Part shown: positions 1 through 64,000 of the stretch, one piece after another
Position numbering within the stretch: the first letter of the stretch is position 1
Layout of the letters: every line of letters begins with the position of its first letter
NCBI RefSeq assembly: GCF_006345805.1
Contig: NC_043000.1
Location: 36,890,001 to 36,954,000, forward strand
Reading direction: 5' to 3'
DNA: 64,000 nt
DNA from: Octopus sinensis
Lineage: Eukaryota
Notes under the pieces: model-generated
Told to the model about the DNA's origin: nothing
The model's input: only the letters and a program-made list of their open reading frames with translations
The model's database searches: none
Program-made: the position numbers and the translations under genes

Positions 1-75
1 AGTACAGGGGTCGATGTAATCAACTTATCCCCTCACCCGAAAATGCTGGCTTTGCGCCAAAACATGAAATCAATA
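1..75 (+). mobile_element. 3' part of a family B tRNA-derived SINE (tail type ii), cut by the window start
   Basis: ggggtcgatgtaatcaacttatcccctc...gctggctttgcgccaaaa matches the 3' region of other family B copies in the window (e.g. 31790-31843, and 56700-56760 on the minus strand). Confidence 0.75.
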
Positions 76-619
76 TCATGACGTAAAAGTCTCAGTCTAT
101 CAGTTCTGATAAACAAAGGCAAGGGAAGATAACTCATAAATTTAAATTCATTAGAATTGAAATAGCGAATCAACGGGAATCGAGAGATTCTGATTTGAAG
201 CTATGTAGGGGACAACTCTAGGCTTGTTCCAGCCGCGTTAAACTCCTCCCTGACCCGGTTACATTAATACTTACGGGTGTAACAGAAACACGTATTGAAA
301 GTTGATTAATGAACTCATTTGTATGACGAATTAAATGAGTGTTGTCAATCGGAGAGTATTAAGAGATGTCTTCTGCATGAAAATCATATTTAAGTTGGTG
401 GTAACATGATTAAAACAGTGAGCCAAAATATACCGCGGTCTTGCCAAGTCTCATTCACATTCAACTAAAATTTCTTCGACCAAATCGAAACACATTCCTC
501 TACTACTGATCCTTCGGAAACAGATAAGCAACTGAAATTATTAGTTTAGGCAATTACCACACAGACACACACACACACATATCTTATACCCAACCCTACA
601 AATAAAAAAATACAATTAC

Positions 620-2560
620 ACAATGGTTTAGGTCCCCTAACTTGTCCAATGAGAGCTCCACTGCAGTTATTCACGCAAGAAACAGGATCTAGAATACCCC
701 AAAACATTATCAGATTCTCCAACATCTAGTTGTTTACTCAGCAACGCAACTCTTGCAAAATCCCAACCTGAACCATGAAAGATGCCTCCGTACATCGATT
801 ACCCCTGAAGCTACACCACTTCCCAAATTGCAGCTGATCCTTCTGGTCGCTCGCCAAAAGAATCTCCAGCATAATAAAAATCACTTATCCGCTATTTCTC
901 AATGAAGACAGCTCTACAAGTAGAATTTCCGCCGGCGAAACATCCATCCGCTTTCGCTATTTACTTTGCTTCCAACTCCATATGCTCTCAGGGGAAAAAA
1001 AAAAACAAATCACCATAACAATCCTCTCTTTGCACCACCAAGTTCCTCAGCTTGCACAAAAACACATTGTGAAATGACCAACGGTCACTTCAAATCAACA
1101 AGAACACAAGCCTTGACTATATCCCTTCGATTACCCATATCTTGCTCAAGTACTTCAAAATTCTTCAGTCGAGCTCTCTCTCTCTCTCTGCAAGGAATAT
1201 GCGCTGAACTCTGGAAACACGCTACTGTGCATCTTAATCTCCATGAAGGTAACCCCTTTCCGACCCTGCCAACTATTCTTCGCCACACTTCCCGTATCCA
1301 AAAATCCTGGAGATTGCAACTAATAACGACTTTCTTCAGCATTTGGAATCGCTTTCATTGCTTAATGACCACAAGTACAGTTTTCAGAGAGAGTCACATC
1401 CATTGGGAACCTACTCTCTTATATCACTTTCTCATCTGAGACAAATCATGAGAAACCAATATTGACTTGAATATCAAATCTTCCGACGAGATCTGGCATG
1501 AGATTCTTCTATCGAATCTATCCTCCAATGAACTCCATCTGTTTCTTCTTATTTTTATCACTAACTTCATATCCATTCGCCCATTCTGCAGCGTGCCAAA
1601 CGCTAAAGAGAATCAGGTTCCTTCCTCCCACGATTTTCATGTACTTACACTGCTACTTGCAACACCGACCACTGATGCATAAACAAAAGGCAACAATTCA
1701 TTCCCCACTAACCTTCCCTAACAATGCCGAAACCTAGACACCACACGCCAAACCGGCAATCATTCCATGAACGCCGACCTCAAAAGTATCTTCCATTGGG
1801 GCCTTATCAATCTTGTCTGTTTGAGCAACAAAAATACAAGGACTATTCATTCGAAGAAAACATCACCGCAACATTCCCAAAAATTATTTTTGTTAGCAAA
1901 AGCAGGTTCATAGCTAGGAGTGCATCTCAAAGACCGAACCTTCAATTCGCAGCCAGAAGTTAGTCGGGTCCTCAACAATTAATGATACACTACAAAAATC
2001 AGGTGAAGCCCACAATGGAGTCTTAGACTTAAATCTGGGACATCATTGTTTCCGCGCACACAGACATACTAGACCTCATCCAATGAAAGGGTTACTCAAA
2101 AACTTGCACCTGTCTATGGCCCATAGGTATGTTGCCTCTTTTCCACCAGTACTATTATAACCTTCCCTTTTGGGAGCTGGCCCTCCCTCCCCACTCACAT
2201 CTATTCTCCTTTCCTTACTAATGCTGTATCCAACTTCCCACTAAGTCCCTTCCCTAGCTACTACGTCCGCTCATTTCTTCCAAGAACATCATACCACTAA
2301 ATATCTCTGTCTTGCCTTTGTCTTTCCTGTAGCTATCAACTCGTAATAGTTTAAGGAACACATTAATGGCATCGTCAATTTTCTTAGTAGTCGAAGATTT
2401 CCGAAGCCCGTGACCAATGACCATTCTTCTTCTCGACCCAGCAAGAGGACATAACTATCGTTGGAATACATTTGATCACAGTGCGATCCGAGACTAAACA
2501 GCTGTCAACATTCACTGAAGAACGAGGTTGTGGTTTATCCCCTCGTCTGTTCGGATTATG
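620..2560 (-). pseudogene. Heavily decayed putative LINE ORF1 remnant (DUF4283 / zf-CCHC_4-like motifs)
   Basis: Minus-strand frames with many stops give, in order, LVGRF (~1480), ...IVKACVLVDLK*PL (~1120-1078), FIEK*RISDFYYAG (~905-863) and QLQFGKW (~835-815). These resemble the L1 ORF1 motifs LVGRF, ARVxVxVDLxKPL, YERLxxFCYxCG and QxGxW. Confidence 0.35.
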
Positions 2561-2580
2561 CCTGCTTTTGATAAGCATAC

Positions 2581-2967
2581 ATAGGCGCAGGTGTGGCTGT
2601 AGGGTAAGAAACTTAGGAGCTGTGCGGTGCAGGCGTGACCGTGCGGTGCAGGCGTGGTTGTGCGGTGCAGGCGTGGCCGTTCAGAGCAGGCATGGCCGTG
2701 CGGTGCAGGCGTGGTTGTGTAAGCGTGACTGTGCGGTGCGGACATGGATGTGCGGTGCAGGCGTGGCCGTGCGGTGCAGGCGTGGCCGTGCGGTGCAGGC
2801 GTGGCCGTGCAGTGCAGGTGTGGCTGTACGGTAAAGCGTTTGCTTTCCAGCCACATGGTTTTGGGTTCAGTACTTTAGGTTCGGTACTTTGGGTATGTGT
2901 TTTTGACTAGACTCCAGCTTAACCAAAGCCTTGCGAGTGAATTTGATAGACGCAAACTAAAAGAAGT

Positions 2968-3021
<54 letters not shown>

Positions 3022-3240
3022 GTGTGTGTGTGTGTGTGTGTGTGTGACTACCTCCTAACAATCGTTGCTGGTATGTTTATAACTCCGTAACTTAGCGGTT
3101 CGGCAAAAGGCCGATAGAATAAATACCAAGCGTTACAATGAAATAGCAAGTACTACCGTCGATTCGTTCCACTAAAATTCTTCAAGGCAGTGCCCCAGTA
3201 TGGCCGCAGTCTAATGACTAGAACAACTAAAAGACAAAAG
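2581..3240 (+). mobile_element. Composite tRNA-derived SINE (family A/D): head, CORE-like body, internal (TA)n/(TG)n, CR1-type tail
   Basis: Head ggcgcaggtgtggctgt; body aaccaaagccttgcgagtga...aaagaagtcc; microsatellite 2973-3046; 3' part gtaacttagcggttcggcaaaa...ggcagtgccccagtatggccgcagtctaatgact. Homologous to 23125-23400 and 57636-58410. Confidence 0.85.
2622..2826 (+). repeat. 19-bp minisatellite (GTGCGGTGCAGGCGTGGCC)n, about 11 units, inside the SINE head
   Basis: Units start at 2622, 2641, 2660, 2679, 2698, 2717 (short), 2731, 2750, 2769, 2788 and 2807. Confidence 0.9.
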
Positions 3241-3929
3241 CTACCGGTCATAACTCCTCCTTCCTTATTTTTAGATACATTCACGGAAAATATTATCGCA
3301 ATGTGGCCTTCCTTACATGTAAAGCATGAAGTAGTTTGAAAGGACTGTGGGCTATTTCTAGCAATTTGAGCGACCACATACGGATTCCTTTGTAGACTTG
3401 TCTAATATTGTTTGAAAAACTAACAATCATTGGAACAATCAATGCTGGAAGCAGTGGCAAGGGAGGTAACGGCAACGACTAGTCAGTATGTGTGTGTGTG
3501 CGCGCGCGTGCGTGCGTGCATATATATATATATATATATATATGTTTGGATATACACGTGTGGATGGATGAATATAGGTATAGATATGTTTCTTTATTAG
3601 CCACACAGGGCTGCACACAGATAGAACAAATTACAAGGTAGAGCTTTTCTTTTGAAGGTAAAAAAAAGGGGGGGGGTGTTCGATCAAAAGGGATCGTAAA
3701 AGGAGAGAAAGAGGACAAAAAAAAGGGGGGTTAAAAAAGGGGGAGAGGAAAAAAATTTATCAATAGGGATCGTTATGAAGTGTAAAGGGGAGGACAGGTG
3801 AGGTTTACCCGTGGAAAGAAAAGCCTACGGAAAAGACCACGGTAACCTCGGTCAATGAAGTCACGTTATATTTCTTTCTTTTTCTTTTTTTTTTGCAAAT
3901 AAGCAACTCTCTGTATTAATTTTTATGGT

Positions 3930-6005
3930 TCATAGAATCATAGTCAAGGTGGCTTCGTCATTCATACGGGCCATCATTGCTACATTCACCCATCTTTTTT
4001 TAAAACATTCACTAGACAAAACTTGCCTCTCTACTCTCACTTTCCTCCTCAAGTGATACTTGAAGAAGTTGAGAGATTGACCAGAGAGGAAAGTGTTTGT
4101 CTCTAATCCTTTCAGGCGCGTCCACCAGATACATTCTTTTGCCATAGCCACAAGTATGATAAAAATAGCTCTTCCTTCCCGTTTGAAGGAAGGAGGCGTG
4201 ACGATATTAACGATAGACTCGGCTGATAAACCGACACGTCCCACACGTGACAGCAGTCGTTCGACATAAGCCCACAGGTGGGAAATTGCTGGACACTGAA
4301 CGATTGCGTGCAGAGCGGTTTCGTCGCTCTGCCCGCATCTCGGGCAGGTCGGCCCCGTGTTTCTCGAGCCATGCCTATAGAGCTTATCCCGAACGGGTAG
4401 CGCTTCTCGGTAGCACCGCCAGGCCAGGGATCTCTGGAAGTTGTCCATAGGTCCCGGGCCGAAAGTCGTTTGAAACAGGCGGGTCAGGTACTCCTCGTTG
4501 ATGAGAGATTGACCAGAGAGGAAAGTGTTTGTCTCCAATCCTTTCAGACGCGTCTACCAGATACATTCTTTCGCCATAGCCACAAGGATGATGAAACTAG
4601 CTTTTCCTTCCCGTTTGAGGGAAGGAGGCGTGACAATATTGACGATAGACTCAGCTGATAAACCGACTCGTCCCACACGTGACAGCAGTTGTTCGACACA
4701 AGCCCACAGGTCGGAAATTGTTGGACACTGCACGAGTGCGTGCAGAACGGTTTCGTCGCTCTGACCGCATCTCGGGCAGGTCGGCCCCGTGTTTCTCGAG
4801 CTTTGTCTGTAGAGCTTATCCCGAACGGGTAGCGCTTCTCGGTAGCACTGCCAGGCCAAGGATCTCTGGAAGTTGTCCATGGGCCCTGGCCCGAAAGTCG
4901 TCCTGAACAGGCGGGTCAGGTACTCCTCGTCGACGTCCAGGTTCGCCCCGAGCTCGTCGTCGTACCTCCCCTCCACTAATCCCCTATAGAATGCTTTGGT
5001 TGTGTTGAAGTCACTCAAGGTCGACCCGGGACGGCAGAGTTGCTTGAGAGCAACGCGACACTCGCGGTGTCATTCGCCCTTCCTCGGCCTCTTTTTGATC
5101 CACGACTGCAGTTCGGTCATGGAGACGAGCTGCGGGAAAGCGTGCCTCACAAACGGCGACCACACCTGTTCACCGTCGTCTACATAGAGCCAGAGATGTC
5201 GCAGTCTCAGCGCGTGTCTGCGCATCATCAACCACGGCATGCCCAGCCCTCCTTTTAACGGGTGTTGACAGCAAATGGATCGCCTGACCATCGGGACGCA
5301 TCCTTTTCACAAGAAGCGAAAGAGAATGCGTTGTAGTTTGGTGATGGTAGGGTCGGGACATCCTATGCTATCTCTGTCTACTGTCCTACACAGTATCCTA
5401 TCTAGATACGATCTCGACGACCCGATGCGGTTGCTCCATGTCCACGTTGGCGCATTCGGGTGGTCTAGTCGGAACCTGTCAGACAGTTGAAAGCGTCTGA
5501 GCAGGTCTCTGAGGCATTTGCATCCCCGTCTATTCCTATCTCTACCCACGTAGTCTACATGCGTGTCCAAGGTAGCATTCCAATCCCCCACTAAGAGTAA
5601 AGGACGAGACGTTCCCAAGAATACTTCTAGACGTTGAAAGAAATCCGCCCGACCTGTTAAGGGCGGTGCGTAGACTGATACGAGTCGAAAAGCGCACCCA
5701 TTGCTGCCGTCGACATCCAGGACGACCAGTCTACCCTCCGGGTCTACGAATATTGTCCTTACTTTGAGGTCCAGACTCTTGCGAAAAAGTACCGCGGTGC
5801 CACTACCGCCCATTCTCGGCAGACAGGGGGGAAAATAAATGTTGAACTGTCCGCCAAACATGGTCTTTAGGGCCCGCGGATTGTGGAGTCTGGTCTCACT
5901 TATGGCAATAATTTCTAACTTATGTGACTTTATGTCATTTAAGAGGTACCCTTGTTTCCAAGGGGACCCCAAGCCACGCGCATTTACACAACCAATCTTG
6001 ATCAT
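3930..6005 (-). pseudogene. Tx1 ORF2: APE endonuclease fused to the post-RT region, with a duplicated zinc-binding domain
   Basis: APE motifs VNARGL, ISETR, VSVYAP, LVGDWNA and SYLDRI. Then LQRILFRFL..GGLGMP, and CPRCGQSDETxxHAxVQCP twice. No RT core motifs lie in between. Confidence 0.9.
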
Positions 6006-8027
6006 AATCCTAATGAATTAGAATACAAGTGAAAGGAACAGAGGGTTACATACTGCTCGAAAGTTTTTGCTTTCTCCTCCGTTGGTTTGTCCTCGAGGAG
6101 ATCCCAGTACAGTTTCTTTGTGAGATATTTTTGGCATTTACCAACCGCACTGGGGAAAATGCCTTTGAGTGTGTGGTGCAGACTTTTGGAGATGTGTAAT
6201 ATTTTGATGTGGTCTGGTGGTGTTGTGTATGGGTGATTGTTTGTTTTTATGTCATCTTCTGTTATGCTTGTTTTTGATTGGATGTATTCCATCAAATTTG
6301 TGTTTTTGGTGTCTATAGCTGTGAGCATGTTTGCTGTATATATTTTTGTGGTGTTGGTGTGGCTGTTGTTTGTGTTGGGTTTTGAAATGTCTTCGGGAGA
6401 TGTATTTCCCCCTGCTTTGTTCGTGTTTGCATTTGGTTTGGTTGTGTTTCTGCTCTTTATTTTCCTTCTTTTTGTAGCTATTTGCCATTCCTCATTGGTT
6501 TCATCTTCCGACGAAATTTCTGAGGAATCAGTGGGGGGTAGGGGTATGTTGCAGGCTTCTATGTATGTCTGTAAGTGGTTGTGTTGTTGGTTGTTGAGTG
6601 TTTGTGTGTGTTGAGTGCGGTATAAGGGGTGGGGGATCAGTTTTTGTGTGTTTTCCTTGTTTTTCTGTTCCTTTGGTTCCTGCTGTTGTTGGTGGTGTTG
6701 GTATTTTTTCAGGTGTTGAGTGGTTTTTGGTTGATGACGGATTAGCTTGGTGTGCTTCTCTTGTCTTCTGTGTTGATGGTGGTGTGGGTAGTAGAGCTTT
6801 TTTTCCGGAGTGCTTTGGTTGTGGTAGTGGTTGTTGTTGCTATTGGTGTGCTGTGGTTGGGCACGTCTTTTTCAGGTGTGTTTCGCTTCCACACAAATAG
6901 CAGCGTGGTCGCCTGCCCTCTACCACTATATAGAGTTTGTAGCTTCCTGGCAGTTCTATAGTGGTGGGTATCTTCTCTCTTGTTGCTTCATCCAATTGAA
7001 GCAGGAATTCGATTGATTTGCCCACATAGTCTTTCTCTCCTAGAACAGCGATTTCAAGGATGTTTGTCTCTGACATTGTCATTTCAAAGCAGATGGCAGA
7101 GACTAACCATTGTGTTTCGACATCAAGCGGTATATTTTTTATTTGGACTTTTGTGACCCTTTTGTTTAAATAGACTGATATCATTACCAAGTCGTCCGAA
7201 TGCAGCTCCAATGTGGAAAAACGTTTTGCTGAACTTTCGTTGAGGAAACCTACTTGGACTGTGCCAAATTTATTTCCCCAACTGATATATTCCTTGGAGT
7301 CCCATACAGGACGAAGGCATTTTTCGATTTTTTCCTGCGGTGCATTTTCTGTTCTTCTTGTTTTCTTGTTTATTACTTTATAAATTATTGTTTTTTTTTG
7401 TGTGTTTTCCACGATGTGTTGTGGAATGTGAAGGTGCAATTTGTCTCCTTCTTTTGTAAAGAGTGATTTTGTGCGGTTTATTTCCTATGTGGTGAATTTT
7501 ACAATTGTTCTTTTTTGTTTTGTCACATCCGCAAAATTCGTTTTAAATTTGACGGTGTTAGAAGCAGGAGTGTTAGTTGTATCAGTTGAAGTCGTGGTAG
7601 TGGTGTTGGTATTGGCGGTGTTAGCCACAGGAGGGTTAGTAGTAGCATTTGAAGTCGTAGTGGTGGTGTTGGTGTTGGCGGTGTTGTTTTTGGTAGGCGG
7701 CTTTGTGCCCATTTCGTTGTTGTTGTTGGTGGTGGTGGTACTGGCATTCATGTTTTCGTCTGTATTCATTTTTGAAATCCCTTTCTCCGTCCTTTTATCA
7801 TCGACGAGTGGTGTAGGGAGTGAGGGGAAATCTAAGTTAATGTCTTTGGTCGCGGTGATGGTGAATGCGACGTTAGTTTTGTTGTTGTTGGTGGTGGTTG
7901 TGGTGGTGATGGTGGTGACAGCGGTGTTCAAGCTGTGATGTTTAGCAGCTAGTGGTAGCAATAGTGTTTCGCTACCGTTCTGCATGACTGGCGGGCTAGC
8001 CACGTGGTTTCTAGTTGCCATTTTCAA
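6002..8027 (-). pseudogene. Tx1 ORF1 (gag-like): Thr/Asn-rich N-terminus and CCHC knuckle, interrupted by stops and frameshift
   Basis: ORF pieces 7485..8027, 6840..7439 (GRRPRCYLCGSETHLKKTC) and 6002..6328. Its stop overlaps the ORF2 start as ATGA at 6005-6002. Confidence 0.85.
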
Positions 8028-8237
8028 AATGAAAAATGGCTAAAAAACCAACGAAAGTTTTGAAAGTTTCTGGTAATTTCGCCCATACAGGGGCGGAATT
8101 CTACGTGAGTAATTCTCAGGTTTTTTGGTAAATGAACTTGCACAACGATTAAAACAAAATATTTGACAAGGAGTTTTAAACATGTAAAAGTGGCCAACTT
8201 ACGTGGAGCCGATGTGACTAGCGTCCGTCCATGACTG

Positions 8238-8322
8238 TAGATAGATAGATAAATAGAGATAGATAGATAGATAGACAAACAGATAAATAGATAGACAGAC
8301 ATAAATAGATAGACAGACATAA

Positions 8323-8353
<31 letters not shown>

Positions 8354-8490
8354 AATAGATAGACAGACAGATAAATAGATAGACAGACACACAGACATAG
8401 ATAAATAGATAGACAGACAGACAGATATATATATATATATATATATATATAACGAGATAGATATATATAGACAGATATAGATAGATGTAT
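8238..8490. repeat. (GATA)n/(GACA)n/(TA)n compound microsatellite
   Basis: Direct reading. Confidence 0.95.
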
Positions 8491-8930
8491 GTGTGTTTGT
8501 GTAGACGGTGATGAGGGTGATGGTGGAGTCTGAGCTACAGTCGTAAGAACTTTCTAATGAATCAGCCATCCGTAAAAAAAACGGCCACTAAAACCAAAAA
8601 CGACGTAAATATGGAAATAAGAAAAAAACTAACGTAAAATACAAGTAACAAAAGCAAAAGTGAATCTAAAAGCTGAAGCTAAAAGCTAACTGGTCCAGCA
8701 CAAAAGGGGTGGGTGCTATTTTAGATACTTCTGATTACTGGACTGGCCACGTGATCCTGGGTAGAACACAATAAGTGCCGGAGATGCTGTAAATATCCTA
8801 TTATCCCCAAAGTAGCTATTTTGCCACTATTCAATAGAGCAACAGTTCAGCCGTTTTAGCTCACTTTTCGCGATTTGTTCCAATATTCCTCTAGCGGCAG
8901 GCAGCCATAGATTCTACTTATATTGATTGA

Positions 8931-9245
8931 TTGATCTTCAATCATTCATTGCAGCAAGAATTCAACGTAGATTCTTCACACCCCACCATCCCTTCCTTCA
9001 CTGCTTTCATCATCATCATCGCTATCATCATTATCACGAACAACGTCAATGTCACTACCATCATCATTGTTAATATCATCATCATCACCTTCAACAGCAT
9101 TGCCATCAAACACCACTATCGTTATCACCTCATCGGCAACTGTCTCAACACCACTAAGCCCCCGCCACTAACCTCGCCACCATCCTCATCATCCTACCAT
9201 CCTCACCATTATCGACGTCATCACCGACACCTTCAGCATTATCAT
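8931..9245. repeat. Degenerate (CAT)n low-complexity tract, with a (TG)n tract nearby at 9327-9368
   Basis: Direct reading. Confidence 0.85.
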
Positions 9246-9323
9246 CTTTTGCAGTTCTTTCTTCCATCGAGTTTGCTGTAGACACACAAAACACACGTGT
9301 GTGTGTTTTATACGTTTGCGAGC

Positions 9324-9369
<46 letters not shown>

Positions 9370-10129
9370 TACAGAGAGGCATGTGCATGTATAAGTGTTA
9401 AACAGAGGGTATTTTAGCTGATTCAATAAAACTATCTGCATTGACACTCGTGGTATTTGCCTTAGAACAAATCTTTGTAACTATGTGGATGGTAAAAAAG
9501 CACGCGGCCACTGATGAGGTTCCGACATGAGATTGAAACTAGTCCGCTTGTTACCTCTCTCTCGATAAACTGTTTGCAAACCTCTATAGACACTGTTGGC
9601 TAAAGATATTCTGAAGTTGGGTATCAAATCAGAATTAACGAGACGAACATTTTTCTAATGTTATGAAATGAAATATAACCAGACGGTCAAAGAAATTCGG
9701 TTCTGTGGCATTTATAGCTGTTCCCAGAGCATTAGGAACTAAAATAAAACCAGAAGGCAATACATAGATTGACCGAGGGATTTATTTTGGCTGAACAACT
9801 GAAAAGTCATGAATTAATGAAAGATATAAAAAAAAACAATGGATTGGTTTCTCTTATTTTCGCCTTAAAATCCCGACGTTGGATAGGAGTAGGGTGGGGC
9901 AGATGTCAGTTCGGGCTTTGCTCTTGATTGGTAGACATCACCTGTCTTCTGGTTTCACATCAGATTTTAGGCGAGGCTATTCTACCCCAACCATTCAGCC
10001 CAGATCTACAGTCTCAAGATAACGTCTTCCCCCAGTCAGACCCACTCCAGCCAAAGACTAGACCTTTTTAAGCTATTAACTTATATTCAACATTGAATCA
10101 GGACGTTCAATTTGATTCTATTCTTGCGA

Positions 10130-10166
<37 letters not shown>

Positions 10167-10647
10167 GGGGGAGTGTGTGTAAATATACATTAAATCGATA
10201 GAAATAGATCAGATGAAATTAGAAAGAGGCTTCAAGTTCACCAAAGTCAAACATTACCAAAATTATGAATAATTCTTTGCATATTATAGAAGCGAAGAGT
10301 TCAGATTTCAGCAGAGAGTAAGTCGAATATCTTTCTAATTTAGACTGTTACAGTTCATAAAATTATGAAAGCAGATGATTCTATATTTATAGCCAGGATT
10401 AAACCCTTCGATAATTGTGTTCGTTCTACAATGAAATCACCAGTTTCGATTGGTGTTTCACAATAAAAGTGTTTCACATAAAACAACTTAAAGGAAACTT
10501 TACCACCAGCTTCTCAAGATGAGAGCAAACATCTTGTAAAGGATTTAACTATTATAAGCTACAAAATTGTTCTATTTCTGTCAATTTAAAGTCGTCGGTT
10601 CTGATCAAACGCGCTTTGTGTTCCATTTCTACAATTAGATTATAAAC

Positions 10648-10682
<35 letters not shown>

Positions 10683-10949
10683 TGGGGGATAGACATGAAC
10701 TAAGGCTGTAAAGTTTTTCAGTTCATCTGTTCAAGATATTCAAATATAGAATGTACAACATCCCATTCAAATTTGACTGTGAATTCAACCAATGAAAAAG
10801 CTGGAGATCCTAATAATACACAGCGCAACGAAAACGAAGAATAATGGAATATTCTCTACAAGTGTGTACGTGCGTTACTCGAGTTTCACGCCACTACATC
10901 CTTAACGCCAGAATTAACTTCCTTTCGCTTTACGTTTATATAATTAAAG

Positions 10950-11400
10950 TGCCCCAGAGATCGACCACAAAAAAATAGATGACGTGACAGATTTTGATAA
11001 CTGGGATCAACTCCAGAAGCTCAACATCTATTCCCTCTGACATCGCCTTGAGCGTTATATCTTATGAATGATGTGGAAAAGGTTTCACATAATTGCCCAA
11101 ATCATGTTGGCATCAATTTTAGAATTCATCCATGGCTTACTCTCCGAGCCATTTGGTCTTAGCAAAAATCATACTAAGACAGAACAATTTCCCCACAAGC
11201 CCCGGACTCTTTAACATCAGGAAAGAAAAAAAAGATCTCATAAAATTCAAACACTTCCGGTTGGAATATCTCCAACAAATTTCAGATAAACCACTTATAA
11301 CCGGTTATATCTCTGCAGACAGTAACTCGAATGGGCTATGGGTGCCCAAAGAATGAATGTAATATCAAGCATCATTAACTGTCTTTTTTAGGTGGTGCTA
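10950..11400 (+). mobile_element. Decayed CR1-type LINE 3' fragment
   Basis: Translates as DNWDQLQKLNIYSL*HRLERYIL, matching the CR1 C-terminal motif YWERLKxLxLYSLERRRERY seen at 47490-47540. Confidence 0.6.
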
Positions 11401-11451
11401 TTAAGTTAGCCATGACCTGGGCCAATTCTGCCCCAAACTTTTCTAATTTAT

Positions 11452-11494
<43 letters not shown>

Positions 11495-12027
11495 CATATA
11501 AAATGTTAGAGCAAAGTAATACTGTTTACTGTGGCAGGCAGCGGTTGTCAATTACAGGCTAACTTGTTAATAACCTGTTATCTATGGTTGTCATCGCTTC
11601 ATTTATCAATTCGTAGGTCGTTCAGTTATTTTCACTGGCTGAATTTGCTATTTAATTCTCTATCTTTTTACTGCTCTTTCTGTCTGAATTGTTCTTTCTT
11701 TCTGAAAATTGTTTTTTGGTATATCGTTTGCATATTCAATGGCCGATGTAGATCAATTGCTTATTGCGCAATCGGATCCTACTTTGCTAAGATGTCTTGT
11801 GTTCTACGACACATAATTATTGGTTTATTGTTTATTCATTGGTTGGTTCACTTGTTATGGTTCGCAAATATATTTTTTATATCTGAAGTCGCTAATGTGT
11901 TATTGATATTCTCTATAGGAGGGAAGAGGTTATATCATACATCTGATATCTGAACCTATCTTTTTTCTTAGATTAACTTATTCTGACTAATTTTCGGATT
12001 GTTGTTGCAAGGTGTGTGTGTGTGTGT

Positions 12028-12062
<35 letters not shown>

Positions 12063-12083
12063 CTACATACGTATGTGTTCATA

Positions 12084-12308
12084 TACAAGTGGGTGCTGAA
12101 AAATTACTGGCTTTAAGGGTGTCGCAAGAAGCCTGATTGGACGCTCAACCTTCCGAGTTCTTTTCAGGGCTTAGAAACACTGAAGCTGAAGGTCTGCTGC
12201 AATAAGTGTGTAAATCTGATTGGGGAATACGTTGGATAAGAATCTAATTAACTAATCTTCCACAATTTACTCTTCCCCAAAGCCAGGAACTTTTCAGCAC
12301 ACCCTTAT
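12084..12308. mobile_element. Mariner-derived MITE, about 220 bp
   Basis: Imperfect TIRs tacaagtgggtgctgaaaaattactggcttt and aaagccaggaacttttcagcacacccttat, with TA at the left end. Confidence 0.8.
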
Positions 12309-12490
12309 GTGTGTGTGCGTGCGTGTATATGCGTACATATATGATTATATATGGATATTCATATCTGTGAGTGCGTGTACATGTGTATGTATATGTGTGA
12401 ACGTGTCTGTGTGTGGGTGTGTATGTATATATATATATATATATATGCATAGGTATATATACATACACTTGTAGGGAGGAGGGAGACATA

Positions 12491-12524
<34 letters not shown>

Positions 12525-12604
12525 TGTGTATAGAAAAGATTTACATAAATTATTTGTTAATCTTAATTTATCTATCTCATTTGAAAGCACTTACAAAACA
12601 GCTA

Positions 12605-13700
12605 ATTTTCTAAATGTTACTCTAGATTTAAAATCTTCGCTATAATCTCCCTCCACCTGCCATAAACATAATCAGTACCTCAGATGCATTAGCATAGACT
12701 CTAATCACCATAAATCTACCTTTGGTAGTGTAATGAAAGACATATCTACCCGGATATCGATTCTCTCAGTCACGGAAGAAATCTTCAATAGCCACGCTAC
12801 ATACTACAACCAGGCACTAGCAAATTAAATTCTTAGTAAATACTAGGCTTAAAAAACATCTCTAAACTCAATTCGGTGGGGGTCATGCCCCACTACTAGA
12901 CACATTAACCCTACCACTATAGACATATAAACTTAAAAAGACCCCGAGTGAGATGCTCTCCTCTGGCCAACCACATTCACCTTTTGATAAATAGAAAAGT
13001 ACCAAATAGGATATCTTGGGCCATAATAGATTCTGGTAACCCATACCAAGGCCAGCGCTCCACATGCGGACTCTGCCTGAAAGAAGCCCTCCAAATATTA
13101 ATTCATTATTCACAGTAATTACTCAATAAACAACACGAAGCATTTTCTACATGTAAACATAAATTATATCGCACCTTTAGATTCTTCCATAGGTCCAAAT
13201 GCAAGTAAAGTCAACACACAAACCAATCGCTTATATGCATCCACGGTCGTTGCAACATACGTACGTTTTTTCTCTTCCTTTTCTTCATAAGTATCTTAGA
13301 AGCTAGCTAGCTTTAATATAACTTTTTAATTTTTGAATTTTAATTTAACTTTTAATCTGCATCTCTTATCCATTTAATTGTAGCTTTATTCTATGCATAC
13401 CCTCTAAAGCTAGGCATCTATTTTTAGTTATCCCTACTGACTACTGGGCTAAATATTCTGATCATACCTAACCTAGAATTCATATATTTGATTAATAAAC
13501 ATAAATACCTCCCTCCTCCGCTTTACCAAAACCTTGACGCCTGACCTCTCACCCCGAATCGACACTCACGAAGAATAACACTTGTAGCTTACCTTTAATT
13601 TTTACTTGTATTTTTATTTCTGATTTTACTTTCGCTCTTATTCATTCTTTCCTACACCTACCCTATTCCTTTTTTCGCGCTCTCTCTCTCTTCTATTCAG
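12605..13700 (+). mobile_element. Penelope-like element remnant (RT thumb, GIY-YIG C-terminus, pLTR-like 3' region)
   Basis: FLNVTLDLK...SNHHKS...ISTRISILS..EEIFNSHATYYNQAL; then ISWAIIDSGNPYQGQRSTCGLCLKEALQIL...LLNKQHEAFSTCKHK, typical of Penelope-like ORFs. Confidence 0.8.
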
Positions 13701-15419
13701 TCACTCACAACCAGCTTCTGTCTATCTTGGTGTCTGTCTTTCTCACTGTATATATATATATATATATATATATACATACATACACACACACAGTATGATA
13801 GCATATGGTAGCCGATAACCGTAGAGGTGCTTTTGGAACGTACGTTATAAGGCTACTAACCACATGATTATTTATAATATATTTATATTCGTACACACGC
13901 ACACTACTTTTTCATTCAATACATTATCCTCGATATACAATTTCATTTCGTTTGCAACTTGGTTCTCTGGACTAATCAAGTTTGTAGTTTAATTTACGAA
14001 ATAAATTGCTTAAATTGCCACGAGACTATTGAGTTGGTAATTAGTTTGTGTGTAAGAATATTTCTCTGTGACCAATCTCTCTAGATTGCCAATTGTTTCC
14101 ATAATTGCTGCCGACATAAACGTGATTAACGGCCTTATACCTTTAGAACTGCTCTAGCAGGCAACAAAATAGGAATTTCGAAGAGAGGAAAACATTGTCC
14201 CACATTTTAATTAATATATCTTTACGTTTGTTTATTTTCGTTTGATTGCATATTTAACTAGATTCTACGTACTTTTCCTGTTGATATTTATAATCGAAGC
14301 TTCATAATATAACATGGCTGTTAAGTCCCTTTATATCATTAACAAACACGCGGGGCCAGATTTATATCTATTGCGTGTCATATTGGGAAAATGTCTGATT
14401 TGGGTCGACATAAGTTTTGTGAATAGAAATTGTGCAGAAGCCTGACATATGAATTGAGCCTGGTTTTGGGTGACATTTCCAATATGTTGCCCTGCCACCC
14501 GTAATGTAGCTCGAAGACGGTATTCCCTTTCTACGATTTTCTCCGTAGATTTTTTTTTAGTCTCTCCTTTCAATGTTTTACTCTCTACAGGTTCCTGTCA
14601 TATTTTGGACCAGAATTCGTCACCGTATGCTTTCTTTTGTCCTCTATTATTTTCTTCTTCAAACCGAAGCGGCTCAACGAATACATTTGCTCAAAAGCTT
14701 GCCAGTTTGACCGTAAGTTGACCTATGGATGTTGCAATCATTCGGTTGAGGTTTTCGATGTGTAGATATAAACATATCTTTCACCCATCTCTCCCCGCAA
14801 AATGATTATAGTGAGATATGATGATACCTTCCATCATCTTACTGAACCATAGATATAAATGCACTCATCACGATCCTAAAGTCTACAATTATACCATAAT
14901 CTTAATCCATTATTATTTACAAAGAAACCTACCACATCCATTCTTAAAATTAAATCTCCCTCATTATGAATGTCGACGAAACAGTGTATTTACGAGAACT
15001 ATAGTCACCTCTAACTAGTTTCACCGGTAAATAAATCATCAATTCTCAGAATATTCCTCATTTCGCTAACATTATCTTTCTCATTCACACGATCTACTCG
15101 AAACATTATCTTTTGTTTCAACCTCTTCTTGAACTTACGTCCCCGGTATATGAGTCTTATCACCTGTCGTCTTAATTCTTCTACAAGTGACACTGAACCA
15201 CTTCAGAGGTTATTACGGGGTCTCTAGAAATAGAAGCCAATTCATTATGAAATCAGTCCCAACAGTCTTAAAAATAATAATTTCTGACTGACACTACATT
15301 GTAGAGTCTCATTAAACAGAGACATCATAGATCAAGGCTGAGTTGATGGTAACTAACAACATACATTCAACTAATTGTCATGTCAACTAAAGAGTTTACA
15401 TTTCCATAGCTGGCTTGTA

Positions 15420-16217
15420 GAGTTTATGTCAGACGATGTCCTGGGAGAGAATCTGGACGTCTATGGAAGTCAGTTGACTTCCAAAGACGGGAATCTTTGG
15501 ACCGGGGTATCTGGATAATTACCAGAAATCCCTGGCCTGGTTATGCTATCGATCAGCTTTATCTGTTCGAGTGAGGTTATCGAGGCACGGTCGTGCCGTC
15601 CCACTGACATGCCCGAGGTGAGGGCAGGGCAGCGAAACTGTTCTGCACACCTTCGTACAGGGTACGGAATTAACGGGAGTGAAAACCTTTTCTGAACAAC
15701 TGTTGTCGACAATGGGAAGAGGACAGCCATCAGCTAAATCTATTTTAAAGAATGTGCCTCCTCCCTCCTTTAACAGGGAGTGGTAGGCCTGTTTTTTCTG
15801 TGTAGAAACCATACTGAAAGAGACAGTATGGAAGACGCTTGCAAGAGGGATCGTGACAGGTACCTTCATCACAGTCCAAGGGTTGGTTAGTTTTTTTAGC
15901 TACCACCTGAAGAGCAAAATCAGACCGGAGAAGTGATACCTGTTGCACAATATGTACACAAAAAGATGGAAGTCTGTAGGAAGTATGCTGTGCCTGACTG
16001 GAACCAGGTAGGTGGAGCCAGCGCAAAAAAAGGGAACATGTCGGGCGTCGATTGGATGTCTTGACATCACACAAAACCTTTTTAATCCTGTTTAAAGTTT
16101 TTAAAATGCATACTATTATAAACCATCCGACATGACCCCACCTCCCAGCTTTTTATGTATTGCCTGCCCATGTTTGCCCCCTCCTTGTTGGGCCCACGTG
16201 GCCAAATAAAAGAAATA
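15420..16217 (+). mobile_element. 5'-truncated Tx1 LINE, second diverged subfamily (ORF2 C-terminus and 3'UTR)
   Basis: DNYQKSLAWLCYRSAL...TCPR*GQGSETVLH...PPPSFNRE...FFSYHLKSKIR...KRWKSV is colinear with the 3930-5018 ORF2 C-terminus. Tail ends CCAAATAAAAGAAATA. Confidence 0.85.
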
Positions 16218-16944
16218 CAGTCAGCGAGCTACGCCGTACGGGCCAGTCAGGCAGACAACGAAATGCATCGTCATAATGCAGTACATATCAGTGGTGACGA
16301 GGATACCTCCCACTGTATAACGGTGTCGTTATAACAGCGGTAACGAGGTTACGAACGTTCATAATAGTGTCGAAATGGAAGAACTACACAGTGAAAAATA
16401 TATAAATTCTATTGAAAAAAGATTCTGATAAAACTGGAACTCTAACACAGGACAGCACTACACAGAGAAAAGTAACGTACATACGCAGTGAAAAATGAAG
16501 CCTATTGAAGAAGGAACTGAACTACACATAATGAAGGATTTAAGTTAGATCGCTATGTGTTAGTAGCGCTACCGGTACACAATGTAGGCTGGTACTACCT
16601 GCGGCATCCTGAAGAGAAAAATGATTCTTGAACAAAATTATGGCTGGGGGGGGGGGCAGGCATCCCCAAGTGAGAAGATAATAGTAAACAAACATAGCAT
16701 GTAGTGATAGTCAGTGAGATACACCGTATGGGCCAGTCAAGCAGATGATGATATACGTTGTCATAATACTGGACATACCACTTATCAAAGTTTTAACATC
16801 ATCTCCTTCAAAATATTCACCTACAGCAGCAATAAACCGATCCCAGCGTCCTGCCACTTTAGGAATCTGTCTTGGAAATCGTTTTCCGTAAGCGCGTCGA
16901 GGACCTTCTGCGACTGACTCTTGATCTAAACAACAGAGTTAAAA

Positions 16945-17575
16945 CGGCAACCTTTGAACTTCATATTTATTTTGGGAAAAAGATGGAAGTCCGCAGATGC
17001 TAAATCTGAAGAATAGAGCAGAAGCGAGATCATGTTTTTTGGTGAGACACTCACAACTGAAGAGACCTCGGTAACAGGGTGCATTGTAGTCGCGAAGATT
17101 CTAATTCTTCACGCTCCACAGATCCGGTCGCGTTCGCCAAATGTCCTTCCGCCCATGCTTCAAAACGTCGGCAGGACGAATTCTTGATGCACAACTCTGC
17201 GGATGTCGGGAAATAAAGAAATCCATAAGCCTGCTCTTGATTGAGCTGCAGCTATTTTGAAGCGCTCGTGCCACTCAAAACCTTGCATACAACCCATTAC
17301 CTCTTGGCTGTAAGCTTGCCGAAGCATGCGCAAATGTCTCTGAAGCAAAACTTCACGTGGGCTCTTCAGTCCAACTTCCTGTTCATGAAAAAATCGCAGA
17401 CTACAGCATAAACAGGATCACAAAAACGCAAATTTCGTGACTTGCGAACAGTGATATCACTCGGCACACTGCCTCGTGAAAGTCACTGTCAGCTCTCATT
17501 GCGCGCGCGACCGTGTGCTGTCATCTATTGGCGCGCTACAGAACTAGTGGGGGAACTTTTTGATATCACTTCGTA
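16945..17575 (-). mobile_element. Internally deleted mariner element
   Basis: Terminal tacgaagtgatatcaaaaagt; MLRQAYSQEVMG..GFEWHERFK (HTH region) and SDLASADFHLFPK. Same family as 24530-25845. Confidence 0.85.
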
Positions 17576-17841
17576 TATATAAAGACACAAACACGCATAT
17601 CAGTTTATTTAGTTAACTGTTTGTGTGTGTGAAAGAGAGAGAGAGAGGGGTGTGTGAAGAGCAATTTCAATGTGCAAGGTCACACGATAAATGAATTCAA
17701 ATTATAAAACAGTTTGGCTGAAATATTACAACCTACCCGACGAGTACAAAGGCCTCGCACATTAGTTTAGAGCGCACACTGTGCGGTCTAGCGGCTCCGG
17801 TGTTGGTATGTAAAACTTTTTTTACATACCGAATAAAAAAC

Positions 17842-18135
17842 GGTTAGGTTGCAATGGTCAGGGCATTCGGCTCACGATCGTATGGTTGTGAGTTCGATTC
17901 CCGGCGGCGCGTTATGTCCTCGAGCAACCCGCTTTATTTCCCGTTGCTTACAGTTCACACAACTGGGAAAAATTAGTTCCTGTATTTTAAAAGGGTCAGC
18001 CTCGTCGAATCCTGTTTCACGCTGAATCTCCCAAAGAACCATGTTAAGGTTACGTGTGTGTATGGATTGCTCAGTTAATTTCACCAGCAGGGTTTCCGTT
18101 GATTGGATCAACTGGAACCTTCGTCGTCGTAACTA
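17842..18135 (+). mobile_element. tRNA-derived SINE with CORE-like body and a family C 3' module
   Basis: B box gagttcgattcc, then gtcctcgagcaa. The 3' ~150 bp is homologous to 26452-26598. Confidence 0.8.
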
Positions 18136-19049
18136 AAGTGAGGTAGTTTTTATTTTCAGAACCAGGGCTATCCAAGGGTTCATTCATCTAGGTACTAAGC
18201 AGGCTGATCGAGCGAGAACCGGTATTTTCGGTGCGTTGTCGACATGAACAAGGCAAAATTAAAAGCAATGTTAGGATGTGAAAGGAAGGCTGCAGATACA
18301 GATGCGATATGTGCTGGTCACATTCCTATAAATATTAGAATATCCTTGCATTGTCCTCCATATTGTTTTCTCATGAGATGTCTTTGTAGGACATACAGTT
18401 TTAATCACCTTTCAGCTAGAGTCAATATTTGTATTTTCTTCGCTGAAATTAACCAGCGCACGCTCAATCAACATTTATGAAAGCGAGAGATTTATACGTT
18501 GTGATGTTCACGAATGTGTGTAAAGACAATGACAATGTAATTTGAAGTGAAATTGTGGTGAGCGTTACACACTAATCTTGAAAGACACCTACTCTAGAAC
18601 ATCATCACGAAATAATAATAATAGTTAAAGCCCACACACAAACACGAAACAGATTTTTCTCTGATTTTACCAGCTTAGATTTATCTCTTCTTGTTCCACA
18701 CGACAAAGAGGATATAAATCTTTTTTTTTCTGTACTTTCAATTTTCTATCTACTTTGCTCCCAAGGTAAAAACGATATATATTTGTTATTCTAAAAGGAT
18801 AAATGATAATGTGGACTTTCGAAGAACTGGGGGTCAAACAACTAATTCACAATGCGGATAAAAATGTCAACATTTATTTATATAGAAAGACCGTCTCGCT
18901 ATTAAATCCCATCATCCTATTTAGCTTCACATCTGAGAAATATCTGAAAAACATTTACTAGAATTAAGTCCACAGAAACCTTGGCCTCCTGTTTCATACT
19001 TTCATTGAACAATAGAAAATGTTTCAGATATATTTATCTTTTGTTTTAG

Positions 19050-19235
19050 ATACATTGCAGCATTGATGAAGACAGCCAGTACTTATACTGGTTGGGAAAT
19101 GAAGCATTCAGTACTGTTGCAGTTACAGAAGATATATGTGTTGGTTTGCTTATCCTTGGGCCCTCAAATCCTTATGGAGAAGCAGGATCACCGTGTCTTC
19201 ATCTGCAGTGTGTCTTGGACAGTGTTAGATCATAG
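19050..19235 (+). other. Candidate exon of an unidentified transcript
   Basis: Acceptor ttttgttttag| followed by the open frame IHCSIDEDSQYLYWLGNEAF...CVLDSVRS*. A second frame is open from 19051 to 19296. No homolog recognised. Confidence 0.25.
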
Positions 19236-20009
19236 CCGATTTCTTCAGGAAAGAGACAAAGAAAATGGACAGACACCAGTACAGGACCGGACTTGAAAAT
19301 AAACAAGGCCAAAAGCGACATCGGCAGTAATTGAAATCGCAGGGCAGAGAGTCGAAAAGAATACCTCAAAGCACTATCCAACTCAACCAATTCGCCGTCC
19401 AAGACTAGCATGAAAGATTCGAAATATTATTTCTAGTAGCTAAGAAGATTTAAAAAGACCTCAGAATTATGATGCGGCTTCCTGCAGCAAAGAACTCCAT
19501 CTGTTTGTGTAAAGGTTTATTTCAGTGACAAGAACATTTTCTGTTAAACCAATGCAACTTGGCATCCTCTCTTCTCTGTGACATTGTATTCTTCACGATC
19601 GGTTTAGAAAGAGTTGAATTTTAAGAAATGAAATTTAATTCCTTCTTAATTTTGTGCAGGGTGGTAACTGAACTTGTTGAAATATCCGTATTACTTAATT
19701 TTTAGTTTTATACTTCAGATCAAACAGATTATAAATTCCATACCGTTTTGAAAATTGAAATATTGAGAAGGTGAAGATGAAACATCACGTCCTCCCATCC
19801 TTTGTATCTTGTTTTGACTCTGGAACATTGCAAAACAATTGTCTTTGCTTATCTTAAGTTGGTATCAACCTGTCCAACGCCACCCCTGTTCCTATGACAG
19901 AAACTTCATGTTCTAAACTGGTCAAAATTAAATCCTACCAGCAAAATTTCTTGCTATTCTGTTCCAAACACCAACATAACCCTGTCATGCCATATTTCTG
20001 CTCTTGCAG

Positions 20010-20051
20010 GAATGGGTTACGTATCCTCTCTGCAGGATTCGCGTTAAAGAG
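20010..20051 (+). other. Candidate 42-nt exon
   Basis: tatttctgctcttgcag|...aaagag|gtaatt. Frame 0 reads EWVTYPLCRIRVKE. Confidence 0.25.
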
Positions 20052-20517
20052 GTAATTCACAAAAAAAAAAACCAGTAGAAACGGAAGATGCAGCTGATTC
20101 CGTCCGTTAGTTTGTCTGTATATGCAACTAGCTATTTTTTGGCTCAGGAGCCCTGGTTTGGCAGGATTAATAATGACAAAACTATTTTAATAAATTCATT
20201 AATTTCAAAAATTATTGAAACGAACTTGTTTCAACTAAAGAAATAATTGATAAGGAAATCCAAGAAAAGGAAGGACAATAGGAAATAAAACACTGGCAGA
20301 CACAATTTACTCGGAATTTGTCATAATTTACTTAACTATTGATGTAGTAGATCTTCTGAGGATGATTGCTTTTTAGGTGTATGGTAGAGTCATGCCAGGA
20401 TCGAGCTGTAAATAAACCATGTTCCCATCGCGGGTCAAAATACCCTCAAATATGTCACACTAATATTCAGGAGAAAAGCATGAAACTCACTTCATTCTAT
20501 TGTTTTCCTTCTGCTAG

Positions 20518-20656
20518 AACTGTAAATCTGGGTCAGGTGCAATACGAACCAATATGAACGATTGTCAACAACACCGCAAGGGATCGCCGGCGAACTGGTT
20601 TAGTCGAGCCCCCGAGCGAAGTCATTTGGAATTTATATATTCCGTAAACGTCTTTG
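20518..20656 (+). other. Candidate 139-nt exon
   Basis: ttgttttccttctgctag|...tttg|gtaaaa. Only frame 0 is open (NCKSGSGAIRT...IYSVNVF). Confidence 0.2.
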
Positions 20657-21587
20657 GTAAAAGCATGAATGCCATCACACCTCATTGCTTATTTTATCGA
20701 CCGTGAAGCTGGAACTCTATCTACTCTAAATAAATCGATATCCATTGTTAAGCAGTCCAAATACTTTATTGGTTGCTACTAACTTTTGTATATGTGTGTG
20801 TGTATGTGTGTGTGTGTGTGTGCGAGTGTGGCGGTTAGTATAAAACACGCTTGTGTATATATTTGGATATATAGTCGAGAAAAAAGGTAAAAAAATTCTC
20901 TTATGATAGCAAAGATGGGGAAAAAAACTAATAAAACATCAGTTTATTGTTGAATCTAAACTGTGTGGTACGGAACATTATCAAGTGATGTATCCAGTGT
21001 GTTTAAATTGATATGTCAACAAACGGAAAGTTACCATCAAAAGAATGAATTCTACATCAACTCCACTTGTTTCTGGGTTATATAGAAAATAGTAAATCGG
21101 CGATTACTGTCTTAAATAAGACAAACAACAAAGAAAGTTCGGAACAAATATTAATCTATGATTTTAGCGATATATAGGCACTAATACATCAGACAATAAA
21201 CTGCTTGATAATTTAAACGCGCGAGTAAATGTTGCATTTAAAAGGGGGGGAAATAAAAATTATGTCTTTTTTTTTTTTTTGTTCTTCTTGCGGAATTACC
21301 TATTTTAGGAAGTAAAGTTAAACAAAAAAATATTTCTCTTTATATTCTTGCATCCAATACAAGTGCGATGTCATGTGTTACTGTGATGTTCGGCATATTG
21401 CTATGAATGAAGCAACAGAATCAGGTTCTTTGATCGATTCTCTGCATTTCTTTGGTACTTTTTTTTTAACGTTGCAGATATCTAAGGAAAATATTCGATA
21501 GTGACTTCGAAGTTTCGGTTTCTTAGGCATCAGACTGAGGTTTAGTTTGCTCCTCCTGGCTATTTGTATGGTGCTTCTAGCATGGTG

Positions 21588-21636
<49 letters not shown>

Positions 21637-22586
21637 AGAGAGAGAGAGAGAGGGAGAGAGAAAGAGAAATTCTTAGTGAAATGCTCTCGACTAGGTTTTT
21701 TAATTATATTTTGAATAAGGTTGAGTGTGGGCGTACATGTTTCTTTTGTGTGTATAAATCTATGTTGCAATGTATCTTTACGCATTTATGAATTATATGT
21801 ACACACACACACACACATAGTTACATGCATACATAATCACATACGGTCGTACATATACATAGTTACACGTATACACGGATGGGTGTATATAAATATTTCC
21901 TTAAAGACTCGTGTCACTATAGAAGAAGGTTTTTATCTCGATATGTATAAATACAGATATATGCGGTTATATAATTGCTTTTGTATATGTATAGACATCC
22001 TTGCCAGAAATGGAGTATTTCAACAAATAATCTATAGTAATAATATTTTTATCAATCTAACCTTTAAAAAAATATATACCCAGTTTAAATTTATTTGAAG
22101 CTTCTGACACCAACATTGACTTTGAGCTTTCTCTAACCTATGAACTTTAACAAATTGTACTAACATCAGCTATAAACATTTTATGGTCAGTAATATTATC
22201 CTATCATCCTATAAAGATTTGAATGATCACATGAAAACCGTCAAACAGGATTTGTGGTCTAAATATGGAACATCGTCAAATGAACCACAATGAAAGTTTC
22301 CTCCTATACATACCTGACTGACGTCAAACAAATTTCCCTTATCAAAGCAGACACACTCTCTCCACCATCCGTATGTATGGTAAACGGTAACTGGAGCATT
22401 ATGATGTTGCGCGAGGGTGTAGTGAAATGAATATTTCATATTTCCTCCACGTGGTGCAATTGAAGTCCCCTTTTGCTTTTTAATTTCATTCTTATTGACA
22501 ATAGTCAAAACAAAGACAGAATTTATTCTTGTAAACTTCTGGATAAATGATAATCTCCTCTACACGAATTGAATTGTATTCTGTAC

Positions 22587-22863
22587 CAGCGGTTCTCCAA
22601 CTTTTTCAGGCAGCCGCCTCCTTAGTTTTAAGAGCACATTCCTGTACCCCCACTTCACCACAGACAGACCATTTTCCGAAACAAATCCAAAGCAACAGTA
22701 TTTCACAAAGAAAACTTAACCAAAATAACCCTTTATTTTGTTTGTTTTTTACATCGTCTGTCCCCGTTTTGGTCACCCCATAATCGCCTCATCTTTCTTC
22801 AACGCCCCCTGTATCTTTCCATCACTTTCATAGAAGCGGTACCGCCCATTTTGGGAACCCCTG
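22587..22863. mobile_element. hAT (Charlie-like) MITE
   Basis: TIRs cagcggttctccaa and ttgggaacccctg; 8-bp flanks ttctgtac and ctctatat look like a decayed nTCTRTAn TSD. Confidence 0.7.
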
Positions 22864-23124
22864 CTCTATATGGTCCCTCTGTGTGCGTGCCTGTCTGCGC
22901 GTGCATGTCTGTGTGTGTGTGTGTGTGTGTGTTGAAATAACAATAATGAATCAGTCCGACCTTAAATATTCCGTTGCTTTCAGAAAATATGTTTAAAATC
23001 CCAACAAACACCTAACGATCGTCGTGACTTCGGAGTCACTCTCAGCATATTTGTGCTGAAAATAATATGATCCACAATTACAACTTACAGAATGGTCCCT
23101 TAATCATTATCGTTCGTCTTTTAT

Positions 23125-23400
23125 ACTAATCGCAGTCATTTTACTGCGGCCATGCTGGGGCATTGACTTTTAGTCGAATGAATCGATCCCAGTAATTTTA
23201 TTAAGCTTTGTACTTATTCTATCGGTCTCGTTTGCCGAACTGGTAAGTTACTGGGATGAAAACACACCAACACTGGTTGTCGAGCGGTGTTAGGAAACAA
23301 ACAGATGCAAACGCACGCACACACATGACAGGCTTCTTTCAGTTTCCATCAACCAAATCCACATACATGGTTTTGGTCGGCTCGCGGCTATAGAAGATAT
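23125..23400 (-). mobile_element. Family A/D SINE, 5'-truncated
   Basis: Reverse complement matches the body and CR1-type tail of 2830-3240. Confidence 0.85.
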
Positions 23401-23456
23401 TTGAAGTTTTCACACACTAGAAGCTGATTTATATTACTGCGTGTGTGTGTGTGTGT

Positions 23457-23490
<34 letters not shown>

Positions 23491-25359
23491 TGTGTAGCCA
23501 TGCATATAGTGTACATGTGTGGGTACAGAACACTTTTTCATTTGGGTTAATGAAAATTATTGTATTCAAGTTTGACATCCATCATACATCCACCCAATCA
23601 TACCTGTGTCCATCCATCCATGTATCATTATAAAAATGCTTCAGTCTCTCAATGCGTTCGCTCCAGAGATGCTTAGTAACCCCATGTTGTAGCTCAATGC
23701 AAGACCAGTCAGAATTGATGCAAACACGCTGTTTACATTCTTCTAGCTCTGACTTGATCGTGTTGTAAAGTTATTACAGGAGCCGTTTCTAATAAATCAC
23801 CTCTCTTTCACTGAACATCACATGAAACTAGGAAATCTACTGCAAATGGAAAATATTCAAATGAAAGACGTACATTAGAGCACAATAAAACACATTTAAT
23901 AATATAGCATGACCATACACACATGTACATACATATAAACATGTATACGCTTGTAAGTCTACATATTTATATATGCACACACTAGCATGCATACACAAGG
24001 ATACATATACACAAGTATACATGCCACTCTCGAATGCATACATTCATAAATACGTATGTATTCATTCATATACACGCGCACACAGTCACAACACCTACAT
24101 AAACACGCTTATAGCCATATACATGAGCACAAAAACGTGTATATCCATACATACTATTTTAGATATAATTGAAAATATGGCTGTGTTTTAGCTTTCTTTT
24201 TTATTAGCATTTCTTGTTTTCCTCTGATTTCCTTGAAGTTTCTGGAAAAGCTAACTTTCTCAATTTTCCTGAGAAATAGCAAGGAAATCATACGAAAATA
24301 TGAAAAGATTTTGTAAAAAAATATACCCATGACACAGTCGTCTTCTCAATATAACATTGTGAAAAGAAAAGCTGTTTACCATTTCGTGTATGTGTATTTG
24401 TGCCTGTTAATGTTATAAATGCTTGCTTGTATGGTGGAGACAATGTGCAGATATGTGTTTGTGAATAAGGCTCTGTAGCTACCTATACAGAGATCTATCA
24501 TATATATGGCTATGTGTTACATACATACATACGAGGTGGTATGAAAACGTTGGTTCTGTAGCGTATCAACAGTTGGTAGCACACGGTTGTGTGAGCAGTG
24601 AGAGCTAGCGGAGATCATCAGGCAGTGTGCCGAGTGATATCGCTGTGTTTACTTTGCAAGTTGCGATATTCGTGCTTTTTGTGATCGCGTGTATGCTGTA
24701 GTCTGCGATTTTTGTCATGGACAGGAAGTTGGAATAAAAAACCAACGGGAAATTTTACGTTAAACTTGGGAAGTCTGCTACAGAGACATTTGAACATGCA
24801 TCGGCAAGTTTACAGCAACGGGGCAATGGGTCGTAAGTAATGTTTCGAATGGCACGGGCCATTCAAAAGCCTAAGATCGTCTCCGGAAGACAATAAGCGA
24901 TCTAGAAGACCTGCCACGAGTTTCACCCTAGGAAATGTATTGTGCATCAAGAATTCGCCCCCCACCCCCAGGACAATCAAAAGTTATACTGCGGCGTTTT
25001 GAAGCGTCTAAGGGTGGACATTCGGCAAAAGTAGCGCCATCTATGGAGCCGGAAGAATTGGATTCTTCATGACGACAGTGCACCCTGTCGCTGAGTTCTC
25101 AAGTTTCTCACCAAAACAGGATTGCTTTTGCATCCACCCTAATCTTCAGATTTAGCAACGTGTAGACGAAAATATAGCTCAAAAGCCGCCGTTTTAATGC
25201 CGTTGTCGAGACTAAGAGTGAATCGCAGAAGGTCCTCGGCGCGCTCACGGAAAACGACTACCAGACCGCATTCCAAGAGTGGCAAGAACGCTAGGACCGG
25301 TGTAGTGCTGCGCAGGGTAACTATTTCGAAGGAGATGATGTTAAAACTTAGCTAAATAA

Positions 25360-25600
25360 TACAGTTCTATATTTAAGAGATGAGAAATTATGTACATTAT
25401 TCACATTTGACCGACATTTGTCCTCATCTTGTTTGTTAACACAACGTTTCGGCTGATATACCCTTCAGCCTTCCTTGGGAAAATTTCGAACCTGGGTTCT
25501 CATTCCTAAGGTATTTTTCGATGTTATTATTATTATTCACCTCACTGCTTGTAATCGAAGCTACTAATCCCAAGATTCCGAATTCGATTCTAAGCAGTGA

Positions 25601-25648
<48 letters not shown>

Positions 25649-25784
25649 CAACAACATCGAAAATTACCTTAGGAATGAGAACCCAGGTTCAAAATTTCCC
25701 CAAGACATCTGATGAAGGCTGGAGGGTATATCACCCAAAACCTTGTATTAACAACAAACAAGATGAGGACAATGTAAATAATGT
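25360..25784. mobile_element. SINE-E inverted (head-to-head) pair inserted as one unit
   Basis: Left arm 25360-25559 is the reverse complement of the family 3' part; right arm 25560-25784 is forward. TSD tagctaaataa at 25349-25359 and 25785-25795. Confidence 0.85.
25704..25749 (+). ncRNA. Degenerate hammerhead motif (SINE-E right arm)
   Basis: gacat-CTGATGA-a-ggctg..caccc-aaaa-cc-tt-gtatt. CTGATGA is intact; GAAA and the stems are mutated. Confidence 0.55.
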
Positions 25785-26278
25785 TAGCTAAATAAGTTTG
25801 TTTTTTTATTAGACATAACTTGTTTAATGAATCTTTTGATAGATATATACATATAGTGCAATTTAAAAGATTATTGCATCGCACGACCAATAATCAGTAT
25901 TAAAACCCCATATTTATCTCCATGTGTGAAGGAAAACGGTATTAAGGTGCACGTATCATTTGGTTGGAATCGGTCCTTGGGTATGTCACAGAGTGAATAT
26001 ACAAAACAAGACGAGTGAGATTGTTCACAAAAAGACTTAGTTACACAATCTTACGTATATTTCATTAAGAATGATAGTTTAATAATCAAACTGTATTGTC
26101 AAATCTGCAGAGATGTTTAACTCTCAATTTTAATTTTATTGAGATTATTGACAATGTTGCTAGATAAGCAATGAGCTCAGAACTACTGATACGCAGTGTT
26201 TCTTCTACTTACATTAGTTTTGATTTGGTTATTTATAAATGGCTTTTTCTTCTGTTGTCTGTTACCTGGTGTTAGTAG

Positions 26279-26610
26279 CGGCGCAATGGCCCAGTGGTTA
26301 GGGCAGCTGACTCGCGGTTTCGATTCCCAGACCGGGTGTTGTGAGTGTTTATTGAGCGAAAACGCCTAAAGCTCTACGAGGCTCCGACAGGGGATGGTGG
26401 CGAACCCTGCTGTACTCTTTCACAACTTTCTCTCACTCGGAACTGTATTTCAAAGGGGCCAGCCTTGTCACACTGTGTCACGCTGAATCTTCCCGTTAAG
26501 GGTACACGTATCTGTGGAATGTTCGGCCACTTGCAGGGTAATTTCACGAGCAGGCTGTTCCATTGATCGGATCAACTGGAACCCTCGTCGTCGTAACCGA
26601 CGGAGTGCCA
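26279..26610 (+). mobile_element. tRNA-derived SINE family C
   Basis: A box tggcccagtgg, B box gtttcgattcc; 3' end gaaccctcgtcgtcgtaaccgacggagtgcc. Confidence 0.85.
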
Positions 26611-26782
26611 CGTACATAAATTTCTCTGTGTATATATAAACATACACAAACACATATATACATACGCTCACATATACGTATATGATGATATATACACATA
26701 CACTTGACATTGCAGATTGAATGATTTACTTAAATTGAATATTAATCCGCGATTCGAGTTCCACAACAGTGCAATTTCTGGC

Positions 26783-26813
<31 letters not shown>

Positions 26814-28181
26814 ACACGCGCTATGAAAGCATACGCTAAAGCGTAATTTGTCAAGACAGTCATTTCGTAAATAAAAACACACGCTCTGGTTATATTTCCA
26901 TTCTCTACTATCAATCAACCAGTTAAATGATTAACTTATCGTATGATCAACCAGTCAGACACATTGTTTGTTGTGCTTTTTCGCCCGGCCCGACTTCATC
27001 GATGACAGGTTGTCGTGGCCCCAGGTCTGTCACGGTGTAGTTAAACTGGGGTTGTATTTAAAAGTTTGGAATTGTAAGTAACACCGTGAGAGAGAGAGAG
27101 AGAGTGTATGCAGGGAGAAAGAGAGTGTGTGTATTTGTATGTGGTGGGGGAGACCAAATTAGTGGGTGCTTTTAAAGTGCGAGAGGGCGTCGGTGCGAGT
27201 GAATAGGTTTCAATTAAGGTAATGTCTTATTCTTTTAACGACGTTCGGTCAATGTTTATGTGTGTGTATTATGAGTGTACGCGAGTGAGCTTGTGGGTCA
27301 GTGCACGCAGACAGACATACGTGTGACGTGTGTAGATGGATAAATTAATCCGTGGAGGGAAGAGAATGAAAACGAAACACGGCTAAATAACTGATGTGAT
27401 TATATATGGTAAACGACATTTACATATACGCACATGCACGACGGCATCCACACATCACGTGCACACATGCAGCACACACTTGTTTGCACACATTCGCCCC
27501 ACATTATATATATACATACACTAATGCACACACACACACACACACACCTGTGTAACATACGCTCAAATTCACATGTGAACATATACATACATATAGACAG
27601 ATATATGTATATACACACACGTATAAATACATTCCTACACACACACACACAAATCTCTAGGCATATATATGTGTGTTTGCCTGAGAGAAACTTACCTATT
27701 TACGCACTGGACGTCTCGAATCCACCCCTTTCGCCAATCTTAATCTAAAGTACAATACCCCCTAAGTCCTCAATATATCGTTAACGCTATGTTAGAATAT
27801 TTAGTCCTATGACAAGAGGAAATATCCACATCTATCTACGCGTCTTTTATTGTGTGTGCAGATAGTCATATTGACGTTTTATTGCAGAAATGTCATCATT
27901 GAATTTGCTCGTAATTCGTTCACTTGCTTTATATTTAAGCATTATCGCCATTTCGAGTCGTATTTTTATAATCTGGTCAATAATATTGTATGAAAGTATG
28001 ACAGTAGAGGAATAGATTTCATATTATTTAGCACAAAGAAATGAAAGGATGCAATATCTGTCCGTGTGTCTTATTGTCTGCCACCGCTTTCTTTCTATTT
28101 CCCTCTCTTCCAATATATATGTGTGTGTGTGTCTGTGTACGTAAATAAGTGAAGAAATATATATGCAGTTTCGAAATCGCC

Positions 28182-28217
<36 letters not shown>

Positions 28218-28698
28218 TGGGTGCGTAGAGGGAGAGAGAGAGAGAGAAATGTATGAAAGAAAATATGAAATGAAATGATGTAGAGAACATCTGAACAGAG
28301 TTACACAAAAAGTTCTGACAATGAAGGCTACACACTCAAAGCTATGTCAAATATTGAGGAGCAAACACTGTCTACTTCAAGCACATTCAACAATGCAGCT
28401 CTAACGTGTATGAGAAATTAAAAAGAATACTTTGGCAAAAATCTGGAATCCGAGGAAACTGGTCGTTGACCAGCAACAATAAATCTAAGAGACGCTCCAG
28501 AAGTTCAGTTGCCGCGAGGGGTCAAGAATTTAGAATATCGGTGCCATATTCTTTTATCAACGTGGAAGGTAGATTTTTTTTTAAGGTTATCTTACTTTTC
28601 ATCCAAGCTCTAACAATTTTTTTTTCACATGTAAATGACGATGCTTCGATTCCAATATCAACCCTGAAACTGTAGAAGGGAGTGCACAAGCGTACTGG

Positions 28699-28845
28699 CT
28701 GTAAGTAATCTCTATATAGTACAAAGAGTATATGCGTTACACTGCATAAAACACAGTACACAGAGTATCTAGTACAATGAGTATTACTGTAAGTAATCTC
28801 TATATAGTACAAAGGGTGCATGCGTTAAACTGCATAAAACACATG
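28699..28845. repeat. 88-bp-period tandem duplication (about 1.7 copies)
   Basis: ctgtaagtaatctctatatagtacaaag... occurs at 28699 and 28787. Confidence 0.85.
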
Positions 28846-28957
28846 CGACACACAATAAAATACTGCCCTCACACAGAATATCTTGGCATCGACAGAAGGA
28901 CCACTGATTAGTAAGATGTTCTTCAAAAACACACTTCAGTACCTGCTTCATAAACTG

Positions 28958-29137
28958 CCAGGTAAAAAAAAGTCACAGGAGAAAAAGAAGTCACTGAAAA
29001 AAAAGTCACCAGGAAAAAAAGTCACCAGGAAAAAGTAACCTAAAAGAAAACCGTTACCGGGAAAAAAAGTTCCCAGAAAAAATGTTGCTGGAAAAAAAAA
29101 AGTCACCAGGAAAAAAGTGACAGGAGAAAACTTCACA
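28958..29137. repeat. About 14-15 bp tandem array (AAAAAAGTCACCAGG)n
   Basis: About 12 degenerate units by direct reading. Confidence 0.85.
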
Positions 29138-29250
29138 AGTAATAGCATCAGATATAGTGTTGTGGTGAATGTCCAAGTAATGTATTGCCAGTTAATAATT
29201 AATTCAAGATATTTTCCCTTTTATGAATGTTTATGGTACTTTAATAAATT

Positions 29251-29832
29251 GTGTGTGGGTAGGTGTGTGTAGGTGTGCGAGTTGGTGTGTGTGCGTGTGC
29301 ATGCGAGTAGGTGTGTGTGTGTGCATGCGAGTTGGTGTGTGTGCGTGTGCATGCGAGTAGGTGTGTGTGTGTGCATGCGAGTAGGTGTGTGTGCGTGTGC
29401 ATGCGAGTAGGTGTGTGTGCGTGTGCATGCGAGTAGGTGTGTGTGTGTATGCGCATGCGAGTATGTGCGTGTGCGTACGAGTAGGTGCGTGCATGTGCAT
29501 GCGAGTAGGTGTGCGTGCGTGTGTGCGTGTGCATGCGAGTAGGTGTGTGTGTGCGTGTGCATGCGAGTAGGTGTGTGTGCGTGCGTGCGAGTAGGCGTGT
29601 GTGCGTGCGTGCGAGTAGGCGTGTGTACGTGCGTGCGAGTAGGCGTGTGTGCGTGCGTGCGAGTAGGTGTATGTGCGTGCGTGCGAGTAGGTGTATGTGC
29701 GTGCGTGCGAGTAGGTGTATGTGCGTGCGTGCGAGTAGGTGTATGTGTGTGCGTGCGAGTAGGTGTATGTGTGTGCGTGCGAGTAGGTGTATGTGTGTGC
29801 GTGCGAGTAGGTGTCTGTGTGTAGGTGTGTGT
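29251..29832. repeat. 24-28 bp minisatellite with a fixed GCGAGTAG motif in a (TG/CG) backbone
   Basis: More than 20 units, with variant units arranged in blocks. Confidence 0.95.
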
Positions 29833-31661
29833 ACATACACATAGCATTTTCCACTGCATTTGCAGAAGGCACCATTCTCTTCGGTCGCGTAAAGAGTTTT
29901 CCGACAATAAAAATATTTCTTGTCGTTGAAGGTGATGTGAGTGAAAGGCATAGTCTAATGAGATTGGGGTGTGCATGAAGACCCTACAGGGCAGAGTTAG
30001 CGAGGTATAACACAGAGGTTTGGTCTCTTAGTATCTGCAGGTCTCAGAGCCAAAATACTGGATCGTGAGTCAGACTGAAAGATGGTCAAATAAGTAGCCT
30101 TACGTCAGACTTGATGGACACAGTGACCCTGGGAGTTGCTACTGACAGCGTCCGGTTTCCCTCAAATGTACTTCATTACGGTTTTCAAGTTAACTATATT
30201 CGTTTTTGCTAGCAACATGGTCAAAGCGATTGATCTATTTGGCGGTGGACTTGGTATTTAAAAAGAGTTGTCATATAAGAAATGAACCGACGTATAAGAC
30301 ATCGAGGTGGAGAACATACGGTAGAGATGTATTGAGCCAGTCTGGGTGGTGGAGAGAGAAACAGTACTGTACCCAAGGTTGCATAGAGCATCTTTCCGAA
30401 AAGATAACTGTAATGGTGTATGACAGGAATAGGCGGAAGTTGTTAAGGACAATGTTTTTCAATCGCCTAGTCACAAGGTGGAAGGTAACTGTGTGTATAT
30501 AATGGCAGAATCGTTTGTGAATACACACACACACACAGAGTTTAAATGAAATCGTAATTTATTCCATATATGTTTCACATATAAAACCAATATTTCTAAA
30601 GAGTGTAACGAAAGTACGTGATATTGTAGCAATGTTTGTACAAGACTTCGCTTTAATGTCCTCACATGATTCTGGTTATCAAACAACATCTTACATGTGG
30701 AACTTCATCGATCAAAGAGAGGATTTTAGTCATAATTCTGTACTGTTACATATGACTTACTCTATTAAATGGTTAACACCTTCACAGAACTGGTAAATAG
30801 GGAAACTCCGATATTTACTACAAATATGAATACAAGCACACACACATAGGTATTTACACAATATAGTTTGTACAGGTGGTTTACACACAAACATAAACAA
30901 AGATATACATACATAAATCTACCCCCACACACCCATATATTTCACATATAGATACCTCGTCATGTATGTACACATGCGTGCACACACATATATATCTGCA
31001 AATTAAACCCTTCGTTTCACACAGAACGTTTTTGTAATTCAACAGACCGAATATAATTTAAAAAATACATCTTTTTAAAAAATAGTTGAAATTGCACGAA
31101 CGAGAGAGAGAGGGGGAGAGAGACGGGGGAGATAAGAGAGGAAGAGATAGCGAGAAGAGATGGATGAGGAGAGAGAGCAGGGAGAGTGGGTATGGAATGA
31201 AGAGGAGGCCGAAAAGTGGAAGAGGGGGAGATGAGAGACGGTCGTGATATTTTAGTGTACAGGTTGTGCAGTGTAATATTGTGAATGATGAATGCTGGTG
31301 AGGATTTGAAACGAGGGCATTTCACAGTTTGTGTCGTTTAGAGAATATATAAATGCGTTTATTAGATGTATGGACCTTAATTTATCACGCGTCTTTTTAT
31401 AATGTTCACGGAAGTTACAGGCTTTTATGTGTCGCTCTTGAAAATACGCCGCCCCACAAACCCGACGCGGTCCCTACACATCTGGCAGGACGTTCTATAA
31501 AGAGATTCCACTTCCGTGAAAATGCTGAGAAAGCGAAGCCGGTTATCGCCGAGTGCTGCGGCGGGAGAGAAATGAAGGGTACCCCACAGCTTTTACGGAA
31601 AATTCTGCTCAGTTACTTGATATATGCACCAGATTATGAAACTATCATCATCATCATCATC

Positions 31662-31842
31662 AAGGTGGTATGTTGACAGAATTGTTAGCGCGTTGAAGGA
31701 AATGCTTAGCGGCATTTTGTCTGTACTTCCATTCTGAGTTCAAATTCATCGTTTCGAGGATTGATAAAATAAGTACCAGTTACGCTCTGGGGTCGATGTA
31801 ACCGACTTACACACTTACTCGAAATTGCTGCCCGTGAACCAA

Positions 31843-31874
<32 letters not shown>

Positions 31875-32188
31875 TAATAATAATAATGATAATAATAATA
31901 ATGATAATAATAATAATGATAATAATAATAATGATAATAATAATAATAATTATTATTATTATTCAGGTGACCAGCTTGCAGAATCGTTTAGTACGCTGGG
32001 CGAAATGCTGTCCTCCATGTTCTGAGTTCAAATTCCGCCGGGGTTGACTATGCGTTTCATCCTTTCGGGGTCAATAAATTAAGTACCAGTTACGCACTGG
32101 GATCGATGTAATCGACTTGATCTCTTCCCCCAAATTTGAGGCGATCTGCTCCCAATAGAAAGGATTATTATTATTATTATTATTATTA

Positions 32189-32219
<31 letters not shown>

Positions 32220-32365
32220 GTGATTTAAGTGACCAACTGGCGGAAGCATTACCGCGCTGGATAAAATACTAAACCAAATCTCTTGCAATTTGTAACATTC
32301 TCAGTACAAATTTCGACCATGTATTCTGTGTTTCATCCTTTCGGGGTCGATAAAATAAGTATCAG
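31662..32365 (+). mobile_element. Cluster of three family B SINE copies or fragments separated by (AAT)n/(ATT)n tracts
   Basis: Copies at about 31662-31843, 31965-32163 and 32230-32365 contain ttctgagttcaaatt and cctttcggggtcgataaa..agtaccag. The (GATAATAATAATAAT)n tract spans about 31845-31945. Confidence 0.8.
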
Positions 32366-32499
32366 TCGAGCACTAAGAATTTATGCCACTGAAAAACTCG
32401 AGAATGGCGACGAGGGAGAGACTTCGAAAAACATTAACCAATTGACGAATAATAAACATGAAATAGAACCGGTGAGTGTGTTTATTATTGCTATAACGA

Positions 32500-32729
32500 C
32501 CCTCCCGAGAGGGAGACGGAGAGAGAGTAAGAGCGAGGGAGAGAGGGAGACGGAGAGAGAGTGAGAGGGAGGGTGAGAGGGAGATCGGTCTGAAGAGGTT
32601 GATTGATATGGAGAGAGAGAGAGATATGGAGAGAGAGAGAGATATGGAGAGAGAGAGAGATATGGAGAGAGAGAGAGAGATATGGAGAGAGAGAGAGATA
32701 TGGAGAGAGAGAGAGATATGGAGAGGGGG

Positions 32730-32761
<32 letters not shown>

Positions 32762-32850
32762 GAGAGAGAGAGAGAGAGAGATAGATGTGGAGAGATAGAT
32801 AGATATGGAGAGAGATGTGGAGAGATAGATATATATTACACACACACAAA
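32500..32850. repeat. GA-rich minisatellite (GATATGGAGAGAGAGAGA)n with (TA)n and (GA)n
   Basis: Direct reading. Confidence 0.9.
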
Positions 32851-33369
32851 AAAAACTTAAAGGAATAGGGATAAGAAATCTGGACAGGTACCTTTATTAG
32901 CTCTCATATAATCCGGATCTGACTAACCACACCGAATGATAGGAAACATACAAAATTGTTTCAGATAAGCAATTACAAGGAAGTTATGTTACTCGACAGA
33001 TAAATCCTGAGTCTGCTTCATTGGATTTCATACAACATACAGAGTCTATAATTAAGATATCATAAACAGGACTGGAGAATTACACATCCTCAATAATATT
33101 GCAGTGATATTCTCATTAAATTTAGATTTCCAATCCAACACATGTTTCTGCCGGTCAAGTGTCCTAGTGTCCTTTGATGCAGCATTTATGTGCATTTACA
33201 TGGTTCAGTTGTTGTAAATATTAATCCCGGGTAGACATTGCTCTGCAGCTTTGTTCCTGATAGACAGAGTGCGATGAGTAAATTGTCGTCAGTTTATATT
33301 TTTGATTTCAAGCATGCACATTGTTTCTGATTTTGTCAACTACAGAGTATAGTAGGATCTGTTGGATAC

Positions 33370-33960
33370 CGTCTGTGCGGAAAACAGCATCATAAAGCAA
33401 TTCACTCTGCCAGCAATTTGGAAACGACATGCTCTACTGCTTGGCATTCGCGCCGGAAACTCCAATACAAACATTTCAGAGTGTTTGGGTGTCAATCTGA
33501 GGACATGGACTGAGAGTGATAAAAATCAAACACCCAGTCAACATCATGGTGTTTGGAGTGATCATTGTTGATGAGGACGTTATGCCTCTATTCATCTTCC
33601 CACACGGCCTCAGACTCAACACAGAGGCCTACATCATCTGTCTGGAGGAGGTAGTACCGTCCTGGGTCAAGAGGGTGGCTGCTGTAAGACCCTATGTCTG
33701 GCAACAGGACTCTGCTGCATGCTACACAAGCAGAAGAATCCAACTGTGGCTGTCGGGCGATTTCTGCGTCCACCTGACCCCTAACAGCTGGCCACCTAAC
33801 TTCCCAGACTGCAACACCCTTGACTATTATGTGTGGGGTGCAGTTGAGCGAGAGAGCATCAAAACTTCTTTTAGCACCAAAGATGAACTGAAGGCAACTC
33901 AAGGCAAAAATATTCTTATGTAATTTTGGTAAATACATCTGTTAAAATGTTTGATTTTTG
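33370..33960 (+). mobile_element. maT (DD37D) Tc1/mariner transposase remnant with an internal deletion
   Basis: MVFGVI...WQQDSA...WPPNFPDCNTLDYYVWG, with 37 residues between the second and third catalytic D (counted). The N-terminal HTH piece is fused directly upstream. Confidence 0.85.
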
Positions 33961-34812
33961 TGTAATTTAGACAACAATATATTCACCGCAACCAGTATAT
34001 CTAATGTGCGCTCACGCGTGTGTGAACGACAAGGTATAAATAATGGTGATTGCTTGGTTCCTTGCTGTAGTGACTTAGCTTACAGTTGTTTCCAGTAGTC
34101 ACTATAGGTTCCTTCTTGATAGGTTTACTCAGTCGGCCCATCGATCGGTTGAGATAAAATTGAACGACCTAGAAAATTGATGCAACTTTCGTCAGTCATT
34201 TCTGGATATAACCAGGCAGAACACTGAAAGAATAGTACGGGTATGGGGAGGGGAGCGACGAGAGGCAATAAGTGGAAGAGCCTGGTTTAGTAACAGAGAG
34301 CTTACAAAGGATTTTGCCCGGATTGATAATCCTTCACTAATAACTGTGTATGTGTGTGTGTGTTGTGCGTGTGTATACAGAACTATGTAAATATGCCAGG
34401 AAGACAGGGAAATCTACAAATACATGTATAATAGTAATCTTGTAATACACGTCTATATACACGTATTTGTAGGTTTGTAACATCACATTCATAGACTGTG
34501 TTTCTCCTCAATATTTACAAGGATCCAGGCACAATGAACGCATACGGAATTGTTGTACGCACTAAGCTGCATTACATTCTATAGAGACATGTATACACAC
34601 ACATCACATGAGCGTAAGTGCCAGCGTATATAGACATGTGTTAATAAACACAATTTTAACACAGAAACACGCGTGCGTGCACGCACACATAGACACGCGT
34701 GCACATATATATATATAGAAAGAGAGACGGCGGATCAAAATAACTTCCTAGATTCACCATTCTTCGACATGTTAAATATGGGAGATTATTCAGTAGCAGC
34801 CATTGTGATTGC

Positions 34813-34928
<116 letters not shown>

Positions 34929-35350
34929 AATAATGTAATATTGAGGAGTAGGTGGAGGAAAGCTGTATCCTTTTTTCAATTGTAACATATTTAAATATTC
35001 TACCAGAAAACCACATTTAATATGCAGAAAATATGGAAGTGAAATTCCTTGGAGATTGGAATATTGTGAAATGAAATTGTTTCAAGAAGGAGAATGGGAA
35101 TTATGACATCCACTTAATAATAAGAATTCCCCACAGAGGATTTACTAAGAAGGAAACCAGAAAAGAAGAATGAAATGGCTTAAGCAAAAGCTATTATTAA
35201 GTTAGATAAGTAGGGTCTTAGCATTGATGTGAACATCAATTTGATTATTTGTTGGGAGAAATATAAAAGAAATATTTATTTCAAAATTAAATTATCAAAA
35301 CAGAATATTAATCACTGGAGTAGTGTTATTTCAGAGAGAGAGAGAGAGAG

Positions 35351-35395
<45 letters not shown>

Positions 35396-35469
35396 AGAGA
35401 GAGAGAGAAAGAAACATACAGAGAGAGAGGGAGAGAGAGAGAGAAAGAGAGAGAGAGCGTGTGTATCTT

Positions 35470-36960
35470 TTTTGTTTTTGTCCTTTTGTTTCAGACGAAG
35501 GCTGAGGCCATGCTGTGGCACTGCCTTTCAATGGCATTGACTTCCTCTTTTGTATTGTTTCTGGTGAAGTAGCGAGTTGGACGGAGCTGCTCTTCGTCGT
35601 GCCTCCTGCCATAATGTAGGTTAATCTGGCACCTCAGAAATTTGTCCAGACGCTCTTTGAAGACCTCCTACTGTACACTTCGCAAATCCCTGAGGTTGTT
35701 CGACAGAATGTCGAATTGTGGTGGACCTTGAAACCCAAGCTGTTACAGTATTACAGTATTGTGTCCTTATTTGAAATGGAGAAGGCCGGATCTTTGGCAC
35801 CATGCAATGCCATCCAGTTTAGTGCTTGGTGTAGCTTTCAATTCCAAAGTTAAGCTTCCAGAATGTTTCATTTGTATTCTTCTCTCTCGGAAGTAGAGTC
35901 GCAGTTTCTTTAGCCTCTCCCAGTAGCTCATCGGGTAATAAGCACATGGACTGATGCATCGCCCCTCATGTGCATTCACAGATCACGTACCAACTAACAA
36001 CTGCACTACTCCCTGGTCCTGTGTAGTCCGATTGTAGTCTGTTTGTGGGCTGATAGTGGAGCACATAAACCTTCTTGGCATTGAACTGCATGTTATTTTC
36101 ATCAGCCCACCTGTATATTGCATACAGGTCGTTTTGTAGTTTTAATATGCGGTCAGGGTCGTTGACCAACTGTGTATCATCACCATAGTTGGTGAGAGTA
36201 GCTGGCTATGGCTGAGGGCATGTCAGAGAGACACTACAAACAGTAGTGGCCCCAGTACACTTCTCTGAGAGAACTGAAGTCTCCCCCACAGAAAGCACTA
36301 CTGGCTGCAACTGTTTGACCCCTGCCTTTTAAAAACTCATGTGCCTACTCAAAAACCCGCAATACCAATGTTGGGCGGTTTGTGGCATATCCTATGATGA
36401 AAATCAGTCGAAGACTTTGGCAAAGTTGAGATATCGCATCTACAATTGTTTCAGTACCAAGTCATAATGCCGTGCGAGGCAGCTTCTCCCTCGAAGGAAG
36501 CCTCGTTGCGTGTTTGTAAGCAATATATTTTGTTCCAGGAACATGACCAGACTCCTTCATTATGACAAGGTGTTCCATGACACTAAGATGTGAGGTCAAA
36601 GAGATAGGTGGGTAAGTTTTAGCAGCCGTTCTGCTTCTCTCTTTATGGACAAAGGATATTATACCTTCTTTTAACATTCTGGAAAGTTTACTGCGTGCAA
36701 AGCAAACTTTGAAATAGTGCCTACAACAGTTTTGCAAGAGCATTTTTCTCATGCTTTCAAAAGAAAGACTGAAAATATTTCTGGAACCGTTGCCGAGTTC
36801 ACGTTCATCTCATCAAGGCCCAATATTACATTTTCCTCTTTTATGTCGATGTAATCTATGGTTGCCTGTTTCTCACGTAGATCTGCGGTGTTAAACTCAT
36901 CAGGTTTACTTATTTCCCTGTACAAGCGAAAACACTTTAGAATAATTTAAATACTACATC
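35470..36960 (-). mobile_element. Decayed, 5'-truncated CR1 LINE
   Basis: PISLTSH, GPLLFVVS..DMP, NYGDDT, LQNDLYAIYRWADENNMQFN, YWERLKKLRLY; 3' tail ggcagtgccacagcatggcctcagcc..ctgaaac. Confidence 0.85.
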
Positions 36961-36994
36961 CCTTATCGCCTCAAAATCTGCAGTTAGTGCGCCG

Positions 36995-37318
36995 TCTTCT
37001 TCAAACATTGGACCTACCTACCACCTACCTCCCTATATCCCTACCTACTTACCTCCCTGCATTGCTACCTGCCTACCTCCCCCCTGTATCCATACCTCCC
37101 CTCCCTGTATATATCCCTCCGTGTATCCCTCCCTCCCTATATGCCTGTCTACCTACCTACCTGCCTACCAACCTCCCTCCCTCCCAGTCTCCCTACCAAC
37201 CTACCTGTATGCCTGTCTACTTACCTACCTACCTCCCTGTATGCCTGCCTATTTACCTACCTACCTGTATGCCTGACTACCTACAAGCCTCCCTCCCTAC
37301 CTACCTACCTACCTAAGT
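36995..37318. repeat. Degenerate (CCTA)n/(CCCT)n tract
   Basis: Direct reading. Confidence 0.9.
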
Positions 37319-37329
37319 CTATCAAACCC

Positions 37330-40300
37330 TGCAAATACTTTGAAGGAAACTAAACCTTTTGGCTAAGGAAATAAAAATTTAATCAAGAATTCTTGTCCAC
37401 GTGGGTAAGACTGCTAATCTTTATGATTTTGATTAATTCTTATCTATTATTAAGAAGGGACTTGCAAAGGATTATAAAATCACTCAGAGTAGTTTATTCC
37501 ACGCTAGGAAAAGGTATAATGGAGATACAAGTGGAAGACAGAACTGAACCACATTCACCTGGGATGCTGCCAATAAATTTAAAAGCTCATATGCCCAACT
37601 TTGTAACTAATCCTGCAGTTAGATTCATATGCCCTTCGAATTCAGACATGGGGAAAATAAAGAGGTTGAAGTGATGGAACGGAAGAATAATGGTGTGATC
37701 GCCAGAATAAAAATACAAAAGCATACTTTAATTGGAAGAGTAACAACAAGAAGTAATAGAATAGTCAGTGTATTTAGTGCGCAACAAGGTAAAAACATCT
37801 AATTAATTGAAACAGTGAAATGAAGAGCGAGGATAGCTATGTGAATCTAAGATGGAAACTTAATATTAATAGGACCATTGTAACCACCAAACAATCAGCG
37901 GATTATAATAGGGTTAATAATGATACTGGTAATAGTAATTACGCTAGAAATGGAGGTGCAGTAAGGATGATGAGAATAGTCGTACTAATAATAAAGAGAA
38001 ATAAGAATAATAAGAACTCAATATGGTTCTCCCTCATAGTTTTAGTAATAACGATATATGCGGAGATATGTCAATAAATAGTAACTATATTATTAATCAT
38101 AGAAAGCGGAGAGTTTGCACAAGACAGGTTAAATGGTATAATGCTCCATACGGGTCCCGAGTCAATATAAATGTACGAGGTCAGTTTCTCATGACTCTAG
38201 ACAAGCGTTTCCCACCATCAAGTAAATATGGTAAGTTATTTGACAGATATACAATCAAATATGTGCAATCAACTATAAGGAATTTGGGTAAAATTATACC
38301 AGGGTATGCAACTGAGTTAAGAATTGTTATTGAAATGAATTTAACCAATCCACTAGTAAGAAGGATGATAGTAACAATGATGATAATTGCAAGCGACAGC
38401 AGCAGCAGTATCAGCAGTAGTAGTAGTTTGTGTACTGATTTATCCATCATATGAATCTGATTCGAGGAATCTGAAGAAAAGTAAAATGCTGAAAAAATAC
38501 AACCCCTTACAATTCAAGGCTGCGAGGATTCTACCTGGAATCAGACCAACCGTTTGTCGAATAATAAAATAATAATCGTAATAAAAATATTTATATATTT
38601 ATTCTTAACATATGAAGGTAGGTTCAGACGCAAAATATGCTAGGCACATGTCAGAGGAGAATAGTTTTTTCCATTTTACAACAGCGTCCTCGACACACTT
38701 GTCCCATTGGCGCACAGCGTTTGGGATCTTTGAAACTAACCAAAACCAGCAGCTTTGGTTAGTTTCAGAGTTTCAGATACTTTTGACTGTCAATACACTA
38801 CATGTCAAAACACCGGTGTCCCAGATCGCCGCAAGTCAATGAGATGTGTTTGTGGAACACACTGGTCTTAAAAAGAATAAGTTGTTGTTCTAAGACATAC
38901 TCTGCAGAGACTAGCATATTTTGCGTCTGAACCTGCATAGACACATCAATAATAAATGCGCAAATATTAATACCAGATCTCGCTGTAGACATGTAGACGA
39001 TGCAAATTAATTTTTCAAGCATAATAATCTTAATGGTAATAATGTGAACTACAATAATATGAAACAATTTAGGGATATATTTAATGAATCTGAAATATAT
39101 ATACTCCAAATAGGTAAAACATGTTTATATCAGATGTATGATATTTATATGGAAGAGATTTCTATCTCAGCACCTAATGCTGACAATAGGATTAGGAAAT
39201 CCACAGACGAAAGATCTCTCAACAATATGCTTAACTAGTTACTTGATATTAAACATCATCTAAAATGTCCATTTGATATCCAATGCTTACGAAATCAGTT
39301 CGTAAATGTTGAGTAGCAACAGGAGAATGTACTTACTGTTTATATAGGTGCTTGCGCATCTGATTTGAAGTCAAGAATTATAATCATGATTCTTCGTTTA
39401 AACATCAAAAATATAATAAATGAAAAACTCCACTTCATTAAGTTAAATTTATCTGGAGCCTCAGAATGAGGATTGGACATGATATTATATGATTTACAAT
39501 AAGTAGTGTGTCACGGTACAGTGAAGGGAGACTAAAATGCAACTTATGCTTCGAAGAGAAGTTACATATCCTGACATCCAAATCTAGCATTACATAAAAG
39601 AAATAAATTAACGTTAGGGTATACTCATTTACTTAGAGCCTTTAAAACCTTCTCAAATAAATGAAATACCGATCAGTATACCCTAATGTAGTCGGGTCTG
39701 CCTTTCACGGTCCAGTATATTTAACCCGACTGCTATTATCTTTTACCTTTGGTAATAAGTTACCTAATTGTTTACCTAATTATTTTAGTTATCTTAATTT
39801 TATAACTGTCAGTATATTGTAGTTGATATTATTTAATTTTTTTAATTCTGTAATTAGATTACTAGTTTTTTTTATCAGTTTTTAATAATTTTCAATTATA
39901 TTTAATTACTTTTAATTATTTTTAATTGCTTTTTGATTAAGCTTTTAATTACAGTTTACATTATTTTGAATTACCTTTTAAGCTTTTTTTAATTTTTAAT
40001 TTACATTATTTTTTTTCTTAATTTCTTTTATCTTCATTTATATTAATCATACAATTATTCTAATATTCATTCTTTTTGGGAAAATAATTCTATAATAGTA
40101 ATATATCAGTTATTTTCCTTTAGAATTCTCAATAACTCTTCCTGTCTTTAACTCCTAGATTATATTTAGATTTGATATTGATCAAATGACATTTCCATCG
40201 TAACTTAATTGTCTCCTGAAATATCTCCTTGCTTCTACATACCACCTCTCTCTATTTGAATTGGTCAGTAACGACTTAAATGGGTGGGAATTTTGTCATA

Positions 40301-40410
40301 AACCTTCAAGTTTACGGGTAGGATTGTTGAGACAAAGTATCCTGTTACATTTCTAGCATCATCTGATGATTACTACTCCGACGTAGGCTGCTGAAATACC
40401 ATCCTTATCC
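37330..40410 (+). mobile_element. Penelope-like element remnant (RT flanks, GIY-YIG endonuclease, AT-rich pLTR-like region)
   Basis: LVHVGKTANLY; INLKAHMPNFVTNPAVRFICPSNSDMGKI; RQVKWYNAPYG..FLMTLDKRFP; YIGACASDLKSRI..NHDSSF..KFIWSL..KCNLCFEEKLHIL (39341-39570). The RT core is not seen. Confidence 0.85.
38611..38939. mobile_element. MITE with a perfect 24-bp TIR core, nested in the Penelope remnant
   Basis: aggttcagacgcaaaatatgctag (38620-38643) is the exact reverse complement of 38911-38934. Confidence 0.8.
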
Positions 40411-40849
40411 TTTGGACAAGTATAGTTTACGACTATGTCCCGAGTCCTGGGTATATCTCCATGTCCCCCTACATGGCCTTGCTTTTCGCTTTTTGAGCCA
40501 AAAAATTGACTTAACTATATCTTTAAACGGCATCCAGCAGTGGGGTCCTCTTACGGGAGTTCTAAGGTTTTGAGGAGTGTGAAACCACCTCTTAACCACT
40601 GTTGTCCAGGTCTACTCTGACCCGGAATAGTAGCACTTGTCAGAGTCACAGGTATAGCTTAACTAGCATGTATATTAAACCCTGATTTATCGTCTCTCCT
40701 TCGTCAAATTCAGAACAGCGTCTGTTCCTGTATCTGGCGTCTGCCCCGGTCACACACCTGCGTCTCTTCGACTTTTGGCGGCAAGTTATGAGTTTCGGTA
40801 GATAAAACAGAATAAATCCAGGCGGGCTGGCTTTAAAAGTGTCCCACTA

Positions 40850-43715
40850 CATACTGTTGACGCGGCAGCTCGTTTGCAGGTTGATCTCGAACCAGTCACT
40901 CTGGATCTCCTCGTTGCCACTGGACAAGTCATATTTAACTCAACTTGTGCGGTATAGGATTATGCGCCCTTATCACTGCAAACAAATATATGTGCAAACA
41001 CCGATCCATCTCAGCCTTCTTCCTTTGTTCTCTTCCATTTCTTTATCATGACCATCGGCGATAAGTAACCAATGACGGATGATGCTGGAAGACCTGCCCA
41101 TGAGTCTAGGCACCCCTATTTAGGGAAAGTCCTGCCTACCTCAATCCAAGGAACGGCCTAGAAAAGGTGGTCCCAAACAAAACTTGCTGTTTTACTCGGC
41201 CAGAAAACCACATTTCCTATACGGTGGAACCAAATAGTCATTTGCTTCCTGGAATATCAGAACATTACTTGATGTTCCTAACTGAGATCGACATCATCGA
41301 AGGACTGACGAACTTGCCTCCGAACCAACGCTTTCTGTGAGATGCTCTTCTCAGAGGATGTCTCCCGTACTGACCAGGAAGAAGGATACATGTTCTACTG
41401 GAACGGTATCCTTGATGCCAACATCAGAATTCATAGAGTGGCCTACGCTGTGAAGAACTCCATTGCAAAGAAAATGGCAGAGCTTCCTGTCGGATTACAG
41501 GAACATCTCATCAAACTGTCTCGTTCCCCCCAAACATCTATACACCACCATCATCAGTGCCAATGAGTCCACCTAGGATTTTCATGAAGAAGCGAAGGTC
41601 AGATTCTATCTGTTCCTGAACGACGTCATCCGAAGGACACCCAAATCTGATCAGATCATCCTGCCAGGGCATCTGACCCGGTGTTATTAGCCATCACGGT
41701 GTTGCAAATAATGAACACCAATGACCTTCGTCGTCTTTCTCTCTCTCGTCCCAACATGGACAGGCCATTACCAACAGGGTTTTCCAGCTCTCCCTGCTTG
41801 TACCCTCCATCCAAATCCTGGTATCTTCTTGGCTATATGATTATATGTCAAAGGGATCGTTCGTGCTGAGAGATACCGAGTGTTGGACAGAGCACCGATA
41901 GATCAGATTTCCAATCCGAAAATAGTAACCCTTTCTTTGTCTTGATATTGCTTCCCTCTCCAATCCTAACATGCGTACTAAGCTTCAAGATCAGCTTCCG
42001 CCTTTCCCAGATTTTCTGGCTGCTGATCCCACCTAAGACAAAATGAACAACCTCTAGGAATCATACCTCAATGTTCTACTCGCAACCTCGAGTGGTTTGA
42101 TGAAACGGTCTAGGTCATACAACCACTCCAGACCGAAAACAAGCTCCACGATGCTGTTCTAGCCAACACGGACTCTGCAACGCTGGGCCAAGGGTGAAAA
42201 AACGTTCGTGCCACCGAACAACGTGTCATCGGGAATGCTCAAAACAATCGGTGGCTTCGAAAGGCAACATTTTGCAGGCGAGAAAAAAACCCATAAATTC
42301 TACGATCAATCAAGAGCATCTTAGGCCGATGAAGGAAGGTGACCACTCGGGTGAGATTATCTAATGGCACCTTACTGAAAGGGAAATCTACGATATATCG
42401 TAGGTGGGGAGTACATTTTCAAGAACTTCTGAACCGGGTCAGCTGTACAGACCTTGAAGAAATTCCAGATCTTTCTATCGTGACAGTCTGATGACGTTCT
42501 AGCATGAAGCTCAACAGGCCATCTGCGGTCTCAAAAACAAGACGCCTTCTGGCGATGAAGGACTATATGCGGTGATATCTACAAGTATGGTTGACCTTAC
42601 TTCCCATCCCACCTTCAGTCTCTGTTTCCTCCCTGTTAGCAGGCGCAGGCTATACCTGCCAAGTGGAAACAATCCAATATAGTCACAATCTGAAAGTGCA
42701 AAGTAGAATCCGCAGCATCTTTAACACTCGCCGCCTGGAGACAACATCAAAAATCTTCTCAGCCACGGCGTATGGGATTCAGTTGGCGATTCAGCTGCAG
42801 CACCTCATAACTTCGCCTCTCTTCAACACACAATGAACTCAATGAACCGAGCTTATTCTCGGCTCGGTCTTCAAGTGAATCATCGGAAAAGTGATATTTT
42901 CCAATCCGATTTCCCGTATTCACCTCGGTCACAGCCTGCCTTTATTAATGATGCTCCTCTACTGCAGATGGGCTCATTCTGCTGTCTCGGATGCACGATC
43001 TCTCACCCTGGACTCCTTGACAAGGAGATACTCCGTCGGGTCCACTCGGCGTCTGAGGGACTCAGAACGAATCTGTCAGAGCAGCAGCTTAAGAGCAAGT
43101 ACAAAAACGAGCTGTCAGTGTGTCCATTCTCTTGTACGTGTCTGAGCCCCTTTATCGGCGCCAGGTCAGAAAACAGAGCGCTTCGCATCAGATCGCTCCC
43201 AAGTATTCTCGGTCTCATGTGGAAGGACAAGGTGCCTCATACCGAAATCCTCACCAGGGATTAGATCTACAGTCTTTAAGCCTACATCCATCGTCGTCGT
43301 CTACACTGGGTTAGCCATATGATTCGGATGCCGGGTAACCGACTCCCAAAGATGGTCCTCTTCAGGGAGATCGAAATTGAAGGTAGCCCCCATAGACGCC
43401 CAAAACTTCGGTTTCATTATCATCTGAAACAGTCTTTCAAGAGGTTGGACGACTTGGCATTTGATCGGAAGGCATGGAAATCATGTGTGAAACTGGAGTA
43501 GAGTGTTTTTGAAACCGAATGCAGGAGACTGCATGAGATGTCTTCATCAAACCCCTGCGACTGTTGTTAGGCGTTACTTTCAATGTCCTCAGTACCACTA
43601 GAGCAACTTGTCCCATGTCGGTCTTGTCAGCCACACATCCACCCCCAATGTGCCGGAAGCGAAAGTGGGTAAATGACTTGGATCGAAAGCTGTCATCATT
43701 TTTGGTGAGCCTTCA
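40850..43715 (+). mobile_element. Decayed RTE-clade LINE with an internal RT deletion
   Basis: ICFLEY/SWNIRTLLD endonuclease start, HFQELLNR, LKNKTPSGDEG, GLQVNHRKS, RMPGNRLPKMVLF..RPKLRF. Many frameshifts; the 5' boundary is approximate. Confidence 0.85.
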
Positions 43716-44137
43716 TCAGAAAACAGTAAACCATCTCCCTCGAAATATTCTCTATTCTAAGCAGTGTGGTAAAGCTTTGATAAAGATCGGATAGTGTTAA
43801 ATTTCTTTATCGCCGTAAAATGTTGGTCCATCAAATAAGGGATCGGTTAACATGCATGATTACTGCATCGCAAAAGTTTGAAATGTTCATCTCATCTGAA
43901 ACGCGTGAAAGCGAATTAAAGAATGAATAATTCTCCATTCTTTGTATTTTCATTCTATACTCTCGGACCTTATACTAAATTCCTTTGACGTTTGGGTTTC
44001 GGATTTACAAACTGGACAGAGAGCGGAGAGTAACTTTACTACCACCGTGGATTTCAATAAACAATTTAGTTAACCAAGTTTGCCCCGACATAGTGCCTAT
44101 AAATTGTTCGCCTAGATTTTTAAAAATCTCGTTTTCC

Positions 44138-44189
<52 letters not shown>

Positions 44190-45599
44190 CATCTTACATG
44201 TACTTGTACATATGTATACCTTTACAGGTATACGTACATATATGCATACAATACAAACATTGTGACTTCAACGTTTCACGGAGTTTGGGAATTATTGAAG
44301 CAACCTAAATAAACTACACGGTCAGCGAATGTTAGAACTCACTGTCAATAAGACAGAACCTGGAGAGTACACGTGCACTGGTCTGCTTATTTAATATCTG
44401 CTGTTGTATGCATAAAAACACTAGTTTTTCTTTGCGTGTGTGTACGTACACATGCAAAACGTGTGTATGTGAATGGAGAGAGAAACATACCTACATTATC
44501 GTGTGTAGTTGTTTTGACCTAAGTTAAACCATGATTGAGAAGAGAACTTTTATCAAAAGCATTCCGCTTGTGACCATCTCACCTATTTTTAGATATATAT
44601 TTTGGTCTCTATTATTCAATATCAAGTGAATTATTGACCCTTTCAGCGGCGCTTATTTTTCGTACTAAATTTTACTATGGAGTAAATCCATATATTTTAG
44701 TCTTCAATGCATTTATAAATAAAAATTATTAAATACATTCGAGAAATCTAAATGTCTATCATCTTTATAGAATCTCATTGAGTGAGCGACTGGACAATAG
44801 TTTCAAATACGATAACATTCTCGTCAGCAGACGATTACTCTGCATTAAGTGACCACTATAAAATTATATTTTAAGTCAATATTATTAGCTGTATAAACAT
44901 ATCAGAAAGATCGATTCGAATATTGAACAGAATTTTATTTAGTAGGACAGCAAAAAACGTGCCAAATATTCAAATATGTTTTACTGAGTTAGTTATATAC
45001 CTCATGCCATTGGCTTTAAATAGGATTTTACAGAGGTCAGTTCATCGAGGGTAAACGATCGCTGACGAGAAGGTAATGACACTTGAAACTGTAGTTCAGT
45101 CAATTTCTCATTCATTGACCTCAGGGAGGTTATGTAAACATGGAATTATAGGCTTCCGGCTGTCTAATGGATCTAATATCTTTCATTTATAAATGCAGTT
45201 CGGCTAAAAATGTATAGATTTACCATGACTTAATATTTAAAAAGATAGCTATGATTTGGAGATTTATTCGTTATGTTTAGCTGGTGGACAAACTGTGTAG
45301 GGAATCCATAGGTCAAGCGTTGTATGCATCGGTGCAGAGACTGAGTTGCGTAGGAGTCAGAGGGAATGTGTGTACATGTGCATGTATTATGAAAGACAAG
45401 TAGGAGAAACACAAGATGCTGTTTATATCTTGTATTTATCATACGTTCTCCTACATTTACTCTGTATATCATAACCAAATGATAATATATAGACATAATT
45501 AAATATAAGTATACAAGAAAAAGGGTGTACTGATATAAGTAGGTGTAATAGAATAAAAATAAGGCATATAAATACATCTACACACAGACACACACACAC

Positions 45600-45675
45600 A
45601 AATATTATTTGTTTCAGTCATTTGACTGCGGGCATGCTGGATCACTGCCTTTAATCGAGCAAATCGACCCAGAAC
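45600..45675 (-). mobile_element. Family A/D SINE 3' tail fragment
   Basis: Reverse complement reads gtcgatttgctcgattaaaggcagtgatccagcatgcccgcagtcaaatgactgaaac. Confidence 0.8.
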
Positions 45676-45839
45676 TGTTCTATGTGCAGCAGTAACGACT
45701 TCGTTCTACTGGAAGTAGACTAGATGCCAAAGAAGAAATGGAATAAGATAACAATGCTGTAAATTTACTCTACGAAATACATAATAACCGTTTATTTTTT
45801 AAATTAAAGTATATGTGTATGCCATGACAAAGTCAGATT

Positions 45840-47046
45840 AGATATATATATATATAGATATATATATATATAGATTATATATATATAGTATATAGATATA
45901 TAGATATATATATATATATCTAGATATATATATATATAGATATATATATATATAGATATATATATATATAGATTATATATATATGATATATATATATAGA
46001 TATCTATATAGAGATAATATAGATAGATAATATATATATATAGATATTATATATATAGATATATATATATATAGATATATATAATATGATATATATATAT
46101 ATAGATATATATATATAGATATATATATATAGATATATATATATGATATAATATATATAGATATATATATAGAGATATATATATATAGATATATATATAT
46201 AGATATATATATTATAGATATATCTATATAGATATATATATATAGATATATATATATAGATATATATATATAGATATATATATATAATATATAGATATAG
46301 ATATAGATATAGATATATAGAATATATATATAGATATATATATATAGATATATATTATAGATATATATATATAGATATATATATATAGATATATATATAT
46401 AGATATATATATATAGATTATATATATATAGATATATATATATATAGATATATATATAGATATATAATATCGATATAGATATATATAGATATATATATAT
46501 AGATATATATATATAGATTATATATATAGATATATAGATATAGATTAAGATATATATATATAGATAATATAATAGATATAGATATATATATATATAGATA
46601 TATATATATAGATATATATATAATAGATATATATATATATAGATATATATATATAGATATATATATATAGATATATATATATAGATATATATATATAGAT
46701 AATATATATATAGATATATATATAGAGATATATATTAGAGATATATATAAGAGATCTATATATATAGATATATATATAGATATATATATATAGATATATA
46801 TATATAGAGATATATATGATCTATATATGTATATATAATATATATATATAGATATATATATATAGATATATATATATAGATATATATATATAGATATATA
46901 TATATAGATATATATATATAGATTATATATATAGATATATATATATAGATATATATAATATAGATATATATATATAGAGATATATATATATAGAATATAT
47001 ATATATATAGATATATATAATATAGATATATATAATATATATATAT
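45840..47046. repeat. About 1.2-kb (GATATATATA)n-type AT microsatellite
   Basis: Direct reading; almost no C on the plus strand. Confidence 0.95.
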
Positions 47047-49025
47047 GATTTGATTGATTGATTGATTGATTCCAGTTTCAGCTCATGAGCTGTGGCTATG
47101 CTGGGGCACCGCCATTTGGTGTTGCTACTTGGTTTCACTTCATGGAGGCTTTCTAGCAACTGCTATTTGGTGCATGAGAGAGTTCGATGCAGCTGCCCCT
47201 CCTGCCGTGAAGTTGGTTCATCTGGGACACCTGACAGGAAGAGATCCAGCTCCATTTTAAAGACATCTGTATCCACCCCATGCAGGTCTCTCAGGTTCAT
47301 CGGGAGGATATTGAAGAGCTGTGGGCCTCGGAAGCCCAGGCTATCACAGAATCTTGTCCTACATCTTGATGGCAAGTTTGGAGTCCTAGGCACCACGCAG
47401 TGGCGCCCAGTTCTGGCGTTTGCGTAACTCTCGATGCCAAAGTTCAGGACACTTCCCTCCAGGATCTTCCAGATGTATATTATGGCATATCTTTCCCGCC
47501 TACGCTCCAGGGAATATAATTTTAATCTCTTGAGTCTTCTCCCAGTAGCTTACATTCTGCATAAGGCTATCTTCTTCGTGTAGCTTCGTTGGATCGCCTC
47601 AAGTTCTGTGATCAACTTGACACTGGATGGTGACCATAGCTGAGAGCAATAGTCAAAGTGACTTAGGACAAGTGTCTTCAGAGGACCATCATGGTTTCTT
47701 GTTCCTTGTTTAAAGGTTCTAAGAATCCATCCAGCCAGCGTCTGCATTTCACTGTCAGTTTAGCAACATGTACATGAAAGGTCGCGTCATCACTCATGTG
47801 AATCCAGGTCACGCACTGATTGTGCCTCTGGGATTGCAATCCCTCCGGGTCCAGTGTATTCCTTGGGTATTGCATTCGTTTTGCATGCTGATAGTATAAA
47901 GCTTGAAACTTTTCAGCATTGAAACTGCATGCTATTCTTTTCAGCCCACTTGTAAATTCGTCCAGCTCATATTGCAGGTGTTTAGTGTCCTCAGGGTCTG
48001 TATTGCCTGTGAAACTTTTGTATCATCTGCATAACTTGTGATCGTGGCTCTCCGCGTGGCTGAGGGCATGTCTGAGAGGGGCCATTATGAACAGTAGTGG
48101 TCCCAAAACAGTGCCCTGTGGAACACGCTCACTATTTGCGTGCTAATGGAAGTGGCCCCATTGGCTACTACCACCTGACTTCTATTCTTCAGAAAGTCGT
48201 GAAGCCATTCTCCTAGTTTTCCAACTATGCCAAGATCACGCAGTTTGTGACATATCATTCCATGATCGACTTTATCGAAGGCCTTTACGAAGTCGAGATA
48301 TATGACTTCCACATTTGAGTGGTTGAGCAGTTGTTTCAGCACCCAGTCATAGTGCTGCAGGAGCTGAGTTAAGCAGCTTCTTCCTGGTCGGAAACCATCT
48401 TGGGTGTCAGGCAGCAAGTCATTTTCTTCAAGGAAGGTGATTAGTTTCCTTCTGACTATTCGTTCCATGACCTTGCTGATGTGTGAGGTCAGAGAGATAG
48501 GTCTGTAGTTCTTGGCCTCCGCTCTGCTACCTCCTTTATGAATAGGGCATATTTTACCTTCCTTCAGTTTTCTTGGAAGTTTGCCAGCTGCAAGGAAGCT
48601 CTGAAAGAGGAACTGCAGTGGTCTTGCTAAGACTCCTCTTACATACTTTTAGGAGGATTGCCGGGAATCCATCGGGGCAATAAGCTTGAGTCTATTTTCA
48701 TTCATCTATAGCCTTTATTACATCATCTTCCTTTATATCGATGTAATTTAACGTCGCCGCCTCTGATTCTATATCTGCAGTGGTAAAAAAGTCAGTTGGA
48801 TTGCTGATTTGGAAATGCCCAGGGGTGGTGAAAACACTCTTGAATTGTTCATTCAGTATTTCACTTACCCTCATTGGTTTTCCTGTGAGTGTGCCATCCT
48901 TTTCAAGGAGTGGCCCTATCCTACAGTGCACCGTAGCTGTTTCTTTGGCATACCTGTAGAAAGCTCTGGGGTTAGTTTTTATGTTGTCTATAGCCCAGGC
49001 TTCTTTGTCTGCTCTTTCCTTCTCA
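47047..49025 (-). mobile_element. 5'-truncated CR1 LINE (RT domain frameshifted) with an (AATC)n 3' tail
   Basis: QDGFRPGRSCLTQLL, IYLDFVKAFDKVDH, SYADDTK, HFDYCSQLWSP. 3' end GGCGGTGCCCCAGCATAGCCACAGCTCATGAGCTGAAAC followed by (AATC)n. Confidence 0.92.
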
Positions 49026-49232
49026 TGGGATATATATAAATATATATATTATATATATATATAGATATATATATATATATATATATAGATATATATAGAT
49101 ATATATAGAGATATATATATAGATATATATAGATATATATATATAGAGAGAGAGAGATAGATAGAGAGAGAGAAAGAGAGAGATAGAGAGATAGATAGAG
49201 AGATAGATAGATAGAGAGAGATAGAGAGAGAG
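49026..49232. repeat. (GATATATA)n/(GA)n microsatellite on the other side of the CR1
   Basis: Direct reading. Confidence 0.9.
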
Positions 49233-49367
49233 CGTATGAGAGGTAATCATGTCAATAAGACCCAAAGGTGTCAGATAATGCTGAGTAAGTGCTATGGGCA
49301 CATTATAGTTAAGCTCCAGGTTCGGTGATTACGTGAATGAGGAGTCCAACGTAGGTCATGTATCAGC

Positions 49368-49394
<27 letters not shown>

Positions 49395-49417
<23 letters not shown>

Positions 49418-50200
49418 AATGTTTTGAAAATGAAATAAAAATCCAAGACTGTGAAATCTTATAGAACATTTATAAATAGGTCTTACAGATGTTTCCGGGA
49501 TATTTTATATCCCTGCATCGGAGACGGTGTGAAAAAATGGTTAAGCAATAGTTTTTCTAGATAGGATGTGAAATAGAGTGTGAAGTGGAGGAATGAAAAT
49601 AGATGTGAGATATGCAGGAATATTGCATCTGTAGACTCATTATTTAGGCAGAATGGTATACATATAAGATTGCAGTACCTTGTGAGTCAGTAAGTTCCAA
49701 TAGTATTTAAAATTGGTCATTCCAAGTATAGAGTTTGTACACGGTGTTATTGAATCGAGGGTTTTTTAAAATGACTTAAAGTTGGGAATGTACTTGTAAG
49801 GTCAAATCGAAAAAAGGAAAATAGGAACAAAGGAAGGAAAAAAGAAAAGCGGGGAGCGAGATAGTAAAGAAATGAAGAAAGGGAAAGTCTACTTAGTGGT
49901 CAGTAAGGATAAATTGATAGAAGGAATGTGGAGGTGAGGGTGATAGAGAGTGCAAAAAGATGATAGGGTAAAGAGTAAAGGAGTGTCAGATAGAAGGAAT
50001 CGGGGGTGATGGGTGACAAAGAAAGATATGAGAGTGTAAAAGTAAAGGAGTGTCAGGTAAGTAGTGATAGAACTAAGTGAGGAGTAGAGAGAGGGGATAG
50101 GGGTAGTAAAATGGTGGAAAGAGAGGGGAGAAAGAGGGGGAGAAAGAGATGGGGAGAAAGAGGTGAAGGAGAAAGGTGGGGGGGAAAGTATATAGAGGTC
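49395..50200 (-). mobile_element. Probable Penelope-like pLTR remnant
   Basis: Contains a minimal hammerhead-like fold near its 3' end and a pyrimidine-rich (minus strand) upstream region. No clear ORF. Confidence 0.4.
49481..49525 (-). ncRNA. Degenerate minimal hammerhead motif
   Basis: gtct-CCGATGC-a-gggatat-aaa-atatccc-g-GAAA-catctg-TA-agac: stems I and II pair, and the core has two substitutions relative to CTGATGA. Confidence 0.55.
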
Positions 50201-50930
50201 ATCATGGTTTTTATCTTTTACCTCTTGTCTTCGTCATTTGACTGCAGCCATGCCGGGGTTTAACAAGCAAGAGAGGGGGGTAAAAGTGATGGGGGAGAAA
50301 GAGGGGGGAGAGAGATGGGGAAAAAGAGAGGGAAAAAAGAGATGAGGAAAAGGAGATGAGTAGAAAGAGAGAGGGAGAAAGGGAAAAGGAGATGGGAGAG
50401 AAAGAGATAGGGGAGAGGGAAAATGAGTTGAAGAAAAAGAGAGAAAGAGTTTGTTCGTTAGGCCTATCGAAGCGACACCTGTCGATTTTAAAATCTCGCA
50501 ACACCATTCAACTCCACAGATCGCTGCCAATGAAAATCTAACCGAGCTTTAGAGATCAATAATTTCGATTAAGGCCATACGTAAGGCTGACGTCACGAAA
50601 CTCACTTTGAATCGGTAAAACTGCAGGTAAGCACCAATGAAAGGGATTATTAGGAGATTTCAGAACGTGTGTTCCACTTATTCCACATTTTTATGCTAAT
50701 CCTTTGGGGATGGCTCGATGGCATTAAGTGTTGGACTGTACAAGCTCTTCATTTGGATGTAATTAAAGTAGCGGGAATACGTGTGTTGGTGGTGGTGGGC
50801 CGAATGGGATTGCTAAGTGTGCGTTTCACCATTATCACTATAAAATATATTGTCTACACGTGCAGAAGTAAGTGTATGCTCATCTCTTTCTCTCACTCAT
50901 ATATATACATACATATAGTACAAATATATA

Positions 50931-51161
50931 TATTTCTTTACTACCCAAAAGGGGCTAAACACAGAGGGGACAAACAAGGACAGACAAAGGGATTAAGTCG
51001 ATTACATCGACCCCAGTGCGTAACTGGTACTTAATTTATCGACCCCGAAAGGATGAAAGGCAAAGTCGACCTCGGCGGAATTTGAACTCGGAACGTAACG
51101 CCAGACGAAATACGGCTACGCAGGTCGCCCGGCGTGCTAACGTTTCTGCCAGCTCGCCGCC
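50931..51161 (-). mobile_element. Full-length family B SINE (Tx1-type tail) with a 17-bp TSD
   Basis: TSD tatagtacaaatatata at 50914-50930 and 51162-51178; head ggcggcgagctggcagaaacg; tail gggtagtaaagaaata. Confidence 0.92.
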
Positions 51162-51719
51162 TATAGTACAAATATATAGTACACACACATACTCGCACAC
51201 AGGTGTTTTCTGTGAGCTTGCGAGCGCATGGACATATGTATGTCTGTATACGTGCGTGTACATGTATATGCAATCCCAGAATGTATTATAGTATAGCCGA
51301 ATGGTTGCAAATGTAGCTTTGCAGTAATGATTCGGAGTTTGATCGCAGTGGGTACCATCTTGGGAAATTTATTTTACGATTGTCTCGAGACAACCCAAGC
51401 CATGAGTGGATTTGGGTGGACGGAAACAAGGAGAATTGGCAGAGTGATATCGGGCGCCGGATACAATGGTTTTAGGTATTTGTATCCGTGTTTGCACTTA
51501 ATTCACAACTCACCACCAAGTACTTTGCATTTCATCCTTTCAAATGTTTCAAGAAACCAAGAACGAATGGGGGACAGAGAATTGGCGGAAATTTTACAAC
51601 GAAGGTTCGAAATTCGCAGTGAAATGTGCTGGCTCCGAACACAACTGAATGACTTTGTTTTGTTTTGACCGAAAAACTAATTATTCAATCGTTTAGCTAA
51701 TTGGTTAATATTGAATAAT

Positions 51720-52127
51720 AATAATAATAATTTCAAATTTTTGCCACAAGGGCAGCTTAGGGGAAGGGATTAAGACGATTACCTATTTAAACGACCCTTA
51801 AAAGGATGAAAGGTACAGTTGACCTCGGCGGTATTTGAACGCAGAACGTAAAGACGGACGAAATGCCGTTAAGCATTTTGGCCGGTGAGCTAACGATTCT
51901 GCCAGCTTGCAGCCATAATAATAATAATAATAATAATAATAATCCTTTCCACTAAAGGCGCCGGGCGCGATATTTTAAGGGAGGGGGATAGTCGATTACA
52001 TCAACCACCGAAAAGATAAAAGGCAAAGTCGACCTCGGCGGAATTTGAATTAAAAACGTAGCGATGGGTGAAATACCACTATGCATCTCACCCGGCGTGC
52101 TAACGTTTCTGCCAGCTCGTCGCCTTA
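51720..52127 (-). mobile_element. Two family B SINEs with alternative tails (types ii and iii)
   Basis: Copies at about 51720-51915 and 51940-52127 share head and body with 50931-51161 but have different 3' ends followed by (ATT)n. Confidence 0.8.
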
Positions 52128-52140
52128 ATAAAAGTAATGA

Positions 52141-52497
52141 TTTCTTTATTTACAACAAAGGATTTACATTAAAACAGACATTATGAACAGTACAGGACAA
52201 AACAAAGAATGTGTGTGTGTGTTGTGAGGGTTCTGCGTGGAAACAAGATTAACTCAAGGGGGGGGGGGGAAACAATGTGTAATCCTCAATAGTAAGGAGA
52301 CGTTCGAGATGGGCTGCTCATGGAGAATCCCCACAAAAACCATGGGTACCCCGACTTTGGGGGACAGGTGCCTTTCTCCAACTACAAGGGCATGCTTAGG
52401 GCAGGCCGTTCACTCGCACCGTTCTCCCCACTTTCATCCACCTTTTAGCAAACTGGCTAGAAGACAACACATCCCTCTCTACCCTTAGAACCAGCGC
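52141..52497 (-). mobile_element. Short 3' fragment of a third Tx1 subfamily
   Basis: LRVERDVLSSSQFAKRWMKVGRTVRVNG matches the Tx1 ORF2 C-terminus; ends AATAAAGAAA. Confidence 0.75.
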
Positions 52498-52499
52498 GT

Positions 52500-52727
52500 G
52501 TATTCTATTTCTTTACTACCCACAAGGGGCTAAACACAGAGGGGACAAACAAGGACAGACAAAGGGATTAAGTCGATTACATCGACCCCAGTGCATAACT
52601 GCTACTTAATTTATCGACCCCGAAAGGATGAAAGGCAAAGGCGATCTCGGCGGAATTTGAACTCAGAACGTAACGGCAGACGAAATACCGCAAAGCATTT
52701 CGCCCGTCGTGCTTAACGTTTCTGCGC
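52500..52727 (-). mobile_element. Family B SINE (Tx1-type tail)
   Basis: Near-identical to 50931-51161. Confidence 0.88.
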
Positions 52728-52898
52728 TTAATGACTCTTCCATGATAGAAGAGACAACAACATTTCGTATAATCTTAAACTATGTGTACACAGAACCATA
52801 ACAGACCTGCATGAGACCAGATATTAACAACAGGCAAAGCTTCGTTTGCAAATTATAAATTGCATTCGTTGACTTTAAACGATGGCTGAACATGAAGA

Positions 52899-52998
52899 NN
52901 NNNNNNNNNNNNNNNNNNNNNNNNNNNNNNNNNNNNNNNNNNNNNNNNNNNNNNNNNNNNNNNNNNNNNNNNNNNNNNNNNNNNNNNNNNNNNNNNNN
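52899..52998. other. Assembly gap (100 N)
   Basis: Run of n. Confidence 1.
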
Positions 52999-53238
52999 GT
53001 GTGAGTGTGTGTGAGAGAGAGAGCCTGTGTGTGTGAGAGAGAGAGAGCCTGTGTGTGTGAGAGAGAGAGAGCCTGTGTGTGTGAGAGAGAGAGAGCCTGT
53101 GTGTGTGAGAGAGAGAGAGCCTGTGTGTGTGAGAGAGAGAGAGAGCCTGTGTGTGTGAGAGAGAGAGAGCCTGTGTGTGTGAGAGAGAGAGAGCCTGTGT
53201 GTGAGAGAGTATGAGAGAGAGAGAGAGAGAGAGAGGAC

Positions 53239-53270
<32 letters not shown>

Positions 53271-53275
53271 GGGGG
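52999..53275. repeat. (GAGAGAGAGAGCCTGTGTGTGT)n minisatellite abutting the gap
   Basis: Direct reading. Confidence 0.9.
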
Positions 53276-53592
53276 ATTATATCAAATACCATACAACATA
53301 ACCTCTTGATGCATTTTAACTGTCTCCACCTCTGGAGGCTTTGTTACAATTACCAAATGGCAAATAGAAAGAACAGAGACATGGAATATGTACCGGACTC
53401 CTAAGTAGACCAGAAGAAAGATGAAAATCTCGGTTTCTCCTTGAACTCAAAGCTCGTCTACTCACAAAGTAGTGGAACCTTTTAAAGGTATACGAGAGCA
53501 AGGCGCGATGTTTAACCGAATGACAAGTTGAAATATCGCATCCCAAAGTAGAGGCAGTCCGTCCAACGAAGCTTCACACACACTTTGTGAAA

Positions 53593-55010
53593 TACAGTGT
53601 ACCCCTGCTTATTCGCGGAACTAATAATTGTTCGCGGAAACAACCGAATATTCGCGGAATCATAAATATCATCCGCGATTTTTCATGGATTTTTTTTCGT
53701 GGCAATATATACTTTTTAAGGCTAAATTAGTAATAAAAATATACCGTATTTGCCGGTTGACTGGACGCCCTTTCGCAGCTGAAGGTCCTTCTGATTAGAA
53801 TAGCTGTGCGTCACTTCGCTTGATTGCTTTTTTTATATATACAAATACACTGTATCTTGTATCTCATTCCTGCTTTCAATCAAAGCTTGCTTAATATAGA
53901 GACATCTTACACACGTTTTTTTTTTTTTTTTAAATCATCGCTACATTTGATTCTCCACATTGCTTATTTCACCAGAATAATTAAGGTCGTGAGCCAATAT
54001 ATAACCTCTTTGAAACTAGGTTACTTGCTCCCCCCCCCCACACACACACACCTCTCTTCTTTACTGTACGTAGGGATAATACAAACTAAATGTTTCAAGA
54101 CCATGATTACTTTTAACCTCTGCTCAATTTTCCATTGGTCGTATACGCATATCAGACGCAATATGAAGATTTTTTTTGTAGATTTTCTTTTGGAAAACCT
54201 GCCTTCAGTAGCTATCTCCAGTGTTTTGTTGAGTGCTCCGTTTTTCACACCGTGTTATTAAAGCCCTAAAATGCCACCCGAACGCCCTACACCTTCTAAG
54301 GCTTCTAGCAGTGAAGCCAAGCGCCATAAAAAAGGTTATAACGCTCCATGAGAAAGTGCTAGATATGTTCCAGGAAGGTAAAAGTTATGCTGCCGGAGGT
54401 AGCTATTATGTTGTCAATGAAAGCCCCATACGCTACTTAAAGAAGAACGAGGTGGTTGTGAAAGTGCCAAAAACATAACGATAACGAGAAATAAGCACTT
54501 CGTCAGGATGAAATCTGCCTTGGCATTGTGGATCAGTGGATCATGTGGATCAGTGACTGCAAGAAGAAAAACATCCCCCTGAGCTGTAACATCATCCACA
54601 AGAAAGCACGGAATTTATTCCAGCAGTTCAGAAGTGACGGAGCTGAAGGCACTGAAAAGCCGCAACCAAGACCATTGACAGCACTGGAGCACGAAGATTT
54701 TCAAACCAGCAAGGAATGGTTTGACCATTTCCAGAAACAGTTTAATATAAAGTGTGTTTCCCTGCATGGAGAGACAGCATCAGCCGATAAAGAAGCCACC
54801 GCGAAGTACCACGAGACCTTCAAGCAGAGGACAATGGATACAAACTGGAACAGGGTTTCAGTATAGACGAGACTAGCTTGATGTGGAAGAAGATACCTTC
54901 AAGAACGTACATCATGAAGGACGAAGCCGAAGCCCCAGAATCTAAGGCACAGAAGGACAGAGTAATGCTAATTACGTGTGGCAATGCTGCTGGCTTCTCT
55001 GGCTGGGACA
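53593..55010 (+). mobile_element. Tigger/pogo (TIGD1-like) DNA transposon, left part with a decayed transposase
   Basis: TA|cagtgtacccctgcttattcgcgg TIR; ATG at 54271; ITLHEKV..., MWISDCKKKNIPLS, FQTSKEWFDHFQKQF, SLHGETASAD, DETSLMWKKIPSRTYI, KDRVMLITCGNAAG. Confidence 0.88.
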
Positions 55011-56689
55011 TTTGTTTCACCTCGGGACAACCATAATTAAGCAAAATCTTAATAGAAAGCCTTTCAAGCGTGACCGTTTCATGCTTTCTTCACCACCATA
55101 TAAAAGACTACACTTTACAAATTGTCCTTCCTTTATTAATAAAACGTCTTATTTTAGATATGGCTGCTATATTCATCACATCACAGATTGACTCTTTGAT
55201 CCGTTTTGTTGCTGTTGTTGCAGCCTCTTGTCTGTTCTATGTATTGTTGTTGTTACTATTCTTATTTGATCAAACGTTGTTGTTGTTATTACTGTTACGA
55301 TCAGACACTTTGGCATCTGCTACTATCGTAGCGATGGTGGTTCTCTCCTTAGTCGCACCTGATGATCATCTTGTATTTCATATCTACTTACTTTGTTGAT
55401 TGTTCCACGTCAGCTGATCAAATAAATCTATGATCAGAGATTCCAAACGTGACCACTGCGCGTTTTCAACTTAAAACATTTTATCTAGGTTTACATCTAC
55501 CATCCAATTGTTTCAATTTTAACTTCATGGATACGAGGCTGCCATTTCTAGTAACTCCAGTGGCCACGTAATGGTAGAGGATGGTTCACGTTCTTGGGAC
55601 GCGCCCGCGCACACTCAAAGACTGGAAACTATACTGGGCAACACAGTTTTTGCTGGTATATAAGACTTGTTTTTGACCAATTAGGAGATACTGAACAATC
55701 TAACCCCATTCGTTTTCGCCCCATTACCTAAATATTTTGTTTTATTATTTACTCCCTCTCCATTTTTATAAATCATCGTTGAAAAGCACTTCGTTATAAT
55801 GGTAACCCATATTTTTGATGAGTTAAACCTCTTCTCTGGTATATTTGATAGTGAAGCTGGAAAAGAAAAGGATTGTTAAGTTGTGTAAAGAATACTCCAG
55901 CACTGTAGATGAAAATCAGGACAAAAACGTCCCCTTCATTAACCCCTCATTCGACCACTGATAATGTTGGGGACATAAATCAGTTATATTCTTTTTGATA
56001 ATTTTTATCGTGTTATTTGTAATTTTGTTTGCGCTATTTCTGATTATTCTTGAAGCTACCATGAGATAATTTTATCCTAATCTATTTTAAACAATATATA
56101 ATTGACACAGACCGGATCATTCCAGTGCAATATTTCTAATTTAAAAGGAAATAAATCGTAACATTACACTAATAAGACGGCAACGGGAACAAATGAACAT
56201 TGGTGTGAAACGGCTTTAAATGTTGCGAACCAGTTACGACTGGATTGAACCAGGTGAACCCTGTTCAAATTCTTTGAGAATCTTAATTCTACAAAATAAC
56301 ACGAGAAAAAAAAAGAAGCAAGTATGTACTTAAATAACTAATTAGAAGTGATTCGAAATGGTTTAAATCCGAAACATCAGTTTCTATTTAAAAAATGTAA
56401 AAAGCCGGAAAGCGCATGATGAAAGCTGTATTTTAATCGGATTAAGTTGAAAATAAATTCACAGTCGGTTCACTTTAAAAATCGGTTCAAACAGTTTAAA
56501 ACGCATAAAAATTGGGTTGAACGACTTAAGAATGGTTGCAACAGGTTGCAAAAGATTGAAGCAGAATTCCTTATGATTGGAATTGTTAACATCTGAAAAG
56601 GAAGAATATTTTGTAAAAATGAAAACGACCGATGATTGCATTACACTAATTAATAGAAAATTGATTCTCCACTAATGACATAAGGGAAG

Positions 56690-56885
56690 CCGTTGTTGTT
56701 AGAAAATTTTGCACAAGGCCAGCAATTTTGGGGGAGGGGATAAGTCGATTACGTCGACCCCAGGGTTCGACTGGTACTTATTTTATCGACCCTGAAATGA
56801 TGAAAGGCAAAGTGGACCACGGCAGAATTTGAACGCAGAACGCTCCCTTAAAATTGCTAGCCTTGTGCCAAAATTTATAAGGATT
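56690..56885 (-). mobile_element. Family B SINE fragment with an inverted copy of its own tail
   Basis: Minus-strand body 56700-56843, then a plus-strand tail ccccttaaaattgctagccttgtgccaaaa. Confidence 0.7.
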
Positions 56886-58064
56886 ACTATTGTCAGTATT
56901 CAAGGGCTAATTCATTATGTTGCAAAATATGTAATCGCTTCCATATACTCTGAAAAAAAAAAAAACTAGTTTTTATGGAAAGGCTTTATTCGGAGTGGAT
57001 GGGGCTTTAATGTCCCACAACACAAATACTTGCTTAGACTTGCAAAATTCAGCAAATGTCTTTTACTGGTGAGATTGAACTAGCTTCTTTACAATATTGT
57101 ATTTTAATGGAAATGGCTTAAATAAATTGGGTTCAGACTTTCGAAACTTGTCCAATACCAAGAAGAAAGAATTGTATGATACACACCATCTGTAAAGAGG
57201 AACAAAACATATTCTAGCATTGTTTCTGTATGATGAAGCTGGTATTTATCAATTTGAGAACCACCGGTTTAGACACCATGATGTAAATATGACTACTATT
57301 TCTAGCAGACCAAGTGACTGCATAGATTCTTTCTACATTTGTGACACAAAACATTCCGTTGTGTAGTTAATATTTCTATAAGAAAATTTTTAAAATACCG
57401 GGTAATATCTGATTAAGGTTTGACTCCACCAGAGCTGAGACTGGAGATAAAAAAATAAGTATTTTAAACAAAAATGAAAACAACCTATTCCGTTATAGTT
57501 GTCTGAAATATTAGATGTATTTTGCAGAAATACATTTAATATTCCAACATCTTATATTTATGTAAAATCAATTAATGCGAAAAGAAATGTTCTGGAATTT
57601 CAAATTACTTTTCATATTCATAATACAGGCGAGGATAGGCGCAGGCGTGGCTGTGTGGTAAGAAGCTTGCTTCCCAACCACATGTTTCCGGGTTCTGTCC
57701 CACTGCATGGCATCTTGGGCAAGTGTCTTCTACTATAGCCTCAGGCCCACCAAAGCTTTGTTAATGGATTTTTGTAAACGGAAACTGAAAGAAGCCCGTC
57801 AAGCCGACTAAAACATCTTCGAGATGTGCTTAGTTCATTACAAGTCTTTTTTATTCTTATCCTAAAACACATTAAAAAACTGTCATATTAAGCAACTAAA
57901 TACCTATTCTTGCCCAACCCTGAGAGAGAGAAAGAAAGTGTGTGTCCTTCACCACCGCTTTATAACAATGTTGGTGTGTTTACATCATTGTAACTTAACG
58001 TTTCGGCAAAAGATACCGATAGAGTAAGTATCCGTCTTTAAAAAAATAAGCACTAAGGTCGATT

Positions 58065-58325
58065 CATTATTTACATTTGAGGGGTATTTGTCCTCATCTT
58101 GTTTGTTTTTAACACAGCGTTTCGGCTGATATACCCATCAGCCTTCATCAGGTGTCTTGGGGAAAATTTCGAACCGAGGTCCTCATTCCTAAGGTATTTT
58201 TCAATATTATTATTATTCAGGTCGCTGCCTTGGAATCGAACTTGGAGTCTCGGGGTTAGTAGCCCGCGCTCTTAACCACTACGTCATATGCCCGTGAGCA
58301 TATAGAACTGTAATATAGAACTGTA
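58065..58325 (-). mobile_element. Full-length SINE-E: tRNA-like head, (AAT)n, body, hammerhead and 3' region
   Basis: Head 58293-58219 has A box tgacgtagtgg, loop ctactaa and B box gttcgattcc. Body matches both arms at 25360-25784. Confidence 0.88.
58111..58156 (-). ncRNA. Minimal type I hammerhead ribozyme motif (one core substitution)
   Basis: gacac-CTGATGA-a-ggctgat-gggtat-atcagcc-GAAA-cg-c-t-gtgtt: 5-bp stem I and perfect 7-bp stem II. U16.1 is C here but T in the 25438-25470 copy. Confidence 0.75.
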
Positions 58326-59214
58326 AGATCTATTTATTCGACTAAAATTCAAGGCGGTGCTCCAGCATGGCCGTAGTCTAATGACTGAAACAAGCAAAAG
58401 ATCAAAATAACAAAAAATTCCAGTATTTTCGAAGAGGGGAAAAAAATGGATATTGAACGCTTATGCATTCTTTGGTTCATTAAGGGTTGCGGTGTAACTG
58501 ATGAGGTGAATATTCCTAACAGCCACGACCGTGTTAATAACAAGACACTAACAGAAGGAGAAAAATCTATTCCAGGTCCATGTAGTTGTTAGCAGTGTAA
58601 TGTATTTTAGTGTTAATGTGGTTGGAAGAGCAGAGTGTAAGGCTCTTTAAATTACTTATTACGTTCGGTGTTGAAATCCAGCCGGGTATGCCCAAGACTA
58701 AATTCAGTTCCCCTAAATATTAAAAAAAACAAAACCTCTTTTGATAACAGTTCAAAAAGCAAAACCCTTTACGAAGTTATACAATTCGTGTTGGTCATCA
58801 GTAAATAACAAAAACTAATTCATCACGTGTATGAACACACTGAATTCTAGACTGACAAATCCTGAATGTACTTAGTAGCAAGGTTTTTGTTTTATCGAAT
58901 CTATAGTTTTGCTAAACTGACGATTTGTATAAAAAAAAAAACATTAATATAGAATGAAAAGAAAAATGGATGATCATTTTCCTTAAAACTCTAAATATCT
59001 AGCTTTGCCGGCGGCGCCTGTGCGGTTTCGCTTCACATCTGACGCTTTCTGTTTTCCAACGTTTCATTTTAAAACAAAAAATTATTGTTTATATGTTCTC
59101 ATTACGAACCTCACTGTCAATATCTATACAGATGATACGACATTTAAAATATTTTTTTAAAGTATGAGATACTAAAGATAAGTTTCCCAAGTACAGAATA
59201 TTCAACCAAAGACC

Positions 59215-59320
59215 CTAGCTTGACGAGCTTCTTTCAGTTTCCGTCTACAAAAATCCATTAACAAAGCTTTGGTGGGGCCTGAGGCTATAGTAGAAGACAC
59301 TTGCCCAATGTGCCATATTT
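59215..59320 (-). mobile_element. Family A SINE body fragment
   Basis: Reverse complement matches 57700-57800 (ttgggcaagtgtcttctactatagcctcagg). Confidence 0.8.
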
Positions 59321-59640
59321 GGATTTGGCCCAAAAGTTTGTCGACACTGAACTTGAGGCACTAACAAATAGCTAACTTCAGTCTGTCCTTTGCGCATGCG
59401 TTAGATACTTCGATGTAGCTCGATGCGAATTTGCGACGAATTAGGGGACGAAAAATAAATCGTCTGCAACAATGCGAAGCGCAAACGATCATGGAGAAAG
59501 CGTGGCGAACGACCACGAACAAGGTCTGAAGTAGAACTTTACCCAATCAAGTTTATGCTTTTAATTTTGTGGTACCAGTATGGTTGGTGAACATCGAAAT
59601 ATCAGATAGGATATTTCGGTTGTGTACAGACAGAAAACAC

Positions 59641-60210
59641 AAGGCGGCGAGCTGGCAGAAACGTTAGCACGCCGGCCGAAATGCTTAGCAGTATTTCGCT
59701 TGGCGCTACGTTCTGAGTTCAAATTCCGCCGAGGTCGACTATGCCTTTCATCCTTTCAGGGTCGATTAAATAAGTACCAGATACACACTGCGGTCGATAT
59801 AATCGACTTAATCTGTTTGTCATCTCATTGTTTAGCCCCTTGTGGGTAGTAACGAAATAGGTATTTCGTCTGTTTTACGTTCAAATTCCGCCGAGGTCGA
59901 CTTTGCCTTTCATCCTTTCAGGGTCGATTAAATAAGCACCAGTTACACACTGCGGTCGATATAATCGACTTAATCCGTTTGTCTGTCCTTGTTTGTCCTC
60001 TCTGTATTTAGCCCCTTGTGGGTAGTAAATAAATAGATATTTACGTTCTGAGTTCAAATTCTGCCAAGGTCGACTTTACCTTCCATCCTTACGGGGTCGA
60101 TAAATTAAGTACTAGTTACGCACTGGGGTCGATGTAATCGACTTAATCCCTTTGTCTGTCCTTGTTTGTCCACTCTATGTTTAACCCCTTGTGGGCAATA
60201 AAGAAATAAG
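59641..60210 (+). mobile_element. Head-to-tail array of three family B SINE units
   Basis: One full unit, then units restarting at gtatttcgtc (59861) and atattt/acgttctgag (60037). Confidence 0.9.
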
Positions 60211-60294
60211 TAAACCAACCCTATTAGTATTTAACGCATGATGGGCTGGTCCAAATCACGCGTTGTTTTCAATAGTACAGTGTTGGTAAACTCA

Positions 60295-60510
60295 AGGCAG
60301 CGAGCTGGCAGAAACGTTAGCACACCGGCGAAATGCTTAGCGGTATTTCGTCTGCCGCTACGTTCTGAGTTCAAATTCCACCGAGGACGACTTTGCCGCT
60401 GAGGTCAACTTTGTCTTTCATATTTTGGGGATCAATAATATAAAGTACCAGTGAAATATTGGGGGCAGGGATGAAATTCACTGGTCTTTTCCCCTCGAAA
60501 CTGCTGTTCT
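60295..60510 (+). mobile_element. Family B SINE, degenerate
   Basis: aaggcagcgagctggcagaaacg...gagttcaaattcc. Confidence 0.8.
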
Positions 60511-61099
60511 TGAAACCTGCAAAGGACCTCTTTCAGGAGGAAACGCCGTGATCTTTGGGTTCGAAAATAAATTTAAGGGCAAGACATGAATTTACGAAAC
60601 TTGGCAACCAGCTTGTACATTTTGGTTTAAAAGCTCATTTGGTTCCCGTATCTTCGTCCTATATTGCCTTCAGGTGTTCCATCTATCTTCTGAAAGAGCG
60701 TCTGAGTCTTTCTCCAATATCTTGAGCATGCAAGGTTCAGCTCGTCTTCTGTTATGCATCGATATTCTCACAGAACACAAAACATTTTATTGTTCTTACC
60801 GAGTCCAATTGGCTTTTATACTCTGTCAATTACCGAATTAATAACAACAAATAAACATACCGTTAAGGTTTTTAGGAGCCATCACGAAGATTTTCTTGCC
60901 CGTTCTCCTCTGGTTCATTATCACTCTTAATGACCAAGAAGTCTCGCTCTTTTCTTAACTCTCTTTTATGACAGGATTTCTAGACTGTATGATATGGGCT
61001 CTGGTATGAAGGTGCGTCGCTTAGTGGTTGAGCAATTCGGATCACAATTGTAAAGTCAGCCTTCAGTGAAGCCATGTAATGGGAGGCTATCGATTAGTA

Positions 61100-61660
61100 T
61101 CCTTTCAACAACACTCTAAACGTTGTAGTCCATGGGATTGCGATCTGGTGTTTGGAAGCCACAAGTGGAGCGCTACATGACCAGGAAGATTGTTTGACAT
61201 TCATTTTTGGGTCACGTGGGCTTTGTGAGAATGTGCTGAATTTTGGTGAAATACGTACTTCAGCCATCTAGGGTTTAACAACTGCCTCCAGCACCTCAAT
61301 ATATCTGGCATAATTAATTCTAAAACCCTACAGAAAGATGTGAGGTGACATGACACGACAGTTGTTACCAATCTTAAAACCATTTCAGGCGCTGAAATTC
61401 AGAGTGCATCACCCTGGGGAAATCAGAAGAATTTTTAAATAGTCATTTATTACTCTTCCTGCTAGACTTTTAGTCTTGGTCGAAGTTTTTTCTCATGAAA
61501 GAAGAACCAGAACCTGCCATTAATTGTGAAGGTTTTGTAACCTTCGTAAGTAACTGCTCGGTACTGATCCAACGTTTTTTCTTGTATCGAATGTCTTCAT
61601 GTACCACAGCCCTGACAGTCCACTCCAACAACTGAAATTGTTTGACGATAGTTCTCATTA
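61100..61660 (-). mobile_element. Second maT-type transposase remnant
   Basis: VRAVVHEDIRYK, FMRKNFDQD, YARYIEVLEAVVKP; similar to 33370-33960. Confidence 0.65.
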
Positions 61661-61674
61661 ATTTCCCAGCATGA

Positions 61675-61988
61675 GAGCGGCGAGCTGGCAGAACCGTTAG
61701 CACGCCGGGCGAAATGCTTAGCGGTTACGCACTGGGGTCGATATAATCGACTTAATCCGTTTGTCTGTCCTTGTTTGTCCCCTCTGTGTTTAGCCCTTTG
61801 TGGGTAGTAAAGAAATAGGTATTTTGTCTGCCGATACGTTCTCAGTTCAAATTCCGCAGAGGTCGACTTTGCCTTTCATCCTTTCAGGGGTCGATAAACT
61901 AAGCACTAGTGAAACACTGGGGTCGATGTAATCGACTAGTCTCCTCCCCAAGAATTTCAGGCCTTGTACCTATAGTAGAAAGGATTAA
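61675..61988 (+). mobile_element. Family B SINE (tail iii) with a nested 5'-truncated family B SINE (Tx1 tail) at 61724-61818
   Basis: Host head ends ...cttagcg, the insert runs gttacgc...aaagaaatag, and the host resumes gtattttgtctg. Confidence 0.88.
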
Positions 61989-62550
61989 TTGAGCGGGATC
62001 ATTATAGATAATGGTTTGAGTTCATTTAATAAACTGCAGTCTCAATATAGCGTCCCAACGTTTATAAGGTTTTTCTTTCTTTGACACAGCTGAATTATTC
62101 CTGCGAGAGGCTTCCGATTCCATCCGAACTTTGCGTACATATATGCTCACGCAACATTCATGGAAACAAAGACTGCATTTGTTTTCATCATTTCGTATAT
62201 TGGCAATTTTTTTGCTATGGGAGATCTGAAGGAATAAAAACTTTTATGTCTCTTCAAATGCCCCTTGCACTCTGTATATATAACACGCCGTTTACATATT
62301 TTAGTTACAATATTGACTAAAGTCTCTTAATATCTTCTTTAGCACAATAAAAGATTGAAACAAAATACTGTTAATGCGTCAATAAGTTATATTTTTATCG
62401 TATCTACAAAAGAATATGGCAATACTATTAATATTTATTATCAATTCTGTTACATAATGCGAAAATAAATGAAGTTTTCTATTAATTGTATTTTAGATAT
62501 TAAATTTTTGTCTCCGTATTTTTAATTTAAAAATTCCTGTTTTGCATCAG

Positions 62551-62638
62551 TTTGATCTAAATCCATTGATAATAAACGATTCAGATGAATGGCGAGTCAA
62601 CAGGAGACGAAGCCGTGTAATTTACAAACTTCAACGAG
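62551..62638 (+). other. Candidate 88-nt exon
   Basis: cctgttttgcatcag|FDLNPLIINDSDEWRVNRRRSRVIYKLQR|gttaaa; no homolog recognised. Confidence 0.2.
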
Positions 62639-63859
62639 GTTAAATACAAAGATCTATTTATTTAGATGCGTTAAATTTAAATTAAAACTTTAATTGAAAA
62701 CTTTAATATTGATTTTGAAGATGTATTTGTCTGGCACGTGATTTGGCCAGAGACCTTGTGTTAAAATTGAATCAATTAAAATCGCGCAAGAAATATTTTA
62801 ACAATCTAAAAGCACACCAACCCGTTACGTTCATATTTTATGTATTTCGTGACATAACAGTTGATTTTAAGTTTCGCTCAAAGCTGGGCTGTTAACGACT
62901 CAATCCAGTGTATTGAGTACTACAGCAGATAATGTTTGTAGTGTTGAAAATATATTTTAGGATCAATTAAAGTCACATTAAACAGTAATGATAAAATTAA
63001 AGCTGTTTCCATTTATATTTAACTTGTGCTTGTATAGAATGTGTTTCTGCGTCACTAAGCTTCACCAGCGACATACATCAAATATGTTGTTCATAACCCA
63101 TTAAGACTCGCCACTGCCATGCGTAAACGACAAACAATAAATTTTCTGGAGACAGCAAAGCTTTGCTAATCAATTATAAATAAACCAATTAATTAACAAA
63201 AGTCACACTCAGCAGTGGTGATTAAGATAAAGCTGTGTTCGTTATATTTATGTTCACATACCTCGTACAAAATGTGTATAAGGAGATTTTCTCTTCCTAG
63301 CCAGTTACAACAGTGAAGGTCTTTCCAAGTTTGGGTGTAAACAAACGTGTTAAACATAATTGTACGCACCCTCAAACAAAGGGATGAAGATCCTCGTATT
63401 ATCATTTTAAATTAATAACGATCAATCAGTAGAAAATTTTCATATAAATCATTATAATCGGTTTTATATATTTTATTTCCTAATTACGTAATTACGCCGT
63501 CTCACTTAATGAACAAGGGCAGTTATGAGCGTCCACAAAAGAAAAACGTATTTTTCTGTGTTTTGTGGACTTGACATGAATGCATTTGGCTGATCCCTTC
63601 TCCATATAACGGAGCACATAATTCTGTAGAATACATATTTCTCTTTTGCCTCCGATCTACTCAACCAGCGACCATGAAAAACTTTCTACAGAGTTTTCTT
63701 CATCAGCAATAACTCAAAAAAAAAAAAAAACCCAGAAATTACAGTAAAAAGAAATTAACATTTAAAATAACTATCACCAAAATATAACCACTCACCTTTA
63801 TACAAAAAAAACCTTCACTGATCCATTCGTGCTACGAAAGTATGGATTAGAAATTGTTG

Positions 63860-64000
63860 GCAACAGGTCAGCAATTTCGAGGAAAGGATTAAGTCAATTA
63901 CATCGAACCCCAGTGTTCAACAGGACTTGTTTTATCGACCCTAAAATGATGAAAGGTAGAGTCGACTGCCGCGGCATTTGAATTCACAACGTAAAGTTGG
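63860..64000 (-). mobile_element. Family B SINE, degenerate, cut by the window end
   Basis: Reverse complement contains gtcgactctacctttcatc..gggtcgataaaa. Confidence 0.75.

What the first reader, a model, noticed from the sequence alone, without database searches (positions are those of the whole stretch)
25349..25795. SINE-E inserted as an inverted pair with a 34-nt extra tail and an 11-12 bp TSD, a Penelope-type signature
Seen: the ~425-bp fold-back unit is bounded by tagctaaataa (25349-25359 and 25785-25795) inside a mariner end, so it is a single insertion event. The forward arm stops at ...GTAAATAATGT (25784). The independent copy at 58065 stops at ...GTAAATAATG, within 1 nt of the same point. 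The inverted arm extends exactly 34 nt further (25360-25393). That extension contains agatgag (25378-25384), complementary to ctcatct (25423-25429). Known: Penelope-like elements produce inverted partial repeats in which one copy carries a short ~30-40 nt tail. Inference: SINE-E uses Penelope (GIY-YIG/RT) machinery rather than a LINE, and Penelope remnants occur in this window.
Basis: partly seen in the sequence, partly recalled or inferred. Interest (0 to 1): 0.8.

Follow-up and report, generated by a model that had tools for sequence, protein, structure and literature searches.

The report
SINE that inserts as Penelope-style inverted pairs
A short, tRNA-headed repeat of this octopus genome carries a Penelope-type hammerhead ribozyme and usually lands as two back-to-back inverted copies, one 34 bases longer than the other, inside a single target-site duplication; that is the footprint of Penelope-like retrotransposition, not of ordinary LINE-driven SINE copying, but the autonomous Penelope partner was not found.

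Summary
Window 25360-25783/4 is one insertion. It has a 12-bp target-site duplication, TTAGCTAAATAA. Eleven of 12 paralogous copies of the host repeat show the uninterrupted site. The insert is two head-to-head, 5'-truncated copies of a ~268-nt SINE. The left arm has 34 extra 3' bases; the right arm stops at ...AATAATG(T).

This is the family's normal form genome-wide. About 25,000 arms exist and about half carry the tail. In an unbiased sample of 40 arms, 25 lie in inverted pairs. Over three samples the pairs are 53 long+short, 1 long+long and 1 short+short. Target duplications of 8-15 bp (most often 12-13) enclose the whole pair.

The SINE consensus has a hammerhead with all the features described for Penelope minimal hammerheads. 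The short end lies in the apical loop of a 3' hairpin. This matches the two reverse-transcription start sites measured for a lizard Penelope element.

Two points are unsupported. No Penelope remnant was found in the window. None of about 40 GIY-YIG/RT loci sampled from the genome shares the SINE's 3' module. Use of Penelope machinery is therefore well supported by structure (about 0.7) but not proven.

The parts
25348..25359 (.). left copy of the 12-bp target-site duplication TTAGCTAAATAA
   Evidence: Exact direct repeat. Paralogous empty sites hold a single copy.
25360..25393 (-). the 34-nt 'tail', which is the family's full-length 3' terminus, read here as its reverse complement
   Evidence: Present in about half of all genomic arms. 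It holds the 3' strand of the terminal hairpin.
25360..25559 (-). long-ended arm: SINE copy on the minus strand, 5'-truncated inside the tRNA-like head (profile positions 59-274)
   Evidence: blastn and nhmmer
25378..25429 (-). 3' hairpin of the SINE RNA: stem from agatgag (25378-84) and ctcatct (25423-29), 9 bp in the family consensus. The short end maps into its apical loop.
   Evidence: Sequence. The fold of an intact copy gives the same hairpin.
25438..25472 (-). hammerhead remnant of the long arm (helix II, GAAA, helix III/I). The CUGAUGA box is deleted.
   Evidence: compared with the consensus
25560..25784 (+). short-ended arm: SINE copy on the plus strand, 5'-truncated at the anticodon-loop region, with an expanded internal (AAT)n at 25605-25642. 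It ends at ...GTAAATAATG(T).
25704..25749 (+). decayed hammerhead of the short arm (CUGAUGA is kept; GAAA has become AAAA; helix II is damaged)
25784..25795 (.). right copy of the target-site duplication. Its first T could equally be the last base of the arm.
58056..58064 (.). probable left target duplication of the second insertion (AGGTCGATT)
   Evidence: Matches 7 of 9 bases at 58326-58334. Both flanks are consecutive parts of one copy of another abundant SINE.
58065..58299 (-). second SINE copy: full length, with the tRNA-like head at 58220-58299, and short-ended
58111..58156 (-). hammerhead motif of the second copy with an intact core: GACAC-CUGAUGA-A-helix II-GAA-ACG.U.. and the helix I partner GUGUU
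   Evidence: features from PMC4209133
58300..58325 (+). two copies of the last 13 nt of the long tail (ATATAGAACTGTA) in the opposite orientation: the remains of an extremely 5'-truncated long-ended partner arm
   Evidence: Partner arms of 46-60 nt occur elsewhere (L088, L091, L110, L112).
58326..58334 (.). probable right target duplication of the second insertion (AGATCTATT)

Best explanation
**What it is.** SINE-E is a non-autonomous retroposon of about 268 nt in an octopus genome. From 5' to 3' it has four parts:
- a tRNA-like head with A- and B-box motifs;
- an internal (AAT)n run;
- a ~60-nt linker;
- a ~130-nt 3' module, made of a Penelope-type minimal hammerhead followed by a hairpin and a 34-nt terminal tail.

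**How it most likely inserts (inferred).** It is copied into the genome by the RT/GIY-YIG enzyme of a Penelope-like element.
1. The endonuclease makes a staggered double-strand cut 8-15 bp apart in A+T-rich DNA.
2. Both exposed 3' ends prime reverse transcription of SINE RNA.
3. One cDNA starts at the very 3' end of the RNA and gives the 'long' arm.
4. The other cDNA starts 34 nt upstream, in the apical loop of the 3' hairpin, just after a GTAAATAAT unit, and gives the 'short' arm.
5. Both cDNAs stop early. They are joined head-to-head, often at the internal (AAT)n.

The product is an inverted pair inside one target-site duplication. The window's unit at 25348-25795 is one such event. The copy at 58065 is another, in which the long arm was cut down to 13-26 nt.

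**Shown:** the architecture, its frequency, the target duplications, the empty site and the hammerhead features.

**Inferred:** the enzyme, priming on both strands, and which strand uses which start site.
For: 1. One event. The TSD is exact and 11 paralogous sites are uninterrupted.
2. Genome-wide rule.
   - Pattern counts are 12,234 for the junction plus tail and 25,097 for the 35-mer just upstream of the short end, with 0 in reversed-pattern controls.
   - In the unbiased sample of 40 arms, 14 are long, 26 are short and 25 lie in inverted pairs.
   - Among 36 full-length long copies, 22 have an upstream inverted arm.
   - Automated classing of pairs gives 53 long+short, 1 long+long and 1 short+short. 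Tail scores are cleanly bimodal.
   - If ends were chosen independently, 17 or more of 18 mixed pairs has probability about 7e-5.
3. TSDs around the whole pair. The median best match is 12 nt, against 7 for flanks taken from different loci. 77% are at least 9 nt, against 14.5% in the control.
4. Hammerhead. The consensus and copy 2 have CUGAUGA, an unpaired base between positions 9 and 10.1, G10.1-C11.1, GAAA, a palindromic ACGU in place of helix III, and a 5-bp helix I. These are exactly the traits listed for PLE minimal hammerheads (PMC4209133).
5. Match to biochemistry. The lizard element PAc starts reverse transcription at two sites in a stem-loop. Its 'tail' is the stretch between them. 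It extends both DNA strands and prefers AT-rich ATT sites (PMC11167929). Here the two ends are 34 nt apart, the short end lies in the hairpin loop, and TSDs are 75% A+T, starting A-rich and ending T-rich.
6. No 3' poly(A) or microsatellite tail follows either kind of end.
7. Target preference. A second paralog of the host repeat has an independent mini-pair in the opposite orientation with the same 12-bp TSD. The expected number by chance is about 0.01 or less for a site present 443 times as an exact 20-mer.
Against: - No autonomous Penelope-like element with this 3' module was found. About 40 GIY-YIG loci were read 1.2-1.5 kb past the endonuclease, and some in full. None resembles the SINE.
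- Only one of those loci showed a convincing hammerhead, and that one belongs to an unrelated small element.
- The abundant RT/GIY-YIG families of this genome therefore look different from the SINE's presumed partner.
- Rfam's hammerhead models do not score the motif, even at E up to 10.
- In vitro, PAc showed no difference in start site between the two strands. That does not predict the near-obligate long+short pairing seen here.
- About 37% of arms have no detectable partner arm.
- The hairpin fold is not significantly better than shuffles (z = -1.36).
Confidence: 0.7

Rival explanations
1. An ordinary LINE-dependent SINE of the 'stringent' type, as with L2 or CR1 partners. The LINE's RT recognises the 3' hairpin and starts on a short 3' repeat. 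The inverted pairs would then arise from twin priming during LINE-type target-primed reverse transcription.
For: A 3' hairpin followed by a short repeated unit, (GTAAATAAT) in 1-3 copies, recalls stringent LINE/SINE tails. TSDs of about 12 bp and 5' truncation are also typical of LINE-mediated insertion. LINEs are abundant here, and the window holds two.
Against: - Twin priming inverts the 5' part of one RNA. It does not give two arms that both contain the 3' end.
- No LINE system is known to give such pairs in about 60% of insertions, or to pair a terminal start with an internal start 34 nt away in about 95% of pairs.
- The module contains a Penelope-type hammerhead.
- The window's LINE fragments share nothing with the SINE.
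Confidence: 0.12
2. The module is mobilised by some other reverse transcriptase through a retrozyme-like route: hammerhead self-cleavage, a circular or multimeric RNA, then reverse transcription. It would not use a GIY-YIG Penelope enzyme in particular.
For: phmmer with the module's open frame finds about 200 short ORFs. Several, from one other eukaryotic assembly (ENA ERZ21867824), contain the module as head-to-tail repeats of 43 residues (129 nt), which is the organisation of animal retrozymes.
Against: - In this genome no tail-to-hammerhead tandem junction exists (0 matches).
- Copies have defined linear ends and a tRNA-like head.
- Animal retrozymes are themselves now argued to be Penelope dependants (bioRxiv 10.64898/2026.07.22.740005). 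This rival therefore largely collapses into the main explanation.
Confidence: 0.08
3. A fold-back or MITE-type DNA transposon whose terminal inverted repeats are the two arms, moved by a transposase that makes a fixed target duplication.
For: The unit looks like a hairpin flanked by a direct repeat. Many full fold-back copies exist.
Against: - The inner ends of the arms differ in every locus, from full length down to 13 nt.
- The outer ends are systematically unequal.
- TSD length varies from 8 to 15 bp or more.
- About 37% of arms stand alone, and many of those are full-length with a tRNA-like head.
- None of this fits cut-and-paste of a fixed unit.
Confidence: 0.03
4. Two independent SINE insertions nested at one spot, or a later local inverted duplication, so that the pairing would be secondary.
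For: A site preference exists, so repeated hits at one site are conceivable. One locus (L077) is a large palindrome that includes its flanks, i.e. a real secondary duplication or an assembly artefact.
Against: - A single TSD encloses both arms and no internal TSD is present.
- Arms of a pair are no more alike than arms from different loci (0.910 against 0.903), which excludes recent duplication.
- The 53:1:1 long+short rule cannot come from independent hits.
Confidence: 0.03

Closest known systems
Penelope-like elements (Penelope/Poseidon, Neptune, Nematis clades): insertion structure and terminal repeats
   Same: - An inverted 5'-truncated copy lies next to the main copy.
- A 30-40-bp 'tail' is present at one end only.
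- A minimal hammerhead sits in the terminal region.
- Targets are A+T-rich.
- Reverse transcription has two start sites in or next to a stem-loop.
(PMC8557442, PMC11167929, PMC4209133)
   Different: - SINE-E has no ORF, is about 268 nt long, and begins with a tRNA-like polymerase III-type head.
- No direct (tandem) terminal repeats are seen.
- No RT/GIY-YIG element of this genome was found to share its 3' module.
Schistosome Sm-alpha / Sj-alpha SINE-like elements
   Same: Short polymerase III-type repeats that carry a type I hammerhead (reviewed in PMC6765202).
   Different: - They are described mainly as tandem or satellite-like arrays with a canonical hammerhead.
- In the papers I could read, no inverted-pair, one-sided-tail insertion footprint is reported for them.
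- Sequence relatedness to SINE-E was not tested.
Animal non-LTR retrozymes
   Same: Non-autonomous, hammerhead-bearing units of 130-400 nt proposed to depend on Penelope-like elements (bioRxiv 10.64898/2026.07.22.740005). Relatives of the SINE-E module occur as 129-nt tandem units in another assembly.
   Different: In this genome the module is never tandem. It is fused to a tRNA-like head and is dispersed with target duplications.
Non-autonomous Chlamys elements (e.g. MRC1) of Chlamydomonas
   Same: Non-coding elements that share 3' ends with autonomous Penelope-like elements and reproduce their odd insertion structures (PMC8557442).
   Different: They belong to the green-algal Chlamys clade with an N-terminal endonuclease. 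They have no hammerhead and no tRNA-like head, and their arrangement is mostly head-to-tail.
Classical tRNA-derived SINEs with LINE partners (CORE, V, Deu, Meta, Ceph superfamilies; octopus OR1/OR2/OK)
   Same: A tRNA-like head with A and B boxes, a modular body, tens of thousands of 5'-truncated copies, and target duplications.
   Different: - The 3' end is neither A-rich nor a simple repeat.
- Insertions are mostly inverted pairs with unequal ends.
- The 3' module is a ribozyme plus hairpin, not a LINE 3' UTR.

Membership tests
Penelope-like insertion footprint (non-autonomous dependant of a PLE) | Inverted, 5'-truncated copy directly adjacent, so that the 3' ends face outward | tested here: met
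   25 of 40 unbiased arms and 22 of 36 full-length long copies are in such pairs.
Penelope-like insertion footprint (non-autonomous dependant of a PLE) | A 30-40-bp terminal extension ('tail') present at only one end of the insertion | tested here: met
   The tail is 34 nt. Pairs are 53 long+short, 1 long+long and 1 short+short. About half of about 25,000 arms carry it.
Penelope-like insertion footprint (non-autonomous dependant of a PLE) | One target-site duplication around the whole complex unit | tested here: met
   The median match is 12 nt against 7 in controls. The window's site is shown empty in 11 paralogs.
Penelope-like insertion footprint (non-autonomous dependant of a PLE) | 3' end shared with an autonomous RT + GIY-YIG element of the same genome | tested here: inconclusive
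   About 40 GIY-YIG loci of at least 10 sequence groups show no similarity. The search tool scores only the best 150 of 4,846 candidates, so rarer or older families were not seen.
Penelope-like insertion footprint (non-autonomous dependant of a PLE) | Mobilisation by the PLE enzyme, with reverse transcription starting at the two mapped sites | not testable with these tools
   This needs biochemistry or a retrotransposition assay.
PLE-type minimal hammerhead ribozyme | Core CUGANGA ... GAAA; an unpaired base between positions 9 and 10.1; a G10.1-C11.1 pair; palindromic 15.2-16.2 with little or no helix III; a helix I of 4-5 bp | tested here: met
   All are present in the family consensus and in window copy 58111-58156, judged against PMC4209133. 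Rfam hammerhead models give no hit. That is the expected result, because a helix III is lacking.
PLE-type minimal hammerhead ribozyme | Self-cleavage (as a dimer or with protein help) | not testable with these tools
Both copies in the 25360-25784 unit are mutated.
tRNA-derived SINE | 5' head derived from a tRNA with polymerase III A and B boxes | tested here: inconclusive
   TGGCGTAGTGG and GAGTTCGATTCC lie at tRNA-like spacing, and D and anticodon arms can be drawn by eye. ARAGORN and the Rfam tRNA model do not call the head.
tRNA-derived SINE | 3' end shared with, and mobilisation by, a LINE; an A-rich or simple-repeat tail | tested here: not met
   Neither kind of end has an A-rich or microsatellite tail after it. 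LINE fragments in the window show no similarity. A whole-genome LINE library was not available.
Animal non-LTR retrozyme | Head-to-tail tandem arrays of hammerhead-bearing monomers | tested here: not met
   There are 0 tail-to-hammerhead junctions with a gap of 0-20 nt in the genome.
Fold-back / MITE DNA transposon | Fixed terminal inverted repeats and a fixed-length target duplication | tested here: not met
   Inner junctions vary, outer ends are unequal, and TSDs run from 8 to 15 bp or more.

The most novel reading that the evidence does not exclude
SINE-E would be a true SINE-type parasite of Penelope-like elements: a polymerase III tRNA-like head fused to a Penelope terminal module. That would extend the SINE/LINE partnership to the third class of retrotransposons. 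Its roughly 15,000 insertions would be a natural record of Penelope integration. That record shows something the in vitro work did not. The two DNA strands are almost always primed at two different RNA sites, one terminal and one in the hairpin loop 34 nt upstream. This implies an ordered, asymmetric two-strand mechanism. There may also be a preference for targets that resemble the element's own GTAAATAA loop motif.
Probability: 0.45. Interest if true: 0.8.

Novelty: new variant of a known kind. Interest (0 to 1): 0.68.

Why it matters
- **Mechanism.** How Penelope-like elements integrate is the least understood retrotransposition mechanism. Their own copies are long, few and hard to assemble. 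A 268-nt dependant with more than 10,000 insertions gives thousands of readable junctions: start sites, 5' joints, target sites and strand asymmetry.
- **A testable constraint.** The near-obligate pairing of one terminal and one internal start site can be tested directly with purified enzyme.
- **Annotation.** These pairs are easily mistaken for MITEs or hairpin-forming repeats. Octopus SINEs make up about 12% of the genome and most are unclassified (PMC13282606).
- **Classification.** If the partnership is confirmed, the textbook definition of SINEs as dependants of LINEs needs widening.

Tried and rejected
1. Rfam, gathering thresholds on the whole window and E up to 10 on two intact copies: no hammerhead or tRNA hit, only spurious microRNA matches on microsatellites.
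2. Partner search by GIY-YIG (PF01541) in the genome's own sequence. I read 3' flanks or whole elements of about 40 loci with blastn, an nhmmer profile of the SINE and a hammerhead regular expression. Nothing related turned up.
3. Idea that the module is the 5' end of a Penelope ORF. One frame is open for 53 codons to the element's end. phmmer against 1.8 billion proteins found only short spurious ORFs and no RT protein of about 800 residues.
4. An alternative 5' partner of the module (L093/L121) was followed 4.5 kb upstream. It is a ~580-nt non-coding element, not a Penelope ORF.
5. Fetching DNA for the tandem-module ORFs of the other assembly failed because the sample file was too large.
6. 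Tandem (retrozyme-like) junctions in this genome: none.
7. Same-template test. Arms of a pair are barely more alike than unrelated arms (0.910 against 0.903), so the test cannot tell one RNA from two.
8. Pfam on the degraded host-repeat fragments: no hit.
9. A possible hammerhead-like inverted repeat at window 44682-45223 is not convincing.
10. A phage-database search was irrelevant.

Note: a majority-rule consensus was made in scripts only for the 268-nt non-coding SINE. No consensus of any RT-encoding element was built.
Full report
**1. The observation**

The region reads as the first-stage reader said. TTAGCTAAATAA stands at 25348-25359 and again at 25784-25795. Between the two copies lie two arms that are reverse complements of each other.

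A profile built from 36 genomic copies places the arms as follows:
- The left arm, 25360-25559, lies on the minus strand at profile positions 59-274, which reaches the family's full 3' end.
- The right arm, 25560-25783/4, lies on the plus strand at positions 36-239.
- The right arm therefore stops 34-35 nt short, at ...GTAAATAATG(T).

The copy at 58065 begins with the reverse complement of ...GTAAATAATG.

I tested whether the unit is one insertion by looking for empty sites. The left flank belongs to a repeat with thousands of copies. In 11 of 12 paralogs fetched, the sequence runs ...AACTTAGGTAAATAA|GTTATTTTTATTAAACATAACTAG... without interruption. That is the window's two flanks joined with a single copy of the 12-mer. 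The fold-back is therefore one insertion with a 12-bp target-site duplication (TSD).

The host repeat has a mariner-like transposase C-terminus by eye (..YFEGDDVKT, then a stop). Pfam did not confirm this on the broken fragments.

**2. What the repeat is**

Full-length copies are about 268 nt long. They contain, in order:
- a tRNA-like head with A-box and B-box motifs at tRNA spacing, which ARAGORN and Rfam do not call as a tRNA;
- an internal (AAT)n;
- a linker;
- a ~130-nt 3' module.

The module starts with GACAC-CUGAUGA-A-GGCUG(G)...(U)CAGCC-GAA-ACGU-U, followed by GUGUU. This motif has:
- the hammerhead core;
- an unpaired base between positions 9 and 10.1;
- a G10.1-C11.1 pair;
- a palindromic ACGU in place of helix III;
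- a 5-bp helix I.

These are exactly the traits Cervera and de la Pena list for the minimal hammerheads of Penelope-like elements (PMC4209133). The minimum-energy fold of an intact copy recovers helices I and II. It also gives a 9-bp 3' hairpin (AGAUGAGGA/UCCUCAUCU) whose apical loop is AAUAAUG. The short end therefore falls at the edge of that loop, and the tail supplies the 3' strand of the hairpin. The fold is not significantly better than shuffles (z = -1.36).

The motif is intact in window copy 2 (58111-58156) and decayed in both arms of the 25360 unit. A frame-translated peptide of the module is 90% identical to an Octopus bimaculoides 'uncharacterized protein'. The genome is therefore an octopus.

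**3. The architecture is the rule for the family**

Whole-genome pattern counts give 12,234 matches to the 37-mer that spans the short-end/tail junction. They give 25,097 matches to a 35-mer just upstream of the short end. Both allow up to 3 mismatches, and reversed-pattern controls give 0. About half of all arms therefore carry the tail.

I read three samples.

*Sample S1* is the best matches to the window's fold-back, so it is biased towards pairs. It holds 20 distinct loci. All are inverted pairs or remnants of pairs, and 18 are classed long+short.

*Sample A* is the best 36 matches to a single full-length long copy.
- 22 have an upstream inverted arm. Of these 22, classes 18 as long+short, 1 as long+long (L069, whose paralog L070 carries a deletion) and 1 as ambiguous.
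- One locus, L077, is a large palindrome that includes its flanks.
- 13 have no inverted arm.

*Sample B* is unbiased with respect to tail and partner. It is the first 40 exact matches of the 35-mer on contig 1.
- 14 arms are long and 26 are short.
- 25 of the 40 sit in inverted pairs.
- Of the pairs whose two ends can be read, 17 are long+short and 1 is short+short (L100).
- 7 have partner arms cut by nested insertions, microsatellites or the locus edge.
- 15 have no detectable partner.

Scoring the 40-55 nt after each short-end position against the tail gives a cleanly bimodal distribution, at most 9 or at least 23, with four intermediates. The automated tally over all samples is 53 long+short, 1 long+long, 1 short+short and 2 unresolved. 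If the two ends were chosen independently, mixed pairs should be about half. Getting 17 or more of 18 has probability about 7e-5.

TSDs enclose the whole pair. The best match between the two outer flanks (at most 1 mismatch) has median 12 nt, against 7 when the flanks come from different loci. 77% reach 9 nt, against 14.5% in the control. Most TSDs are 9-15 bp.

Arms of a pair are no more alike than arms of different loci (0.910 against 0.903). Pairs are therefore not recent local duplications.

Partner arms can be as short as 46-60 nt (L088, L091, L110, L112). In window copy 2 the partner is only two copies of the last 13 nt of the tail (58300-58325). That copy lies inside another abundant octopus SINE, with a degenerate 9-bp duplication at 58056-64 and 58326-34.

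The unit GTAAATAAT occurs one to three times before both kinds of end. Neither kind of end is followed by poly(A) or a microsatellite.

**4. Comparison with what is known**

Craig et al. 2021 (PMC8557442) describe the hallmark of Penelope-like insertions:
- strong 5' truncation;
- an inverted 5'-truncated copy adjacent to the main copy;

Frangieh et al. 2024 (PMC11167929) purified a lizard element and reported that:
- it cuts and extends both DNA strands;
- it starts reverse transcription at two sites in a stem-loop, with no homology to the target;
- the tail is the stretch between the two sites;
- it prefers AT-rich targets cut after ATT.

SINE-E fits each of these points. It has two ends 34 nt apart around a hairpin and inverted arms inside one TSD. 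Its TSDs are 75% A+T and tend to start with A and end with T. This last trend is modest, because TSD boundaries are fuzzy by 1-2 nt.

In the library searched I found no paper describing a tRNA-headed SINE with this footprint. The nearest are:
- the schistosome Sm-alpha/Sj-alpha hammerhead SINE-like repeats (PMC6765202);
- animal non-LTR retrozymes, now argued to be Penelope dependants (bioRxiv 10.64898/2026.07.22.740005);
- non-autonomous Chlamys elements.

The absence of a report is a statement about the papers I could search. It does not cover Repbase or Dfam.

**5. What is missing**

The autonomous partner was not found. PF01541 finds at least 149 GIY-YIG places in the genome, with open frames of up to 883 codons. 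I read about 40 of them, either whole (L043, L080) or 1.2-1.5 kb beyond the endonuclease. By mutual similarity they fall into at least 10 groups. None matches the SINE by blastn or by the nhmmer profile. None shows a convincing hammerhead.

The one clear hammerhead met on the way, L039:747-1173, belongs to another small inverted-pair element inside an (AT)n tract.

The claim that Penelope remnants lie in the window is not supported. Two full-length RT/GIY-YIG proteins give no tblastn hit there. The window's RT-bearing fragments are LINE-type: an AP endonuclease plus zf-RVT at 3930-6017, and an RT at 48085-48648 with a LINE-like motif.

The module does not form tandem arrays in this genome. Relatives in another assembly do form them.

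**6. Extra finding: a shared target**

The twelfth paralog of the host repeat (L136, contig 8) carries its own SINE-E mini-pair at the same place with the same 12-bp TSD, TTAGGTAAATAA. Its short arm is on the left and its long arm on the right, which is the opposite orientation to the window. Its truncation points also differ, so it is an independent event.

The exact 20-mer site occurs 443 times, and the occupied-junction pattern once. With roughly 15,000 events in 2.7 Gb, chance predicts about 0.01 or fewer hits at this position across the whole repeat family. Two were seen. The target contains GTAAATAA, the motif of the element's own hairpin loop. That recalls reports that the Penelope endonuclease recognises its own tail region. 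It is a lead, not a result.

**7. Verdict**

- The Penelope-type footprint is real, family-wide and statistically solid.
- The ribozyme is of the Penelope kind.
- The enzyme is inferred, not shown.
- The remark about Penelope remnants in the window is wrong.

I put the Penelope-machinery explanation at about 0.7. The main rival is a LINE partner with an unusual form of twin priming, at about 0.12.

The case is best filed as a new variant of a known kind: a SINE-type dependant of Penelope-like elements. Its high copy number exposes a near-obligate asymmetry of the two priming sites.

Noticed in passing
L136 (G000:C8:54891380-54892250), locus positions 88-251: An independent SINE-E mini-pair of about 140 nt sits in another copy of the same host repeat. 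It has the identical 12-bp duplication TTAGGTAAATAA but the opposite orientation to the window's insertion. This suggests a target preference for a site that resembles the element's own GTAAATAA loop motif.
   Followed up: partly
L039:747-1173: A different small element forms a near-perfect inverted pair (204-nt arms, 99% complementary) inside an (AT)n tract. Each arm carries a Penelope-type hammerhead (CUGAUGA ... CGAAA-CGAUCG). It is young and unrelated in sequence to SINE-E.
   Followed up: partly
L048, L055, L062, L071, L087, L108, L117 (about 100 nt upstream of the SINE-E head): The same sequence (...ttagatttataagccctaaaattcactccataattgcccac) precedes the head in 7 of about 76 loci, next to both long and short copies. 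Read in reverse it looks like a diverged tRNA-like head. It may be a composite family or a recurrent hetero-pair with another SINE.
   Followed up: no
L093 and L121 (first ~440 nt), L123:4380-4541: The SINE-E 3' module (from the (AAT)n onward) is also fused to a different ~580-nt non-coding 5' part shared by two loci (88% identical). The module is therefore used by more than one non-autonomous family.
   Followed up: partly
window 57647-58030 and 58335-58401: A copy of the very abundant ~430-nt octopus SINE (GTGGCTGTGTGGTAAGTAGC...GGTTCAGTCCCACTGCG...) is the target of the second SINE-E insertion. The same SINE interrupts partner arms in L095 and L103.
   Followed up: partly
proteins P0002, P0003, P0005 (ENA assembly ERZ21867824): Predicted ORFs from another eukaryotic assembly contain two or three head-to-tail repeats of a 43-residue unit (129 nt). 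The unit is homologous to the SINE-E hammerhead-to-tail module, so the arrangement is retrozyme-like. The DNA could not be fetched.
   Followed up: partly
L043 (G000:C6:82396800-82402000), 260-3975: The most abundant RT/GIY-YIG family sampled here is a ~3.7-kb element with an upstream 250-codon ORF and a 764-codon RT-endonuclease ORF. This copy is bounded by (AT)n on both sides. No hammerhead, terminal repeat or tail was seen in this copy.
   Followed up: partly
window 3930-8587 (-) and 48085-48648 (-): The first is a LINE with an AP endonuclease, RT region and zf-RVT domain. The second is a separate LINE-type RT fragment. Neither shares sequence with SINE-E.
   Followed up: partly
all SINE-E arms, e.g. 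L085, L088, L100, L114: The 9-nt unit GTAAATAAT just before the short end is present in one to three copies, in both long-ended and short-ended arms. This may reflect template slippage at initiation or variation among source genes.
   Followed up: partly
window 44682-45223: Inverted repeat of 61-nt arms (75% complementary) around sequences that hold CTGACGAG...GAAAC on both strands. It is not convincing as a hammerhead.
   Followed up: no

What the first reader, a model, noticed from the sequence alone, without database searches (positions are those of the whole stretch)
58065..58325. SINE-E: a tRNA-headed SINE carrying a minimal hammerhead ribozyme
Seen: on the minus strand a tRNA-like head (A box TGACGTAGTGG, loop CTACTAA, B box GTTCGATTCC) is followed by (AAT)n, a ~50-nt body, and gacac-CTGATGA-A-ggctgat(gggtat)atcagcc-GAAA-CG-[T/C]-T-gtgtt. 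Two further copies lie at 25360-25784. No single copy is intact, but their mutations differ, so the three-copy consensus is a complete hammerhead. It has a 5-bp stem I, a 7-bp stem II, a loop-less palindromic stem III (AACGTT) and a GUU cleavage triplet. Known: minimal hammerheads with palindromic stem III act as dimers and typify Penelope-like elements and non-LTR retrozymes; an extra A after A9 occurs in the CChMVd viroid hammerhead; Schistosoma Sm-alpha combines a Pol III head with a hammerhead. Inference: a Pol III-driven, self-cleaving non-autonomous retroelement family. I do not know of one described in cephalopods, but it may already exist in repeat libraries without the ribozyme annotated.
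Basis: partly seen in the sequence, partly recalled or inferred. Interest (0 to 1): 0.88.

Follow-up and report, generated by a model that had tools for sequence, protein, structure and literature searches.

The report
Penelope-derived short element with hammerhead
This is one decayed copy of a ~240-bp mobile element found thousands of times in an octopus genome; it is the end piece of a Penelope-like retrotransposon and carries that group's usual minimal hammerhead ribozyme motif, so it is a new member of a known kind, and no self-cleavage could be shown.

Summary
Window 58065-58324 (minus strand) is one insertion of a ~240-nt repeat with tRNA-type A and B boxes, (AAT)n, a body and a hammerhead motif. 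Window 25360-25783 is a second insertion, a head-to-head pair sharing one target-site duplication. The family majority is a complete minimal hammerhead: 761 exact 46-nt copies in the genome, reversed control 0. It has every feature published for Penelope-like-element (PLE) min-hammerheads.

New here: the whole "SINE" is the 3' end of an abundant PLE. In loci L020 and L026 an RT plus GIY-YIG reading frame stops 22 nt upstream of it. Exact junction counts are 340 for the PLE-linked type and 374 for the short type. Insertions carry PLE scars: an inverted partner in 24 of 31 units, a one-sided 33-nt tail, and 8-14-bp duplications.

The short copies share a discrete 5' end with tRNA-gene geometry. 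That fits Pol III transcription but does not prove it.

Self-cleavage is unsupported. Every inserted copy spans the predicted cut site, RNA-seq shows no read ends there, and Rfam hammerhead models do not match.

This scan had already noted the same family many times elsewhere in this genome. Verdict: real, a new member of a known kind, moderately interesting.

The parts
58325..58334 (-). Left copy of the target-site duplication (AATAGATCTT; 2 changes from the right copy)
   Evidence: uninterrupted paralogues of the host repeat read ...AAATCGACCCC... once
58300..58324 (-). Two short inverted fragments (12-13 nt each, ACAGTTCTATAT) of the 33-nt 'tail', abutting the 5' end of the element
   Evidence: reverse complement of the tail end ...ATATAGAACTG seen at other insertions
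58276..58300 (-). Leader TGCTCAC (family TGCCCAC), start of the tRNA-like head GGGCATATG, and A box (58286-58276)
58219..58275 (-). Rest of the tRNA-like head: CTACTAA loop and B box (58242-58232)
   Evidence: ARAGORN calls it only at a relaxed threshold
58203..58218 (-). (AAT)n microsatellite, of variable length between copies
58157..58202 (-). Body between the microsatellite and the hammerhead
58111..58156 (-). Minimal hammerhead motif. Stem I is 58156-58152 with 58115-58111; CUGAUGA is 58151-58145; the bulged A is 58144; stem II is 58143-58137 with 58130-58124; GAAA is 58123-58120; helix III ACG(C) is 58120-58117. The predicted cut lies between 58116 and 58115. This copy has U16.1 changed to C at 58117.
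58065..58110 (-). 3' end region (...AAGATGAGGACAAATA...GTAAATAATG). This copy lacks the 33-nt tail on this side.
58055..58064 (-). Right copy of the target-site duplication (AATCGACCTT)
25360..25559 (-). Inverted, 5'-truncated partner copy that keeps its 3' end and the 33-nt tail; its hammerhead has lost CTGATGA
25560..25783 (+). Main copy of the same insertion, 5'-truncated inside the head and without a tail; the unit is flanked by TTAGCTAAATAA (25348-25359 and 25784-25795)

Best explanation
[quoted passage not shown] The module also exists as thousands of short, non-coding, SINE-like copies.

Shown:
- The PLE reading frame ends 22 nt before the module.
- The module carries a complete PLE-type minimal hammerhead about 50 nt from its 3' end.
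- Insertions have PLE scars: 8-14-bp duplications, an abutting inverted copy, and a 33-nt tail on one side only.
- The short copies share one discrete 5' end.

Inferred:
- Short RNAs start about 7 nt upstream of the tRNA-like +1 and 14 nt upstream of box A, most simply by Pol III acting on the A and B boxes.
- The PLE enzyme recognises their 3' module and copies them at staggered nicks.
- cDNA that runs off the RNA 5' end folds back on the natural palindrome TGCCC-AC-GGGCA. This would give the frequent perfect head-to-head dimers.
- The hammerhead is inherited from the PLE. There it may process tandem transcripts as a dimer, or serve as a structured recognition element.
- Cleavage is not part of the route by which the short copies were inserted.
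For: PLE linkage:
- L026 498-1007 hits RVT_1 and is 34% identical to the RT of a second PLE family that carries a Pfam GIY-YIG domain.
- L020 1138-1362 has the GIY-YIG-like CVYSIPCSCGRLYKGE stretch aligned at the right place; the stop codon is at L020 1476-1478.
- The coding part has at least 3102 first-look candidates, with 40 scored copies at 83-89% identity, most ending exactly at the module.
- Exact junction 20-mers: PLE-type 340, short-type 374, controls 0. Two PLE-type junctions adjoin ORF hits by coordinate (C2:48492220, C4:98874675).
- RNA reads give the PLE-type upstream sequence as a consensus in 579 reads.

Hammerhead:
- Majority motif; 761 exact copies.
- The three single T-to-C variants counted number 17-24 each, i.e. 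uniform decay from one intact source sequence.
- All features listed by Cervera and de la Pena 2014 (PMC4209133) are present.
- The hammerhead secondary structure lies within 0.6 kcal/mol of the minimum free energy.

Insertion scars:
-, matching Craig et al. 2021 (PMC8557442).

Discrete 5' end:
-. About three quarters of the listed short-type junctions continue as the exact reverse complement of the head.
Against: - No Rfam hammerhead or tRNA model matches, even on a copy with the intact motif. ARAGORN finds nothing at default settings.
- RNA-seq shows equal coverage of both strands, 83% of reads running into unrelated flanks, and no pile-up of ends. So there is no sign of a discrete Pol III RNA or of cleavage. 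That library type would, however, miss short unpolyadenylated RNAs.
- Only three PLE-linked copies could be read as sequence. The rest rests on 20-nt patterns and coordinates.
- Whether the PLE acquired a SINE or the SINE budded from the PLE is unresolved.
Confidence: 0.75

Rival explanations
1. One reading: an independent Pol III-driven SINE or retrozyme whose propagation depends on hammerhead self-cleavage, with dimeric cleavage possibly followed by circularisation.
For: The family majority is a complete min-hammerhead. A few same-strand exact motifs lie 195-319 nt apart, so some transcripts could hold two sense ribozymes. A and B boxes are present.
Against: Every inserted copy runs continuously across the predicted cut site, so the templates were uncleaved. 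No read ends fall at the site, and no back-joined (circular) junction at the site is among the joints listed (77 further joints were not shown). Copies are dispersed or inverted, not in tandem arrays. The whole element is a PLE 3' end. Published PLE min-hammerheads cleave poorly even as dimers (PMC4209133).
Confidence: 0.08
2. There is no separate short RNA. The short copies are ordinary 5'-truncated PLE cDNAs, and the discrete end is a hot spot where nascent cDNA folds back on the TGCCC-AC-GGGCA palindrome.
For: The palindrome is native to the PLE 3' UTR. The short-type junction differs from the PLE-type exactly at its edge. Most short-type junctions are perfect fold-back palindromes. No discrete RNA was seen.
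Against: About half of all copies that reach this point end exactly there (374 against 340). That is a great deal for a 5-bp hairpin with a 2-nt loop competing with processive synthesis. The position matches tRNA-gene start-site geometry (box A at +8, start near -7). Perfect A-box and near-perfect B-box matches at tRNA spacing are unlikely to be idle.
Confidence: 0.17
3. The hammerhead motif is catalytically inert in this family and is kept only as a folded element that the PLE reverse transcriptase recognises, or as a passenger.
For: No cleavage signal in RNA. Helix III is only 4 bp and intermolecular. The MFE fold pairs part of the CUGAUGA box with ACGU. Published activity of such motifs is low (PMC4209133). 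Craig et al. 2021 note that PLE clades without hammerheads proliferate well.
Against: The motif keeps all 11 core nucleotides plus G10.1-C11.1 and the palindromic 15.2-16.2 pair in the source sequence. A second, unrelated PLE family in the same genome keeps the same architecture with different helices and the published U3-A8 core covariation.
Confidence: 0.4
4. An ordinary tRNA-derived SINE mobilised by a LINE (for example CR1 or RTE).
For: tRNA-type boxes; octopus genomes are rich in SINEs classed tRNA-Core and tRNA-Deu (PMC8967140).
Against: There is no poly(A) or LINE-type tail. Inverted partners and a one-sided tail are typical of PLEs. A PLE frame lies directly upstream in the linked copies.
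Confidence: 0.02

Closest known systems
Minimal hammerheads (min-HHR) in the terminal repeats of metazoan Penelope-like elements (Cervera and de la Pena 2014, PMC4209133)
   Same: CUGANGA and GAAA boxes; an unpaired nucleotide between A9 and G10.1; the G10.1-C11.1 pair; long helix II and short helix I; no loop 3, with a palindromic 15.2-16.2 pair; location near the 3' end of a PLE; mostly found as dispersed single motifs in truncated copies.
   Different: Here the module also carries tRNA-type A and B boxes. Its short copies have a discrete 5' end, which makes them SINE-like rather than randomly truncated. I found no earlier description in cephalopods in the papers I could search.
Sm-alpha / Sj-alpha SINE-like elements of Schistosoma (Ferbeyre 1998 and Laha 2000, as reviewed in PMC6765202)
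   Same: A Pol III-type promoter joined to a hammerhead in a short, high-copy retroelement.
   Different: The schistosome ribozyme is a canonical type I hammerhead with a helix III loop and proven cleavage, and the elements often sit in tandem. The octopus motif is the loop-less PLE type, its copies are dispersed or inverted, and cleavage is unproven.
Metazoan non-LTR retrozymes (Cervera and de la Pena 2020, PMC7229834; Li et al. 2026 preprint 10.64898/2026.07.22.740005)
   Same: Non-autonomous hammerhead-bearing elements proposed to depend on PLE enzymes and to derive from PLE terminal regions.
   Different: Retrozymes are tandem arrays with canonical hammerheads and abundant circular RNAs. 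No such arrays and no circular junctions were seen here.
PLE insertion architecture (Craig et al. 2021, PMC8557442)
   Same: An inverted 5'-truncated copy abutting the 5' end, and a 30-40-bp tail at one end only.
   Different: Here the architecture is seen on a ~240-bp non-coding unit, with clear 8-14-bp duplications because targets are not microsatellites.
CChMVd viroid hammerhead with an extra nucleotide after A9 (De la Pena and Flores 2001, cited in PMC4209133)
   Same: An unpaired nucleotide between A9 and G10.1.
   Different: That is a type III viroid ribozyme with a proper helix III; the resemblance is in this one feature only.

Membership tests
Metazoan PLE min-hammerhead | Core boxes CUGANGA and GAAA in the right order | tested here: met
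   Family majority; 761 exact copies
Metazoan PLE min-hammerhead | [quoted passage not shown] | tested here: met
   CUGAUGA-A-GGCUGG...UCAGCC-GAAA
Metazoan PLE min-hammerhead | No loop 3; palindromic 15.2-16.2 pair allowing an intermolecular helix III | tested here: met
   A-CG-U followed by H17 = U
Metazoan PLE min-hammerhead | Helix II of 6-8 bp and helix I of 4-5 bp | tested here: met
   6 bp and 5 bp, each including one G-U pair
Metazoan PLE min-hammerhead | Located in the terminal region of a PLE | tested here: met
   RT/GIY-YIG frame ends 22 nt upstream of the module in L020 and L026
Metazoan PLE min-hammerhead | Self-cleavage as a dimer | not testable with these tools
   RNA-seq shows no ends at the site, which is not a test of the source copies
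Rfam hammerhead families | Covariance-model score at or above the gathering threshold | tested here: not met
   No hammerhead hit at E <= 10, even on L008 with the intact motif
tRNA-derived SINE | Internal A and B boxes at tRNA spacing | tested here: met
   TGGCGTAGTGG matches fully and AGTTCGATTCC in 8 of 9 specified positions, 33 nt apart
tRNA-derived SINE | Recognisable tRNA cloverleaf or homology | tested here: inconclusive
   No Rfam tRNA hit; ARAGORN finds none at default and of 33 copies at a relaxed threshold, as Ser(ACU)-like
tRNA-derived SINE | Discrete 5' end consistent with a Pol III start | tested here: met
   374 exact short-type junctions against 340 read-through junctions
tRNA-derived SINE | Pol III transcript demonstrated | tested here: inconclusive
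   The paired cDNA RNA-seq library (selection method not on record) shows only embedded, two-strand coverage
tRNA-derived SINE | Only the 3' tail is shared with the autonomous partner | tested here: not met
   The partner PLE contains the whole element, head included
Non-LTR retrozyme | Tandem arrays of units with canonical type I hammerheads, and circular RNAs | tested here: not met
   Units are single or inverted; no circular junction at the cut site is among the joints listed (77 more were not shown)
PLE-mediated insertion | Abutting inverted copy, one-sided 30-40-bp tail, target duplication | tested here: met
   24 of 31 units have a partner; 33-nt tail; duplications of 8 bp or more in 10 of 31 units against 1 of 31 in the control

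The most novel reading that the evidence does not exclude
A Penelope-like element carries a working tRNA-type Pol III promoter inside its own 3' end. It thereby spawns its own SINE, giving the first PLE-SINE pair with the partner in hand. The min-hammerhead would act as the shared recognition or processing module, and fold-back at a built-in palindrome would generate the inverted dimers.
Probability: 0.45. Interest if true: 0.6.

Novelty: new member of a known kind. Interest (0 to 1): 0.42.

Why it matters
SINEs make up roughly a tenth of octopus genomes and are mostly unclassified (PMC13282606). This family can be tied to a Penelope-like partner rather than a LINE.

With thousands of short, well-bounded insertions, it gives an unusually clear natural record of how PLE enzymes integrate: stagger length, the one-sided tail, and two kinds of inverted partner.

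It also offers a defined min-hammerhead sequence, with 761 identical copies, for testing what these ribozymes do.

Tried and rejected
- Rfam scans of the window and of three copies gave no hammerhead or tRNA match. The MIR2606 and MIR7533 hits at 25488-25690 are artefacts of the inverted dimer.
- The first partner search, through the 30 best GIY-YIG loci, found only other PLE families with no similarity to the element.
- Protein homologues of the RT fragment were found: 453 at E <= 1e-10, carrying RVT_1 and HTH_animal. Their contigs gave no DNA.
- I suspected a subfamily with a dead ribozyme (U16.1 to C, seen in 7 of 33 sampled copies). Rejected: the exact count is 24 against 761, the same as other single transitions. 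The excess came from sampling by similarity to the window copy.
- I considered that the 33-nt tail is the start of the PLE reading frame. Not supported: in all six forward tail-bearing copies whose downstream flank was read, the tail stops at ...ATAGAACTG and the flanks then diverge.
- No within-family stem covariation exists to test.
- Literature searches found no cephalopod description.

Full report
**Observation.**
On the minus strand of window 58065-58324 the sequence reads, in order:
- two short inverted fragments of a tail;
- the leader TGCTCAC;
- a tRNA-like head with A box TGACGTAGTGG and B box AGTTCGATTCC;
- (AAT)n;
- a body of about 46 nt;
- the motif GACAC CUGAUGA A GGCUGAU GGGUAU AUCAGCC GAAA CG CU GUGUU;
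- a 46-nt 3' end.

Window 25360-25783 holds two more copies in inverted, head-to-head order, flanked on both sides by TTAGCTAAATAA. They are therefore one insertion event.

The 58065 unit is bounded by a 10-bp duplication (AATAGATCTT / AATCGACCTT). It sits inside an older SINE-like repeat whose uninterrupted paralogues show the empty site.

**Family.**
The window's assembly is 2.72 Gb. It gave at least 3703 first-look candidates, and the 40 scored full-length copies are 85-92% identical to the window copy.

In an alignment of 33 copies, the majority sequence of the ribozyme region is GACAC CUGAUGA A GGCUGG AGGGUAUA UCAGCC GAAA CG UU GUGUU. Stem II is thus 6 bp with one G-U pair; the 7-bp stem is private to the window copy.

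Most departures from the majority lie at the two CpG sites, as expected for passive decay.

Exact-match counts in the genome:

| 46-mer | exact copies |
|---|---|
| majority sequence | 761 (reversed control 0) |
| U16.1 to C | 24 |
| U4 to C | 21 |
| U7 to C | 17 |

This is uniform decay from a single source sequence with an intact motif. It is not evidence of subfamilies with dead cores.

A descriptor written for PLE-type minimal hammerheads found 10 hits in the 256 kb I held, all in this family, and none in 20 shuffles.

Words of the family are held by runs carrying seven different organism labels, so it is shared among related species.

**What kind of hammerhead.**
Cervera and de la Pena (2014, PMC4209133) define the metazoan PLE min-hammerhead by these features:
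- the two core boxes;
- an unpaired nucleotide between A9 and G10.1;
- a conserved G10.1-C11.1 pair;
- a long helix II and a short helix I;
- no loop 3, with a palindromic 15.2-16.2 pair, so that two copies form helix III between them.

Every one of these features is present here. They also report low cleavage in vitro, even for dimers.

Rfam's hammerhead models do not match, even at E <= 10 on a copy with the intact motif. I therefore file it under the published min-HHR class and not under an Rfam family.

The hammerhead secondary structure is within 0.6 kcal/mol of the predicted minimum.

**Insertion scars.**
Of the 31 insertion units I could read:
- 24 have an inverted copy abutting the 5' end;
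- a 33-nt extension (TACATAATTCC...ATAGAACTG) is present on one side only;
- target duplications of 8-14 bp were detected automatically in 10 of 31 units, against 1 of 31 in a displaced control, and further ones were seen by eye.

These are the hallmarks Craig et al. (2021, PMC8557442) describe for PLEs.

The tail pairs back with AGAUGAGGA in the 3' region to form a 9-bp hairpin (-11.6 kcal/mol against -5.5 +/- 2.3 for shuffles).

**The partner.**
RNA reads laid on a near-majority copy had a common consensus upstream of the head (579 reads). The same sequence precedes the head in L009, L020 and L026. In L020 and L026 that upstream sequence is coding:
- L026 498-1007 matches RVT_1. It is 34% identical (E 2e-23) to the reverse transcriptase of a second PLE family whose frame carries a Pfam GIY-YIG domain.
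- L020 1138-1362 has the GIY-YIG-like stretch at the colinear position.
- The stop codon lies 22 nt before the module.

This coding part has at least 3102 first-look candidates. Forty scored copies are 83-89% identical, and most of them end exactly at the module.

The 20-mer spanning the PLE-type junction occurs 340 times and the short-type junction 374 times; controls are 0. By coordinate, two PLE-type junctions adjoin ORF hits, and one lies 162 nt upstream of an exact hammerhead 46-mer.

So the "SINE" is, in full, the 3' end of a PLE. Roughly half of the copies that reach the head stop there.

**The discrete 5' end.**
The two junction types diverge exactly at the edge of a native palindrome, TGCCC-AC-GGGCA. 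About three quarters of the listed short-type junctions continue as the exact reverse complement of the head for 15 nt or more.

The simplest reading is that a cDNA ran off a defined RNA 5' end at TGCCCAC, folded back on the palindrome and primed on itself.

That end lies 7 nt upstream of the tRNA-like +1, with box A at +8. This is the geometry of a Pol III-transcribed tRNA gene. It is an inference, and the rival (a fold-back hot spot on long PLE templates) is not excluded.

Two kinds of inverted partner therefore exist: fold-back arms that start at the head, and independently primed, 5'-truncated arms that keep their own 3' end and tail.

**Cleavage.**
Every inserted copy is continuous across the predicted cut (GUU|GUGUU), so the copied RNAs were uncleaved.

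In 8229 raw RNA-seq reads:
- coverage was equal on both strands;
- 83% of reads ran on into unrelated flanks;
- depth rose smoothly from 5' to 3';
- no position showed an excess of read starts or ends.

This argues against efficient cleavage of the bulk, mostly decayed and monomeric, copies. It says nothing about source copies or short RNAs.

**Between-family comparison.**
The dominant PLE family of this genome (L038 and relatives, which insert at (TA)n) has a motif about 95 nt from its 3' end: UUGAUAA GGUUC...GAACC GAAA CAUG U. It has different helices and the U3-A8 core covariation that Cervera and de la Pena reported in a schistosome PLE.

The same architecture with different sequence is the only covariation-like support available.

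**Comparison with earlier notes and verdict.**
Earlier notes of this scan describe the same family at other places in this genome. Some said that no partner was found; others called it a PLE end module. My data support the latter.

I found no description in the cephalopod or ribozyme papers I could search.

It is a real feature, a new member of the PLE min-hammerhead class with a possible Pol III twist, and it is of moderate interest.

Noticed in passing
window 57940-58064 and 58325-58460; paralogues at window 3066-3239, 23133-23299 and 45609-45655, and in many loci: The 58065 insertion sits inside an older, very abundant SINE-like repeat (core ...CAGTCATTTGACTGCGGCCATGCTGGAGCACCGCC...TTTGCCGAACCGCTAAGTTACGG...). 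Uninterrupted paralogues give the empty site.
   Followed up: partly
L038 2340-2478 and 16 related loci (L031, L035, L037, L042, L046, L047, L050-L053, L055-L060): The dominant PLE family of this genome ends in (TA)n. About 95 nt from its 3' end it carries a min-hammerhead-like motif with the U3-A8 core variant (UUGAUAA GGUUC..GAACC GAAA CAUG U), conserved across two subfamilies.
   Followed up: partly
L039 977 (+) and 2319 (-): A third PLE locus has two inverted copies of CTGATGA-A-TGACTGC...GCAGGCA-C-GAAA-CGATCG-TA. This is hammerhead-like with an 8-nt palindromic helix III but an imperfect stem II.
   Followed up: no
window 25488-25690: Rfam MIR2606 and MIR7533 'hits' (E down to 1.6e-9, far below the gathering scores) are produced by the long hairpin of the head-to-head dimer. 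They are not microRNA genes.
   Followed up: yes
L008 1522-1574 (family coordinates), RNA run X24: About 70 reads carry a variant in which 51 nt of the tRNA-like head are replaced by TATAG. This suggests a transcribed deletion subfamily lacking the anticodon-to-T-arm region.
   Followed up: no
L008 1651 (hammerhead position N7), contig run X2 (organism B): In one related organism about 47% of contig depth has C instead of U at the free core position N7, against 4-7% in the other runs. This is a lineage-specific variant at the one core position that may vary.
   Followed up: no
G000 C1:197596744/197597063 and C1:210736055/210736250: Exact hammerhead 46-mers on the same strand lie 319 and 195 nt apart. 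Some head-to-tail tandem copies therefore exist that could place two sense ribozymes in one transcript.
   Followed up: no
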